A stretch of DNA of 39,835 bases from a virus (Duplodnaviria > Caudoviricetes): positions 1-39,835 of the IMG/VR virus record IMGVR_UViG_3300047090_000046; one strand, given 5' to 3'. The notes under the pieces are model-generated. The model saw only the letters and a list, made by a program, of their open reading frames with translations. It made no database searches and had not been told where the DNA came from. Numbering within the stretch: the first letter of the stretch is position 1; every line of letters begins with the position of its first letter. Below, piece after piece: positions 1 through 39,835 of the stretch. The translations under genes were made by a program, and so were the position numbers.

Positions 1-126
1 CGCGACCGGAGTCGTCAACCTATGGGACGGCGCGATCCGATCAGGGAAAACCACGGCCGCCAACCTGGCGTGGCTGAACTACGTACGGACCGCGCCACCC
101 GGGCACCTGGCCATCATCGGCAAAAC
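1..126. repeat. Terminal direct repeat, left copy (circular-assembly overlap)
   Basis: 1-126 is identical to 39709-39834; only the final base 39835 differs from position 127. The terL frame runs through the junction. Confidence 0.95.
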
Positions 127-1204
127 CCTCGACACCATCGGTCGTAACGTCCTATCCGGGCTCAAACAACTACACCCGGACGCCGTGAAATTCCGAAGGC
201 ACTCAACCAGCTGTCACATCCTCGGTCGTGAGATCGAGCTGATCGGCGCCGGCGACCGCACCGCGGAAGAGCGGATCCGCGGGCTCACGTTGGCCGGGGC
301 GTATGTGGATGAGCTGACCCTGATGGATGAGCTGATGTTCCAAACCCTGCTCGGCCGGCTCAGTGGTGATGACTCGAGGATGTTCGCGACGACCAACCCC
401 GACACACCAGGGCACTGGTTGAAACGCCTCTACATCGACAGGGTGATGCGCGGGGAGTTGCCGGGTTGGAATATCTGGCGTTTCACGATGGACGACAACC
501 CCGGGCTCAGCGCGGCCCGTAAAGCGAGGTACGCGCGGGAACTCACCGGGCTTTGGTACCGGCGGATGTACCTCGGGGAATGGGTCGCAGCGGAGGGCGC
601 TGTCTTCGCGGATTGGGACCCGTCGTCGATGGTTGTGCAGTGGGCACGGTTGCCGGTGATGACCCGGTTGTTGGCGGCCGGCGTCGACTACGGCACGAAC
701 AACCCGACAGCTGTCGAGCTCCTCGGGCTAGGGATGGACGGGCGGCTGTACCTCGTGGATGAGTGGCGCCACGACGGCCGGATCTCCGGCAGGTGGACGG
801 ACCAACGACTGGTCAAAGGGATGCGGGAATGGCTCGAAGCCGACCACCTACCCGCCAACGACGGGCGGGCGGAACCCACGATCGAATGGGTCGTTGTCGA
901 CCCATCAGCGGCCAGCTTCCAGCAGGAATGCTTGGAGCAGCGGATCACGCGGATCACGAACGCTGACAACCGGGTGTTGCCCGGGGTTCAGCTGATGTCG
1001 TCGATGCTGTCGACGGACCGGTTGCGGATCTCCTCCCGGTGCCGGGGGTTGATCGAAGAAGCGCCGGGGTATTCGTGGGACCCGGACCAGGCAGCGAAAG
1101 GGAAGGACGCGGTGATCAAGTCAGCGGATCACTCACTGGACGCTGCCCGGTATAGCTTGCTCACGACTCAGCATTCTTGGCGTTCGTCGGTCCGTTCCGC
1201 TTGA
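2..1204 (+). CDS. terL: Terminase large subunit (PBSX-like), main part; true start is ATG 39671 across the junction, about 413 aa in total
   Basis: Frame open from position 2 with Walker A WDGAIRSGKT; Walker B GAYVDE; ATTNPD motif; RNase H-like nuclease motifs GVDYG, VDPSA and DHSLDAARY. Confidence 0.95.
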   Translation, partial: ATGVVNLWDGAIRSGKTTAANLAWLNYVRTAPPGHLAIIGKTLDTIGRNVLSGLKQLHPDAVKFRRHSTSCHILGREIELIGAGDRTAEERIRGLTLAGAYVDELTLMDELMFQTLLGRLSGDDSRMFATTNPDTPGHWLKRLYIDRVMRGELPGWNIWRFTMDDNPGLSAARKARYARELTGLWYRRMYLGEWVAAEGAVFADWDPSSMVVQWARLPVMTRLLAAGVDYGTNNPTAVELLGLGMDGRLYLVDEWRHDGRISGRWTDQRLVKGMREWLEADHLPANDGRAEPTIEWVVVDPSAASFQQECLEQRITRITNADNRVLPGVQLMSSMLSTDRLRISSRCRGLIEEAPGYSWDPDQAAKGKDAVIKSADHSLDAARYSLLTTQHSWRSSVRSA

Positions 1205-1236
1205 CTAACTACGATACGGCGCGTAACATAGTTCTT
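1201..1236 (+). promoter_or_regulatory. SigA-type leaderless promoter with operator copy
   Basis: TTGACT(1201)-17 bp-TAACAT(1224)-7 nt-ATG(1237); operator GATACGGCGCGTAAC at 1213-1227. Confidence 0.8.
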
Positions 1237-1479
1237 ATGACCAACACAGCAGCAAAGATCCCCGCCACCTTCGCAGCCCTCTTCACTCGGGTAGAGATCG
1301 CGGGCGGTGAGGTCGTTGCACTCAAGCCCCGTATGTGGCAGATCCGTTTGCCCCGGCGTTACACCGATGGCGTTCACCAAATCAACGTCGGAACGGTCGG
1401 TTACTACGTCCGCGACGGAAAGAACCAGGTGTCCGGTCACCGCGCTATCCACACGGAAATGAACCGTCGCGGGATGTGA
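1237..1479 (+). CDS. Small basic hypothetical protein (80 aa), moron-like insert between terL and portal
   Basis: ATG at leaderless-promoter distance; followed by its own terminator. Confidence 0.75.
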   Translation: MTNTAAKIPATFAALFTRVEIAGGEVVALKPRMWQIRLPRRYTDGVHQINVGTVGYYVRDGKNQVSGHRAIHTEMNRRGM

Positions 1480-1493
1480 CGCAGACACTCACC

Positions 1494-1530
1494 GGCCCCG
1501 CTCAGCACGTTTGAGCGGGGCCTTAGCTTT
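1494..1530 (+). terminator. Intrinsic terminator
   Basis: GGCCCCGCTCA/TGAGCGGGGCC 11-bp stem followed by TTAGCTTT. Confidence 0.75.
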
Positions 1531-1542
1531 ACCCTGACCTGT

Positions 1543-3129
1543 ATGCCGATCCCTGCCCCGGAAACCGAATGGCCGCCACCGCAACTGGCGCCGCTCATAC
1601 CGCACTACCGCAGGTGGTCAGCGTGGTATTCCGGGGACATCCCCCAACTGATCGACGCCTACGGTGGCTCACCGATCCGGCAACACCAGGAGAACCTGAC
1701 CCTTCCACCGGTCAGCGCGTCGTCGCAGTCACGGATCATGTGGGGCGACGCTCTCCCCGAAGGGCAGTCGGACGACCGTTGGCATGTGCCGATCGCGTCC
1801 GACCTCTGCTCAGCGGTCAGCGAGCTGGCGTTTTCGGATCCGCCGCAGATCAAGGCGACGGACCCCGCGGCGCAGGACCGCATCGCGGAGTACGTCGACG
1901 ACGGACTGTTCGACGTCGCAGCCGGCGGCACCGAGGTCGGGGCGGCGCTCGGCGGGCACTACCTGCAAGCTGTGATGCCCGACGACGCGGATCATGCTCA
2001 GCTTGAGTGCATCGCGTACGACGGGGCGTGGCCGGTGTTCAGTCGCGGCCGGCTCGTCAGCGTCGCGTTCTGGTGGGTGCTGGACGCCAGCAACAACACC
2101 GTGTGGCGGCACTTCGAGCAACACGAACTGGCCGGCGGGGATGGGGTGATCCGGCATGCTCTGTTCGAGGGCACCCCGTCGAACGTCGGCACCCGGATGC
2201 CGCTGACCGCCCGCCCGGAGACAGCGGTACTCGGCGCTCAAACGGAGGTCGTGATCTCCACGGGCCCGGGGTTGGACGTCGTTCACATCCCGGCCAGGTC
2301 CCCGCAGCGGTTGTGGCGGACGCATTCCCTCGGGCGGCACCTTGGCCGGTCAATTTTCCAAGGGCTTGAGCCGTCATTCTCGAATCTGGACAAGGCGTAC
2401 ACGTCGTGGATGCGTGACCTCGAACTCGGGCGGTCACGGCTGCTGATCGCCCAATACCTGCTCGAGCAGAACGGGCCGGGTGGGGGCGGCCGGTTCGACG
2501 CTGAACAGAAACTATTCGTGCCATTGGAGATGCAACCGAACATCGGCGCCGGCGGTGGGACGGACCCGATCCGGATGGTGCAGTTCGCTATCCGGGTGGA
2601 TGAGCACCAGAAAACCACGCAGGAGATCGTGGAAACAATCCTGCGGGGGGCGTCATTCTCGGCTCAGACGTTCGGTGAGGATGAGAACGGTAACGCGATG
2701 ACCGCGACAGGTGTTGTCTCGAAGGACAGCAGGACGATGCGCACAAGGCGCAGGATGCTGGCACCGGAATCGACAGGGTTGCAGATCATCGTCCGGAAGA
2801 TGCTGGCAATGGACGGCGTACCTGATGACACCGTCGATGTGTCGTTCCCTGACGGCGCGGAAGAGCAACCCTTGGTGATAGCGCAGACCGTGCAAGCGTT
2901 GCGGACAGCGCAGGCGATAAGCCTTGAGATGGCGGTTCGTATGCAGCACGAGGATTGGGACGACGACAGGGTACAGCTCGAGGTCGACGCCATCCAAGCT
3001 GAGACGGCGGCCACGGCGTTGGCTGACCCATTCGCCAGACCAACAGTCACGGCCGGCGGGCAGCAGCCGGCCAACCAGCAACCAGCGGACACCGGCCCGC
3101 CGATCACCCCCTTTCCCGGCACTAACTGA
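1543..3129 (+). CDS. Portal protein (SPP1/A118-like)
   Basis: 528 aa after terL; W..WYSGD, HVPIASDLC, WMRDLELGRSRL, IRVDEH and TATGV motifs typical of actinophage portals. Confidence 0.92.
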   Translation: MPIPAPETEWPPPQLAPLIPHYRRWSAWYSGDIPQLIDAYGGSPIRQHQENLTLPPVSASSQSRIMWGDALPEGQSDDRWHVPIASDLCSAVSELAFSDPPQIKATDPAAQDRIAEYVDDGLFDVAAGGTEVGAALGGHYLQAVMPDDADHAQLECIAYDGAWPVFSRGRLVSVAFWWVLDASNNTVWRHFEQHELAGGDGVIRHALFEGTPSNVGTRMPLTARPETAVLGAQTEVVISTGPGLDVVHIPARSPQRLWRTHSLGRHLGRSIFQGLEPSFSNLDKAYTSWMRDLELGRSRLLIAQYLLEQNGPGGGGRFDAEQKLFVPLEMQPNIGAGGGTDPIRMVQFAIRVDEHQKTTQEIVETILRGASFSAQTFGEDENGNAMTATGVVSKDSRTMRTRRRMLAPESTGLQIIVRKMLAMDGVPDDTVDVSFPDGAEEQPLVIAQTVQALRTAQAISLEMAVRMQHEDWDDDRVQLEVDAIQAETAATALADPFARPTVTAGGQQPANQQPADTGPPITPFPGTN

Positions 3130-4163
3130 TGTCCGCGGACCCGGCGGACGCTGACCCGCTGATCAACCCACTCACCGCGTTGTTCGCGGAGATCGAAGCG
3201 GTTGTGCTCGGCATCATCGCCCGTGGTGTCGTGGAGGGTTGGGCCGGGATCCGGGTCCGGCAACAGGTCGCGATCGCGCTCGCCGGCTACCCGCAGAGCA
3301 TCGCGGATCTCATGCTGGAGGCGCTCACCGCGGCACAGGCGGCGGGTAGTGCTGCAGCGTTGCGGGACGTGTCCGGCAGTGAGCATCACCGGATACCGAC
3401 CCCGGACCCGCGGCGCCCGACCAGCCTGCTAATGCAGATCGTGCGGCAGGCACCATCGTCGGCGGCGCGGATGCACCAGTCGGTCAACGACAAGGTCACT
3501 CAGGCGTTGATCGACAACCAGTTCGGCACCCGGAAAGACGCCGCAGCGGAGTTGCTGCAGGGCTACGCACGGAAGGGCATCACTGGTTTCACTGACGTAG
3601 CCGGTCGGAACTGGGACCTCGTCAGTTACGCAGAGATGGTCAGCAGGACCACGGTCGGTCAGACCGTCGTCGATTCGTACCTCGAACAGCTCGACGCGAA
3701 CGGTCAGGACCTCGTGATCGTGTCCGACGCACCGGAGGAATGCCCGCTATGCCGCCCATTCGAGGGTCGGATACTCAGCATCGGCGGGCCGGCTGGTCAG
3801 CGGGTCGTCGACGGCGTGAGGGTCGCTGTCCTAACCACGGTGGCGGCCGCGGTCGCTGCAGGGTTGCATCACCCCAACTGCCGGCACCGGTTGAACAGGT
3901 ACCAACCCGGGGTCACGAAACCGATCAAGGTGACCCGGGACCTCGAGGCGTCGAAACTCAGGGAGCAACAGAGGTACCGGGAGCGGCAGATCCGGGCGGA
4001 TAAGCGGTCGGTGTTGGTGGCGGAGGCGGCCGGCGGGAAGGGCTCGGCGGCGGCGGTGGCGGCTCGGGCGAAGTTGCGGCGTCGTCAGGCTGAGTTCAAG
4101 TTGTGGCGGGAGCAACACGACCGGAAAAACCTCACGGGTAGGACGTCGCTCAAGCTGCGGTGA
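3129..4163 (+). CDS. Minor capsid protein (Phage_min_cap2/MuF-related)
   Basis: GFTDVAGRNWDLVSYAEM, ECPLCRPFEGRIL, GLHHPNCRH and QRYRERQIR motifs; follows portal. Confidence 0.88.
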   Translation: MSADPADADPLINPLTALFAEIEAVVLGIIARGVVEGWAGIRVRQQVAIALAGYPQSIADLMLEALTAAQAAGSAAALRDVSGSEHHRIPTPDPRRPTSLLMQIVRQAPSSAARMHQSVNDKVTQALIDNQFGTRKDAAAELLQGYARKGITGFTDVAGRNWDLVSYAEMVSRTTVGQTVVDSYLEQLDANGQDLVIVSDAPEECPLCRPFEGRILSIGGPAGQRVVDGVRVAVLTTVAAAVAAGLHHPNCRHRLNRYQPGVTKPIKVTRDLEASKLREQQRYRERQIRADKRSVLVAEAAGGKGSAAAVAARAKLRRRQAEFKLWREQHDRKNLTGRTSLKLR

Positions 4164-4199
4164 TTACGCTGAGTGTCACCTACTAGCAGGAGGCATCGA

Positions 4200-4970
4200 A
4201 TGCTCGACACACGCGCGCTCAAGTCCATCATCGGGACCCGGAAGGATGGGCGCCCGATCTACCTGATTCAAGGCGCGGAGGACGACCCGGGCAAAGGGGC
4301 CGGCGGCGATGGCAGCGGCGCGGCAGGCGATGGGCAGGGAAGCGGAAGCGGTGATAGCGGAAAGCCTGCTGACGCTGACAAGGGCGGCGACGGAAGCAAG
4401 GACAAACCGTCCGGGAAATACGCGCACCTGACCGACATCGCAGCGCTGCAGGCCCTAGCGGAACGGCTCGATAACGAGGCAGCGACGGCCGGTCACCGCG
4501 CCCGGGAAACAGCGCGCAGCAAGGCAGCGGCCGACGCCAAGAAAGAAGCTCAGGCCGAGATCGCGAAACTGCTCGGGCTCACCACGGACGACCAGGATCC
4601 CGCCAAGCTGCAGTCAGAGGTTCAGCAACTCAGGGCGCAGAACATCGCCCGTGACCGTGAGTTGCTCGTGATCCGGGCGGCGCTCGCCCCGGGTATGGGT
4701 GTCGACGTCGCGCGGCTCACGGACTCCCGGTCCTTCATGTCGAAGATCGAGCAGGTTGACCCCAACGCTGACGACGCGACCGGAGAGATCACGGCGCTGA
4801 TCAAGGCTGCGGTAGCCTCTGATCAATCGCTCAAGTCAGCGCAGGTGCGCGGCTCAAGCATTGATCACGGGCAGGGTCCTGGTGACCAACACAATCCCGA
4901 CCTGTCGAAATTCCACGGCGCGGACGCGCTCGAAGGCGCATATGCCGCTAAGGCAAGCACATCCAACTAG
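4200..4970 (+). CDS. Capsid scaffolding protein
   Basis: AGGAGG before ATG 4200; G/D-rich linker then coiled coil; immediately precedes major capsid. Confidence 0.8.
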   Translation: MLDTRALKSIIGTRKDGRPIYLIQGAEDDPGKGAGGDGSGAAGDGQGSGSGDSGKPADADKGGDGSKDKPSGKYAHLTDIAALQALAERLDNEAATAGHRARETARSKAAADAKKEAQAEIAKLLGLTTDDQDPAKLQSEVQQLRAQNIARDRELLVIRAALAPGMGVDVARLTDSRSFMSKIEQVDPNADDATGEITALIKAAVASDQSLKSAQVRGSSIDHGQGPGDQHNPDLSKFHGADALEGAYAAKASTSN

Positions 4971-4985
4971 TAGGGAGATGGACCG

Positions 4986-5942
4986 ATGGCCGTAACACTC
5001 GCTCAGGCCGCAACGCTGAGCACCAACGATCTGCAGCGCGGCGTGCTCGAAGTGTTCGTGCAGGAGTCCCCGGTGCTCGACCGGTTGCCTTTGCTGTCGA
5101 TTCAGGGCAACGCCTACGCCTATAACCAGGAGGCGACGCTGCCTGGTGTCGCGTTCCGGTCCGTCAACGAGGCATACACGGAAAGCACGGGTGCGTTCAG
5201 TCAGGCGACGGAGTCCCTCGTCATCCTCGGTGGCGACGCGGACGTGGACCGGTTCATCGTGCAGACCCGCGGGAACCTGAACAACCAGCGGGCAGCGCAG
5301 ACCGCGCTGAAGGTCAAGGCAGCGTCGTACAAGTTTCAAGATCATTTCTTTAACGGTGACGTCACAGTGGACACCAAGGGCTTCGACGGTTTGAAAAAGC
5401 GGCTCACCGGTGGGCAGGTCATCGCGGCGGCGACGAACGGGCTCGCAGTGTCCGGGTCGCAGGCCATCGCGATGGCGTTCCTCGACCAGTTCGATCAACT
5501 GTTGGCGGCTGTCCCCGGGATCAACTCGACCAATGGCGCGATCTACGCGAACAGCGCGATCCTGCCGCGGCTGCGGTCGGCGCAGCGGTGGGCCGGCGGG
5601 TTCGACAGTGTCCGGGAGGACATCACCGGTAAGCGGGTCCTGACGTACAACGGGATTCCGATCCTCGACCCGGGCGATAACCTGGCCGGTGCCCGGATTC
5701 TGCCGCAGACGGAAACGCAGGGCACCGCGGTCGGCACGGTCAGCTCGGTTTACGCGGTGCGGTTCGGTTCGAGCGAGGCTGACCGGGCGGTGACCGGGTT
5801 GACGAACGGCGGGGTGATGGTCGACGACCTCGGCTTGCTGCAGTCGCAGCCTGTGTACCGGACCAGGATCGAGTTCTATTGCGGGCTCGCGGTGTTCGGC
5901 GGTAAGGCCGCCGCTCGTTTGACGGGTGTCCTCGCGACCTGA
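4986..5942 (+). CDS. Major capsid protein
   Basis: 318 aa after scaffold; SPVLDRLP, LPGVAFRSVNE, ILGGDADVDRFI, GFDGLKKR and RTRIEFYCGLAV motifs. Confidence 0.9.
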   Translation: MAVTLAQAATLSTNDLQRGVLEVFVQESPVLDRLPLLSIQGNAYAYNQEATLPGVAFRSVNEAYTESTGAFSQATESLVILGGDADVDRFIVQTRGNLNNQRAAQTALKVKAASYKFQDHFFNGDVTVDTKGFDGLKKRLTGGQVIAAATNGLAVSGSQAIAMAFLDQFDQLLAAVPGINSTNGAIYANSAILPRLRSAQRWAGGFDSVREDITGKRVLTYNGIPILDPGDNLAGARILPQTETQGTAVGTVSSVYAVRFGSSEADRAVTGLTNGGVMVDDLGLLQSQPVYRTRIEFYCGLAVFGGKAAARLTGVLAT

Positions 5943-5997
5943 GTTGGCCAGTACTTATATCCGTTGCACGGCAACAACTCTCGAAGGGCAAAGGATC

Positions 5998-6357
5998 ATG
6001 GCAGTCCGCAAGGAACAGGGATCTGTAGGGGCGAAGCAAGGCGACGCACCGAAGGAAACCCGGCTCGACACCGACGTGAACGCACCGGCGACCACGGCGC
6101 CGGGTGACGCACCGTTCGACACCACGGACCCCACGGAGAACGCGAGCACGATCACCCCGCAAGTCCCATCGGACGAGGCGATCAAGGCCGGCACGATCCT
6201 TGGGGCGATCCCAGTCGCAGCGCCGGCGGGTGTCCCGGACGTCGACCCGAAGGATGTTCGGACGGAGGAGTACGACGCGATCAAACCGGACGGTACGAAA
6301 GTCCGGGTGCGCCTGTACTTGGACGGTCCGAACAAGGGTCGAAGCGAGATCGTCTGA
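5998..6357 (+). CDS. Hypothetical acidic protein, probably virion head-associated
   Basis: AAGG-type RBS before ATG 5998; position directly after capsid gene. Confidence 0.65.
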   Translation: MAVRKEQGSVGAKQGDAPKETRLDTDVNAPATTAPGDAPFDTTDPTENASTITPQVPSDEAIKAGTILGAIPVAAPAGVPDVDPKDVRTEEYDAIKPDGTKVRVRLYLDGPNKGRSEIV

Positions 6358-6623
6358 TGACCGACGCTAATGAAGTTGAGGAGTTCGACGAGGACCCGGT
6401 TCCGGGTGATGCCGCGCCGCACGTCAGCTTGGGTTACCCGACACCGACCGGTTGGGCGTATGGCCCGTATGACCCTCACGGCGCGACGGTTGGTCACGCC
6501 GCGGTGGGTGAACCATCGGACATGCGGAAGGTCAAAGCCCCCGTCGACCCTGACCCTATTGATCTGGCCGGCCCGGATGTTCCGGTGGTCACAGAGGTAT
6601 CGGTAATCACCGGCACCTCTTAG
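6357..6623 (+). CDS. Hypothetical D/P-rich protein
   Basis: TGATG coupling to the upstream gene; 88 aa. Confidence 0.65.
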   Translation: MTDANEVEEFDEDPVPGDAAPHVSLGYPTPTGWAYGPYDPHGATVGHAAVGEPSDMRKVKAPVDPDPIDLAGPDVPVVTEVSVITGTS

Positions 6624-6757
6624 CTGTCGGTTGTGCTCGTTCTTGGGCCGTCCCGCAAGCATTCACTAGAGGCACCTATGGTCGGCTCGGGAATCTCACA
6701 CTGGCGGGGCACTCCGGATTCCTGTTATGAGCCGACCAGCGACGCGCAACTGATCAG
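6624..6757 (+). ncRNA. Candidate structured RNA element (multi-stem junction)
   Basis: Pairings read by eye: 6624-6640/6739-6757, 6679-6688/6729-6738 (perfect 10 bp), 6689-6695/6717-6723. Confidence 0.4.
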
Positions 6758-6773
6758 ACGGGAGGGTTAGGGA

Positions 6774-7199
6774 ATGGCAATCGCAACGTCAAGCGATGTG
6801 AGCGACTTCGACGGTTCCCTAACCCTGCCCGCGAACGTTGACCGGTGGCTGACCATCGCGGCAGGCCTGGTCGCTGACGCGGTCGCGTTGTCGGTGTATG
6901 TCCCGGACGTGGATGGGTTGCCGTCGTCGGTGCCGCACCGGGCGGCGATGCGTGACGCTGTGTCCGCTCAGGTCGCATGGTGGATCACGACAGGCGCGGA
7001 TCCTACCGGGGCGGGTGATTCGGCAGGCAGTGTCGTTGTGACAGCGAAGTCGTTGACCCCGGTTGGGTCCGTCAGTTACGACCCGCAAGCGCAGCGGGAA
7101 GCATCCGCGGCGAGGGCGGCCAGCACCCGGTACCTCTGCGCGGAGGCGTGGGGCATCCTGCGGCGCGCAGGGCTGGCACGGGCGGTCGTGGTCGGATGA
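6774..7199 (+). CDS. Head-to-tail adaptor
   Basis: Synteny; AMRDAVSAQVAWW, GSVSY and AEAWGILRRAGL motifs typical of actinophage adaptors. Confidence 0.78.
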   Translation: MAIATSSDVSDFDGSLTLPANVDRWLTIAAGLVADAVALSVYVPDVDGLPSSVPHRAAMRDAVSAQVAWWITTGADPTGAGDSAGSVVVTAKSLTPVGSVSYDPQAQREASAARAASTRYLCAEAWGILRRAGLARAVVVG

Positions 7200-7525
7200 C
7201 AACCGTATTCGCTGACCTCCTGACTGCTCACACCGTGTTGGTCCGGAAGTTCGTCGGGCAAGGCTCGTCAGGACCCCGGTACGCCGCCGGTGTGACCATG
7301 CAATGCACCGTGAACGAGCAAACCACGATCACAGTCAGCGCGGCGGGGAACGTCACCGGCACGGTCACCACGATCGCGTACCTACCCGAGCTGGCCGGGA
7401 TCATCAACCAAGGGTCGCTCGTCACGCTGCCGTCAGGGCGGGAAGCGGAAGTGATCTCCAATCAGGTCGCGACTGATGTCGGCCCGATCACCGGCATGAA
7501 TGCTGGGATCGCGGTGCTGTCCTGA
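7196..7525 (+). CDS. Head-to-tail stopper
   Basis: ATGA overlap; HTV.VR..G....GP.Y and GSLVTLP.GR motifs; synteny. Confidence 0.72.
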   Translation: MTTVFADLLTAHTVLVRKFVGQGSSGPRYAAGVTMQCTVNEQTTITVSAAGNVTGTVTTIAYLPELAGIINQGSLVTLPSGREAEVISNQVATDVGPITGMNAGIAVLS

Positions 7526-7890
7526 TGGCCAGCCGGTGGGATACGTCAGCGGTTGAGGCCCGGCTACGGGCGTTCGAGGCGGAGTGCAGGAAAGCTGCGC
7601 TCAAGGGTTGCGAGGACGCGGCCGACGAGCTGCTCACCAGGGCCAGCGAGCTATGTCCGATCGAAGAGGGCACCTTGGTCCGGTCTGGGCGGGTCGTCAC
7701 AGGCGAGACCGGGGCGGCGGTTGGGTTCGGCACCGGCGGCTCATCCGATTACGCCATCCCGCAGCACGAGCGGCTCGACTACCGGCACGACAACGGCCGG
7801 CAGGCGAAGTACCTCGAGCAACCTCACCGGGCGATGGCACCGGAGATCCTGCAGATCATTGGGCGCGCTGTGTCGCGGGTCGTCCGGTGA
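7525..7890 (+). CDS. Tail completion / HK97 gp10-like neck protein
   Basis: CPIEEGTLVRSG and YAIPQHERLDYRH...AKYLE motifs. Confidence 0.78.
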   Translation: MASRWDTSAVEARLRAFEAECRKAALKGCEDAADELLTRASELCPIEEGTLVRSGRVVTGETGAAVGFGTGGSSDYAIPQHERLDYRHDNGRQAKYLEQPHRAMAPEILQIIGRAVSRVVR

Positions 7891-8354
7891 CTGCGCCGAC
7901 CGGGCTCGAAACGTTGGCGTCGTCCGGGTGGGAAGCTGCGCTGATCATCGGGATGTGTGAGCACCTAGCGGACGTCACTGGTTGGGTCTACTCGGACAGC
8001 GTCGCCGGCACCGTCCAGTTGGCGCCGGTGAGCGTCCCTGACCAACCGGACCGGGTGTGCGTGGTCAACACCTACGGCGACGCCTGGCAGGACGCCACGT
8101 CCGCGATCGGCGGGGTGATGATGCAACTTCGGTTCAGGTCCCGCCGCGATATGCCGTTGGACGTGAAGGCCCTCGCTGCGATGGCGTTCGACCAGCTCCA
8201 CGGGGCGACGGAACTCACCCTAGGCGGGGTCCGCGTCCTCGGCGCCTACCGCGACTCGTTCGCGGAGCTCGGCCGGGACTCGACGCGCCGGTGGGAACGC
8301 ACCGACAACTACCAATTGACCGTGGCACTGCCCGCCACTAGCAACCGACAGTGA
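7887..8354 (+). CDS. Tail terminator
   Basis: GTGA overlap; PDQPDR, QLRFR, FDQLHG and LGRD..RRWERTDNY motifs; precedes major tail. Confidence 0.78.
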   Translation: MTAPTGLETLASSGWEAALIIGMCEHLADVTGWVYSDSVAGTVQLAPVSVPDQPDRVCVVNTYGDAWQDATSAIGGVMMQLRFRSRRDMPLDVKALAAMAFDQLHGATELTLGGVRVLGAYRDSFAELGRDSTRRWERTDNYQLTVALPATSNRQ

Positions 8355-8367
8355 GAGGATCAATGCC

Positions 8368-9069
8368 ATGACAGCACGTAACGCGCGGATGCGGAGTCAG
8401 GTTTACATCGCGAGCGTCCCGACCACCATCCGGGGTGTGAACTCGCTGGACTTCCCTCCGGTGACCGCGGAGATGGCCGACTCGTCATCGTTCGAGAACA
8501 ACGGTTATGCGTCGAATGAGACGGTCGCCGGTTCTTGGACTGCGACGCTCGGGATCTGGCGCCGCACTACCGCAGTCGGTGTGTACTACACAGAGCACGA
8601 GTACCTCCGGTTGCAGGCGTACGCCTTGTTCAACAACGCGAACCGGTTGGAATACCGGTTCTACGACATCGACGGCGGTCCGGAGGCTTTCCACGGGTTC
8701 GCGTACACGACGTGGAAAAACGAACCGGGCGACTGGAAAGCGCTGCAGAAGGTGACCATCACGTTGTCCGGTGATGGCCCGTTGGATCTGATCACTAACC
8801 CGGCGATCGGTTCGCAGATCCCCATCGTGATCAGCGCACTACCGTCTGCGCAGACCGCGGGGAATCAGGTCACGGTCCTTGGGAACAACTTCACCGGCAC
8901 AACCGGTTTGACCGTGAACGCGGTTGCGGTCGGTGCGGGGAAGTTCACCGTACTTAACGACAACACCCTCGTTTTTGTCATGCCCGCCGGTTCAGCCGGG
9001 GCGGGGAACATCATCATCACGAACGCCGCCGGCCCGTCCGCTGCGTACACCTATACGAGAGGGGCCTGA
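8368..9069 (+). CDS. Major tail protein with C-terminal IPT/TIG Ig-like domain
   Basis: Synteny; C-terminal PIVISALP..AGNQVTVLGNNFTG..FTVLND..VMPAGSAG..ITNAAGPS..YTY fits IPT/TIG. Confidence 0.85.
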   Translation: MTARNARMRSQVYIASVPTTIRGVNSLDFPPVTAEMADSSSFENNGYASNETVAGSWTATLGIWRRTTAVGVYYTEHEYLRLQAYALFNNANRLEYRFYDIDGGPEAFHGFAYTTWKNEPGDWKALQKVTITLSGDGPLDLITNPAIGSQIPIVISALPSAQTAGNQVTVLGNNFTGTTGLTVNAVAVGAGKFTVLNDNTLVFVMPAGSAGAGNIIITNAAGPSAAYTYTRGA

Positions 9070-9153
9070 CCTACAGGCCAGCAGTAACCGGCGCCCGTAG
9101 GAATCGCGAGACGGGGTCGGGGCGATCGCCGGAAGTCGCTCCGGTTCCTTACA

Positions 9154-9191
9154 AGACGACCTGTCCCCTATGCCGGGGGGCAGGTCGTTTG
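9154..9191 (+). terminator. Strong hairpin between major tail and chaperone genes
   Basis: AGACGACCTGTCCCC/GGGGCAGGTCGTTT stem. Confidence 0.55.
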
Positions 9192-9211
9192 CTATTCACA
9201 GGAGGTCAAGG

Positions 9212-9739
9212 ATGCCCACGTTTGAGGCTGCGGAGCAGGCGAAGGACGACCCTTTGCGGTTGCCAATCCCCGGTGCTGACGGGTTGGTCCGGACGTATGA
9301 GATCCCGGTCCTCGACGCTGCCGGGCTGATCGAACTCAGCCAGCTCGAGCGCAGCGTCAGGATGATCACGGTCGGGTTAGGTGACCGTGTCCCTGACGCG
9401 GAGGTAGCGAAGCTCGACGCGATGACCCAACGCCAACACGTCGAACTCGTCCTGTCCGCCGGGACGGTGGACCTCATGCTCAAAGACCGGATCGATCAGC
9501 GGATGTTCACGGCGGCGGCGATCACCGCACAGACGTGGCACACGAGGGGCACGAAAGCTGCCTACGACGCTTGGGAACGGCTCGCTGTGCATCCGGGGGT
9601 GGATGACCCTTTAGCGTTCCCCCCGGTGAATCGGGGGGCGAAGAATGGTGGCGGAAATACGAATCCGACGATGGCGAGTTCCTCGTCATCCCGGAGTCGG
9701 AAGTCGCGGCGGAAGGGGAAAACGCGGGTTGGTCGCTGA
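9212..9739 (+). CDS. Tail assembly chaperone (G-type)
   Basis: AGGAGG before ATG 9212; lies between major tail and tape measure; contains slippery C_CCT_TTA at 9607-9613. Confidence 0.82.
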   Translation: MPTFEAAEQAKDDPLRLPIPGADGLVRTYEIPVLDAAGLIELSQLERSVRMITVGLGDRVPDAEVAKLDAMTQRQHVELVLSAGTVDLMLKDRIDQRMFTAAAITAQTWHTRGTKAAYDAWERLAVHPGVDDPLAFPPVNRGAKNGGGNTNPTMASSSSSRSRKSRRKGKTRVGR

Positions 9740-9984
9740 TCGACGTGGCGGAGTTGTTCGACCTGATCGAATGCGACTTCCAATCGATCTACGGGATCGA
9801 CCTGAACGGGCACGTGAGGACACAGGAAGGGTGGGTTGGTGTGATGCATGCCAGGTCGGCCCGTTGGTTCTTGTGGCGCGTTCACGGCATGGTCACTGAC
9901 CGGTCGTCCCGGTTCCACGCGGTGATCGACAAGCGCCGGCAAGACAACCCCGTCGTGCCTGCACCCGGTGAGGACGATTTCTGA
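9607..9984 (+). CDS. Tail assembly chaperone -1 frameshift extension (T part of GT)
   Basis: -1 frame is open from CCCTTTA to TGA 9984 (…WWRKYESDDGEF…LIECDFQSIYGIDL…RWFLWRVHG); C6/G6 hairpin follows the slip site. Confidence 0.75.
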   Translation, partial: PFSVPPGESGGEEWWRKYESDDGEFLVIPESEVAAEGENAGWSLIDVAELFDLIECDFQSIYGIDLNGHVRTQEGWVGVMHARSARWFLWRVHGMVTDRSSRFHAVIDKRRQDNPVVPAPGEDDF

Positions 9985-12900
9985 TGGCGACGTTCAACGC
10001 GGGCACCGTCCAAGCGTCAATCGAGATTGATCAGTCCGCGCTGTCCGGGTCGGTCGCTCAGGCGGTCGGGCAGGTCCGGCAGATGGGCGCGCAGGGCGAG
10101 GCCGCGGGGAAGGAAGCGGGGAAGGCGACCGGCGCAGGGTTCGGCGGCGCGATGGGCGTCAGCATCGAAGGCGCACTTGACCAGGTCAAGGACAAAGTCA
10201 AAGAGAAGCTGTCCAGTGCGTTGGAGGGCGGCGCCGGGGTCGCGAAAGTCGCCGGCGCTGGGGTCGGGTTGGCGCTCGCTGCAGCACTGGTGACCGCGGT
10301 GTCGTTCGAGCCGATCAAGGCGAAGCTGACCGCTCAACTGGGGTTGACGGAGGCGGAGTCCGCCCGTATCGGCGGGGTCGCGGGGAAGCTGTACGGCGCC
10401 AACTACGGGGAAGGGCTGCAGGACGTTAACGACGCGATCCGGTCCGTAATCCAGAACGTCGACGGGATGCGGAACGCCAGCACATCCGACCTGCAATCCA
10501 TCACAGGGCAGGTGATGTCGCTGTCGTCGGCGTTCGATCAGGACCTTGGTGCGACGACCAGGGCGGTTGGTCAGCTCATGCGGACCGGGCTCGCCAAGAA
10601 CGCGCAGGAGGCGCTCGACATCATCGCCCGTGGGTTCCAAACCGGCGCGGATAAGAGCGAGGATTTCCTTGACACCCTGAACGAGTACGGAACGCAATTC
10701 CGGAAGCTGGGGATCGACGGGACGGAAGCGACCGGGCTGATCGAACAAGGCTTGAAAGCTGGGGCGCGGGACGCTGACATCGTCGCGGACGCATTCAAGG
10801 AATTCGCTATCAGGGCGGTCGACGGGTCGAAACTGACCAGTGATTCTCTCACCGCGCTCGGGTTGAACGCGCAGAAGGTGTCAGAGGATATCGGGGCCGG
10901 CGGGATGCGGGCGAAGCAAGCGACGGACCTGGTTCTTGATTCGCTGCGTGGTGTGGCGGACCCGGCGCAGAAGGCTGCGATCGCTGTCGGCCTGTTCGGT
11001 ACACAGTCGGAGGATCTCGGGTCGGCGCTCGACGCGCTGGACTTGACGACGGCGGCGGCGCAGCTCGGGGAGGTCGCGGGGGCGTCGGAAAAGGTCGACA
11101 AGGTGATGGGCGACACCGCGCAGGGCGGGCTGACGTCGATCTTCCGCGGGTTCCAACTGCTCGGGGACACCATCGGGTCGGCGTTGCTGCCTGTCCTGAA
11201 GCCGATCATCACTGGTGTGCTGACCCTGACGGGGTACATCAGCGACCTGGTTGGGATGGTGATGGATCTCCCGGGCCCGTTGCTGCTGGCCGCTGGGGCG
11301 CTCGCGGGGTGGGCGATCATCTCCTCGCTTGCGCCGGCGGCGTTGGCGTTCGCGTCGTCCCTTGGTGTGGCTGCGACGGCGGTGCGTGGGTTTTTGACGG
11401 CGCTCGGCCCGATCGGCATTCTCGCGGCGGCGGCGGGTATCGCTATGTCGTTCCTGATGGACTCGACGGACAAGACAGCGGAAGTCACTCAGCAGGCATC
11501 GGACCGGTGGGAGCGGCTGGTCGCGACGCTCGACAGCGTGTCGGGTGCGGTGACGGACGCGACCCGCGCGCAACTAGCGCAGGAGGCGCAGTCGTCCGGG
11601 ATGCTGTCAACCCTCGAGCAGTTGGGCGTGTCGACGAGGGACTACATCGACGCTTCGGCCGGTGTCGCGGGCGGTCAGGAGAAGCTAGCGGCGTCGACAC
11701 AGGCAGCGGCGACGAAGATCCTCGGCCAGTCGGCGGCGTACCGGAACGTAGCGGAAGCCCTTGCTGGGGCCGGCGTGTCGCAGAAGGAGTTCGTTACTGC
11801 GATGGAATCAGGGGACATCAGCGGGGTTCAGGCGAAGGTCGACGCCTACGCGGAAGCGCAGGCCCGGCTGACTGGGAACGTGGCGACTGCGACGGACATT
11901 CAGTCCCGGTTCGCTGCGGCGGTCGCTGATGGGCAGTCACCGTTGCAGGCGCTCGGCGGGATTCTGAACTTGTCTGGGGCGGACGCTGACGGGTTCGCCA
12001 CGGCGGCGGATGCTGCGGCGCAGAAGTCCCGAGCGCTCGGGACGAACGCGGACGGCGCTAAGGACGGTGTCGGTGGGCTCGGCGGGGCGGCAAGCACAAC
12101 CACGCAGGCGGTCGACCCGATGGCTACGGCGCTCGACGCGGCATCGAAAGCTACGTCAGCGCTTGACCAGGCAACGAAGTTCCTTGCCCTGACGCTTGAC
12201 CAGGCGGCGGGGAACATCATCAGCACTACGGAGGCGCAGAACGCCTACGACGCGAGCACGCAGGCTATCGGGCAGTCGCAGCGGGACACAGCGCAGGCGA
12301 CGGCTGATCTTGACCAGGCGAACCAGGATCTACAGAAGGTGCAGGACGACGGGACGCACACTGACGCGCAGCTCGAGGAGGCGCACCGGAAGGTAGCCGA
12401 CGCCAGCGACAAGGTTAGTGATGCGGAGCGGAAGCAGTTCGACGCGAACGTGCAGACACAGTCGACGGCGATCGCGCTGGCGACGTCGCTCGGTCAGCAG
12501 GCCGGCGCGTCGGGTGGGCTCAAGGGCGCTACCGACGCTGCGACGACGTCGATCCAGAAGTCGAAGGATGCGTTTATCGCGGCTCAGCCGGAAGCGGACC
12601 GGTTGTCAGGGAAGGCTGATCAGGTCGCGAACGCATTGTTCGGGATCCCGAAAGACACCGTGGCCCGGCTCGCGGAGTCCGGGGCGCTCGGTGTTCAGCA
12701 GGCAGCGCAGCAAACGGCGTCACAGATCAACCAAGTCCCGACGTCGCACAACACGACGTTCACCGCTGATGTCCCACGGTCGACGATCAACGACTACGCG
12801 AACGCCATCGCGAACGTCCCGACCCATAAGACAACGATTATGGAAACGATCATCGCGGGTGCGCAACCGAAGGCGGACGGCGGGCACCTGAACCGCGCAG

Positions 12901-13238
12901 CGGAAGGGCTCCGGTTGCTCGGCGGCCGCGGTGTCAGTCAGCGGCGCATCGGGTCCGGGGACGGGGTGACGTGGGCGGAAGGCATCACCGGGGAAGAGTT
13001 CTATATCAGCATGAAACCGGGGCAGGAGCAACGGAACAGGGCGTTCCTGTCGGAAGCGGCTGTGAAGCTCGGTGGGCGGACATCATTCGCGCCGGGCACG
13101 GCGACACCGGCACCCGCGGCCAGCCCTGTCACGACCGGTTCCGCGTCCCGGACGGTCAGCGTGGGGTCGGTCAGCATCGGCCGGTTCGACGACGCGGACA
13201 GGTTCTTTGACCGGATGGCATGGGAGCAACTCGGATGA
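9984..13238 (+). CDS. Tape measure protein
   Basis: 1084 aa, Ala/Gly-rich; DFLDTLNEYGTQFRKLG, ADAFKEF and LFGTQSEDLG core motifs. Confidence 0.95.
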   Translation: MATFNAGTVQASIEIDQSALSGSVAQAVGQVRQMGAQGEAAGKEAGKATGAGFGGAMGVSIEGALDQVKDKVKEKLSSALEGGAGVAKVAGAGVGLALAAALVTAVSFEPIKAKLTAQLGLTEAESARIGGVAGKLYGANYGEGLQDVNDAIRSVIQNVDGMRNASTSDLQSITGQVMSLSSAFDQDLGATTRAVGQLMRTGLAKNAQEALDIIARGFQTGADKSEDFLDTLNEYGTQFRKLGIDGTEATGLIEQGLKAGARDADIVADAFKEFAIRAVDGSKLTSDSLTALGLNAQKVSEDIGAGGMRAKQATDLVLDSLRGVADPAQKAAIAVGLFGTQSEDLGSALDALDLTTAAAQLGEVAGASEKVDKVMGDTAQGGLTSIFRGFQLLGDTIGSALLPVLKPIITGVLTLTGYISDLVGMVMDLPGPLLLAAGALAGWAIISSLAPAALAFASSLGVAATAVRGFLTALGPIGILAAAAGIAMSFLMDSTDKTAEVTQQASDRWERLVATLDSVSGAVTDATRAQLAQEAQSSGMLSTLEQLGVSTRDYIDASAGVAGGQEKLAASTQAAATKILGQSAAYRNVAEALAGAGVSQKEFVTAMESGDISGVQAKVDAYAEAQARLTGNVATATDIQSRFAAAVADGQSPLQALGGILNLSGADADGFATAADAAAQKSRALGTNADGAKDGVGGLGGAASTTTQAVDPMATALDAASKATSALDQATKFLALTLDQAAGNIISTTEAQNAYDASTQAIGQSQRDTAQATADLDQANQDLQKVQDDGTHTDAQLEEAHRKVADASDKVSDAERKQFDANVQTQSTAIALATSLGQQAGASGGLKGATDAATTSIQKSKDAFIAAQPEADRLSGKADQVANALFGIPKDTVARLAESGALGVQQAAQQTASQINQVPTSHNTTFTADVPRSTINDYANAIANVPTHKTTIMETIIAGAQPKADGGHLNRAAEGLRLLGGRGVSQRRIGSGDGVTWAEGITGEEFYISMKPGQEQRNRAFLSEAAVKLGGRTSFAPGTATPAPAASPVTTGSASRTVSVGSVSIGRFDDADRFFDRMAWEQLG

Positions 13239-14119
13239 CCCTCGACCTCGCGACCAGCACGATCACGTGGAACGGGCTAACCCTCGGCGCAGGCACACCT
13301 TGGATCGTGACTGACCCGGGCATCATCGGTTGGGAGGAGTCAACCCCGATCGACAAGCTCAGCGAAGCCAGGGCGGATTCCTACGGGGACAGGGACACAC
13401 CCTTGCGGGCTCGTGGCCGGACGGTGCAGATCGCGGGCCTAGTGAAGTCCACCGACCAACGCGACCAACTCGTGCGGTCGTTCCTGCAGGCGTTCACCCT
13501 GCCCGCCGACCCACGCGCCAAAGGGGAACTCAGCATCACCACGGCCGGCCGCACACTGATGGCGTACGCGCAGGTAGCCGGCCGGAAGATCATGCAAGGC
13601 AAGTACTGGGGCATAGGCCGGTTCGGTTGGGCGGTGCAGTTCATCTGCGACGACTACCTCCGGTACGGCGCTGAGATCGTCACAGAAGCACCGATAAACG
13701 TCGTAGGCGGCGGCATCACCCCGCCACTCACCCCGCCGCTGACGTTGCCGTTCCGCCCGAAGTCCGGTGTCGCTGACGTGTTCAACCCCGGTGACCGGCT
13801 CACACCCGCGGTGTTCGAGCTCTGGGGACCGCAAACCGGCCTGATCGGTGTTCAACAGGTCACGACCGGCCGGACCCTCACTTACGATGTGCAGCTCGCG
13901 GCCGGGGTTGGGGTGTTCCCACCGGACCGGCTCATCATCGACACCCGGGCGGGTTGGGCCACGTTGAATGGTGATGCGTCCCGCTCTGCGCTTCCAGGGT
14001 CGAGCGTGACGCGCACAGTCGGGCTCGTCCCCGGGGCGAACCAGATCCGGGCGACAGGCACAACCCCCGGCGGCGGCACAGCCAAGCTAGTTGTCCGGTT
14101 CCGGCCGGCAAGCGAATAG
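13235..14119 (+). CDS. Distal tail (Dit-like) minor tail protein
   Basis: ATGA overlap after tape measure; R.VQIAG, F.CDD.LRYG, NPGD..TP and LVPGANQI motifs. Confidence 0.8.
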   Translation: MTLDLATSTITWNGLTLGAGTPWIVTDPGIIGWEESTPIDKLSEARADSYGDRDTPLRARGRTVQIAGLVKSTDQRDQLVRSFLQAFTLPADPRAKGELSITTAGRTLMAYAQVAGRKIMQGKYWGIGRFGWAVQFICDDYLRYGAEIVTEAPINVVGGGITPPLTPPLTLPFRPKSGVADVFNPGDRLTPAVFELWGPQTGLIGVQQVTTGRTLTYDVQLAAGVGVFPPDRLIIDTRAGWATLNGDASRSALPGSSVTRTVGLVPGANQIRATGTTPGGGTAKLVVRFRPASE

Positions 14120-14128
14120 GAGCAACTG

Positions 14129-15187
14129 ATGGCGAACGCATTCGCAGACCTCCCAGTCGGGTCGTGGGAGGACGGGTCAACCCTCACAGGCACCGACCTA
14201 CGGCGCGGGCAACTGTTCGCCACCATGGGCGGGGCGCTCGCACTCACAGCGCGGGGCGGGGTGAGGTCCTCCCGCAGTAACCCGCTGGGGTCATCGCTGC
14301 CCGGTGGGATGTTCATCCGCACCAACCCTGGTGTCGCTGCGGTCCCTGCAGCTGCCAGTGAGGGCGCGTACATCGTGACCGTGGCGGCGTCGACGGACCT
14401 CGCTGTCACCGCGGCGAACGGCACCAACCCGCGGATAGACACGCTCGGCCTCGAGGTCGTCCCCGGTTCACCGGATCTGTGGCGGCTCAGGATGCTCGAC
14501 GGTTCCCCCAACGCTTCCCCGGTGGCACCGACGTACGGTGTCGCCGGCGGGTTGTTCCTGCCGTTGGCTGACGTCCGGGTCAACGCCGCGGTGTCCGTCC
14601 CGACGTCCATCACAGACCGCAGGACCTACACAGCGGCCGCCGGCGGGGTTGTGCCGATCCCGGGCCTGCTGGCGCTGTCGAAAGCATCCCGGGACACCCT
14701 GATGGCCGCGCTGCCCGCGGGGACGCTGGTTTATGACGACAACGCGAACGCGCTGGGCGTCGTCAGCACAGCCCGTAATTTCATGCCCATTCAGCAGGAC
14801 CCGGCGATGACGAACGGGTCCGTCATCGGGGTATCCCCAACGTTCAGCAACACCACGTGGGGCGAATACACCACCGTTGCATTCACATTCACCCCGCCAC
14901 GATCAGGGAACGCCTACATCGGGTATCAAACGGACGTCGTCAGTATCGGGGCGCCCGGGTTCATTCAATATCGGGTGTTGGTCGACGGGTCACCCATATT
15001 TTTCTCGGATGTCACCGTGGCGTACCCACCGGCGACGGCGACGCGGTATCCGTTCGATTGGGTGTCGAAGGTCCCGGTTTATTGCGAGCAGGGCGTAGCG
15101 CGGATGATCCGGCTCGAGGTGCAGTCATTCAATTCAGGGCAAACCTGGCAAGTGAATGCGTTTCAGTGGCGGATTATTCAGCCATGA
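14129..15187 (+). CDS. Minor tail protein / candidate receptor-binding protein
   Basis: Actinophage minor-tail N-terminus (ANGTNPRID, G.P.ASPVAP, LPLADVRVNA, ITDRR) with a beta-rich C-terminus. Confidence 0.75.
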   Translation: MANAFADLPVGSWEDGSTLTGTDLRRGQLFATMGGALALTARGGVRSSRSNPLGSSLPGGMFIRTNPGVAAVPAAASEGAYIVTVAASTDLAVTAANGTNPRIDTLGLEVVPGSPDLWRLRMLDGSPNASPVAPTYGVAGGLFLPLADVRVNAAVSVPTSITDRRTYTAAAGGVVPIPGLLALSKASRDTLMAALPAGTLVYDDNANALGVVSTARNFMPIQQDPAMTNGSVIGVSPTFSNTTWGEYTTVAFTFTPPRSGNAYIGYQTDVVSIGAPGFIQYRVLVDGSPIFFSDVTVAYPPATATRYPFDWVSKVPVYCEQGVARMIRLEVQSFNSGQTWQVNAFQWRIIQP

Positions 15188-16341
15188 TTCAGTGGTCGTT
15201 CATCGTGACGGACGGGCGGCCGGCGTCGTCGGGTGGCGGGCACCTGGTCAGCTACGCGGCGCCGTATACGAACGTGAAGTGGTCGGACGGGCTCGACCAG
15301 GGGAACCTGACGTGCTCGTTCCCGCTGGATTCCGTTCCGGCGGTTGACCGGCTGTCCTACTGCGACGAGGACCGTACCGTGATCTGGCCGTGCGTGAACG
15401 GCACCCCGGTTGGGGCGTGGATCGTGACATCGCAGCAACCCCGGACACTCGGGCAGGACACCGTCGACCTCGTCGCGCAACCAGCGTTGTGGCGGATCTT
15501 GGACAGCCGGATCGTCCGATCAACCCTGGTTTTCAACCAGGTCGACCAACTCGACATTGCGCGGGACCTGATCAGGTACGCCACGAACCAGGCCACGACC
15601 AGCGCACAATTCCAACCCGTCCCCAAGGGTGTGCGGTATGAGGTCCCGTGGCTGCGGTTCGGCACGAACCTCTCCACTCGGCCACCCCGGGACAGGCTCG
15701 ACAACACCGATGGTTGGCAGGCAGCGAGCCGGAAAACCATCGGGCAATGCCTCAGATCGTTGATCGAGCTGATCGACGGGTTCGAGGTCCTGACGGTGGC
15801 AGGTTTGGACGACACACGGATGCCGTACCTCGAGGCCCGGTTTGGTGACCCGGAAGTGTCGCCGGCGGCGCCTATCGGCCGGTTGGAGTGGCCGTCCGCC
15901 GCGGTCACGGCCGGCACTCACGGGCGGGATGGGTCCGAGCGGGCAACGCTGGTCGACGTCATCGGCGCCGCGCAAGAACCGGTGGCAGCGCTCATCGCGA
16001 CCGCGGTTGACGACCTCGCTGCAGCCCGGCGGATGCCGCGGGAAGTCGCGGTGAACGGCGGCACGATCAGCCTCTACGCGACCCTGCTGGCGCGGGCGCA
16101 GGGCGAACTAGCGGTGAACGGGCCAGCGCAAACCGGGTTCAGCCTGACGGTTGGTTCAATGCCACCGGTTGAGCCGTATTCGTTCATTTGGGGTTCCCGG
16201 TTCACCTTGGCGGTTGAGGATGCGGGGTTCCCGGATGGTGCGGAGTTCACGGTGCGGGCGCGGGGCGCTCAGGTTGAGGTCGGCGGGTTCGGTCAGGCTG
16301 ACACGGTGAAGCTGGATCTACAGGTAGAGGGGGCGCAGTAA
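15184..16341 (+). CDS. Baseplate hub / Tal-like minor tail protein
   Basis: ATGA overlap; VDQLDIARDLIRYA and L.ELIDGFE motifs typical of ReqiPepy6 gp37-like proteins. Confidence 0.72.
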   Translation: MIQWSFIVTDGRPASSGGGHLVSYAAPYTNVKWSDGLDQGNLTCSFPLDSVPAVDRLSYCDEDRTVIWPCVNGTPVGAWIVTSQQPRTLGQDTVDLVAQPALWRILDSRIVRSTLVFNQVDQLDIARDLIRYATNQATTSAQFQPVPKGVRYEVPWLRFGTNLSTRPPRDRLDNTDGWQAASRKTIGQCLRSLIELIDGFEVLTVAGLDDTRMPYLEARFGDPEVSPAAPIGRLEWPSAAVTAGTHGRDGSERATLVDVIGAAQEPVAALIATAVDDLAAARRMPREVAVNGGTISLYATLLARAQGELAVNGPAQTGFSLTVGSMPPVEPYSFIWGSRFTLAVEDAGFPDGAEFTVRARGAQVEVGGFGQADTVKLDLQVEGAQ

Positions 16342-16649
16342 TGCCGCAGATGGGTTGGATCAACCCGGCGTCGGACACCTATCAGGCCCGGAAGTGGGCG
16401 AAACGCAGGCACGACGGCGGCGGGAACCAGCCCGGCCCGGGCGGCGGCGGGTCACCAACCCCGGACCCGGGGTCACAGACGGACAGCGTCCGGGTCGACC
16501 CGGCTGTGCCGAACGTGGCGTTCGTAGCAACGTCAGTCCCTCAGCCTTACGGCGGGTCACCGTTGTTGCTGTACCCGTCGTCTCTGGTGCGACCCGATCC
16601 GGTGAATCCTGGTGTTGCGTGGCTGACCGTAACGCAAACAGGGCCGTAG
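16341..16649 (+). CDS. Small Pro/Gly-rich putative minor tail protein
   Basis: TAATG coupling, GAGGGG RBS. Confidence 0.55.
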   Translation: MPQMGWINPASDTYQARKWAKRRHDGGGNQPGPGGGGSPTPDPGSQTDSVRVDPAVPNVAFVATSVPQPYGGSPLLLYPSSLVRPDPVNPGVAWLTVTQTGP

Positions 16650-16699
16650 GTCACATAATGTGATGATCGAACTACTGCAGCGACGCGGAAGGCCGGCGG

Positions 16700-17263
16700 A
16701 TGCTCGAAGCGTCGTTGTTTTTCGCGGCACCCGTTGACCTGCTGACCAGCGAAACGGTGAGCGTCGTCGGCCCAGTCGGGACCGTGATCGGCGTCATCCT
16801 CGGCCTGTACTGGGCGTTGCAACGTGAGGGCCTGGTCACAGGTAAGGCGCACCGGCGGGAAGTGGAGAAGCTGTCCACCGACCTCACCCGTGAGCGTTTG
16901 GAGCATGACGACACGATCAAGGCCATGCGTGAGGATTACCACGGCCGGATCAAGGACATCCGTGATGACTGGGAACGGCAGGCGTCGCGGCGGGAAGCTG
17001 AGAATCAGGGCACCATCGCGGGATTACGGGCGGACGTGGCCCGGTTGTACGGTGCGTGGCAGATCACAGAATCGTCGGCGGAGCGGCTAGTCAGGTCACG
17101 TATCCGGGCGGACGATGAAACGATCCTTACTCTGATGGAAGCTATCCGCCGTTCACAAAACGGTGAGCGTCTGGAGCTTCCAACGACCACGATCGGATCG
17201 AGTAGTGGCCCTGATGACGATGGACGACCAGACACCGGTCCCGGACACGAGAGAGATTCTTGA
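16700..17263 (+). CDS. Membrane protein with coiled coil (lysis-cassette associated)
   Basis: One TM segment (GPVGTVIGVILGLYWAL) followed by GLV.G..H and coiled coil. Confidence 0.68.
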   Translation: MLEASLFFAAPVDLLTSETVSVVGPVGTVIGVILGLYWALQREGLVTGKAHRREVEKLSTDLTRERLEHDDTIKAMREDYHGRIKDIRDDWERQASRREAENQGTIAGLRADVARLYGAWQITESSAERLVRSRIRADDETILTLMEAIRRSQNGERLELPTTTIGSSSGPDDDGRPDTGPGHERDS

Positions 17264-17411
17264 GCGCGCTTGGCGGCTCAAGAGGTTGACTCTGCCGATC
17301 GCTGACGCTTGGGACCGGCTAGGGGATATCGCATCGGAGGTGAGAGACGTAGACGCATTCCGGGCCGCATGGGTCCGGGAGCAACGATCACAACGGGGTG
17401 AGTGGCAGTGA
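17214..17411 (+). CDS. Small hypothetical protein
   Basis: Fills the gap between two membrane genes; start uncertain (17214 or 17220). Confidence 0.5.
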   Translation: MTMDDQTPVPDTREILERAWRLKRLTLPIADAWDRLGDIASEVRDVDAFRAAWVREQRSQRGEWQ

Positions 17412-17773
17412 CGGTTTCAGGTATTGCGGGGGATATGGCGGCGCAGACGGTCACGGACTGGGCGCGCATCGCAGCGGCGGTGATGGTCCTCGCGTGTTTC
17501 GCGGCGTACAGCCTGCTGACCAAATGGTGGAAGGACCTCGCACTGCTCGCGACGTGGCTGCTATTCACGGGCCTGTTGTCGGTGCTGGCGCTCGCGGTGA
17601 CCAGCCGGTATCAGGTGTACCCGGATGAGTGGAAACCGTGGGTAACGGCCGGTGTGTGGATCTTCATTGCCGCCCTGTTCGCGGGCTGGTTGGTTGCGTA
17701 CCTCTGGACGCAGCTCCGCCCTGTCCGGCGCCGGCGCGCAGCGGAGGACAGGGCGAAGGTCGGGCGGGTTTAG
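17402..17773 (+). CDS. Putative holin (3 TM segments, basic C-terminus)
   Basis: Three hydrophobic helices and an RPVRRRR tail; near endolysin. Confidence 0.62.
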   Translation: MAVTVSGIAGDMAAQTVTDWARIAAAVMVLACFAAYSLLTKWWKDLALLATWLLFTGLLSVLALAVTSRYQVYPDEWKPWVTAGVWIFIAALFAGWLVAYLWTQLRPVRRRRAAEDRAKVGRV

Positions 17774-17976
17774 TCGTCGGGTAGCTCGCGGCGCGCGGAC
17801 GCTAACGCTTGCTCAAGGGCGGCGCTCAGCGGTCGCGCACCGGGGCAGGAGTTCAGCCATCCCCAGATGTGCCGAAGCTGATCGTTCGTCACAGTGGGAA
17901 CGTCTGACAGGTTGCGGCGGGATTCGAGATCCGCTGTGATGGCGCGCTTGGCTCGGGCGCGTTGTTCGGGTGTCAT
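17770..17976 (-). CDS. Hypothetical protein (68 aa, MTPEQRARAK…)
   Basis: ATGA-coupled to the upstream minus-strand gene; GAGGA RBS. Confidence 0.6.
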   Translation of the reverse strand: MTPEQRARAKRAITADLESRRNLSDVPTVTNDQLRHIWGWLNSCPGARPLSAALEQALASARRELPDD

Positions 17977-18101
17977 CGGTCCTCGTTCGGGTCGTAGGGT
18001 CCGGGGTTCAGTGGGCAGGGACACTGCCAGCACCCGTAGTGCTCGGCGTGCTCGTCGACAGGGTGGCCGCATTCGGCGCAGGTGTCGACGTCGTCGGTCA
18101 T
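17973..18101 (-). CDS. 42-aa Cys/His-rich putative zinc-binding protein (absent from ORF track)
   Basis: MTDDVDTCAECGHPVDEHAEHYGCWQCPCPLNPGPYDPNEDR; ATGA overlaps at both ends. Confidence 0.68.
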   Translation of the reverse strand: MTDDVDTCAECGHPVDEHAEHYGCWQCPCPLNPGPYDPNEDR

Positions 18102-18460
18102 CGGGCGAGCTCGGCGCGGATCGCTGCCCGCTGGGCGACCAGCTCGTCAACCCTGTTCGCGACGATCGAGTAGTCGCGGGATCCGAAGGCGGGGGAGTCG
18201 CGTAGGGCGCGCTCACGCTTCCGGACGGTGGTCAAGGACGCTTCGACGCGGTGGAGCGCCGTCTTAGCGCAGTCGACGCATACCTCGTGCTGCAGCTCAC
18301 GGCCAGCGGCCATGATGAGCTCGAGCAGGTCGATCGGGTTGATCAGGGGTTCCGGCATTGAGAGCAGTAGGGATTCTCGTTCGATCCGGGCGGCTCTCCC
18401 GACGTAGCTGTCGGTGCAGTCTTGGGTGTGGGTGAAGGCCGGGGCGGTGGTGTTGGTCAT
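18098..18460 (-). CDS. Hypothetical protein (120 aa; HxxxC and CxxC motifs, C-terminal coiled coil)
   Basis: ATG 18460 lies 7 nt from a -10 box. Confidence 0.72.
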   Translation of the reverse strand: MTNTTAPAFTHTQDCTDSYVGRAARIERESLLLSMPEPLINPIDLLELIMAAGRELQHEVCVDCAKTALHRVEASLTTVRKRERALRDSPAFGSRDYSIVANRVDELVAQRAAIRAELAR

Positions 18461-18496
18461 AAGAACTATGCTACGGCACGTGACACAGATAGGCAA
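18461..18496 (-). promoter_or_regulatory. SigA-type leaderless promoter with operator copy
   Basis: Minus strand TTGCCT-17 bp-TAGCAT-7 nt-ATG; operator TGTCACGTGCCGTAGCA. Confidence 0.78.
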
Positions 18497-18584
18497 CCCG
18501 GAATCACCGGTAATCCGCGCAATCCGCGTCACGCGCAACCACGACACCTACCCTGACAAACACCAACCCACCAACGGAGGCCAC

Positions 18585-18767
18585 ATGCCAGACGAACCAG
18601 ACCAACTCACCCCAGACGAACGAAACGACATCGTCCCCGGCTACGAAACCGACCTGTCGGCGGTCGGAACCAACCGGGAAGCAACCGACCCCGACCCGCG
18701 CCCGTGGAACGAAGTACACGGGCTCACCGAAGAGGAAGCGGAGGCACTGACCGATGATCCTGCCTAG
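18585..18767 (+). CDS. Small acidic protein preceding endolysin
   Basis: AACGGAGG RBS before ATG 18585; overlaps the lysin start. Confidence 0.68.
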   Translation: MPDEPDQLTPDERNDIVPGYETDLSAVGTNREATDPDPRPWNEVHGLTEEEAEALTDDPA

Positions 18768-19572
18768 CGGCGCATCGACCGCCGACTACTCCCGGCTCGC
18801 GAACTCACGCGGGTGGGGTCCGGGTTGGCCTGCGTGCGGCGCCATCAACGGCGGCCAACTACGGCAGGTGACCCTGTCGAACGGTGCCCGCATCCTCGGC
18901 GGTATCCACGCCAACGTGCAAGAACTGTTCACCCTGATCGGTAACGAGATCATCCGCCGCGGCTACTCGTTCCGGGACGGTTGGTGTTGGGGCGGGGAAT
19001 GCCGATCGATCAGCGGCACGTCGACCCCGTCCAATCACTCTTGGGGGTTGGCCGTCGACGTCAACGCACCGACCAACCCCTACACGAGCTCCGGTCAGCA
19101 TGACATCCCTGACTGGGCGTTCGCGTTGTTCCGGTCCTACGGGTTCGGTTGCGGCGCCGACTACAACGGCAAGAAAGACTGGATGCACGTCGAATTCATG
19201 GGCACCCCGTCCGATGCGGCGACGATGACCGGTCTAGCTCGGCGGAACTTCACCGGCACCCCGGACCCGACACCACCAACCCCGACCCCGACCCCGGCAC
19301 CAACACAAACAGGAGACGATGACGACATGTACCGCACCGTGCAGAACAACGGGCGTTGGTTCGCTGCAGCGCCCGGCCGGTTCTTTCACATCGAAAACCA
19401 GGACCATTTCGCGGTCGGTCAGGCGGTCGGGTTGTTCCCGGCCGGTGACCCGAAACCGATCGGCGCCAGCGAACTGGACATGCTCAGGGATGTTTGCCTC
19501 GGCAACGGTGTCGACAAGGACCTGAACTTGACGGACCGGTTGCCGTCCGACGTCGCAGCGGGAAAAGCCTAG
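18754..19572 (+). CDS. Endolysin: M15-family zinc peptidase, PT linker and C-terminal domain
   Basis: R…SNHSWGLAVDVN and DWMHVEF M15 motifs; PTPTP linker. Confidence 0.9.
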   Translation: MILPSGASTADYSRLANSRGWGPGWPACGAINGGQLRQVTLSNGARILGGIHANVQELFTLIGNEIIRRGYSFRDGWCWGGECRSISGTSTPSNHSWGLAVDVNAPTNPYTSSGQHDIPDWAFALFRSYGFGCGADYNGKKDWMHVEFMGTPSDAATMTGLARRNFTGTPDPTPPTPTPTPAPTQTGDDDDMYRTVQNNGRWFAAAPGRFFHIENQDHFAVGQAVGLFPAGDPKPIGASELDMLRDVCLGNGVDKDLNLTDRLPSDVAAGKA

Positions 19573-19604
19573 GCCCGGCCGATCAGCTAAGGATCGTGCT
19601 GGGC
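19560..19604 (+). other. Candidate programmed -1 frameshift signal in endolysin
   Basis: In-frame G_GGA_AAA at 19560-19566, 6-nt spacer, stem-loop at 19573-19604. Confidence 0.72.
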
Positions 19605-20003
19605 GTCTGCAAAGCGCGGGGCGTCGACGACTACACCACCCGGGCGGCTGTCCTCACCGCGGCCGCGGAGTCGGACTTTGACCCGGCCGCGGTGCAGCAC
19701 GGCCGGACGTTCGGTGTGTTTCAGCAGACCGACGCGGTGAACAGCGCCGGCGTCCCGTTCTGGCCGACCGCGCACGGTACGACCGCTCAGCAATGCAGCG
19801 CGTTCCTCGACGACTTCACGGCGCAGACCGGCCGGCACACGGGCGACCTGGTCCGGGATTGTTGGGTTACGCAACGCTGGTCTGTGCCGAACGAGGGCGT
19901 CACGTGGCCGGATCCCGGGCCGGGGTTCGGTCAGGCACCGGAAACCCTGAACTACTCCCGTAGGTTGCCGGATCTCCCGCGGCTCTTGTCGGGTCGTATC
20001 TGA
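19566..20003 (+). CDS. Lysozyme-like / transglycosylase domain, probably made as a -1 frameshift extension of endolysin
   Basis: AAVLTAAAES (catalytic Glu) and FGVFQQ motifs of the lysozyme-like superfamily; no well-placed start/RBS. Confidence 0.75.
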   Translation, partial: SLGPADQLRIVLGVCKARGVDDYTTRAAVLTAAAESDFDPAAVQHGRTFGVFQQTDAVNSAGVPFWPTAHGTTAQQCSAFLDDFTAQTGRHTGDLVRDCWVTQRWSVPNEGVTWPDPGPGFGQAPETLNYSRRLPDLPRLLSGRI

Positions 20004-20069
20004 CCTACCAGGGGGCGGGGTGATCGCTCGTTAGGCTGACGTGATCACCCCGACCCAACGGAGGCACCC

Positions 20070-20336
20070 ATGCCGGAACTCGTCGCAGTAGGCGAAGCGC
20101 TGCCGAAGATTCAGAACGCAGCGAAAACCATCGGCACTGCGATCACGTCCGTACTCGGCGCGGGGCTGATCGGCGTGCTGGTCGTCATCGTTCCGGACGA
20201 GTGGGACGAGCAGGTCATTGCGTTCGGTGGGTTGCTGACTTTGGCCGCGAACGTGCTCGTCACGTGGGGCACCCGGAACAAGGCGACGGTGCCGCTGATC
20301 GTGAACCCCGGCCCGGCCGCACCGATCATCCCGTGA
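20070..20336 (+). CDS. Putative holin (2 TM segments)
   Basis: Two hydrophobic helices ending VTWGTRN; directly after lysin; AACGGAGG RBS. Confidence 0.68.
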   Translation: MPELVAVGEALPKIQNAAKTIGTAITSVLGAGLIGVLVVIVPDEWDEQVIAFGGLLTLAANVLVTWGTRNKATVPLIVNPGPAAPIIP

Positions 20337-20707
20337 CGTCCGTAGAGGTCCCAGTCGCGAGGCTAGGGACGGACCTCAAGATCCCGGATGCGTTGATCCC
20401 GACTACCATCGTCAGGTCCGCTGACTTGGCGACGCTGGTCGCTGGCCTGTCGACAGCACCCGTGACGGCGGCGAGTATCGGGCTCGGGAACGTCGACAAC
20501 ACACACGACATTGACAAGCCGGTCAGCTCCCCAGTGTTGGCGATGCTCGCGCGGGTCCGTATCCCGTGGAAACAGGTAGGCGCGACCTACCCGACACCGC
20601 TCCCGACAGGGTTCTATGGGATCGCGTTCGAGGGGATCAACGACCCTGCCGACCAATCCGGGCTCACAGTCACGAATAACGACACGTGGACGCAGCTCCA
20701 AGCATGA
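20333..20707 (+). CDS. Fibre-associated protein with phage tail repeat motif
   Basis: GTGA overlap; IGLGNVDNTHDIDKPVS motif. Confidence 0.68.
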   Translation: MTSVEVPVARLGTDLKIPDALIPTTIVRSADLATLVAGLSTAPVTAASIGLGNVDNTHDIDKPVSSPVLAMLARVRIPWKQVGATYPTPLPTGFYGIAFEGINDPADQSGLTVTNNDTWTQLQA

Positions 20708-20719
20708 GAGGCGTCTGAG

Positions 20720-22312
20720 TTGGCAACCGTAACGATCACGTCGGCCGGCACCTACGCGACGCGGCAATCGATCACGGTCACCCTGTCCGCGGCGTCAGTC
20801 ACAGCGCCCCCGCCGACTGCGTCTGTGACGCTGACGAAGGCATCAGCGCTCGGCGTCACAGCGGGCGTGTCGGTCACACTGACACAGGCAGGCGTTCTCA
20901 CAGCGTCACAGGGTGACACAGCACCGACCGACGCTATCCGGTTCGTCCGAGTCGCGGGAGTCTGGTCGCAGATCGTCGGCCGGAAAGCCCGTGTCGGGGG
21001 AGTGTGGAAGATAGCGACCAGCGTCCCGCCGCCGCCGACCGCTTCCGCCGCTCAGGTGACGCTCACGAAGGCAGGGGTTACCGGGGTCCTGACGACTGCG
21101 CCGCCACCGGTCACTGGGGGTTGGGCGCCGAATATAGGCCCGATGGACAGGCTCGCTCGGGGGTTCGACGACAGGCTCCCCGGCGTCCCTGTCGTTTGGT
21201 ACGAGGATCTATACGTGGCCGGCGACACTGTTACGCAGGCGATGGCGCGGCTCACGTCAGAGGCGGTGATCAGCTTCCCGGAAGGCCGTTTCGAGCAATC
21301 CGACTTTCGCACGGTTGGGTTCAGGTCGATCGACGTGCCGAAGCAATGCCGGGGGTTGTGGGGGTCGGGGCGCGGGTCGATCGGGTCGAGCACCGGAACG
21401 GTGTTCAGTATGGTTCCGAACAGCTCGACCAGGCAGGCAGACGTACCGCCGCAAGACAATTCAACCCCCGTGCAAATGCGGCTCATGTATCAGGGCGGGG
21501 CGACGTCACCCGATATTCATTTCGCGCAATTCAGGGTTGAGGGCACTGACCAGGGTCACATTTACCATAATTTCACTGTGTTTAACCCTGTCGGTAAGGT
21601 CACCATGCATGACGTTCTTTCGCATGGGCATTACGGGAACAACGGGGCGCCGCCGGGTGAGACATTCGCGATCGAGATTCACGGCGGTGGGAATAACCTC
21701 ACCAACCCTGTTATCTACGACTGCGAAGCGGACGGGCGCCGCACCATCGGCGGACCCAACTATGGGGCGGTCGGGTTCGACATCGCCAACTGTGTGCAAG
21801 GGTCGTGGACGAACTGCTACGCGCACCACACGGTCGCATCATCGTTTGTGGTGTTCCAATCGTTCAATATCCAGTCAACGGACATCCGACTAGGCGACCC
21901 GACAGACACAGACGGCGTCGGCGTCGACGGGTTCAACTACGGCGGCTGGCTGAACCACGAACGCACGTCGGGATGTGTGCACACTCGACCAAAGTTCTAC
22001 CGCGTGTTCAAGAACAGGTCCAAGACTGTGCATTGCACATTCTCGAATGACACCTACACGCAAGGCGGGTTCAGCACAGCAAACGGAACAATGAAACTTA
22101 TTGCCCCAACATTCAACGATATTTGGGGTGACGGGAAATTGTACGTTCAGACGTGGCACCCTTACTGGAATGGTTGCAGCATGACCGGCGCCGGCGGGAC
22201 AGGTATCCCCGCTACACCGTTCGCTGTGCAAGCTGACGGAACGACCCCGCTCGCTGCCTACAAGTACGTCCACCAGTTCACCCCAGTCGGCGGGGTTCAC
22301 ACATTCACATGA
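20720..22312 (+). CDS. Putative tailspike/depolymerase-like beta-helix protein
   Basis: T/A/V-rich N-terminus, then …VISFPEG.F…GLWGSG and Asn/Gly-rich beta-helix-like repeats. Confidence 0.6.
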   Translation: MATVTITSAGTYATRQSITVTLSAASVTAPPPTASVTLTKASALGVTAGVSVTLTQAGVLTASQGDTAPTDAIRFVRVAGVWSQIVGRKARVGGVWKIATSVPPPPTASAAQVTLTKAGVTGVLTTAPPPVTGGWAPNIGPMDRLARGFDDRLPGVPVVWYEDLYVAGDTVTQAMARLTSEAVISFPEGRFEQSDFRTVGFRSIDVPKQCRGLWGSGRGSIGSSTGTVFSMVPNSSTRQADVPPQDNSTPVQMRLMYQGGATSPDIHFAQFRVEGTDQGHIYHNFTVFNPVGKVTMHDVLSHGHYGNNGAPPGETFAIEIHGGGNNLTNPVIYDCEADGRRTIGGPNYGAVGFDIANCVQGSWTNCYAHHTVASSFVVFQSFNIQSTDIRLGDPTDTDGVGVDGFNYGGWLNHERTSGCVHTRPKFYRVFKNRSKTVHCTFSNDTYTQGGFSTANGTMKLIAPTFNDIWGDGKLYVQTWHPYWNGCSMTGAGGTGIPATPFAVQADGTTPLAAYKYVHQFTPVGGVHTFT

Positions 22313-22325
22313 GGGAGATCACCGG

Positions 22326-23420
22326 ATGACGGTCAAGACGTACACATTCGAGGGAACGCAGGGGACCACGGTAACCGCGGCGAACTCTGGTGTTTCACAG
22401 GTCAGCTCAAGCCCGGGGACGATCACCTACGACGCGGCGATGGCAGCGACAGGGACGACCGGGGCAAAGTTCGTCAGCGCATCCTCTGTCATCGCCATTG
22501 CCCGGCCGTTGGCGAACGCACCGGCCAACCAGATGGCATTCTCGGGGACCGTCACAACCCCGGCGGTTGCACCGTCCGGTGGGTTGTTCGTGACCGTGAT
22601 GACGTTGCGGCACGCTTCGGGGACGGTGCTACGGGTCAAGTACACAGCGGCCGGTGCGTTGGTGCTGCAGGATGCGACGGGCGCGAACGATGTGACCCTG
22701 CTGACAGGTGTTGCGTTGGCCACGCAGTACCGAATCGAGATCGTTGCCCTGGTCGGCGCTGCAACGTCAGCACCGTTCGACGGGCACTATGCCATTAACG
22801 TCTACCCGGCCGGCGGTGGGTCGACTCCACTCAACGGGTCACCAGTAACCGGCACGACCTACAACCTAGGGACCGCTGCGATCGTTGGCGGTGACGTCGG
22901 CGTCACGAACGTGATCGCTCAAGTCGTCACGATGGGTTGGGATGACGTCCAATTCAACGACGGCGGCACAACAGAGATCGGGCCATACGTCCCGCCGGCG
23001 CAGTCGTTCACATCGTTCCCGCTGACCACGAGCTGGTCAACGGTAGGCGGGGGGACGGTCACCGCGAACATGTCCGACAACGATGACGCAACCGGGGTGA
23101 TCGCCACCAACCCGACAGGGCTCCCGTTCAAGGGGCAACTACCGGCGTTGGTGAAACCGGCGGCGGGCGCCGACCTGGTGTGCCCTTACCGTGGGTTCAG
23201 GTCGACGTCGACGTCGGGGAGCATCGTCGCGAAACTGTACGAGGGCGGCACAGCGGGCGTAGCGAACTCTGGGACGTTGCGGTCGACAGTGACGGGCATT
23301 GCTATTCCGACGTCGATCGGTCCTATCACTGTGATTTTCCCGGCCGCGGATCTTGTGGCGGTCAATCAGGCTGCGTTCACGGCGGGGTTGTATGTGCAGC
23401 TCGAGGTCACTGCCGCGTAA
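22326..23420 (+). CDS. Putative virion carbohydrate-binding (beta-sandwich) protein
   Basis: N-terminal TFEG..GT, QYRIE and GWDDV features of ConA/LamG-like phage proteins; GAGGGAG RBS. Confidence 0.52.
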   Translation: MTVKTYTFEGTQGTTVTAANSGVSQVSSSPGTITYDAAMAATGTTGAKFVSASSVIAIARPLANAPANQMAFSGTVTTPAVAPSGGLFVTVMTLRHASGTVLRVKYTAAGALVLQDATGANDVTLLTGVALATQYRIEIVALVGAATSAPFDGHYAINVYPAGGGSTPLNGSPVTGTTYNLGTAAIVGGDVGVTNVIAQVVTMGWDDVQFNDGGTTEIGPYVPPAQSFTSFPLTTSWSTVGGGTVTANMSDNDDATGVIATNPTGLPFKGQLPALVKPAAGADLVCPYRGFRSTSTSGSIVAKLYEGGTAGVANSGTLRSTVTGIAIPTSIGPITVIFPAADLVAVNQAAFTAGLYVQLEVTAA

Positions 23421-23437
23421 TTCACACCCCGCATCCG

Positions 23438-23463
23438 TGTCACGGCGCGTAATGTAGAGCGCT
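23438..23463 (+). promoter_or_regulatory. Operator copy overlapping -10 of a leaderless promoter
   Basis: TGTCACGGCGCGTAATGT, then 8 nt to ATG 23464. Confidence 0.7.
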
Positions 23464-23841
23464 ATGACTCTCACCCGCTTGAAACGCACCCTGATCGGCG
23501 TTGCCGCCGCGCTCATCCTCACGGCATGCGCAGCACCGGCGCTGCCGCAACCAGTGGCGCCGTACGAGTCCCGGAACCTCGGGACGATGATCAATGGGCG
23601 GATCGTGCTCGCCACAATGCAGATCCGCACAGTCGCCGGAACGTCCAAGGTCGACGACGTCGGGATATGCGTCGACGGGTTCGACTTCCCGATGAGCGAC
23701 GGAACGATCACCCCGGCGTGGCTCACGGTGTCGTCGACCCGGAAGTTCCCGCCGGGTCAGTACACAGCTCGGGCGTGCGTCATCGACGGCGGGCATGATC
23801 AGGCCGTGGCCGGGCCTGCGGTGCCGTTCACGGTCCGGTGA
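23464..23841 (+). CDS. Putative lipoprotein
   Basis: Basic N-terminus, hydrophobic core, lipobox LTAC. Confidence 0.7.
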   Translation: MTLTRLKRTLIGVAAALILTACAAPALPQPVAPYESRNLGTMINGRIVLATMQIRTVAGTSKVDDVGICVDGFDFPMSDGTITPAWLTVSSTRKFPPGQYTARACVIDGGHDQAVAGPAVPFTVR

Positions 23842-23887
23842 CCGCGGGGAACCTATGATCGGCTGAACCGACCATAGGGAGTAAGCG

Positions 23888-24115
23888 ATGGCTGACAGGC
23901 CAATTCGGCAGTGCGTGCAATGCGGGCAGACCGACGACCACCCCAAGAACTGGGGCAGTCAGGGGCCGAAGCATCACGACTGCCTGTCCTTCCAAGAGAA
24001 GGCGGACATCGAAGCGACCAACCCCGACGTGTTCGCGGTCATCCAAGCCTGCGAAGGCGGGCTACGCGGTAACGACCTGCTCGATCACATCGTCGCCACC
24101 TTTGGGGGTAAGTGA
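23888..24115 (+). CDS. Small putative metal-binding protein
   Basis: CVQCGQTDDHPK…HHDC; GGGAG RBS. Confidence 0.65.
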   Translation: MADRPIRQCVQCGQTDDHPKNWGSQGPKHHDCLSFQEKADIEATNPDVFAVIQACEGGLRGNDLLDHIVATFGGK

Positions 24116-24531
24116 TGGCCGGGAAACTCACCTACGTTGGCGCCGGGTACGCGCTGGACATCGTCACCGGCCGCGCTGCCGGTCCGGGCGCCCGGACGGA
24201 GTACCTCGAGCTACTGACCGCGGCACCAACGGCGGCCTCGACGCTCGCCAGCGTGACGGAGTACGCACCGACCGGCGGTTACTCCCGGCAGGCGATGGCG
24301 ATGGGCGCACCGGCCGGCACCCCACGGGCGACCGCGAACACAGGAGCGCTGACATTCGGCCCGTTCACCGGCACGGTTACCGGCACCGTGGCTTACTGGC
24401 TGCTGACGTCGGCGGCGTCGACGACCACGGGCGACGCGCTGGCCTACGGTGATTTCACGTCGTCCCGGACCCCTGCGGTTGGTGATTCCCTGTCGGTGGC
24501 GATCGGCGCGATCACAGTCTCGATCGACTGA
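24115..24531 (+). CDS. Small fibre/appendage structural protein
   Basis: YLELLTAAP…GGYSRQA…NTGALTFGP…G.ALAYG…GDSLSVAIGAITVSID matches a widespread small phage tail-fibre-annotated family. Confidence 0.7.
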   Translation: MAGKLTYVGAGYALDIVTGRAAGPGARTEYLELLTAAPTAASTLASVTEYAPTGGYSRQAMAMGAPAGTPRATANTGALTFGPFTGTVTGTVAYWLLTSAASTTTGDALAYGDFTSSRTPAVGDSLSVAIGAITVSID

Positions 24532-25736
24532 TGGGCCAGGCGCGGGTCATCGTGGCGTGGGTTGCTGTGCTCATGCTCATCGGCGCCACAGCGGCCGCAG
24601 TACCGCTACCTTCCCCCGACCCATGCCAGGCTCAGTTTCCGTCCGCGTCGACGGCGAACTTGCAGAAGTACGAAAGGTGCCGGTTCGACAGGATCGAGCT
24701 GGCGATACCGGGGAATCAGACGGTAACCAAGACCGTCACCGCGACTGCGACGGTCACCGCAACACCAACCACGGCAACCACGGCAACCACGGCGCCGCCA
24801 TCACCGGGCGGGTTTCCCGATGCCACCAACCGGCCGCACATGATCACCGCAACCAGCATGGGTTATACCGACGCCGCTGGGGTGGCGCAGACAGTGACCC
24901 TTAAACCGTTGCCGGCGGGTGGGTCGACGTTCGGCCCTAACGGGTGCGCGTTCTACGACGCCCGGGGTTGGGTGAACGTCGACGCGGGTTGCGTGATCGA
25001 CGGGTACAACTTCGATGGTGTTGGTATCGGGAATGTCCTCGGGTCGAATGTGACGATCTCCCGGAACTGGTTCCATAACATCGACGGGCAGGATTCGTGG
25101 GGTATTTGGGTTCACGATCACGGCGCGCTTTCCGGGTTGACGGTGACGGACAACTTGGCGCACGGCACAACGGGTGTTGGGTCCGCTGTGATCACCGGTC
25201 TACTCAAGGTTGATGGGCCGATATCGAATGTGACGGTCGCCCGGAATCACACTTACTGGGCTGGGACGTTTGTCCAGTTCGCGCCGATCAGCGGCAATGG
25301 TGCTGCGCCGTATGGGAACACGGTCACCGGTAACTATGTGCATGACGTGACTGATGGTGGGCCGATCGGTTTTCATGTGGAGATCATCAACGTGTCATCT
25401 GGGACGGGTGGTTTGCTGATCAGCGGTAACCACTTCACCGGACCTACTGGGCAGACCGCGACGATCTACATTTGCCACGATTCGGGGAACGTCGGGAACA
25501 TCACCATCGACGGGAACCTCATCGACGGGAAACCCCAAAACACGATTTATGCGGGCGACACAGGGCAGGCGCCGGGCGTGCTGACAGGGAACGTGAAGAT
25601 CACGAATAACCTGTTCGCGAACAGCAACGGGCAGAATCCCGGCGGACTGGTCATCGCACCGGTACCGGGTGACTCACGAATCACTGTCACCGGTAACCAG
25701 TTCTACCCATCACTGGCACAGATCCCGGGAATGTAA
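24531..25736 (+). CDS. Beta-helix (pectin-lyase-like) protein with N-terminal signal/anchor
   Basis: Hydrophobic N-terminus ending AAA, Thr-rich linker, repeated NVTISRN/VTDN/VTGN/ISGN/IDGN/ITNN turns. Confidence 0.72.
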   Translation: MGQARVIVAWVAVLMLIGATAAAVPLPSPDPCQAQFPSASTANLQKYERCRFDRIELAIPGNQTVTKTVTATATVTATPTTATTATTAPPSPGGFPDATNRPHMITATSMGYTDAAGVAQTVTLKPLPAGGSTFGPNGCAFYDARGWVNVDAGCVIDGYNFDGVGIGNVLGSNVTISRNWFHNIDGQDSWGIWVHDHGALSGLTVTDNLAHGTTGVGSAVITGLLKVDGPISNVTVARNHTYWAGTFVQFAPISGNGAAPYGNTVTGNYVHDVTDGGPIGFHVEIINVSSGTGGLLISGNHFTGPTGQTATIYICHDSGNVGNITIDGNLIDGKPQNTIYAGDTGQAPGVLTGNVKITNNLFANSNGQNPGGLVIAPVPGDSRITVTGNQFYPSLAQIPGM

Positions 25737-26420
25737 GTGGTCGCATCCGTCGTCCAGTTCGCATCGGCAAACACAACGACGACCCCGGCTACGGTCACCC
25801 TTGGCGCTGCCCCGACGGCCGGGAACACACTTGCCGCGATCATGGCATCGGATACTACGCACACCGGTGTACCTACCGCAGGTGCTGGGCTGAGCTACAC
25901 CATTCGGGATACGCAGGTCGCGTCTCAAGGTTGGTATGTGTGGACCCGGCTGGTCGTGGCCGGGGACTCCGCTACCACCACTTTCGTCCCGAATGGCGCC
26001 AACCCTGCCGCACTGATGGTGATCGAAGTTTCTGGCACTTACGACAAGGTCGGTACCAGGGTTCACGTGACCGGTGTCGCAGCATCCAATATCGCCCCAA
26101 CTGGGTTATCACCCACAACGGCGGACGGTTTAACTCTGGCAGTCGCCGGTATGCATAACCTGACGACAGTTTCCGGCGGGTCCGTTGATAACGCTTTCAC
26201 GTTCCTGGCATTGCAAACGACATTCGCCGGGTCGACGTCCGGTGCTGTGATAGCTGCGTACAAGGTGACGTCGTCCACGGCGGCCACGGGAACTACGACG
26301 CTGTCGTGGACGGGCACCGGGGCTGATCGTGACGCGGTGCAGATTGCGTTTACCGGACTAGGTGGCGGTGCACCGGCTATTCCACCGATACTCATTATGC
26401 AAACTAGGAGGGCTTACTAA
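25737..26420 (+). CDS. Putative structural beta-sandwich protein
   Basis: VVQ…TLGAAPTAGNTL…IEVSG pattern common in phage accessory virion proteins. Confidence 0.6.
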   Translation: MVASVVQFASANTTTTPATVTLGAAPTAGNTLAAIMASDTTHTGVPTAGAGLSYTIRDTQVASQGWYVWTRLVVAGDSATTTFVPNGANPAALMVIEVSGTYDKVGTRVHVTGVAASNIAPTGLSPTTADGLTLAVAGMHNLTTVSGGSVDNAFTFLALQTTFAGSTSGAVIAAYKVTSSTAATGTTTLSWTGTGADRDAVQIAFTGLGGGAPAIPPILIMQTRRAY

Positions 26421-26861
26421 ATGTCCAAGTTCGTCGCAGGGCTGACCACGTCGGCGGGGTCAACTACGTTGCCGGTTGCTGCGCTGGTCGGTGGGACGGG
26501 TGCCCGCATCCGGATCACTGAGATCGGCGTATTCAACACCACGGCAACGGCGTGCAACCTGGTGCTATGCCGGTTGTCGACGGCCGGTACCCCCGGGACG
26601 GCTGCGACATCCCGGCTCACTGATATGGCTGATGGTGCGACGGCGGTCGGCGCGTTGCGGAACACCTACACGTCGACGGCGCCGACCACGACGGAGCTGG
26701 GGATCGGGTTCCCGCTCGCTGCGGCGATCGGATCGGGGATGATCATGGGGTTCCCTGATGATGTGCTGACGATTGACAAGGTCGCGTCTGCCGGTATCGG
26801 GTTGCTCGTGGAGTCCGGGACCGGTCAAGCGTTGCGTGTCTGGTTCCGTTGGTACGAGTGA
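26421..26861 (+). CDS. Putative structural protein
   Basis: AGGAGG RBS; RIRITEIGV and C-terminal VWFRWYE. Confidence 0.68.
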   Translation: MSKFVAGLTTSAGSTTLPVAALVGGTGARIRITEIGVFNTTATACNLVLCRLSTAGTPGTAATSRLTDMADGATAVGALRNTYTSTAPTTTELGIGFPLAAAIGSGMIMGFPDDVLTIDKVASAGIGLLVESGTGQALRVWFRWYE

Positions 26862-26876
26862 TGAGGGGGCCGCGCT

Positions 26877-28325
26877 ATTAGCAGGTACCTGCGGTATGCG
26901 ACTCCGCTTCCGGTCCAAGTAACGGGCGTCGGGACCCGGATCATCCGGCCGCCTGCCATCGCCAGCGGGACGACGTTCACCCTGGATGGGTCGGCTGCGT
27001 CGATCAGCCTGACGACGGGTGACACCACGCTTACTGGTGCGTTGACTGGTTCCGCTGCGTCGACGTCCCTCACAACAGGTGACGTAACCCGACAGGGTGT
27101 GCTGACGGGTGCCGCGTCTAGTACCTCGAGCACGGCGGGTTCGGTCACGGCAACCGGGGTGCTCACTGGTGCGGCGGCGTCTACCTCTGCCACGTCGGGT
27201 GCGGTCGGGACTGTCCAGACGTTGACCGGTGCTGCAGCGTCGACCAGCTCGACGACGGGCGGGGTGATCGTCGCGGCCAGCCTGGCGGGGTCCGCTGCCA
27301 GTACGAGCACGACCAGCGGTGCCGTGACCCGGACAGGTGCGCTCGCGGGGTCGTCGGTCAGTGTCTCGTCAACAACCGGGGCTGTCACCGCTCAGGCCGT
27401 GCTCACCGGTGCGGCGGCCAGCACTTCCACGACCACCGGCGCGGAGACAGCGCAGGGTGTCCTGACCGGTGCCGCGGTGTCGACGAGCACCACGACGGGT
27501 GTATTCGGCTCGGCAGGTTTGGCGGGGTCCGCGGTCAGCGTCTCGTCAACGACCGGCGGAATGGTCGCGACGGGTGTCCTCGCAGGGTCGGCGCTGAGCG
27601 CATCGACCACGGGCGGCGCGGTTGTGGCTGCGGCTGTGTTGGCGGGTTCGGCGGTCAGTACCTCGAGCACAACCGGTGCGGAGACAGCGCAGGCCGTTCT
27701 GTCGGGCGCGGCTCTGTCGACGTCGGTCACCGCTGGGGTTGAGCGCTTGACTGGGGTCCTGTCGGGCGGGGCCGTGTCGGTTTCCATCACTACCGGCGCG
27801 GAAACGCTCACAGGCAAACTGACGGGCTCCGCAGTGTCGGTGTCGTCGACGTCCGGGTTCGTCACCATCACCGGTGCACCGATCACCTACCCGCTGACCG
27901 GCGCCGCGGTGTCGACCAGCTCGACGACGGGCGGGGTCACTGCGGCGGCTGTCCTCGCCGGCGGCTCGGTCAGCGTCTCGTCGACGACCGGCGCAGCGAC
28001 CAGGCTCGGCGCCCTGACCGGCGGCGCTGCGTCCGTCAGCGCGACCACCGGCGCCGACGTGCTGCAGGCCGTACTCACCGGCGGCGCTGTGTCGGTGTCG
28101 TCGACCACCGGGGGGATGCTGGCCGGTCTCGTCGCGGCCGGGTCCGCAGTGTCGGTGTCCGTCACGACAGGGCAGCTCGACCTGGTCCTGCTGATCGTTG
28201 GGGTGGCGGCGGCCGGCCGGCTCGGCGCCCGCGTCGTCATCACCACGCTAGGGGCAACACCCGTCTCGACCCCGCTCGGTGCCCGCGTTGTGCCAACCCT
28301 GGTGGGAGCATCGGTGCATGGCTGA
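26877..28325 (+). CDS. Fibre-like protein with about 20 tandem 20-aa repeats; probable ATT start
   Basis: Repeat L(T/A)G(A/S)A(A/V)S(T/V)S.TTG; frame open from 26865, GAGGGG 8 nt before ATT 26877; first repeat lies upstream of the track start 27042. Confidence 0.72.
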   Translation: MSRYLRYATPLPVQVTGVGTRIIRPPAIASGTTFTLDGSAASISLTTGDTTLTGALTGSAASTSLTTGDVTRQGVLTGAASSTSSTAGSVTATGVLTGAAASTSATSGAVGTVQTLTGAAASTSSTTGGVIVAASLAGSAASTSTTSGAVTRTGALAGSSVSVSSTTGAVTAQAVLTGAAASTSTTTGAETAQGVLTGAAVSTSTTTGVFGSAGLAGSAVSVSSTTGGMVATGVLAGSALSASTTGGAVVAAAVLAGSAVSTSSTTGAETAQAVLSGAALSTSVTAGVERLTGVLSGGAVSVSITTGAETLTGKLTGSAVSVSSTSGFVTITGAPITYPLTGAAVSTSSTTGGVTAAAVLAGGSVSVSSTTGAATRLGALTGGAASVSATTGADVLQAVLTGGAVSVSSTTGGMLAGLVAAGSAVSVSVTTGQLDLVLLIVGVAAAGRLGARVVITTLGATPVSTPLGARVVPTLVGASVHG

Positions 28326-28623
28326 CCTACTGATCAAACGAGGCTCGACCGCGCCGTTCCTGACGATCGACCTAACGGAAGGCGGCGCACCGGCGGACCT
28401 GACCACGGCGACCCTGGTCCGGCTCACCGGGCGCAAGGGCGGGGTCACGCTGATCACCGCTGATCTTCCATCCCGTGACCCCGCCGGGAGGGTCGTATAC
28501 CAGTGGGCACCGACAGACCTCGCGACGGTCGGTGTGTGGCGGTTTCAGGTGGATGTGACGAAAGCGGGGAAGGTCGCGAAGCACCCGACAATCGTCGTTG
28601 AGGTCGTCGACTCACTATCCTAA
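28318..28623 (+). CDS. BppU N-terminal-like (baseplate/appendage) protein
   Basis: IKRGSTAP.L…PADLT.A…GRVVYQW..TDL.TVG.W..QV.VT..G…P motif. Confidence 0.7.
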   Translation: MADLLIKRGSTAPFLTIDLTEGGAPADLTTATLVRLTGRKGGVTLITADLPSRDPAGRVVYQWAPTDLATVGVWRFQVDVTKAGKVAKHPTIVVEVVDSLS

Positions 28624-28627
28624 CCGG

Positions 28628-28651
28628 GTCACGGGGTGTAACATAGTTGGG
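28628..28651 (+). promoter_or_regulatory. Operator copy and -10 of the early-region promoter
   Basis: GTCACGGGGTGTAACA; TAACAT 28639 lies 7 nt before ATG 28652. Confidence 0.68.
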
Positions 28652-28933
28652 ATGCGCCCAACTACCCACGGAGGCCCGCACGTGCCCAAAACAGCAGTAC
28701 CGAAACGACCCGGCCCGGACCGGTCACCGGTCTACATCAGCGACCGTAACCAGCTACTCGCAGCGGCGTTGACCGCCGGTTACCCAACACTGGACGCGCT
28801 CGCCAACGCGGTCGGGGTGTACCGCGAATCCCTCTCGAAGATCGCCAACGGACACCGCCCGGTCACCGCGCAATTCGAGGCGAAGCTGAGGGAGGTTCTA
28901 CCCGACGCTGATAAGTGGCTGACCAGCAAGTAA
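28652..28933 (+). CDS. XRE/Cro-like helix-turn-helix regulator (alternative start GTG 28682)
   Basis: TLDALANAVGVYRESLSKIANGHRPVT is a typical XRE HTH. Confidence 0.82.
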   Translation: MRPTTHGGPHVPKTAVPKRPGPDRSPVYISDRNQLLAAALTAGYPTLDALANAVGVYRESLSKIANGHRPVTAQFEAKLREVLPDADKWLTSK

Positions 28934-28958
28934 CCCAACACCTAACGGAGATCATCGA

Positions 28959-29426
28959 ATGACGGAACTAAACCAGGCAGCGTACGAACGCGCGCTGCTA
29001 CTCAAAGAGCTATCCAACCGGGTCGCGAAAGCCATCACGGACAACAAACGACACCTGCAGGATCTCCCGGAAGGCACGACGCTCCGGATCAAACTCGAAG
29101 GCGAGGTCGTCGGAAGCGTGGCGATGACGGTCGGCTCGAGGTCGATCATCGTCACAGACGAACCGGAGTTCGTCGACTGGTGCGACGAGTTCCACCCCGA
29201 CGAGGTGGAGGTCATCACCCGGGTCCGGCCGTCGTTCATCGAACACGGCCTGGTGATGATCGACGACGCGGTGATCGACAGGCAGGGGAACATCGTTCCC
29301 GGTGTCGCTGTCCGCACGGGCACCGGGTATCCGGCGGTGAAACCAGCGAAGGACAAAGGCGATGTCCTTTGGGCTGCGGTGAGGTCCCGTGTGCTCGAGC
29401 TGACCAGCGGCACCGACGATGACTGA
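28959..29426 (+). CDS. Hypothetical protein typical of recombination-module neighbours
   Basis: AACGGAG RBS; VTD..F..W…P.EV…VRPSF…G.IVPGV motif. Confidence 0.7.
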   Translation: MTELNQAAYERALLLKELSNRVAKAITDNKRHLQDLPEGTTLRIKLEGEVVGSVAMTVGSRSIIVTDEPEFVDWCDEFHPDEVEVITRVRPSFIEHGLVMIDDAVIDRQGNIVPGVAVRTGTGYPAVKPAKDKGDVLWAAVRSRVLELTSGTDDD

Positions 29427-30255
29427 ACCACGGCAGGTCAGCGTGTTCGAGGCCGTGTCCGCCGCGATGGGCGACGTCCGCGCGGTCGGGAAGGACAGCA
29501 AGAACACATCACAGGGTCAGGGTTTCATGTTCCGCGGCATCGACGCGGTGATGGACGCGGTCGGGCCGGCGTTCCGGCGGCATGGTGTTGTCGTGGTTCC
29601 CCGGAAGATCAAGGCGATCGAATACACCACGGTCACGGTTGGTGCGAAGCAAACGGTGATGGCGTCGGTGCGGTTGCAGATGGTTTACCGCTGGTTCGGT
29701 CCGTTGGGTGACCACTACGACACCGAAGTCCCGGGCGAGGCGTTCGACAGTGGCGACAAGGGCACAGCGAAGGCGATGAGCGTCGCGTACAGGACGTTGC
29801 TGATTCAAGCGCTGACCCTGCCGACTGGGGATCGTGACCCTGAGTCGGACAGCTACGACAGGTTTGGTCACGATTCGAGCGCTGAGCAGGCAGCGGATAT
29901 CGGGCGGTGGACGGGTGAAGTGGCAGCGGCAGGGCTCGACAAGGCGAAGCTGTCCGCGTTGTGGGGTCGGATGAAAGCGGAATGGGACAACGTTCCTTGG
30001 TCCCCGGATCGTTTGGCGATCATTCAGGCCGCTGTCGACCGGGCAGCACAGCAACCGGAACAGCAACCGGACGCGGTGAGCACCGACGACCCGGAAGTGC
30101 TCGAAGCTCAGTGGCTCGAGGATCTCGACCAGGCCGCGGCCGCGCGTGATCTCCCGACGCTCCGGAACATGCTCAAGCAAGCGCAAACAGATCGGCGGTC
30201 TGATCGGCGGAAGATCGTTGCCGCGACGATCGCTGATCTCACGGAGGGCAAGTGA
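29419..30255 (+). CDS. ERF-family single-strand annealing protein
   Basis: FRGIDAVM…PA..RHGV and GEAFDSGDKGTAKAMSVAYRTLL.Q.L.LPT.D.DP motifs. Confidence 0.9.
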   Translation: MTEPRQVSVFEAVSAAMGDVRAVGKDSKNTSQGQGFMFRGIDAVMDAVGPAFRRHGVVVVPRKIKAIEYTTVTVGAKQTVMASVRLQMVYRWFGPLGDHYDTEVPGEAFDSGDKGTAKAMSVAYRTLLIQALTLPTGDRDPESDSYDRFGHDSSAEQAADIGRWTGEVAAAGLDKAKLSALWGRMKAEWDNVPWSPDRLAIIQAAVDRAAQQPEQQPDAVSTDDPEVLEAQWLEDLDQAAAARDLPTLRNMLKQAQTDRRSDRRKIVAATIADLTEGK

Positions 30256-30350
30256 AGCGACCCGACGTAGTTGAGTGGTTCCTGATCGTGGCGGCGCTTT
30301 CGCTGATGTTCGTCATCGGTGTTTGGGTTGCTGCGCAGATGACGCAGTGA
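30252..30350 (+). CDS. 32-aa single-TM membrane protein (absent from ORF track)
   Basis: GGAGG RBS; GTGA overlaps at both ends; MKRPDVVEWFLIVAALSLMFVIGVWVAAQMTQ. Confidence 0.62.
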   Translation: MKRPDVVEWFLIVAALSLMFVIGVWVAAQMTQ

Positions 30351-30568
30351 GCGCGGTCTACCGGGTCACGGTGAAACTCCCGAAGTCTGTCGGGACGGTC
30401 GTGGTTCGTGCCGCGGACCGGGCAGAAGCGAAACGGCGGGCGCTTGGGCAGCTCGCGAGCATGGGACACGTCGTGACCGATCAGGACGTGATGCTGTGCC
30501 GCAAGGACAGCAAGACAGCAGGCGGCGGCAACGGGCCGAAGCCGACGAACGGAGGGAAACCAGCATGA
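30347..30568 (+). CDS. Hypothetical protein
   Basis: GTGA/ATGA coupling to both neighbours. Confidence 0.58.
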   Translation: MSAVYRVTVKLPKSVGTVVVRAADRAEAKRRALGQLASMGHVVTDQDVMLCRKDSKTAGGGNGPKPTNGGKPA

Positions 30569-31839
30569 CGGATGGGTTCGTAGAGTTCGAGGTCGGAACA
30601 CTGGACTTACGGCGGGGTTTGCAGGCGGTGGCGCCGCACGTGCAACCCGACCCGCAAGCACCGGACACGCACCGGGTCAGGGTGGAGGTCAACGACAACG
30701 GAGAAATATTATTGCTCGCGACTGATGGTTTTACGGCGGCTGTGTATGCGGCCAGCGGGTCGAACGTCGCGTGTGTCGGGATGGACTACTTCGACCTGCA
30801 CCCCGCGGACGTCGTGAAGATCCTGGCGGTGTTCAAGGCCGGGAAGGACGACGACCCCGACTCCCCTGATTCGGTGCTGCGGTTCAAGGTCACGGAAAAG
30901 CTGTGCACCATCCGCGACGTGTCCGGACTGTTCGAGGGTCACGAGCTCGAGCTACCGGCGACCCCGCCGGGGCAGTGGCCGAACGTCGCGGAGGCGTTTG
31001 GGCAAGCGCTGGTCGATCTCGACCCGGCTGGTGTGGGCGGCCCGCAGGCACGTGTGTGGCCTATGCAACTGTCCGGGAAGATGCTCGAACGGTTCGGGAA
31101 GTCCGCACGCGCGATAAACGCGCCGATCGTGCTTTACCGGGGTCGGGGTCCGCTGATCGTCCAGTGCTCGGACACGTTCGCCGGCGTCGTCAACCCGTCG
31201 ACGATCAGCGACGAGCAACGCGATAAGTACCAAAGTCAGCGGTTGTCGTGGTCGGACAGCATGAGCCATCTCGGTGCGGTGGTGACTGGCCGGCGGGCGG
31301 CCGCCGACGAAGTTGACGAACGCCTAGCGGCGGCGATCCGGTTCACCGGGGTTCGTCAGGCGGTAACGGTGAAGGGGATCCGGGATGAGCTGGGCATCGG
31401 GAAAGCCGAGGCGGATCAACTGTTGACGGACTTGTTCGATCTTGGGTTGATCGGGCCGGCGGCGCGTGGGAAGGCCCGGGCTGCGTTGTTCTCCCCGGAT
31501 GAGGTTGACGCGGTGCTCGAGGCTGTCCGGTTGGGTGAGCCGTGGGCACCTGCACCGGACGAGGTCGGGACCGATCCGTTCACCCCGCCAGTCGAGCCGA
31601 ACGAAGCGGAGACCGACGATCCCGCGCCGACGCATGAACCGGTCCCGGATGATGACTATTTCGATCCTGGGGCAACTGAGACGGTCGGATACCCGGGCGC
31701 TGATGACCCCGGAGACCTGCCAACCGAAGCGCCCACGTCACCGTTCAGTGAGCCGGTTGTGCCGCCCGACCCGTTCAAGGACAGCGACGGCAACGTGTGG
31801 CCGACCCTGCGTGATCCGTTCGGCGCGGGCGGCGCGTGA
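30565..31839 (+). CDS. Beta-clamp-like N-terminus plus FtsK gamma-like winged helix and acidic tail
   Basis: LLATDGFTAA resembles DnaN VATDGHRLA; IRDELGIGKAEADQLLTDLFDLGLIGPAARGKAR resembles FtsK gamma. Confidence 0.62.
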   Translation: MTDGFVEFEVGTLDLRRGLQAVAPHVQPDPQAPDTHRVRVEVNDNGEILLLATDGFTAAVYAASGSNVACVGMDYFDLHPADVVKILAVFKAGKDDDPDSPDSVLRFKVTEKLCTIRDVSGLFEGHELELPATPPGQWPNVAEAFGQALVDLDPAGVGGPQARVWPMQLSGKMLERFGKSARAINAPIVLYRGRGPLIVQCSDTFAGVVNPSTISDEQRDKYQSQRLSWSDSMSHLGAVVTGRRAAADEVDERLAAAIRFTGVRQAVTVKGIRDELGIGKAEADQLLTDLFDLGLIGPAARGKARAALFSPDEVDAVLEAVRLGEPWAPAPDEVGTDPFTPPVEPNEAETDDPAPTHEPVPDDDYFDPGATETVGYPGADDPGDLPTEAPTSPFSEPVVPPDPFKDSDGNVWPTLRDPFGAGGA

Positions 31840-32090
31840 TGGATTGGGGACTCATAAAAGAGCGGGTCCGGCCGCTACTGCAAGCGATGGGCATGAGTAA
31901 GGCGACGATCGCTGACGTGTTCATCATCACAGCGGAGCCGACCCCGTCAGGGCATGACCGGGAGTTCATCGTCACGTGGCAGGAGTACGCCAAGGACAGC
32001 GCGGGTCATTCGGTTGTGTTGGCTGATGGGTCGGGGTTGGCGAAGGTCACGAAGCGCGCGGCCGTCGTGGTCGATTTCATCCCGTTCTAG
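31839..32090 (+). CDS. Hypothetical protein
   Basis: TGATG coupling; about 83 aa. Confidence 0.6.
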   Translation: MDWGLIKERVRPLLQAMGMSKATIADVFIITAEPTPSGHDREFIVTWQEYAKDSAGHSVVLADGSGLAKVTKRAAVVVDFIPF

Positions 32091-32096
32091 ACGGGT

Positions 32097-32131
32097 GATG
32101 CCTGGCACCGGGGGGGGCGGTGCCAGGCATC
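32097..32131. terminator. Perfect 14-bp hairpin with poly-G loop (terminator/regulatory)
   Basis: GATGCCTGGCACCG-G7-CGGTGCCAGGCATC; no U-tract. Confidence 0.55.
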
Positions 32132-32249
32132 GGCGGTAAAGTCCCCGCAAGCGCTCGACCCTCGCGAGGTCGGGCACCGAAACGATCAGGAACGGTGATC
32201 GCATGACGAATCGTACCCAACCCCACCGACAATCAGCACCGGCATTCCG

Positions 32250-32870
32250 GTGAGCTGGCAGGCGTCCGGATGGGCGCTCAAAGAATCCCCCGCGAAAGAC
32301 TGCCAAGCCGTCGTGATCCTGATGGCGATAGCTGACCATGCGCACCCTGACGGGACAGCGGCGTGGCCGTCACAGGCGACCATCGCTGACTACGCGCGGT
32401 GCAGCATCCGAACCGTTCAGCGACGACTAGCGGAGCTTGAGGCGTATGGGCTCATCCGGCGGGGCGACCAGAACCTAGTGAGTCACCTACCGAAGATGCG
32501 GCGGCCCATCGTGTGGGATCTGGCGCTGGAGATGACACGACAGCCTGACGTGTCACTTGACGGAAGACACGACACGGGTGACGGGTCAGACACGACACGG
32601 GTGACGGGTCAAGACACGACACCTGTGTCGTACAAACCGTCCTTTGAACCATCCTTGAACCATCCTTACGAGCAACCCCGAATTTCCGGCGGTATCCCGC
32701 CATCGCTCGCTGCGCTTCGCTCGGCGGATCTCTGCCCGCATGAGGCGATCGTCGGTCAGTGCGCGCTCTGCCGGACAACCCGCACCATCGAACGACCGCA
32801 ACCACGATCGGCGCCTCGCTGCCAGCACGGCGAACCGATCCACCGTCACCCCGACTGCGTCGCGATATGA
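32250..32870 (+). CDS. Replication initiator (N-terminal HTH_36-type)
   Basis: MSWQASGWA…ILMAIADHA…AWPSQATIA…SIRTVQRRLAELE..GLI; internal iterons. Confidence 0.85.
   Translation: MSWQASGWALKESPAKDCQAVVILMAIADHAHPDGTAAWPSQATIADYARCSIRTVQRRLAELEAYGLIRRGDQNLVSHLPKMRRPIVWDLALEMTRQPDVSLDGRHDTGDGSDTTRVTGQDTTPVSYKPSFEPSLNHPYEQPRISGGIPPSLAALRSADLCPHEAIVGQCALCRTTRTIERPQPRSAPRCQHGEPIHRHPDCVAI
32534..32631. repeat. Iterons / probable replication origin inside initiator gene
   Basis: Tandem 23-bp GACACGACACGGGTGACGGGTCA at 32566 and 32589; further GACACGACA copies at 32534 and 32613; palindrome ACGACAC-CT-GTGTCGT. Confidence 0.72.
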
Positions 32871-32915
32871 CCTATCGGAATCCGACGCACCCGGCTACCC
32901 ACGAACGGACGACTG

Positions 32916-33965
32916 GTGAACGAAACAGATGACCCAATCGCGTTAGCGCGGATCGCGCCGGAACCGATCGGACTACCGAAACCGCGGATCTATCACAGCG
33001 ATGAAACGATCACCCTGCACGAAGGCGACGCGCTCACAGTGCTGCGCGACCTGCCGGCAGGGTCCGTCGACTGTTGCGTCACATCACCCCCGTACTACGG
33101 GCTCAGGGATTACGGGCACCCCGACCAGATTGGCGCGGAAGCCACCCCCGCCGCGTATGTGGAGCGGTTGCGGTTGGTGTTCGCGGAGGTTCGTCGGGTT
33201 CTGGCCGACGACGGCACCCTATGGCTGAACATCGGAGACAGCTACGCAGGTTCGTGGGGCGCGCAGGGCAAGACAGACCAGGGGCTGCACGGCAAAGTGG
33301 TCTCAGCTCGAGCCTACGGTGGCGGCGCGTCGCAGACAGGCAAGATCCGGGAAGGGATGCCGGCCGCTAAGAACCTGATGGGTGTGCCGTGGCGGGTTGC
33401 GTTCGCGCTCCAAGATGACGGTTGGATTCTGCGTAACGCGATCGTGTGGAACAAGCCGAACGCGATGCCGGAGTCCGTCACGGACAGGCTCAGCACCCGC
33501 TACGAAATGCTGTTCATGTTCAGCAAGAACCGCAAATACTGGTTCGACCTAGACCCAATCCGGGAAGCGCCAGCAACGTCAGACCGTGTCTATGCAGTTC
33601 GTGACTACGCGCAGGCGGATGGTTCATGGGCACAAGGATCTGGTGGGACGCACCGTAACTCCGGCCGTGATGGGGTGGGACTGAATCCTGCCGGCCGCAA
33701 CCCGGGGGATGTCTGGGACATTGCCACCACCCCGTTCCCTGGGTCGCACTTCGCTGTGTTCCCTCCTGAACTACCGCGTCGTTGCATAGTCGCTGGCTGC
33801 AAACCCGGTGGCACGGTGCTCGACCCGTTCCACGGCTCCGGGACAACAGGGATGGTCGCGGTTCGCAACGGACGCAGGTATGTCGGGATCGAACTGAACC
33901 GGGAATATCTTGACCTGTCCATGCGGGCGAGGCTCGCTGACGGTGTCCTAGCGTTCGATGAGTAA
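32916..33965 (+). CDS. DNA methyltransferase, N6A/N4C beta class
   Basis: TSPPY catalytic motif; HFAVFP; VLDPFHGSGTT SAM-binding motif; GIELN. Confidence 0.93.
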   Translation: MNETDDPIALARIAPEPIGLPKPRIYHSDETITLHEGDALTVLRDLPAGSVDCCVTSPPYYGLRDYGHPDQIGAEATPAAYVERLRLVFAEVRRVLADDGTLWLNIGDSYAGSWGAQGKTDQGLHGKVVSARAYGGGASQTGKIREGMPAAKNLMGVPWRVAFALQDDGWILRNAIVWNKPNAMPESVTDRLSTRYEMLFMFSKNRKYWFDLDPIREAPATSDRVYAVRDYAQADGSWAQGSGGTHRNSGRDGVGLNPAGRNPGDVWDIATTPFPGSHFAVFPPELPRRCIVAGCKPGGTVLDPFHGSGTTGMVAVRNGRRYVGIELNREYLDLSMRARLADGVLAFDE

Positions 33966-33980
33966 CCCCTATCGCATTCC

Positions 33981-34004
33981 TGTCACGGCGCGTAATCTGA
34001 ACGC
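33981..34004 (+). promoter_or_regulatory. Operator copy overlapping -10 of a leaderless promoter
   Basis: TGTCACGGCGCGTAATCT, then 6 nt to ATG 34005. Confidence 0.7.
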
Positions 34005-34217
34005 ATGTCTGTTGAGGCGCCCGACTACGTCCCCCGCTGGGGCGACGTCAGCTCAGAGCGCGCACGGATGCGGAACCTCTCACTCGGCGTCCCCTGCCCC
34101 AGTTGCGGCGCGGGAATCGGGGTGATCTGCACCAACTACGTAACCTGTCTGCCGCTGTCCTGGCGGCTCCCGGCTCATACTGCTCGGCTGATCGCAGTCG
34201 GGTACGGCAACCACTAA
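34005..34217 (+). CDS. Small zinc-finger protein
   Basis: VPCPSCGAGIGVIC…HTAR. Confidence 0.68.
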   Translation: MSVEAPDYVPRWGDVSSERARMRNLSLGVPCPSCGAGIGVICTNYVTCLPLSWRLPAHTARLIAVGYGNH

Positions 34218-34227
34218 CGGAGATCGA

Positions 34228-34443
34228 ATGCCCTACATGATTCCGGGTCCGCTCCAACCGGACCCGCTGACAGTCCGTTGCCCCGGATGCGAGCGACCCG
34301 TAGGCGTCGTCTGCTATGAGATCGAACAGATGGGATCTCCTGACGGTGCGTCAACGTGGGACGTTCCCTACGATCTGACCGCTGCGACGTCGCACTATTC
34401 GCGGATCAACGCGGCGGCGCTCGCTGCGGCGAAACGGTGCTGA
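34228..34443 (+). CDS. Small zinc-finger protein (same motif as upstream gene)
   Basis: VRCPGCERPVGVVC…HYSR; AACGGAG RBS. Confidence 0.68.
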   Translation: MPYMIPGPLQPDPLTVRCPGCERPVGVVCYEIEQMGSPDGASTWDVPYDLTAATSHYSRINAAALAAAKRC

Positions 34444-34928
34444 ATGTTCGGCCGGCGCCGATCGAGTGGCGAACCGGCAGCATCACCACGCACGGCATCA
34501 CACCCCAACAGGGCTCCAAGACGCTGCGGACAGCCAAGAACGGCCGGCAGTACATGGCGGAACCGAAGGCGAACGAGATCCGCGCATTCCGACGACAAGT
34601 GGCTGAGCTGGTCAAGGCGAAGTACCCGGGGCTTAGCCGGCTCGAACCGATCCTGACGGATCATGTTCCGGTGGCGATCCGGATTGTGTTCCGGATGCCG
34701 TTGCGGAAGTCCGACCCGCCACCAGAACGATTCCTGCCGATGATGGCGAACGTTCCGACAGTCTGGTTCACCGTGGCGCCAGACGTGGATAAGTTGACCC
34801 GCGCTGTGTTCGACGCGCTCACAGAGGCGCATGTTTGGTATGACGACGCGCAGGTCTGCGACGTCCGCGCTATCGCCATCCGTCACCCGATGGTTGGCGC
34901 CACAATCGAATGGAGATCACTCGCATGA
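34437..34928 (+). CDS. rusA: RusA-family Holliday junction resolvase
   Basis: PQQGSK and PDVDKLTRAVFDALT..VWYDDAQV motifs. Confidence 0.9.
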   Translation: MLNVRPAPIEWRTGSITTHGITPQQGSKTLRTAKNGRQYMAEPKANEIRAFRRQVAELVKAKYPGLSRLEPILTDHVPVAIRIVFRMPLRKSDPPPERFLPMMANVPTVWFTVAPDVDKLTRAVFDALTEAHVWYDDAQVCDVRAIAIRHPMVGATIEWRSLA

Positions 34929-35170
34929 GTCCAGCAACGAAGCTCTACATTGACACAGTCGACGGACAGGCGCAGGACGGCGGGCGCGGCGTGGAAGCGG
35001 TCGCGTTCGGTGTGTTCGCGTCCGGTGCGATGCGCGCAATGAGTGGGTTACCGGTCGATCAGATGGCGGCAGCTGTCGGGCTGTGGCGGTCGATGCCGCT
35101 CGAGGATCGCGCCCGCTGGTTGCAGCGCGGCCGGGACACCATCACCTACGCGCTGTCGTACGTGCCGTGA
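34925..35170 (+). CDS. Hypothetical protein
   Basis: ATGA overlap, GGAG RBS. Confidence 0.58.
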   Translation: MSPATKLYIDTVDGQAQDGGRGVEAVAFGVFASGAMRAMSGLPVDQMAAAVGLWRSMPLEDRARWLQRGRDTITYALSYVP

Positions 35171-35337
35171 CTGAGTCGCGGGAGAATGTTCGGCGCCGGC
35201 AGTTCCGGGACCAGGCGAAACCAGCGCCCACCGACGCCGCGACACCACTCACCCGGCTATGCATCATCGTGGGGTGTTTGCGGTTGCGGGTCGGGTCGAA
35301 CCTATGCCGGGTGCATGACGCGGAAACCTCCCGATAA
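35167..35337 (+). CDS. Small Cys/His-containing protein
   Basis: GTGA overlap; CIIVGC…LCRVH. Confidence 0.55.
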   Translation: MTESRENVRRRQFRDQAKPAPTDAATPLTRLCIIVGCLRLRVGSNLCRVHDAETSR

Positions 35338-35338
35338 G

Positions 35339-35374
35339 TTGCCCAACAACGTCACGTGCCGTAACATGATTCGC
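35339..35374 (+). promoter_or_regulatory. SigA-type leaderless promoter with operator copy
   Basis: TTGCCC-17 bp-TAACAT-7 nt-ATG 35375; operator CGTCACGTGCCGTAACA. Confidence 0.78.
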
Positions 35375-35542
35375 ATGTCGACTTGGTGGGAAAACGCAGA
35401 ACAAGGCAGGGCCGCACGGTACGAGGACCCGCGGGACTACATCGACCACCCGACCCGCGCGGAATGCGAAGCCGACGAACGCGAGCTAGCCGCGATGCGG
35501 AAAGCTCAACCCAACCAGGCCGGCGACCTGCCGCCCTGGTAA
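35375..35542 (+). CDS. Hypothetical protein (55 aa)
   Basis: ATG at leaderless position. Confidence 0.62.
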   Translation: MSTWWENAEQGRAARYEDPRDYIDHPTRAECEADERELAAMRKAQPNQAGDLPPW

Positions 35543-35564
35543 CCAACCGAACGGAGCACATCGA

Positions 35565-35996
35565 ATGCGCAAGCTCAGGACAGCACTACTCGCGGCCACG
35601 CTGGCAGCGTCCGCGCTGATCGCCCCGATCGTCGCGGCACCGGCCGCTCAAGCTGCCGACGTCGGGCTGATCACGATCTACCACGACCACAACGACATCG
35701 GGTTTCTGTACAACTGGGGAGTCACAGGGGGCTGCGCCAACGGGCGGCAGATCGTGGCATACATCCTGACGTATGAGATCCAACGGGCGAGTTCGATCCG
35801 GTTCCTCGCCGGCGGGCTCGAGAACCAGCAATGCAACTACCTCAGTGTCAGATCACATTCTGACGGGTGGAACTATCAGCGGCAGTGTGTGCGGTCGGTC
35901 CGGGATAGCTTCAACTTCGATGCTCAGCACAACGACAACAGCGATGCATGGGTGTTGTCGTACAACCCCGCGTGTCTCTGGTACTTCACAGCGTGA
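35565..35996 (+). CDS. Secreted protein, possibly beta/gamma-crystallin-like
   Basis: Clear Sec signal (MRKLR…AAQA); four Cys; TIY…ASSIR and HNDNSD motifs. Confidence 0.68.
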   Translation: MRKLRTALLAATLAASALIAPIVAAPAAQAADVGLITIYHDHNDIGFLYNWGVTGGCANGRQIVAYILTYEIQRASSIRFLAGGLENQQCNYLSVRSHSDGWNYQRQCVRSVRDSFNFDAQHNDNSDAWVLSYNPACLWYFTA

Positions 35997-36421
35997 AGCT
36001 GACCGCGGAGGACAGGGACGTCGTCATCGGCCGTGACGGCGGGTTGTGCGTGGCGTGCGGTTCCCGGTTCGAGGAGATCCATCACCGGTACCGCCGCGGC
36101 ATGGGCGGATCGAGTGACCCTGAGATCAATTCTCCCGCGAATCTGCTGTGTCTGTGCTCGATCCATCACAGGCAGGCGGAAAGCCAGCGAGCGACGTACT
36201 CCGCTGTGCTGGGGTACTGCGTGCCGACACTTGCCGCGGCGTTCCTGACCCCGGTGCGGTCGTGGCAATGGTGGGAGCTGCTACTAGCGGGCGGGACGGT
36301 GTTGCCGTTGGCGCGGCCGGATCGGTGGTCGTCGGTGGATGATGCCCGCGGGTTCTGTTACGCGAATGGGTTGTTACCCGTCGATTTCAGCTTGACAACC
36401 ATGTCACGGCACGTAATCTAG
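35993..36421 (+). CDS. HNH endonuclease
   Basis: RDGGLCVACG…IHHR..RGMGG…NLLCLCSIHH. Confidence 0.85.
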   Translation: MKLTAEDRDVVIGRDGGLCVACGSRFEEIHHRYRRGMGGSSDPEINSPANLLCLCSIHHRQAESQRATYSAVLGYCVPTLAAAFLTPVRSWQWWELLLAGGTVLPLARPDRWSSVDDARGFCYANGLLPVDFSLTTMSRHVI

Positions 36422-36425
36422 TCAC
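36392..36425 (+). promoter_or_regulatory. SigA-type leaderless promoter with operator copy
   Basis: TTGACA-16 bp-TAATCT-6 nt-ATG 36426; operator TGTCACGGCACGTAAT. Confidence 0.78.
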
Positions 36426-36560
36426 ATGAATCCCACACACACAGAGCAGTACCCGCCGATCAGCGAACGCGCCGCCGGGTGGCTAATCGCGGCGGTGATC
36501 CTCGTCGACTGCCTGATCATGGCCGCGGTCGTGCTGGCCGTCGTGCGGATCTTCGGATGA
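36426..36560 (+). CDS. 44-aa single-TM membrane protein (absent from ORF track)
   Basis: MNPTHTEQYPPISERAAGWLIAAVILVDCLIMAAVVLAVVRIFG; ATGA-coupled to whiB. Confidence 0.65.
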   Translation: MNPTHTEQYPPISERAAGWLIAAVILVDCLIMAAVVLAVVRIFG

Positions 36561-36775
36561 CGCTCTGCGAATCGTGGCCGGAACTCTGGTTCGACGCAGA
36601 CCCCGACGAAGCCGTAGCGGCGTGCTGCAGGTGCCCGCTGATCGTTCCCTGCGGCAAGACAGCGATGGAACGGGAAGGCACCGAAACCGAGCAGTACAGG
36701 TTCGGTGTATGGGGAGGGTTGACACCTGAGCAACGCGCCACCCTAGCGGCGCATGACCGAAGGCTTCACCAGTAG
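36557..36775 (+). CDS. whiB: WhiB-family transcription factor
   Basis: C…PELWF…CCRCPL..PC and GVWGGLTPEQR motifs. Confidence 0.92.
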   Translation: MTLCESWPELWFDADPDEAVAACCRCPLIVPCGKTAMEREGTETEQYRFGVWGGLTPEQRATLAAHDRRLHQ

Positions 36776-36861
36776 CGCGGGCACGGGTGGCGGCCGGAAC
36801 ACTACACACCACCCGTGTCCGATCACATTGCGGCACAACAACTATCGGAGGCAAACGAATT

Positions 36862-37263
36862 ATGGGAGAGATCGACCGGGTGAGGCAAGCGCTCTATCGC
36901 CTGATGTTCACCCCAACGGAAGCGCAGCAACTGCACGCCATCATCGAAGCGCGAACAATCCCGGACACCACCAACACCGGCGGTCCTACGGTCGCTCAAG
37001 CGGTCGAAGCGGTCGAGCAGGCAGCGTACGAAGTCCACGACCCCGGCACCCCAGACCACGGGCTACGAATAGTGCATGTCATCGACGAATACGGGCGCGG
37101 GTCCGACTGGGAACTCGACCAGGTCCTACGAACGATCCGGGTCGCTGGCCGCGCCCGGTTGCGGTGGAACGTCCGCACAGACCGGCACCGGCTCACCATC
37201 GACCGCGGCTACGCAGGAATCATGCACGTCGACACCACGAACATTGGAGCGATGACCAGATGA
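36862..37263 (+). CDS. Hypothetical protein
   Basis: GGAGG RBS before ATG 36862. Confidence 0.65.
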   Translation: MGEIDRVRQALYRLMFTPTEAQQLHAIIEARTIPDTTNTGGPTVAQAVEAVEQAAYEVHDPGTPDHGLRIVHVIDEYGRGSDWELDQVLRTIRVAGRARLRWNVRTDRHRLTIDRGYAGIMHVDTTNIGAMTR

Positions 37264-37502
37264 GACGCACGCTAGTCATCACAGCGACTGTCGCTCTGGC
37301 TACGCTCGCCGGGTGCGGTACCGATGGAACGACACCCCAACCCCAATCGGATGGCACGGTCAATTCGAGCGTGAAGATCGCGGATAACGGCTCCTACGGG
37401 ACGTACCTCGACAAACACACATTCGACGGCCGCACAGTCACATGCCTGATAGTCCGAACCAAGCAGACAACGTCGATCACCTGCGATTGGACCGCAAAAT
37501 GA
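37260..37502 (+). CDS. Putative lipoprotein
   Basis: MRRTLVITATVALATLAGC lipobox; C-terminal VTC…ITCDW. Confidence 0.72.
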   Translation: MRRTLVITATVALATLAGCGTDGTTPQPQSDGTVNSSVKIADNGSYGTYLDKHTFDGRTVTCLIVRTKQTTSITCDWTAK

Positions 37503-38173
37503 CACCGAAGATCACACTCTCGCTGATGGTCACGAACGCGGAAGAGCTCGCGACGATGCTCGCGCTACTGCGACACGAAACGGACCGGACATCGTTCGCG
37601 GACAGCGACGCGATCAAACACGCCCGCGCTGAACGGGACGAGGCGATGGCGAACGCAACCGGGTGGCAACGCGCCAGCGAGCGACGGAACGAGGATTACG
37701 TCACCCTGGCGCAGCACGCGGAATCCCTCGCGCAGCAACTCGAAGCGGCGCGCCACGAGGTCAACGCAGTCCGGGCGTCAGCCAAGCAACTACAGAACGA
37801 GCGCGACGACCTAGCGGAACAGCTCGAGAAAGCGCAGCGGACGATCAAGCGGCAGGCTGAGCAGATGTCCGCCAAGCTCGAAGCGCTCACCCGGCAAAGC
37901 GACGCCTACCGCGGGGAACGCGACGACCTGTCAGCGCTACTCGAATGGATCCACCCCGACGAGGACCCACACGACCACCTAGACACCGACCAATGCCGCT
38001 CAACCAAACGACGCGAATGGACAGGACCACTCGGCAACCAACAATGGTCAGTCACCTACTGCGCCGGCAGGCAAGGACACCCCGGCGCACACACAGGCGG
38101 ACCAGCAGGGCAACGTGAAACGTGGTCCGCAGACGATGACCAGCGCGACGCGATCATTCACCACCAGGTCTGA
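37499..38173 (+). CDS. Coiled-coil protein with C-terminal Cys/His motif
   Basis: Long heptad region; C…CAGRQGHPGAH. Confidence 0.68.
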   Translation: MTPKITLSLMVTNAEELATMLALLRHETDRTSFADSDAIKHARAERDEAMANATGWQRASERRNEDYVTLAQHAESLAQQLEAARHEVNAVRASAKQLQNERDDLAEQLEKAQRTIKRQAEQMSAKLEALTRQSDAYRGERDDLSALLEWIHPDEDPHDHLDTDQCRSTKRREWTGPLGNQQWSVTYCAGRQGHPGAHTGGPAGQRETWSADDDQRDAIIHHQV

Positions 38174-38198
38174 CGTAGACGAATGGGACGCTAGACGT

Positions 38199-38687
38199 AT
38201 GGCGAAGGGCGCAGCGGCGGCATCATCCCCCCGCAGGATCACCGCAGCTCAGCGGCAAGTCAGGGCAGTTGAGCTGCGGGTCCGCGGGTTCACCCTCGAT
38301 CAGATCGCGAAAGAGCTCGGGTATCGAACGAGGCAGGGCGCGCTCGTCGCGATCGAAGCGCAGTTGGCGAAACGTGAGCGGCCGGCGGCGGAAGCCTTAG
38401 CGAAGGTTCACCTTGAACGGCTCGAACTGATGGTGAAACCGGTGATGGACAAGGTCGCTGCGCACCTCGACGGGCGGACAACGCTCAGCGTGAAACAGGT
38501 CAACGCGCTGACCCTGGCGTTGACCCGAAATTTGGCGGCGCAGGCGAAGTACGTGGATGTGTACGCGGAAGGTCAGGGGTTGGGTCCGATCGCTTCCCTG
38601 CTGGACCGGTTGCTCAGCTCGGCGCCGGATGGTGTCGACCCTGATGATCCGATGACGATCCCTGTCGACCTACCCGACGATCTGTAA
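38199..38687 (+). CDS. Probable terminase small subunit (HTH)
   Basis: RQVRAVELRVRGFTLDQIAKELGY…HLERLE pattern of actinophage TerS-like proteins; about 1 kb upstream of terL on the circle. Confidence 0.68.
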   Translation: MAKGAAAASSPRRITAAQRQVRAVELRVRGFTLDQIAKELGYRTRQGALVAIEAQLAKRERPAAEALAKVHLERLELMVKPVMDKVAAHLDGRTTLSVKQVNALTLALTRNLAAQAKYVDVYAEGQGLGPIASLLDRLLSSAPDGVDPDDPMTIPVDLPDDL

Positions 38688-38716
38688 CAGTTCGGCGGAC
38701 CAACTGTTACAGTTCG
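38682..38716. promoter_or_regulatory. Paired repeats over the promoter of the RHH gene
   Basis: CTGTAACAGTT(38682)/AACTGTTACAG(38702) inverted repeat; TACAGT -10 at 38708, 6 nt before ATG 38720. Confidence 0.62.
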
Positions 38717-38719
38717 CGG

Positions 38720-38950
38720 ATGCCTCGAGGTAACCCCACAACCGTGATCCGACTGCCGTCCGATCTGCTGGATCGGATCGACGTCGATGCGGAGCGACAG
38801 CACAAAGCGGGCGGCCGGGTGCAGTGGTTGACGGAGCTAGCAGAGGCCGCGCTATCCGGCCGGCTGGTCCCGGTAGCCAAGCCATCGACAGCGGCTCGGC
38901 CGTTGGTTGATCGGACGTTCAAGCCTCACCCGAAACCAGGAGCGAAATGA
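38720..38950 (+). CDS. Ribbon-helix-helix (Arc/CopG-like) DNA-binding protein
   Basis: TTVIRLPSDLLDRID..A…GRVQWLTELAEAAL. Confidence 0.7.
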   Translation: MPRGNPTTVIRLPSDLLDRIDVDAERQHKAGGRVQWLTELAEAALSGRLVPVAKPSTAARPLVDRTFKPHPKPGAK

Positions 38951-39210
38951 CTCACCCGATTGACGATGACCCGATGACGGACCAGCGGAAGGCTGCCATC
39001 GCGAACGCGACCCGGGCGCAGCAGAACTGCAATGAGCTGATTCGCGACATGGTCGACTCTGATCTACCGACCCCGGAGCTGATGTACCGGATAGCGCTGA
39101 TGATGGCGCAGACAGCGCAGGTGTTCGCGACGCTCGACCTTGCGGACGCGACCAGGGAACAGACCGCTGCGCTCGAGGCGATCGACGAAGGCCGGAGGCT
39201 CGGCCGATGA
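38947..39210 (+). CDS. Hypothetical protein
   Basis: AGGAG RBS, ATGA overlap. Confidence 0.65.
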   Translation: MTHPIDDDPMTDQRKAAIANATRAQQNCNELIRDMVDSDLPTPELMYRIALMMAQTAQVFATLDLADATREQTAALEAIDEGRRLGR

Positions 39211-39299
39211 TCGACCAGTTGCGCCGGCAGGGGATGAGCAAGACGAAGGCAGCGAAGATCAGCAACGCGCAAGCCCGGAAAGGGAAGCGTAAGAAATGA
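39207..39299 (+). CDS. 30-aa basic peptide (LRRQGMSKTKAAKISNA; absent from ORF track)
   Basis: GGAGG RBS, ATGA overlap; resembles a recurrent LRxxGMSKxKAARIxN motif. Confidence 0.62.
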   Translation: MIDQLRRQGMSKTKAAKISNAQARKGKRKK

Positions 39300-39375
39300 G
39301 GCCGGGTCGCTCGCCTCGACCTGCCGGGCGGCCAACTACGGCTATCGCAGGCGAGCACCCCTACACAATGTGTGC

Positions 39376-39573
39376 ATGCCGTCCCGCTACGCTGACCCGT
39401 CGTTCTGGGTGAAAGCCTGCGACGACGCTTGGGCGGCCGCAGCGAAGGCGTTCGTCGCCAGCATCGGCGCCAAGGCGGTCGGGCTGACCGATGTGCCGTG
39501 GCCGGTGGCGCTGAACATCGCAGCGCTGGCAGCGCTCGTGTCCATGCTGACCAGCATCGCCCGGGCCCGCTGA
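39376..39573 (+). CDS. r1t-type holin
   Basis: FW…A.KAF…G…LTDVPW..AL..AALAALVSMLTSIA matches the r1t holin pattern. Confidence 0.72.
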   Translation: MPSRYADPSFWVKACDDAWAAAAKAFVASIGAKAVGLTDVPWPVALNIAALAALVSMLTSIARAR

Positions 39574-39671
39574 TGGAACGCTGCGAAGTGATCGTGCTGC
39601 GGTACGGCCGATGCGTCCGACCAGCCGGCCACTGGTCTGACCGGTGGCTCAAAGCTAAAGGGCTGCGCTGA
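39573..39671 (+). CDS. 32-aa hypothetical peptide coupled to terL
   Basis: TGATG overlaps at both ends; C…CVRPAGH. Confidence 0.5.
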   Translation: MERCEVIVLRYGRCVRPAGHWSDRWLKAKGLR

Positions 39672-39835
39672 TGGCGCTATCCGGCAAACAGTGGGCATCG
39701 ATCCGGCACGCGACCGGAGTCGTCAACCTATGGGACGGCGCGATCCGATCAGGGAAAACCACGGCCGCCAACCTGGCGTGGCTGAACTACGTACGGACCG
39801 CGCCACCCGGGCACCTGGCCATCATCGGCAAAACA
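39671..39835 (+). CDS. terL: Terminase large subunit, N-terminal part (continues at window start)
   Basis: MALSGKQWASIRHATGVVNLWDGAIRSGKT. Confidence 0.9.
   Translation, partial: MALSGKQWASIRHATGVVNLWDGAIRSGKTTAANLAWLNYVRTAPPGHLAIIGKT
39709..39834. repeat. Terminal direct repeat, right copy
   Basis: Identical to 1-126. Confidence 0.95.

Follow-up and report, generated by a model that had tools for sequence, protein, structure and literature searches.

The endolysin gene of the phage analysed here most probably ends in a -1 frameshift site, by which a 272-aa M15 endolysin and a minority 416-aa form with an added lysozyme-fold domain would be made from one gene; we give this reading a probability of about 0.88. 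The recoding signal is real and well supported, and its gene context, an endolysin, is new. The 416-aa protein itself and a fixed ratio of the two forms are predictions. The added domain is encoded by the -1 frame (ORF2).

The window, that is the whole stretch of 39,835 nucleotides that was analysed, is a 39.8-kb tailed-phage genome with 64.5% GC, in which terminase, portal, major head, tail chaperone and major tail genes are present. Its sequence is found in soil and rhizosphere metagenome runs, with no RNA run listed among them, and the phage is uncultured; the GC content and the taxa of look-alike clusters make Actinomycetota the likely host. Identical 55-base stretches at positions 35-89 and 39743-39797 (offset 39,708) point to ends that overlap by about 127 bases and thus to a circular and probably complete assembly of a record classed as linear and 60% complete. 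Two overlapping 148-aa reverse-strand frames at 17770-18547, without a credible family match, lie between the membrane-protein genes (16700-17773) and the lysin. The 88-aa product encoded behind ORF2, for which no Pfam or PHROG match was found, is probably the holin.

The lysin matches Peptidase_M15_4 with E 1.4e-11 (45.2 bits versus a curated cut-off of 25) and carries the motifs SNHSWGLAVD and WMHVE, which we take to be of the zinc-ligand type. By this domain it appears to be an M15 peptidase endolysin of the L-Ala-D-Glu type, the bond specificity being predicted. The 3' end of the gene reads GCG GGA AAA GCC TAG, and everything that the sequence-only reading had placed there holds: the lysin end, the phased heptamer, the 6-nt spacer, the stem and the open -1 frame (Table 1). 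This frame is open from 37 codons upstream of the heptamer to the TGA at 20001-20003, and the tandem-slip product, with the junction ...AAGK/SLGPADQLR..., is predicted to have 416 aa and 44.6 kDa, compared with 29.1 kDa for the 0-frame product. The stem has a folding energy of -20.1 kcal/mol (z -4.1), which was equalled by 0 of 200 shuffles; in longer windows of 81-101 nt around it the overall z is only -0.6 to -0.8, and the stem itself persists. GC3 is 0.83 in ORF2 versus 0.85 in the capsid gene, and no terminator-like site was found on the plus strand between the lysin and ORF2. The proposal that ORF2 has no good start of its own also stands: GTG 19596 lies inside the stem and pairs with the anti-SD at -2.3 kcal/mol, TTG 19494 at -4.0 and the lysin start at -9.5 kcal/mol, although a weak SD proves little, as 10 of the 23 uncurated reference starts in the window are weaker than -5 kcal/mol.

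Table 1. Features of the lysin region of the window and of the corresponding junctions in related contigs
Feature	Position or locus	Strand	Basis
SD of the lysin, GGAGG	18740-18744	+	sequence
Endolysin, 0-frame product, 272 aa: M15 peptidase, Pro/Thr linker, C-terminal domain	18754..19572	+	Peptidase_M15_4, PHROG endolysin
Peptidase_M15_4 match, aa 88-147	19015..19194	+	Pfam match, SNHSWGLAVD and WMHVE motifs
Likely internal start: AGGAG (19311-19315), 11 nt, ATG 19327 (codon 192), just 3' of the linker	19311..19329	+	SD pairing
C-terminal domain, 81 aa, predicted PlyCB/Lys170/LysIME-EF1-like cell-wall-binding fold	19327..19569	+	structure search
Slippery heptamer G_GGA_AAA, X_XXY_YYZ phase for -1	19560..19566	+	sequence
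-1 frame extension (ORF2), 145 aa, lysozyme-fold glycosidase-like, invariant Glu in AESD	19566..20003	+	model, profile
Spacer GCC TAG, 6 nt, contains the 0-frame stop	19567..19572	+	sequence
3' stem-loop, 12 bp, one bulged base, candidate frameshift stimulator	19573..19604	+	folding
Probable holin, 88 aa, two hydrophobic stretches	20070..20336	+	position directly 3' of ORF2, hydrophobicity
Junction C_CCA_AAA GCC TGA	L001, L002, L004, L012		
Junction A_AAA_AAC CAG TAG	L003		
Junction C_CCT_TTT CAT TAA / CAG TGA	L005, L006 (near-identical phages)		
Junction G_GGA_AAC TGA	L007		
Upstream lysin, M15	L001, L004		
Upstream lysin, M15+LysM	L002		
Upstream lysin, Amidase_2	L003, L005-L007		

Such a signal is rare by chance. 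Of 31,614 internal codon positions, 22 (0.07%) carry a perfect in-phase heptamer, and none of 130 other ORFs has one 0-2 codons before its stop. Among the 141 ORFs of the window and 18 loci only 11 end in this way, and all of them are lysins, nine being found by homology (window included) and two selected on the motif.

When ORF2 and alignments of it were used as queries, homologues were found on 12 distinct contigs, nine of which show the junction; L008-L010 start inside ORF2, where the junction is not visible, and stand outside the nine informative contigs. Duplicates were dropped (L011, L014 and L017 of L003; L015 and L038 of L002; L016 of L001), as was L013, a spurious locus from the GTDB scan. 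In all nine informative contigs a lysin or lysin-like gene precedes ORF2, which is in the -1 frame, and in eight of them the lysin stop comes 0-1 codons after a perfect in-phase heptamer, so that the relatives keep both the split ORFs and the slip site with its letters changed. The distant L018 was counted as the miss: its heptamer, C_CCT_TCC, is imperfect and is accompanied by a strong stem and an in-frame ATG 22 codons on (SD -1.3). With the window, five different heptamers are represented, and the dipeptide encoded there varies as well (GK, PK, KN, PF, GN). This variation in letters, with pattern and phase retained, fits tRNA re-pairing and would not result from a constraint on the protein. 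ORF2 identity between lineages is 26-66% (L012 is outside this matrix), and the upstream genes belong to different lysin families, that of L018 having an endolysin PHROG match and that of L012 no family. In the -1 frame the stop is overlapped by CTA, CTG, GTA, TTA or GTG, and no start is conserved; L005 (TTA) and L006 (GTG) differ at this codon, with ORF2 98% identical. Possible ORF2 starts of their own occur in L018 and L006.

Structure follows the junction less uniformly. Stems with z <= -2 are found in 7 of 10 loci including the window, and their sequences are unrelated; L004 has none notable, L002 is borderline, and L001 reaches z -2.6 only in a 60-nt window. Six loci folded together give a weak consensus of -3.67 kcal/mol, in which 1 of 8 pairs is compensatory. 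Overall, the window shows what a heptamer-type -1 frameshift site should have: an in-phase heptamer, a 3' structure (6 nt on, with about 5-9 nt expected) and a conserved -1 ORF without a conserved start. V_VV.A_AA.R and H_HH.U_UU.Y belong to the slip motifs with the highest efficiency in E. coli (PMC4066793, in the accessible part); the L003 and L007 heptamers, A_AAA_AAC and G_GGA_AAC, are low-efficiency motifs there, and the C_CC.U of L018 is a shift-prone tetramer.

The sampled ORF2 family has some further features. Many of its database members begin inside the domain, the called starts of P0018, P0023, P0024 and P0034 (protein entries only) lie at the domain edge, and stand-alone members may exist. 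In P0011 and P0014, an ORF2-family domain truncated at the called start is fused in frame to a 350-aa C-terminal region with no Pfam family, which may be a longer frameshift extension. In L012, ORF2 has an internal frame change after about 70 codons, reflecting either an error or decay. In L005 and L006, a 208-aa protein with a GFDCSGL motif, presumably NlpC/P60-like, lies 3' of ORF2 and replaces the holin. The ORF2 tree has no strongly supported branch, and we claim no order of heptamer changes. A tblastn search of ORF2 against 50,697 INPHARED records of isolated phages gave no match at E 0.1, and no relative of the whole lysin was found in IMG/VR; two protein entries, P0058 and P0059, share its C-terminal domain and end in GK.

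The sequence-only reading had called the second domain lysozyme-like, and modelling agrees with it. The ORF2 model (pLDDT 85.7) finds its best structural match in the GH184 muramidase 8b2e (Z 13.7, rmsd 2.4 over 116 residues), with 8b2h at Z 13.1, the next family being the lytic transglycosylases (Z up to 9.7). At the sequence level ORF2 is remote from GH184 (14-20% identity, profile E 0.0014-0.003) and is without the SH3-like module of these fungal enzymes; it has no Pfam match, and Foldseek alone gave no match at E <= 0.001 (best E 0.003). The profile of 34 ORF2-family sequences reaches c-type lysozyme with E 8e-5, AESD aligning on ES and GVFQQ..W on GIFQ..WW, and a Thr aligns where c-type lysozyme has its second acid. 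Glu34, one of four invariant columns in the 34 sequences, ends helix 2 in the model, as does the essential Glu41 of GH184, where the second Asp is likewise absent (PMC10394673, in the part available). The cluster atlas connects ORF2 with unnamed, mostly Actinomycetota clusters and, with a lead of 0.89, with Phage_lysozyme2. The fold and the Glu at the end of the core helix thus place ORF2, on the model, in the lysozyme-like glycosidase superfamily, and it would cut peptidoglycan as a muramidase or a lytic transglycosylase, two activities that the model does not tell apart. A lysozyme-fold family that was not described before is suggested by the 46 profile hits left at 50% clustering; some 37 of these span the full domain, and Pfam has no entry for it.

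Several other explanations have to be weighed against the frameshift. ORF2 could be an independent gene, comparable to those of the split lysin A in Gordonia phages, its translation being coupled to that of the lysin at the stop or beginning at one of two weak starts, GTG 19596 or TTG 19494. ATGA or TGATG coupling likewise gives a -1 offset, the stop is part of a CTGA or GTGA in L001, L002, L004, L006, L007 and L012, the Gordonia phage Quasar couples M15 and glycosidase genes by TGATG, and some homologues have called starts at the domain edge. However, the overlap holds no start codon in the window (CTA/G), L003 (GTA/G) or L005 (TTA/A), Quasar is without a heptamer, and coupling leaves five different perfect in-phase heptamers unexplained; the GTG at 19596, moreover, would remove most of helix 1 (model residues 3-17). 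We therefore regard coupling as quite unlikely. A frame change at the RNA level, with RNA polymerase slippage adding one base, would result in the same fusion, and L003 does have a run of six A. Transcriptional slippage needs a hybrid of about 8-9 bases, though, while the window and most of its relatives have runs of no more than 4 A or 4 T, and the conserved XXX triplet and phase are required only by tRNA re-pairing, which makes this explanation very improbable.

That the split results from an assembly error or a recent mutation in a fused lysin gene is scarcely credible. The window does come from a metagenome assembly, and L012 shows that frame errors occur in such contigs, but contigs of two runs, X1 (18700-19707) and X2 (19418-19684), bridge the junction with 0 differences and 0 gaps, and the indel that might have produced the split is thus absent from both. 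Four runs were compared at this place; X1 possibly represents the source sample, in X3 the contigs break at 19570/19571, and X4 does not cover the junction. All nine informative relatives are split in the same frame, and the in-frame lysin-ORF2 fusions that would speak for a broken gene were found neither among 1,290 longer candidates, one of which has ORF2 N-terminal to another domain, nor among the 46 profile hits. A different doubt concerns function: the slip may be real and the added domain not a lysis glycosidase, so that it binds glycan without cutting or serves another step. A fold does not show function, the Thr stands at the second-acid position, and L091 carries Exo_endo_phos after the same cassette, so not all extensions are glycosidases. 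We consider this unlikely in view of the invariant Glu34 with its counterpart in GH184 and of the gene position between the lysin and the probable holin in the window, L001, L002, L004 and L007.

Under the frameshift reading that we prefer, the stem, which begins after 6 nt, would pause the ribosome one codon before the stop, and the Gly and Lys tRNAs would meanwhile shift their pairing from G_GGA_AAA to GGG_AAA. A minority of ribosomes would slip back by one base, yielding a short and a long enzyme from one gene. The extension would cut MurNAc-GlcNAc bonds with a single Glu, in the manner of a muramidase or lytic transglycosylase, and the slip would keep the glycosidase below the level of the peptidase and tether it to the cell-wall-binding domain of the lysin. 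The ORF2 domain together with the slip cassette would then represent a module placed at the 3' end of different lysins.

A second signal lies within the same gene. The ATG at 19327 pairs at -7.9 kcal/mol, second best among 14 in-frame starts, and an equivalent post-linker start ranks among the top three in 12 of the 13 lysins examined (the exception is L001). The 81-aa domain that it opens was modelled with pLDDT 78.9 from an alignment of 7 sequences, and in a comparison with 48,161 chains the five highest places went to the LysIME-EF1 binding domain, PlyCB, EccB1, 3l9a and the Lys170 CBD; their Z is low (4.5-4.8, and 4.5-4.9 with the other structure comparisons included), and the next Z is 3.4. 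A resemblance of the EccB1 repeats to PlyCB had been noted before. We take a ring-forming fold of the PlyCB/Lys170 kind as a lead for this domain, for which the cluster atlas gave no usable match. It is common to L005, L006, L007 and perhaps L012 (21-33% identity), and the C-terminal regions of the other relatives differ. The internal start would likely add two products, the binding domain alone (81 aa) and the binding domain with the glycosidase (225 aa), and with both signals working four chains of 272, 416, 81 and 225 aa are possible.

The same kind of cassette is used elsewhere. In the window, the tail assembly chaperone gene (9170-9739) has an in-phase C_CCT_TTA at 9607-9613, followed after a spacer of about 5 nt by a C/G stem at 9619-9638; its -1 frame opens exactly at the heptamer, runs for 125 codons and ends just before a gene of tape-measure size. 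The sequence-only reading had named GGGAAAA as the usual chaperone slip site, which does not apply to the chaperone of this phage. An imperfect G_GGG_AAA occurs near 9714 in the chaperone gene. As a positive control, IMG/VR was scanned with the cassette of the relatives, CCCAAAAGCCTGACVC (C_CCA_AAA GCC TGA). Of the 98 loci obtained, 61 have a long frame on either side, and the largest groups, one of 29 and one of 9 loci, are tail-assembly-chaperone families, as judged by representatives. The scan with the window's own heptamer, GGGAAAAGCCTRACSC, found 87 matches in 85 loci, 19 with a long frame on either side; they include chaperones as well as a head-decoration/Ig pair, and no ORF2 homologue or recognisable lysin. 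G_GGA_AAA GCC TRA also ends chaperone genes in L139, L166 and L206. In L136 and L185 (989-1671), a head decoration protein is followed by G_GGA_AAA GCC TRA and an Ig-like domain in the -1 frame. A membrane-protein family (L030, L054, L061, L063, L065, L103, also L026) ends in C_CCA_AAA GCC TGA with a conserved -1 frame of 150-160 aa; its frames have 221-249 aa in five full-length loci, neither Pfam nor PHROG gave a match, and it is a candidate for another unannotated frameshift.

Besides L002, the CCCAAAAGCCTGACVC scan contained three further lysins. L029 (944-2385, minus strand) encodes an Amidase_2 lysin, C_CCA_AAA GCC TGA and then Glyco_hydro_19 in the -1 frame (E 1e-8). In L055 (953-2430, minus strand), an Amidase_2 lysin and the same cassette are followed by a 188-aa -1 frame that gave no Pfam, PHROG or PDB sequence match and no match in 50,697 INPHARED records; motifs recognised by eye (LESS...GVGPAQLTY) hint at a lysozyme-like extension. 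In L091 (458-2169), a gene with an endolysin-PHROG match and this cassette precede Exo_endo_phos in -1; distant relatives of this extension are phosphoesterases of the Streptomyces phages BillNye and Circinus, and it could act on wall polymers. These three loci were chosen on the motif and are leads excluded from the conservation count, with weak stems (z -0.04 to -1.4). They suggest repeated origins of the lysin slip arrangement.

A search of the open-access literature showed no description of an endolysin extended by frameshifting. The work of Shearman (1994) reportedly describes an internal start. It is cited where lysins are listed among genes "known to contain a frameshift" (PMC10885494, in its accessible part). 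In Streptomyces cluster BI phages, putative frameshifts are mentioned "near predicted endolysins" and holins (PMC9671017); these differ in being GeneMarkS predictions in genes near lysins, given with no slippery site, conservation or lysin fusion. The closest mechanistic parallel is the tail chaperone pair G/GT (lambda gpG/gpGT; PMC5009743, in part), in which, as in the window lysin, a heptamer near the ORF1 end gives a minority C-terminally extended product; chaperones in IMG/VR even use the same cassettes as the window and its relatives, C_CCA_AAA GCC TGA and G_GGA_AAA GCC TRA. The difference is that the window gene is an endolysin and the extension an enzyme domain, and the accessible portion of PMC5009743 contains the words "endolysin" and "lysozyme" 0 times.

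Endolysins of two polypeptides are known from in-frame internal starts (Lys170, LysIME-EF1, CD27L, CTP1L, CS74L, Ms6 LysA and 2638A; PMC9430671, in part). They resemble the window in that one gene gives several lysin forms, with an SD-led post-linker start, which in the window is predicted. The known isoforms, however, are in-frame N-terminal truncations sharing a stop (PMC9430671, same part, where "frameshift" occurs 0 times), whereas in the window a catalytic domain would be appended to the binding domain by the change of frame. The rings of Lys170 and LysIME-EF1 consist of full-length and internally started chains. The window binding domain is predicted to be PlyCB-like and would tether two catalytic activities, as in PlyC; the ring is known for PlyCB and the window domain is only a predicted fold. 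PlyCA has two catalytic activities, and PlyC is encoded by separate genes, unlike the single gene of the window. In PlyC of the streptococcal phage C1, PlyCA sits on a ring of eight PlyCB (PMC4769845, in part). The split lysin A of Gordonia cluster CT/DR phages (PMC9671378, in part; Quasar) has the same M15 and glycosidase pair in adjacent -1-offset ORFs, but with plain TGATG coupling and no heptamer in Quasar (one junction checked), while the window has CTA/G at the overlap; Quasar alone had this pair among six isolated-phage lysin regions examined.

Combining the two signals, one can imagine a combinatorial lysin in which four chains (peptidase-CBD, CBD, peptidase-CBD-glycosidase and CBD-glycosidase) assemble in a PlyCB-like ring with the mix set by recoding, and a chaperone-type cassette that is a general, reused way to plug a second enzyme (GH184-like, GH19 or phosphoesterase-like) onto unrelated endolysins and is missed by annotation. 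We offer this wider picture tentatively, as an idea that is more doubtful than probable.

In phages, -1 frameshifting has mainly been described for tail chaperones and for capsid or tail proteins, and the known multi-form endolysins are all due to internal starts in frame. By adding a catalytic domain, a conserved frameshift would offer one more means of setting the domain content of a lysin and the ratio of its forms. If this is true, many small "hypothetical" genes after lysins would be mis-annotated lysin domains with false starts, cloned lysins may miss a second activity, and the ratio of peptidase to glycosidase would matter for lysis.
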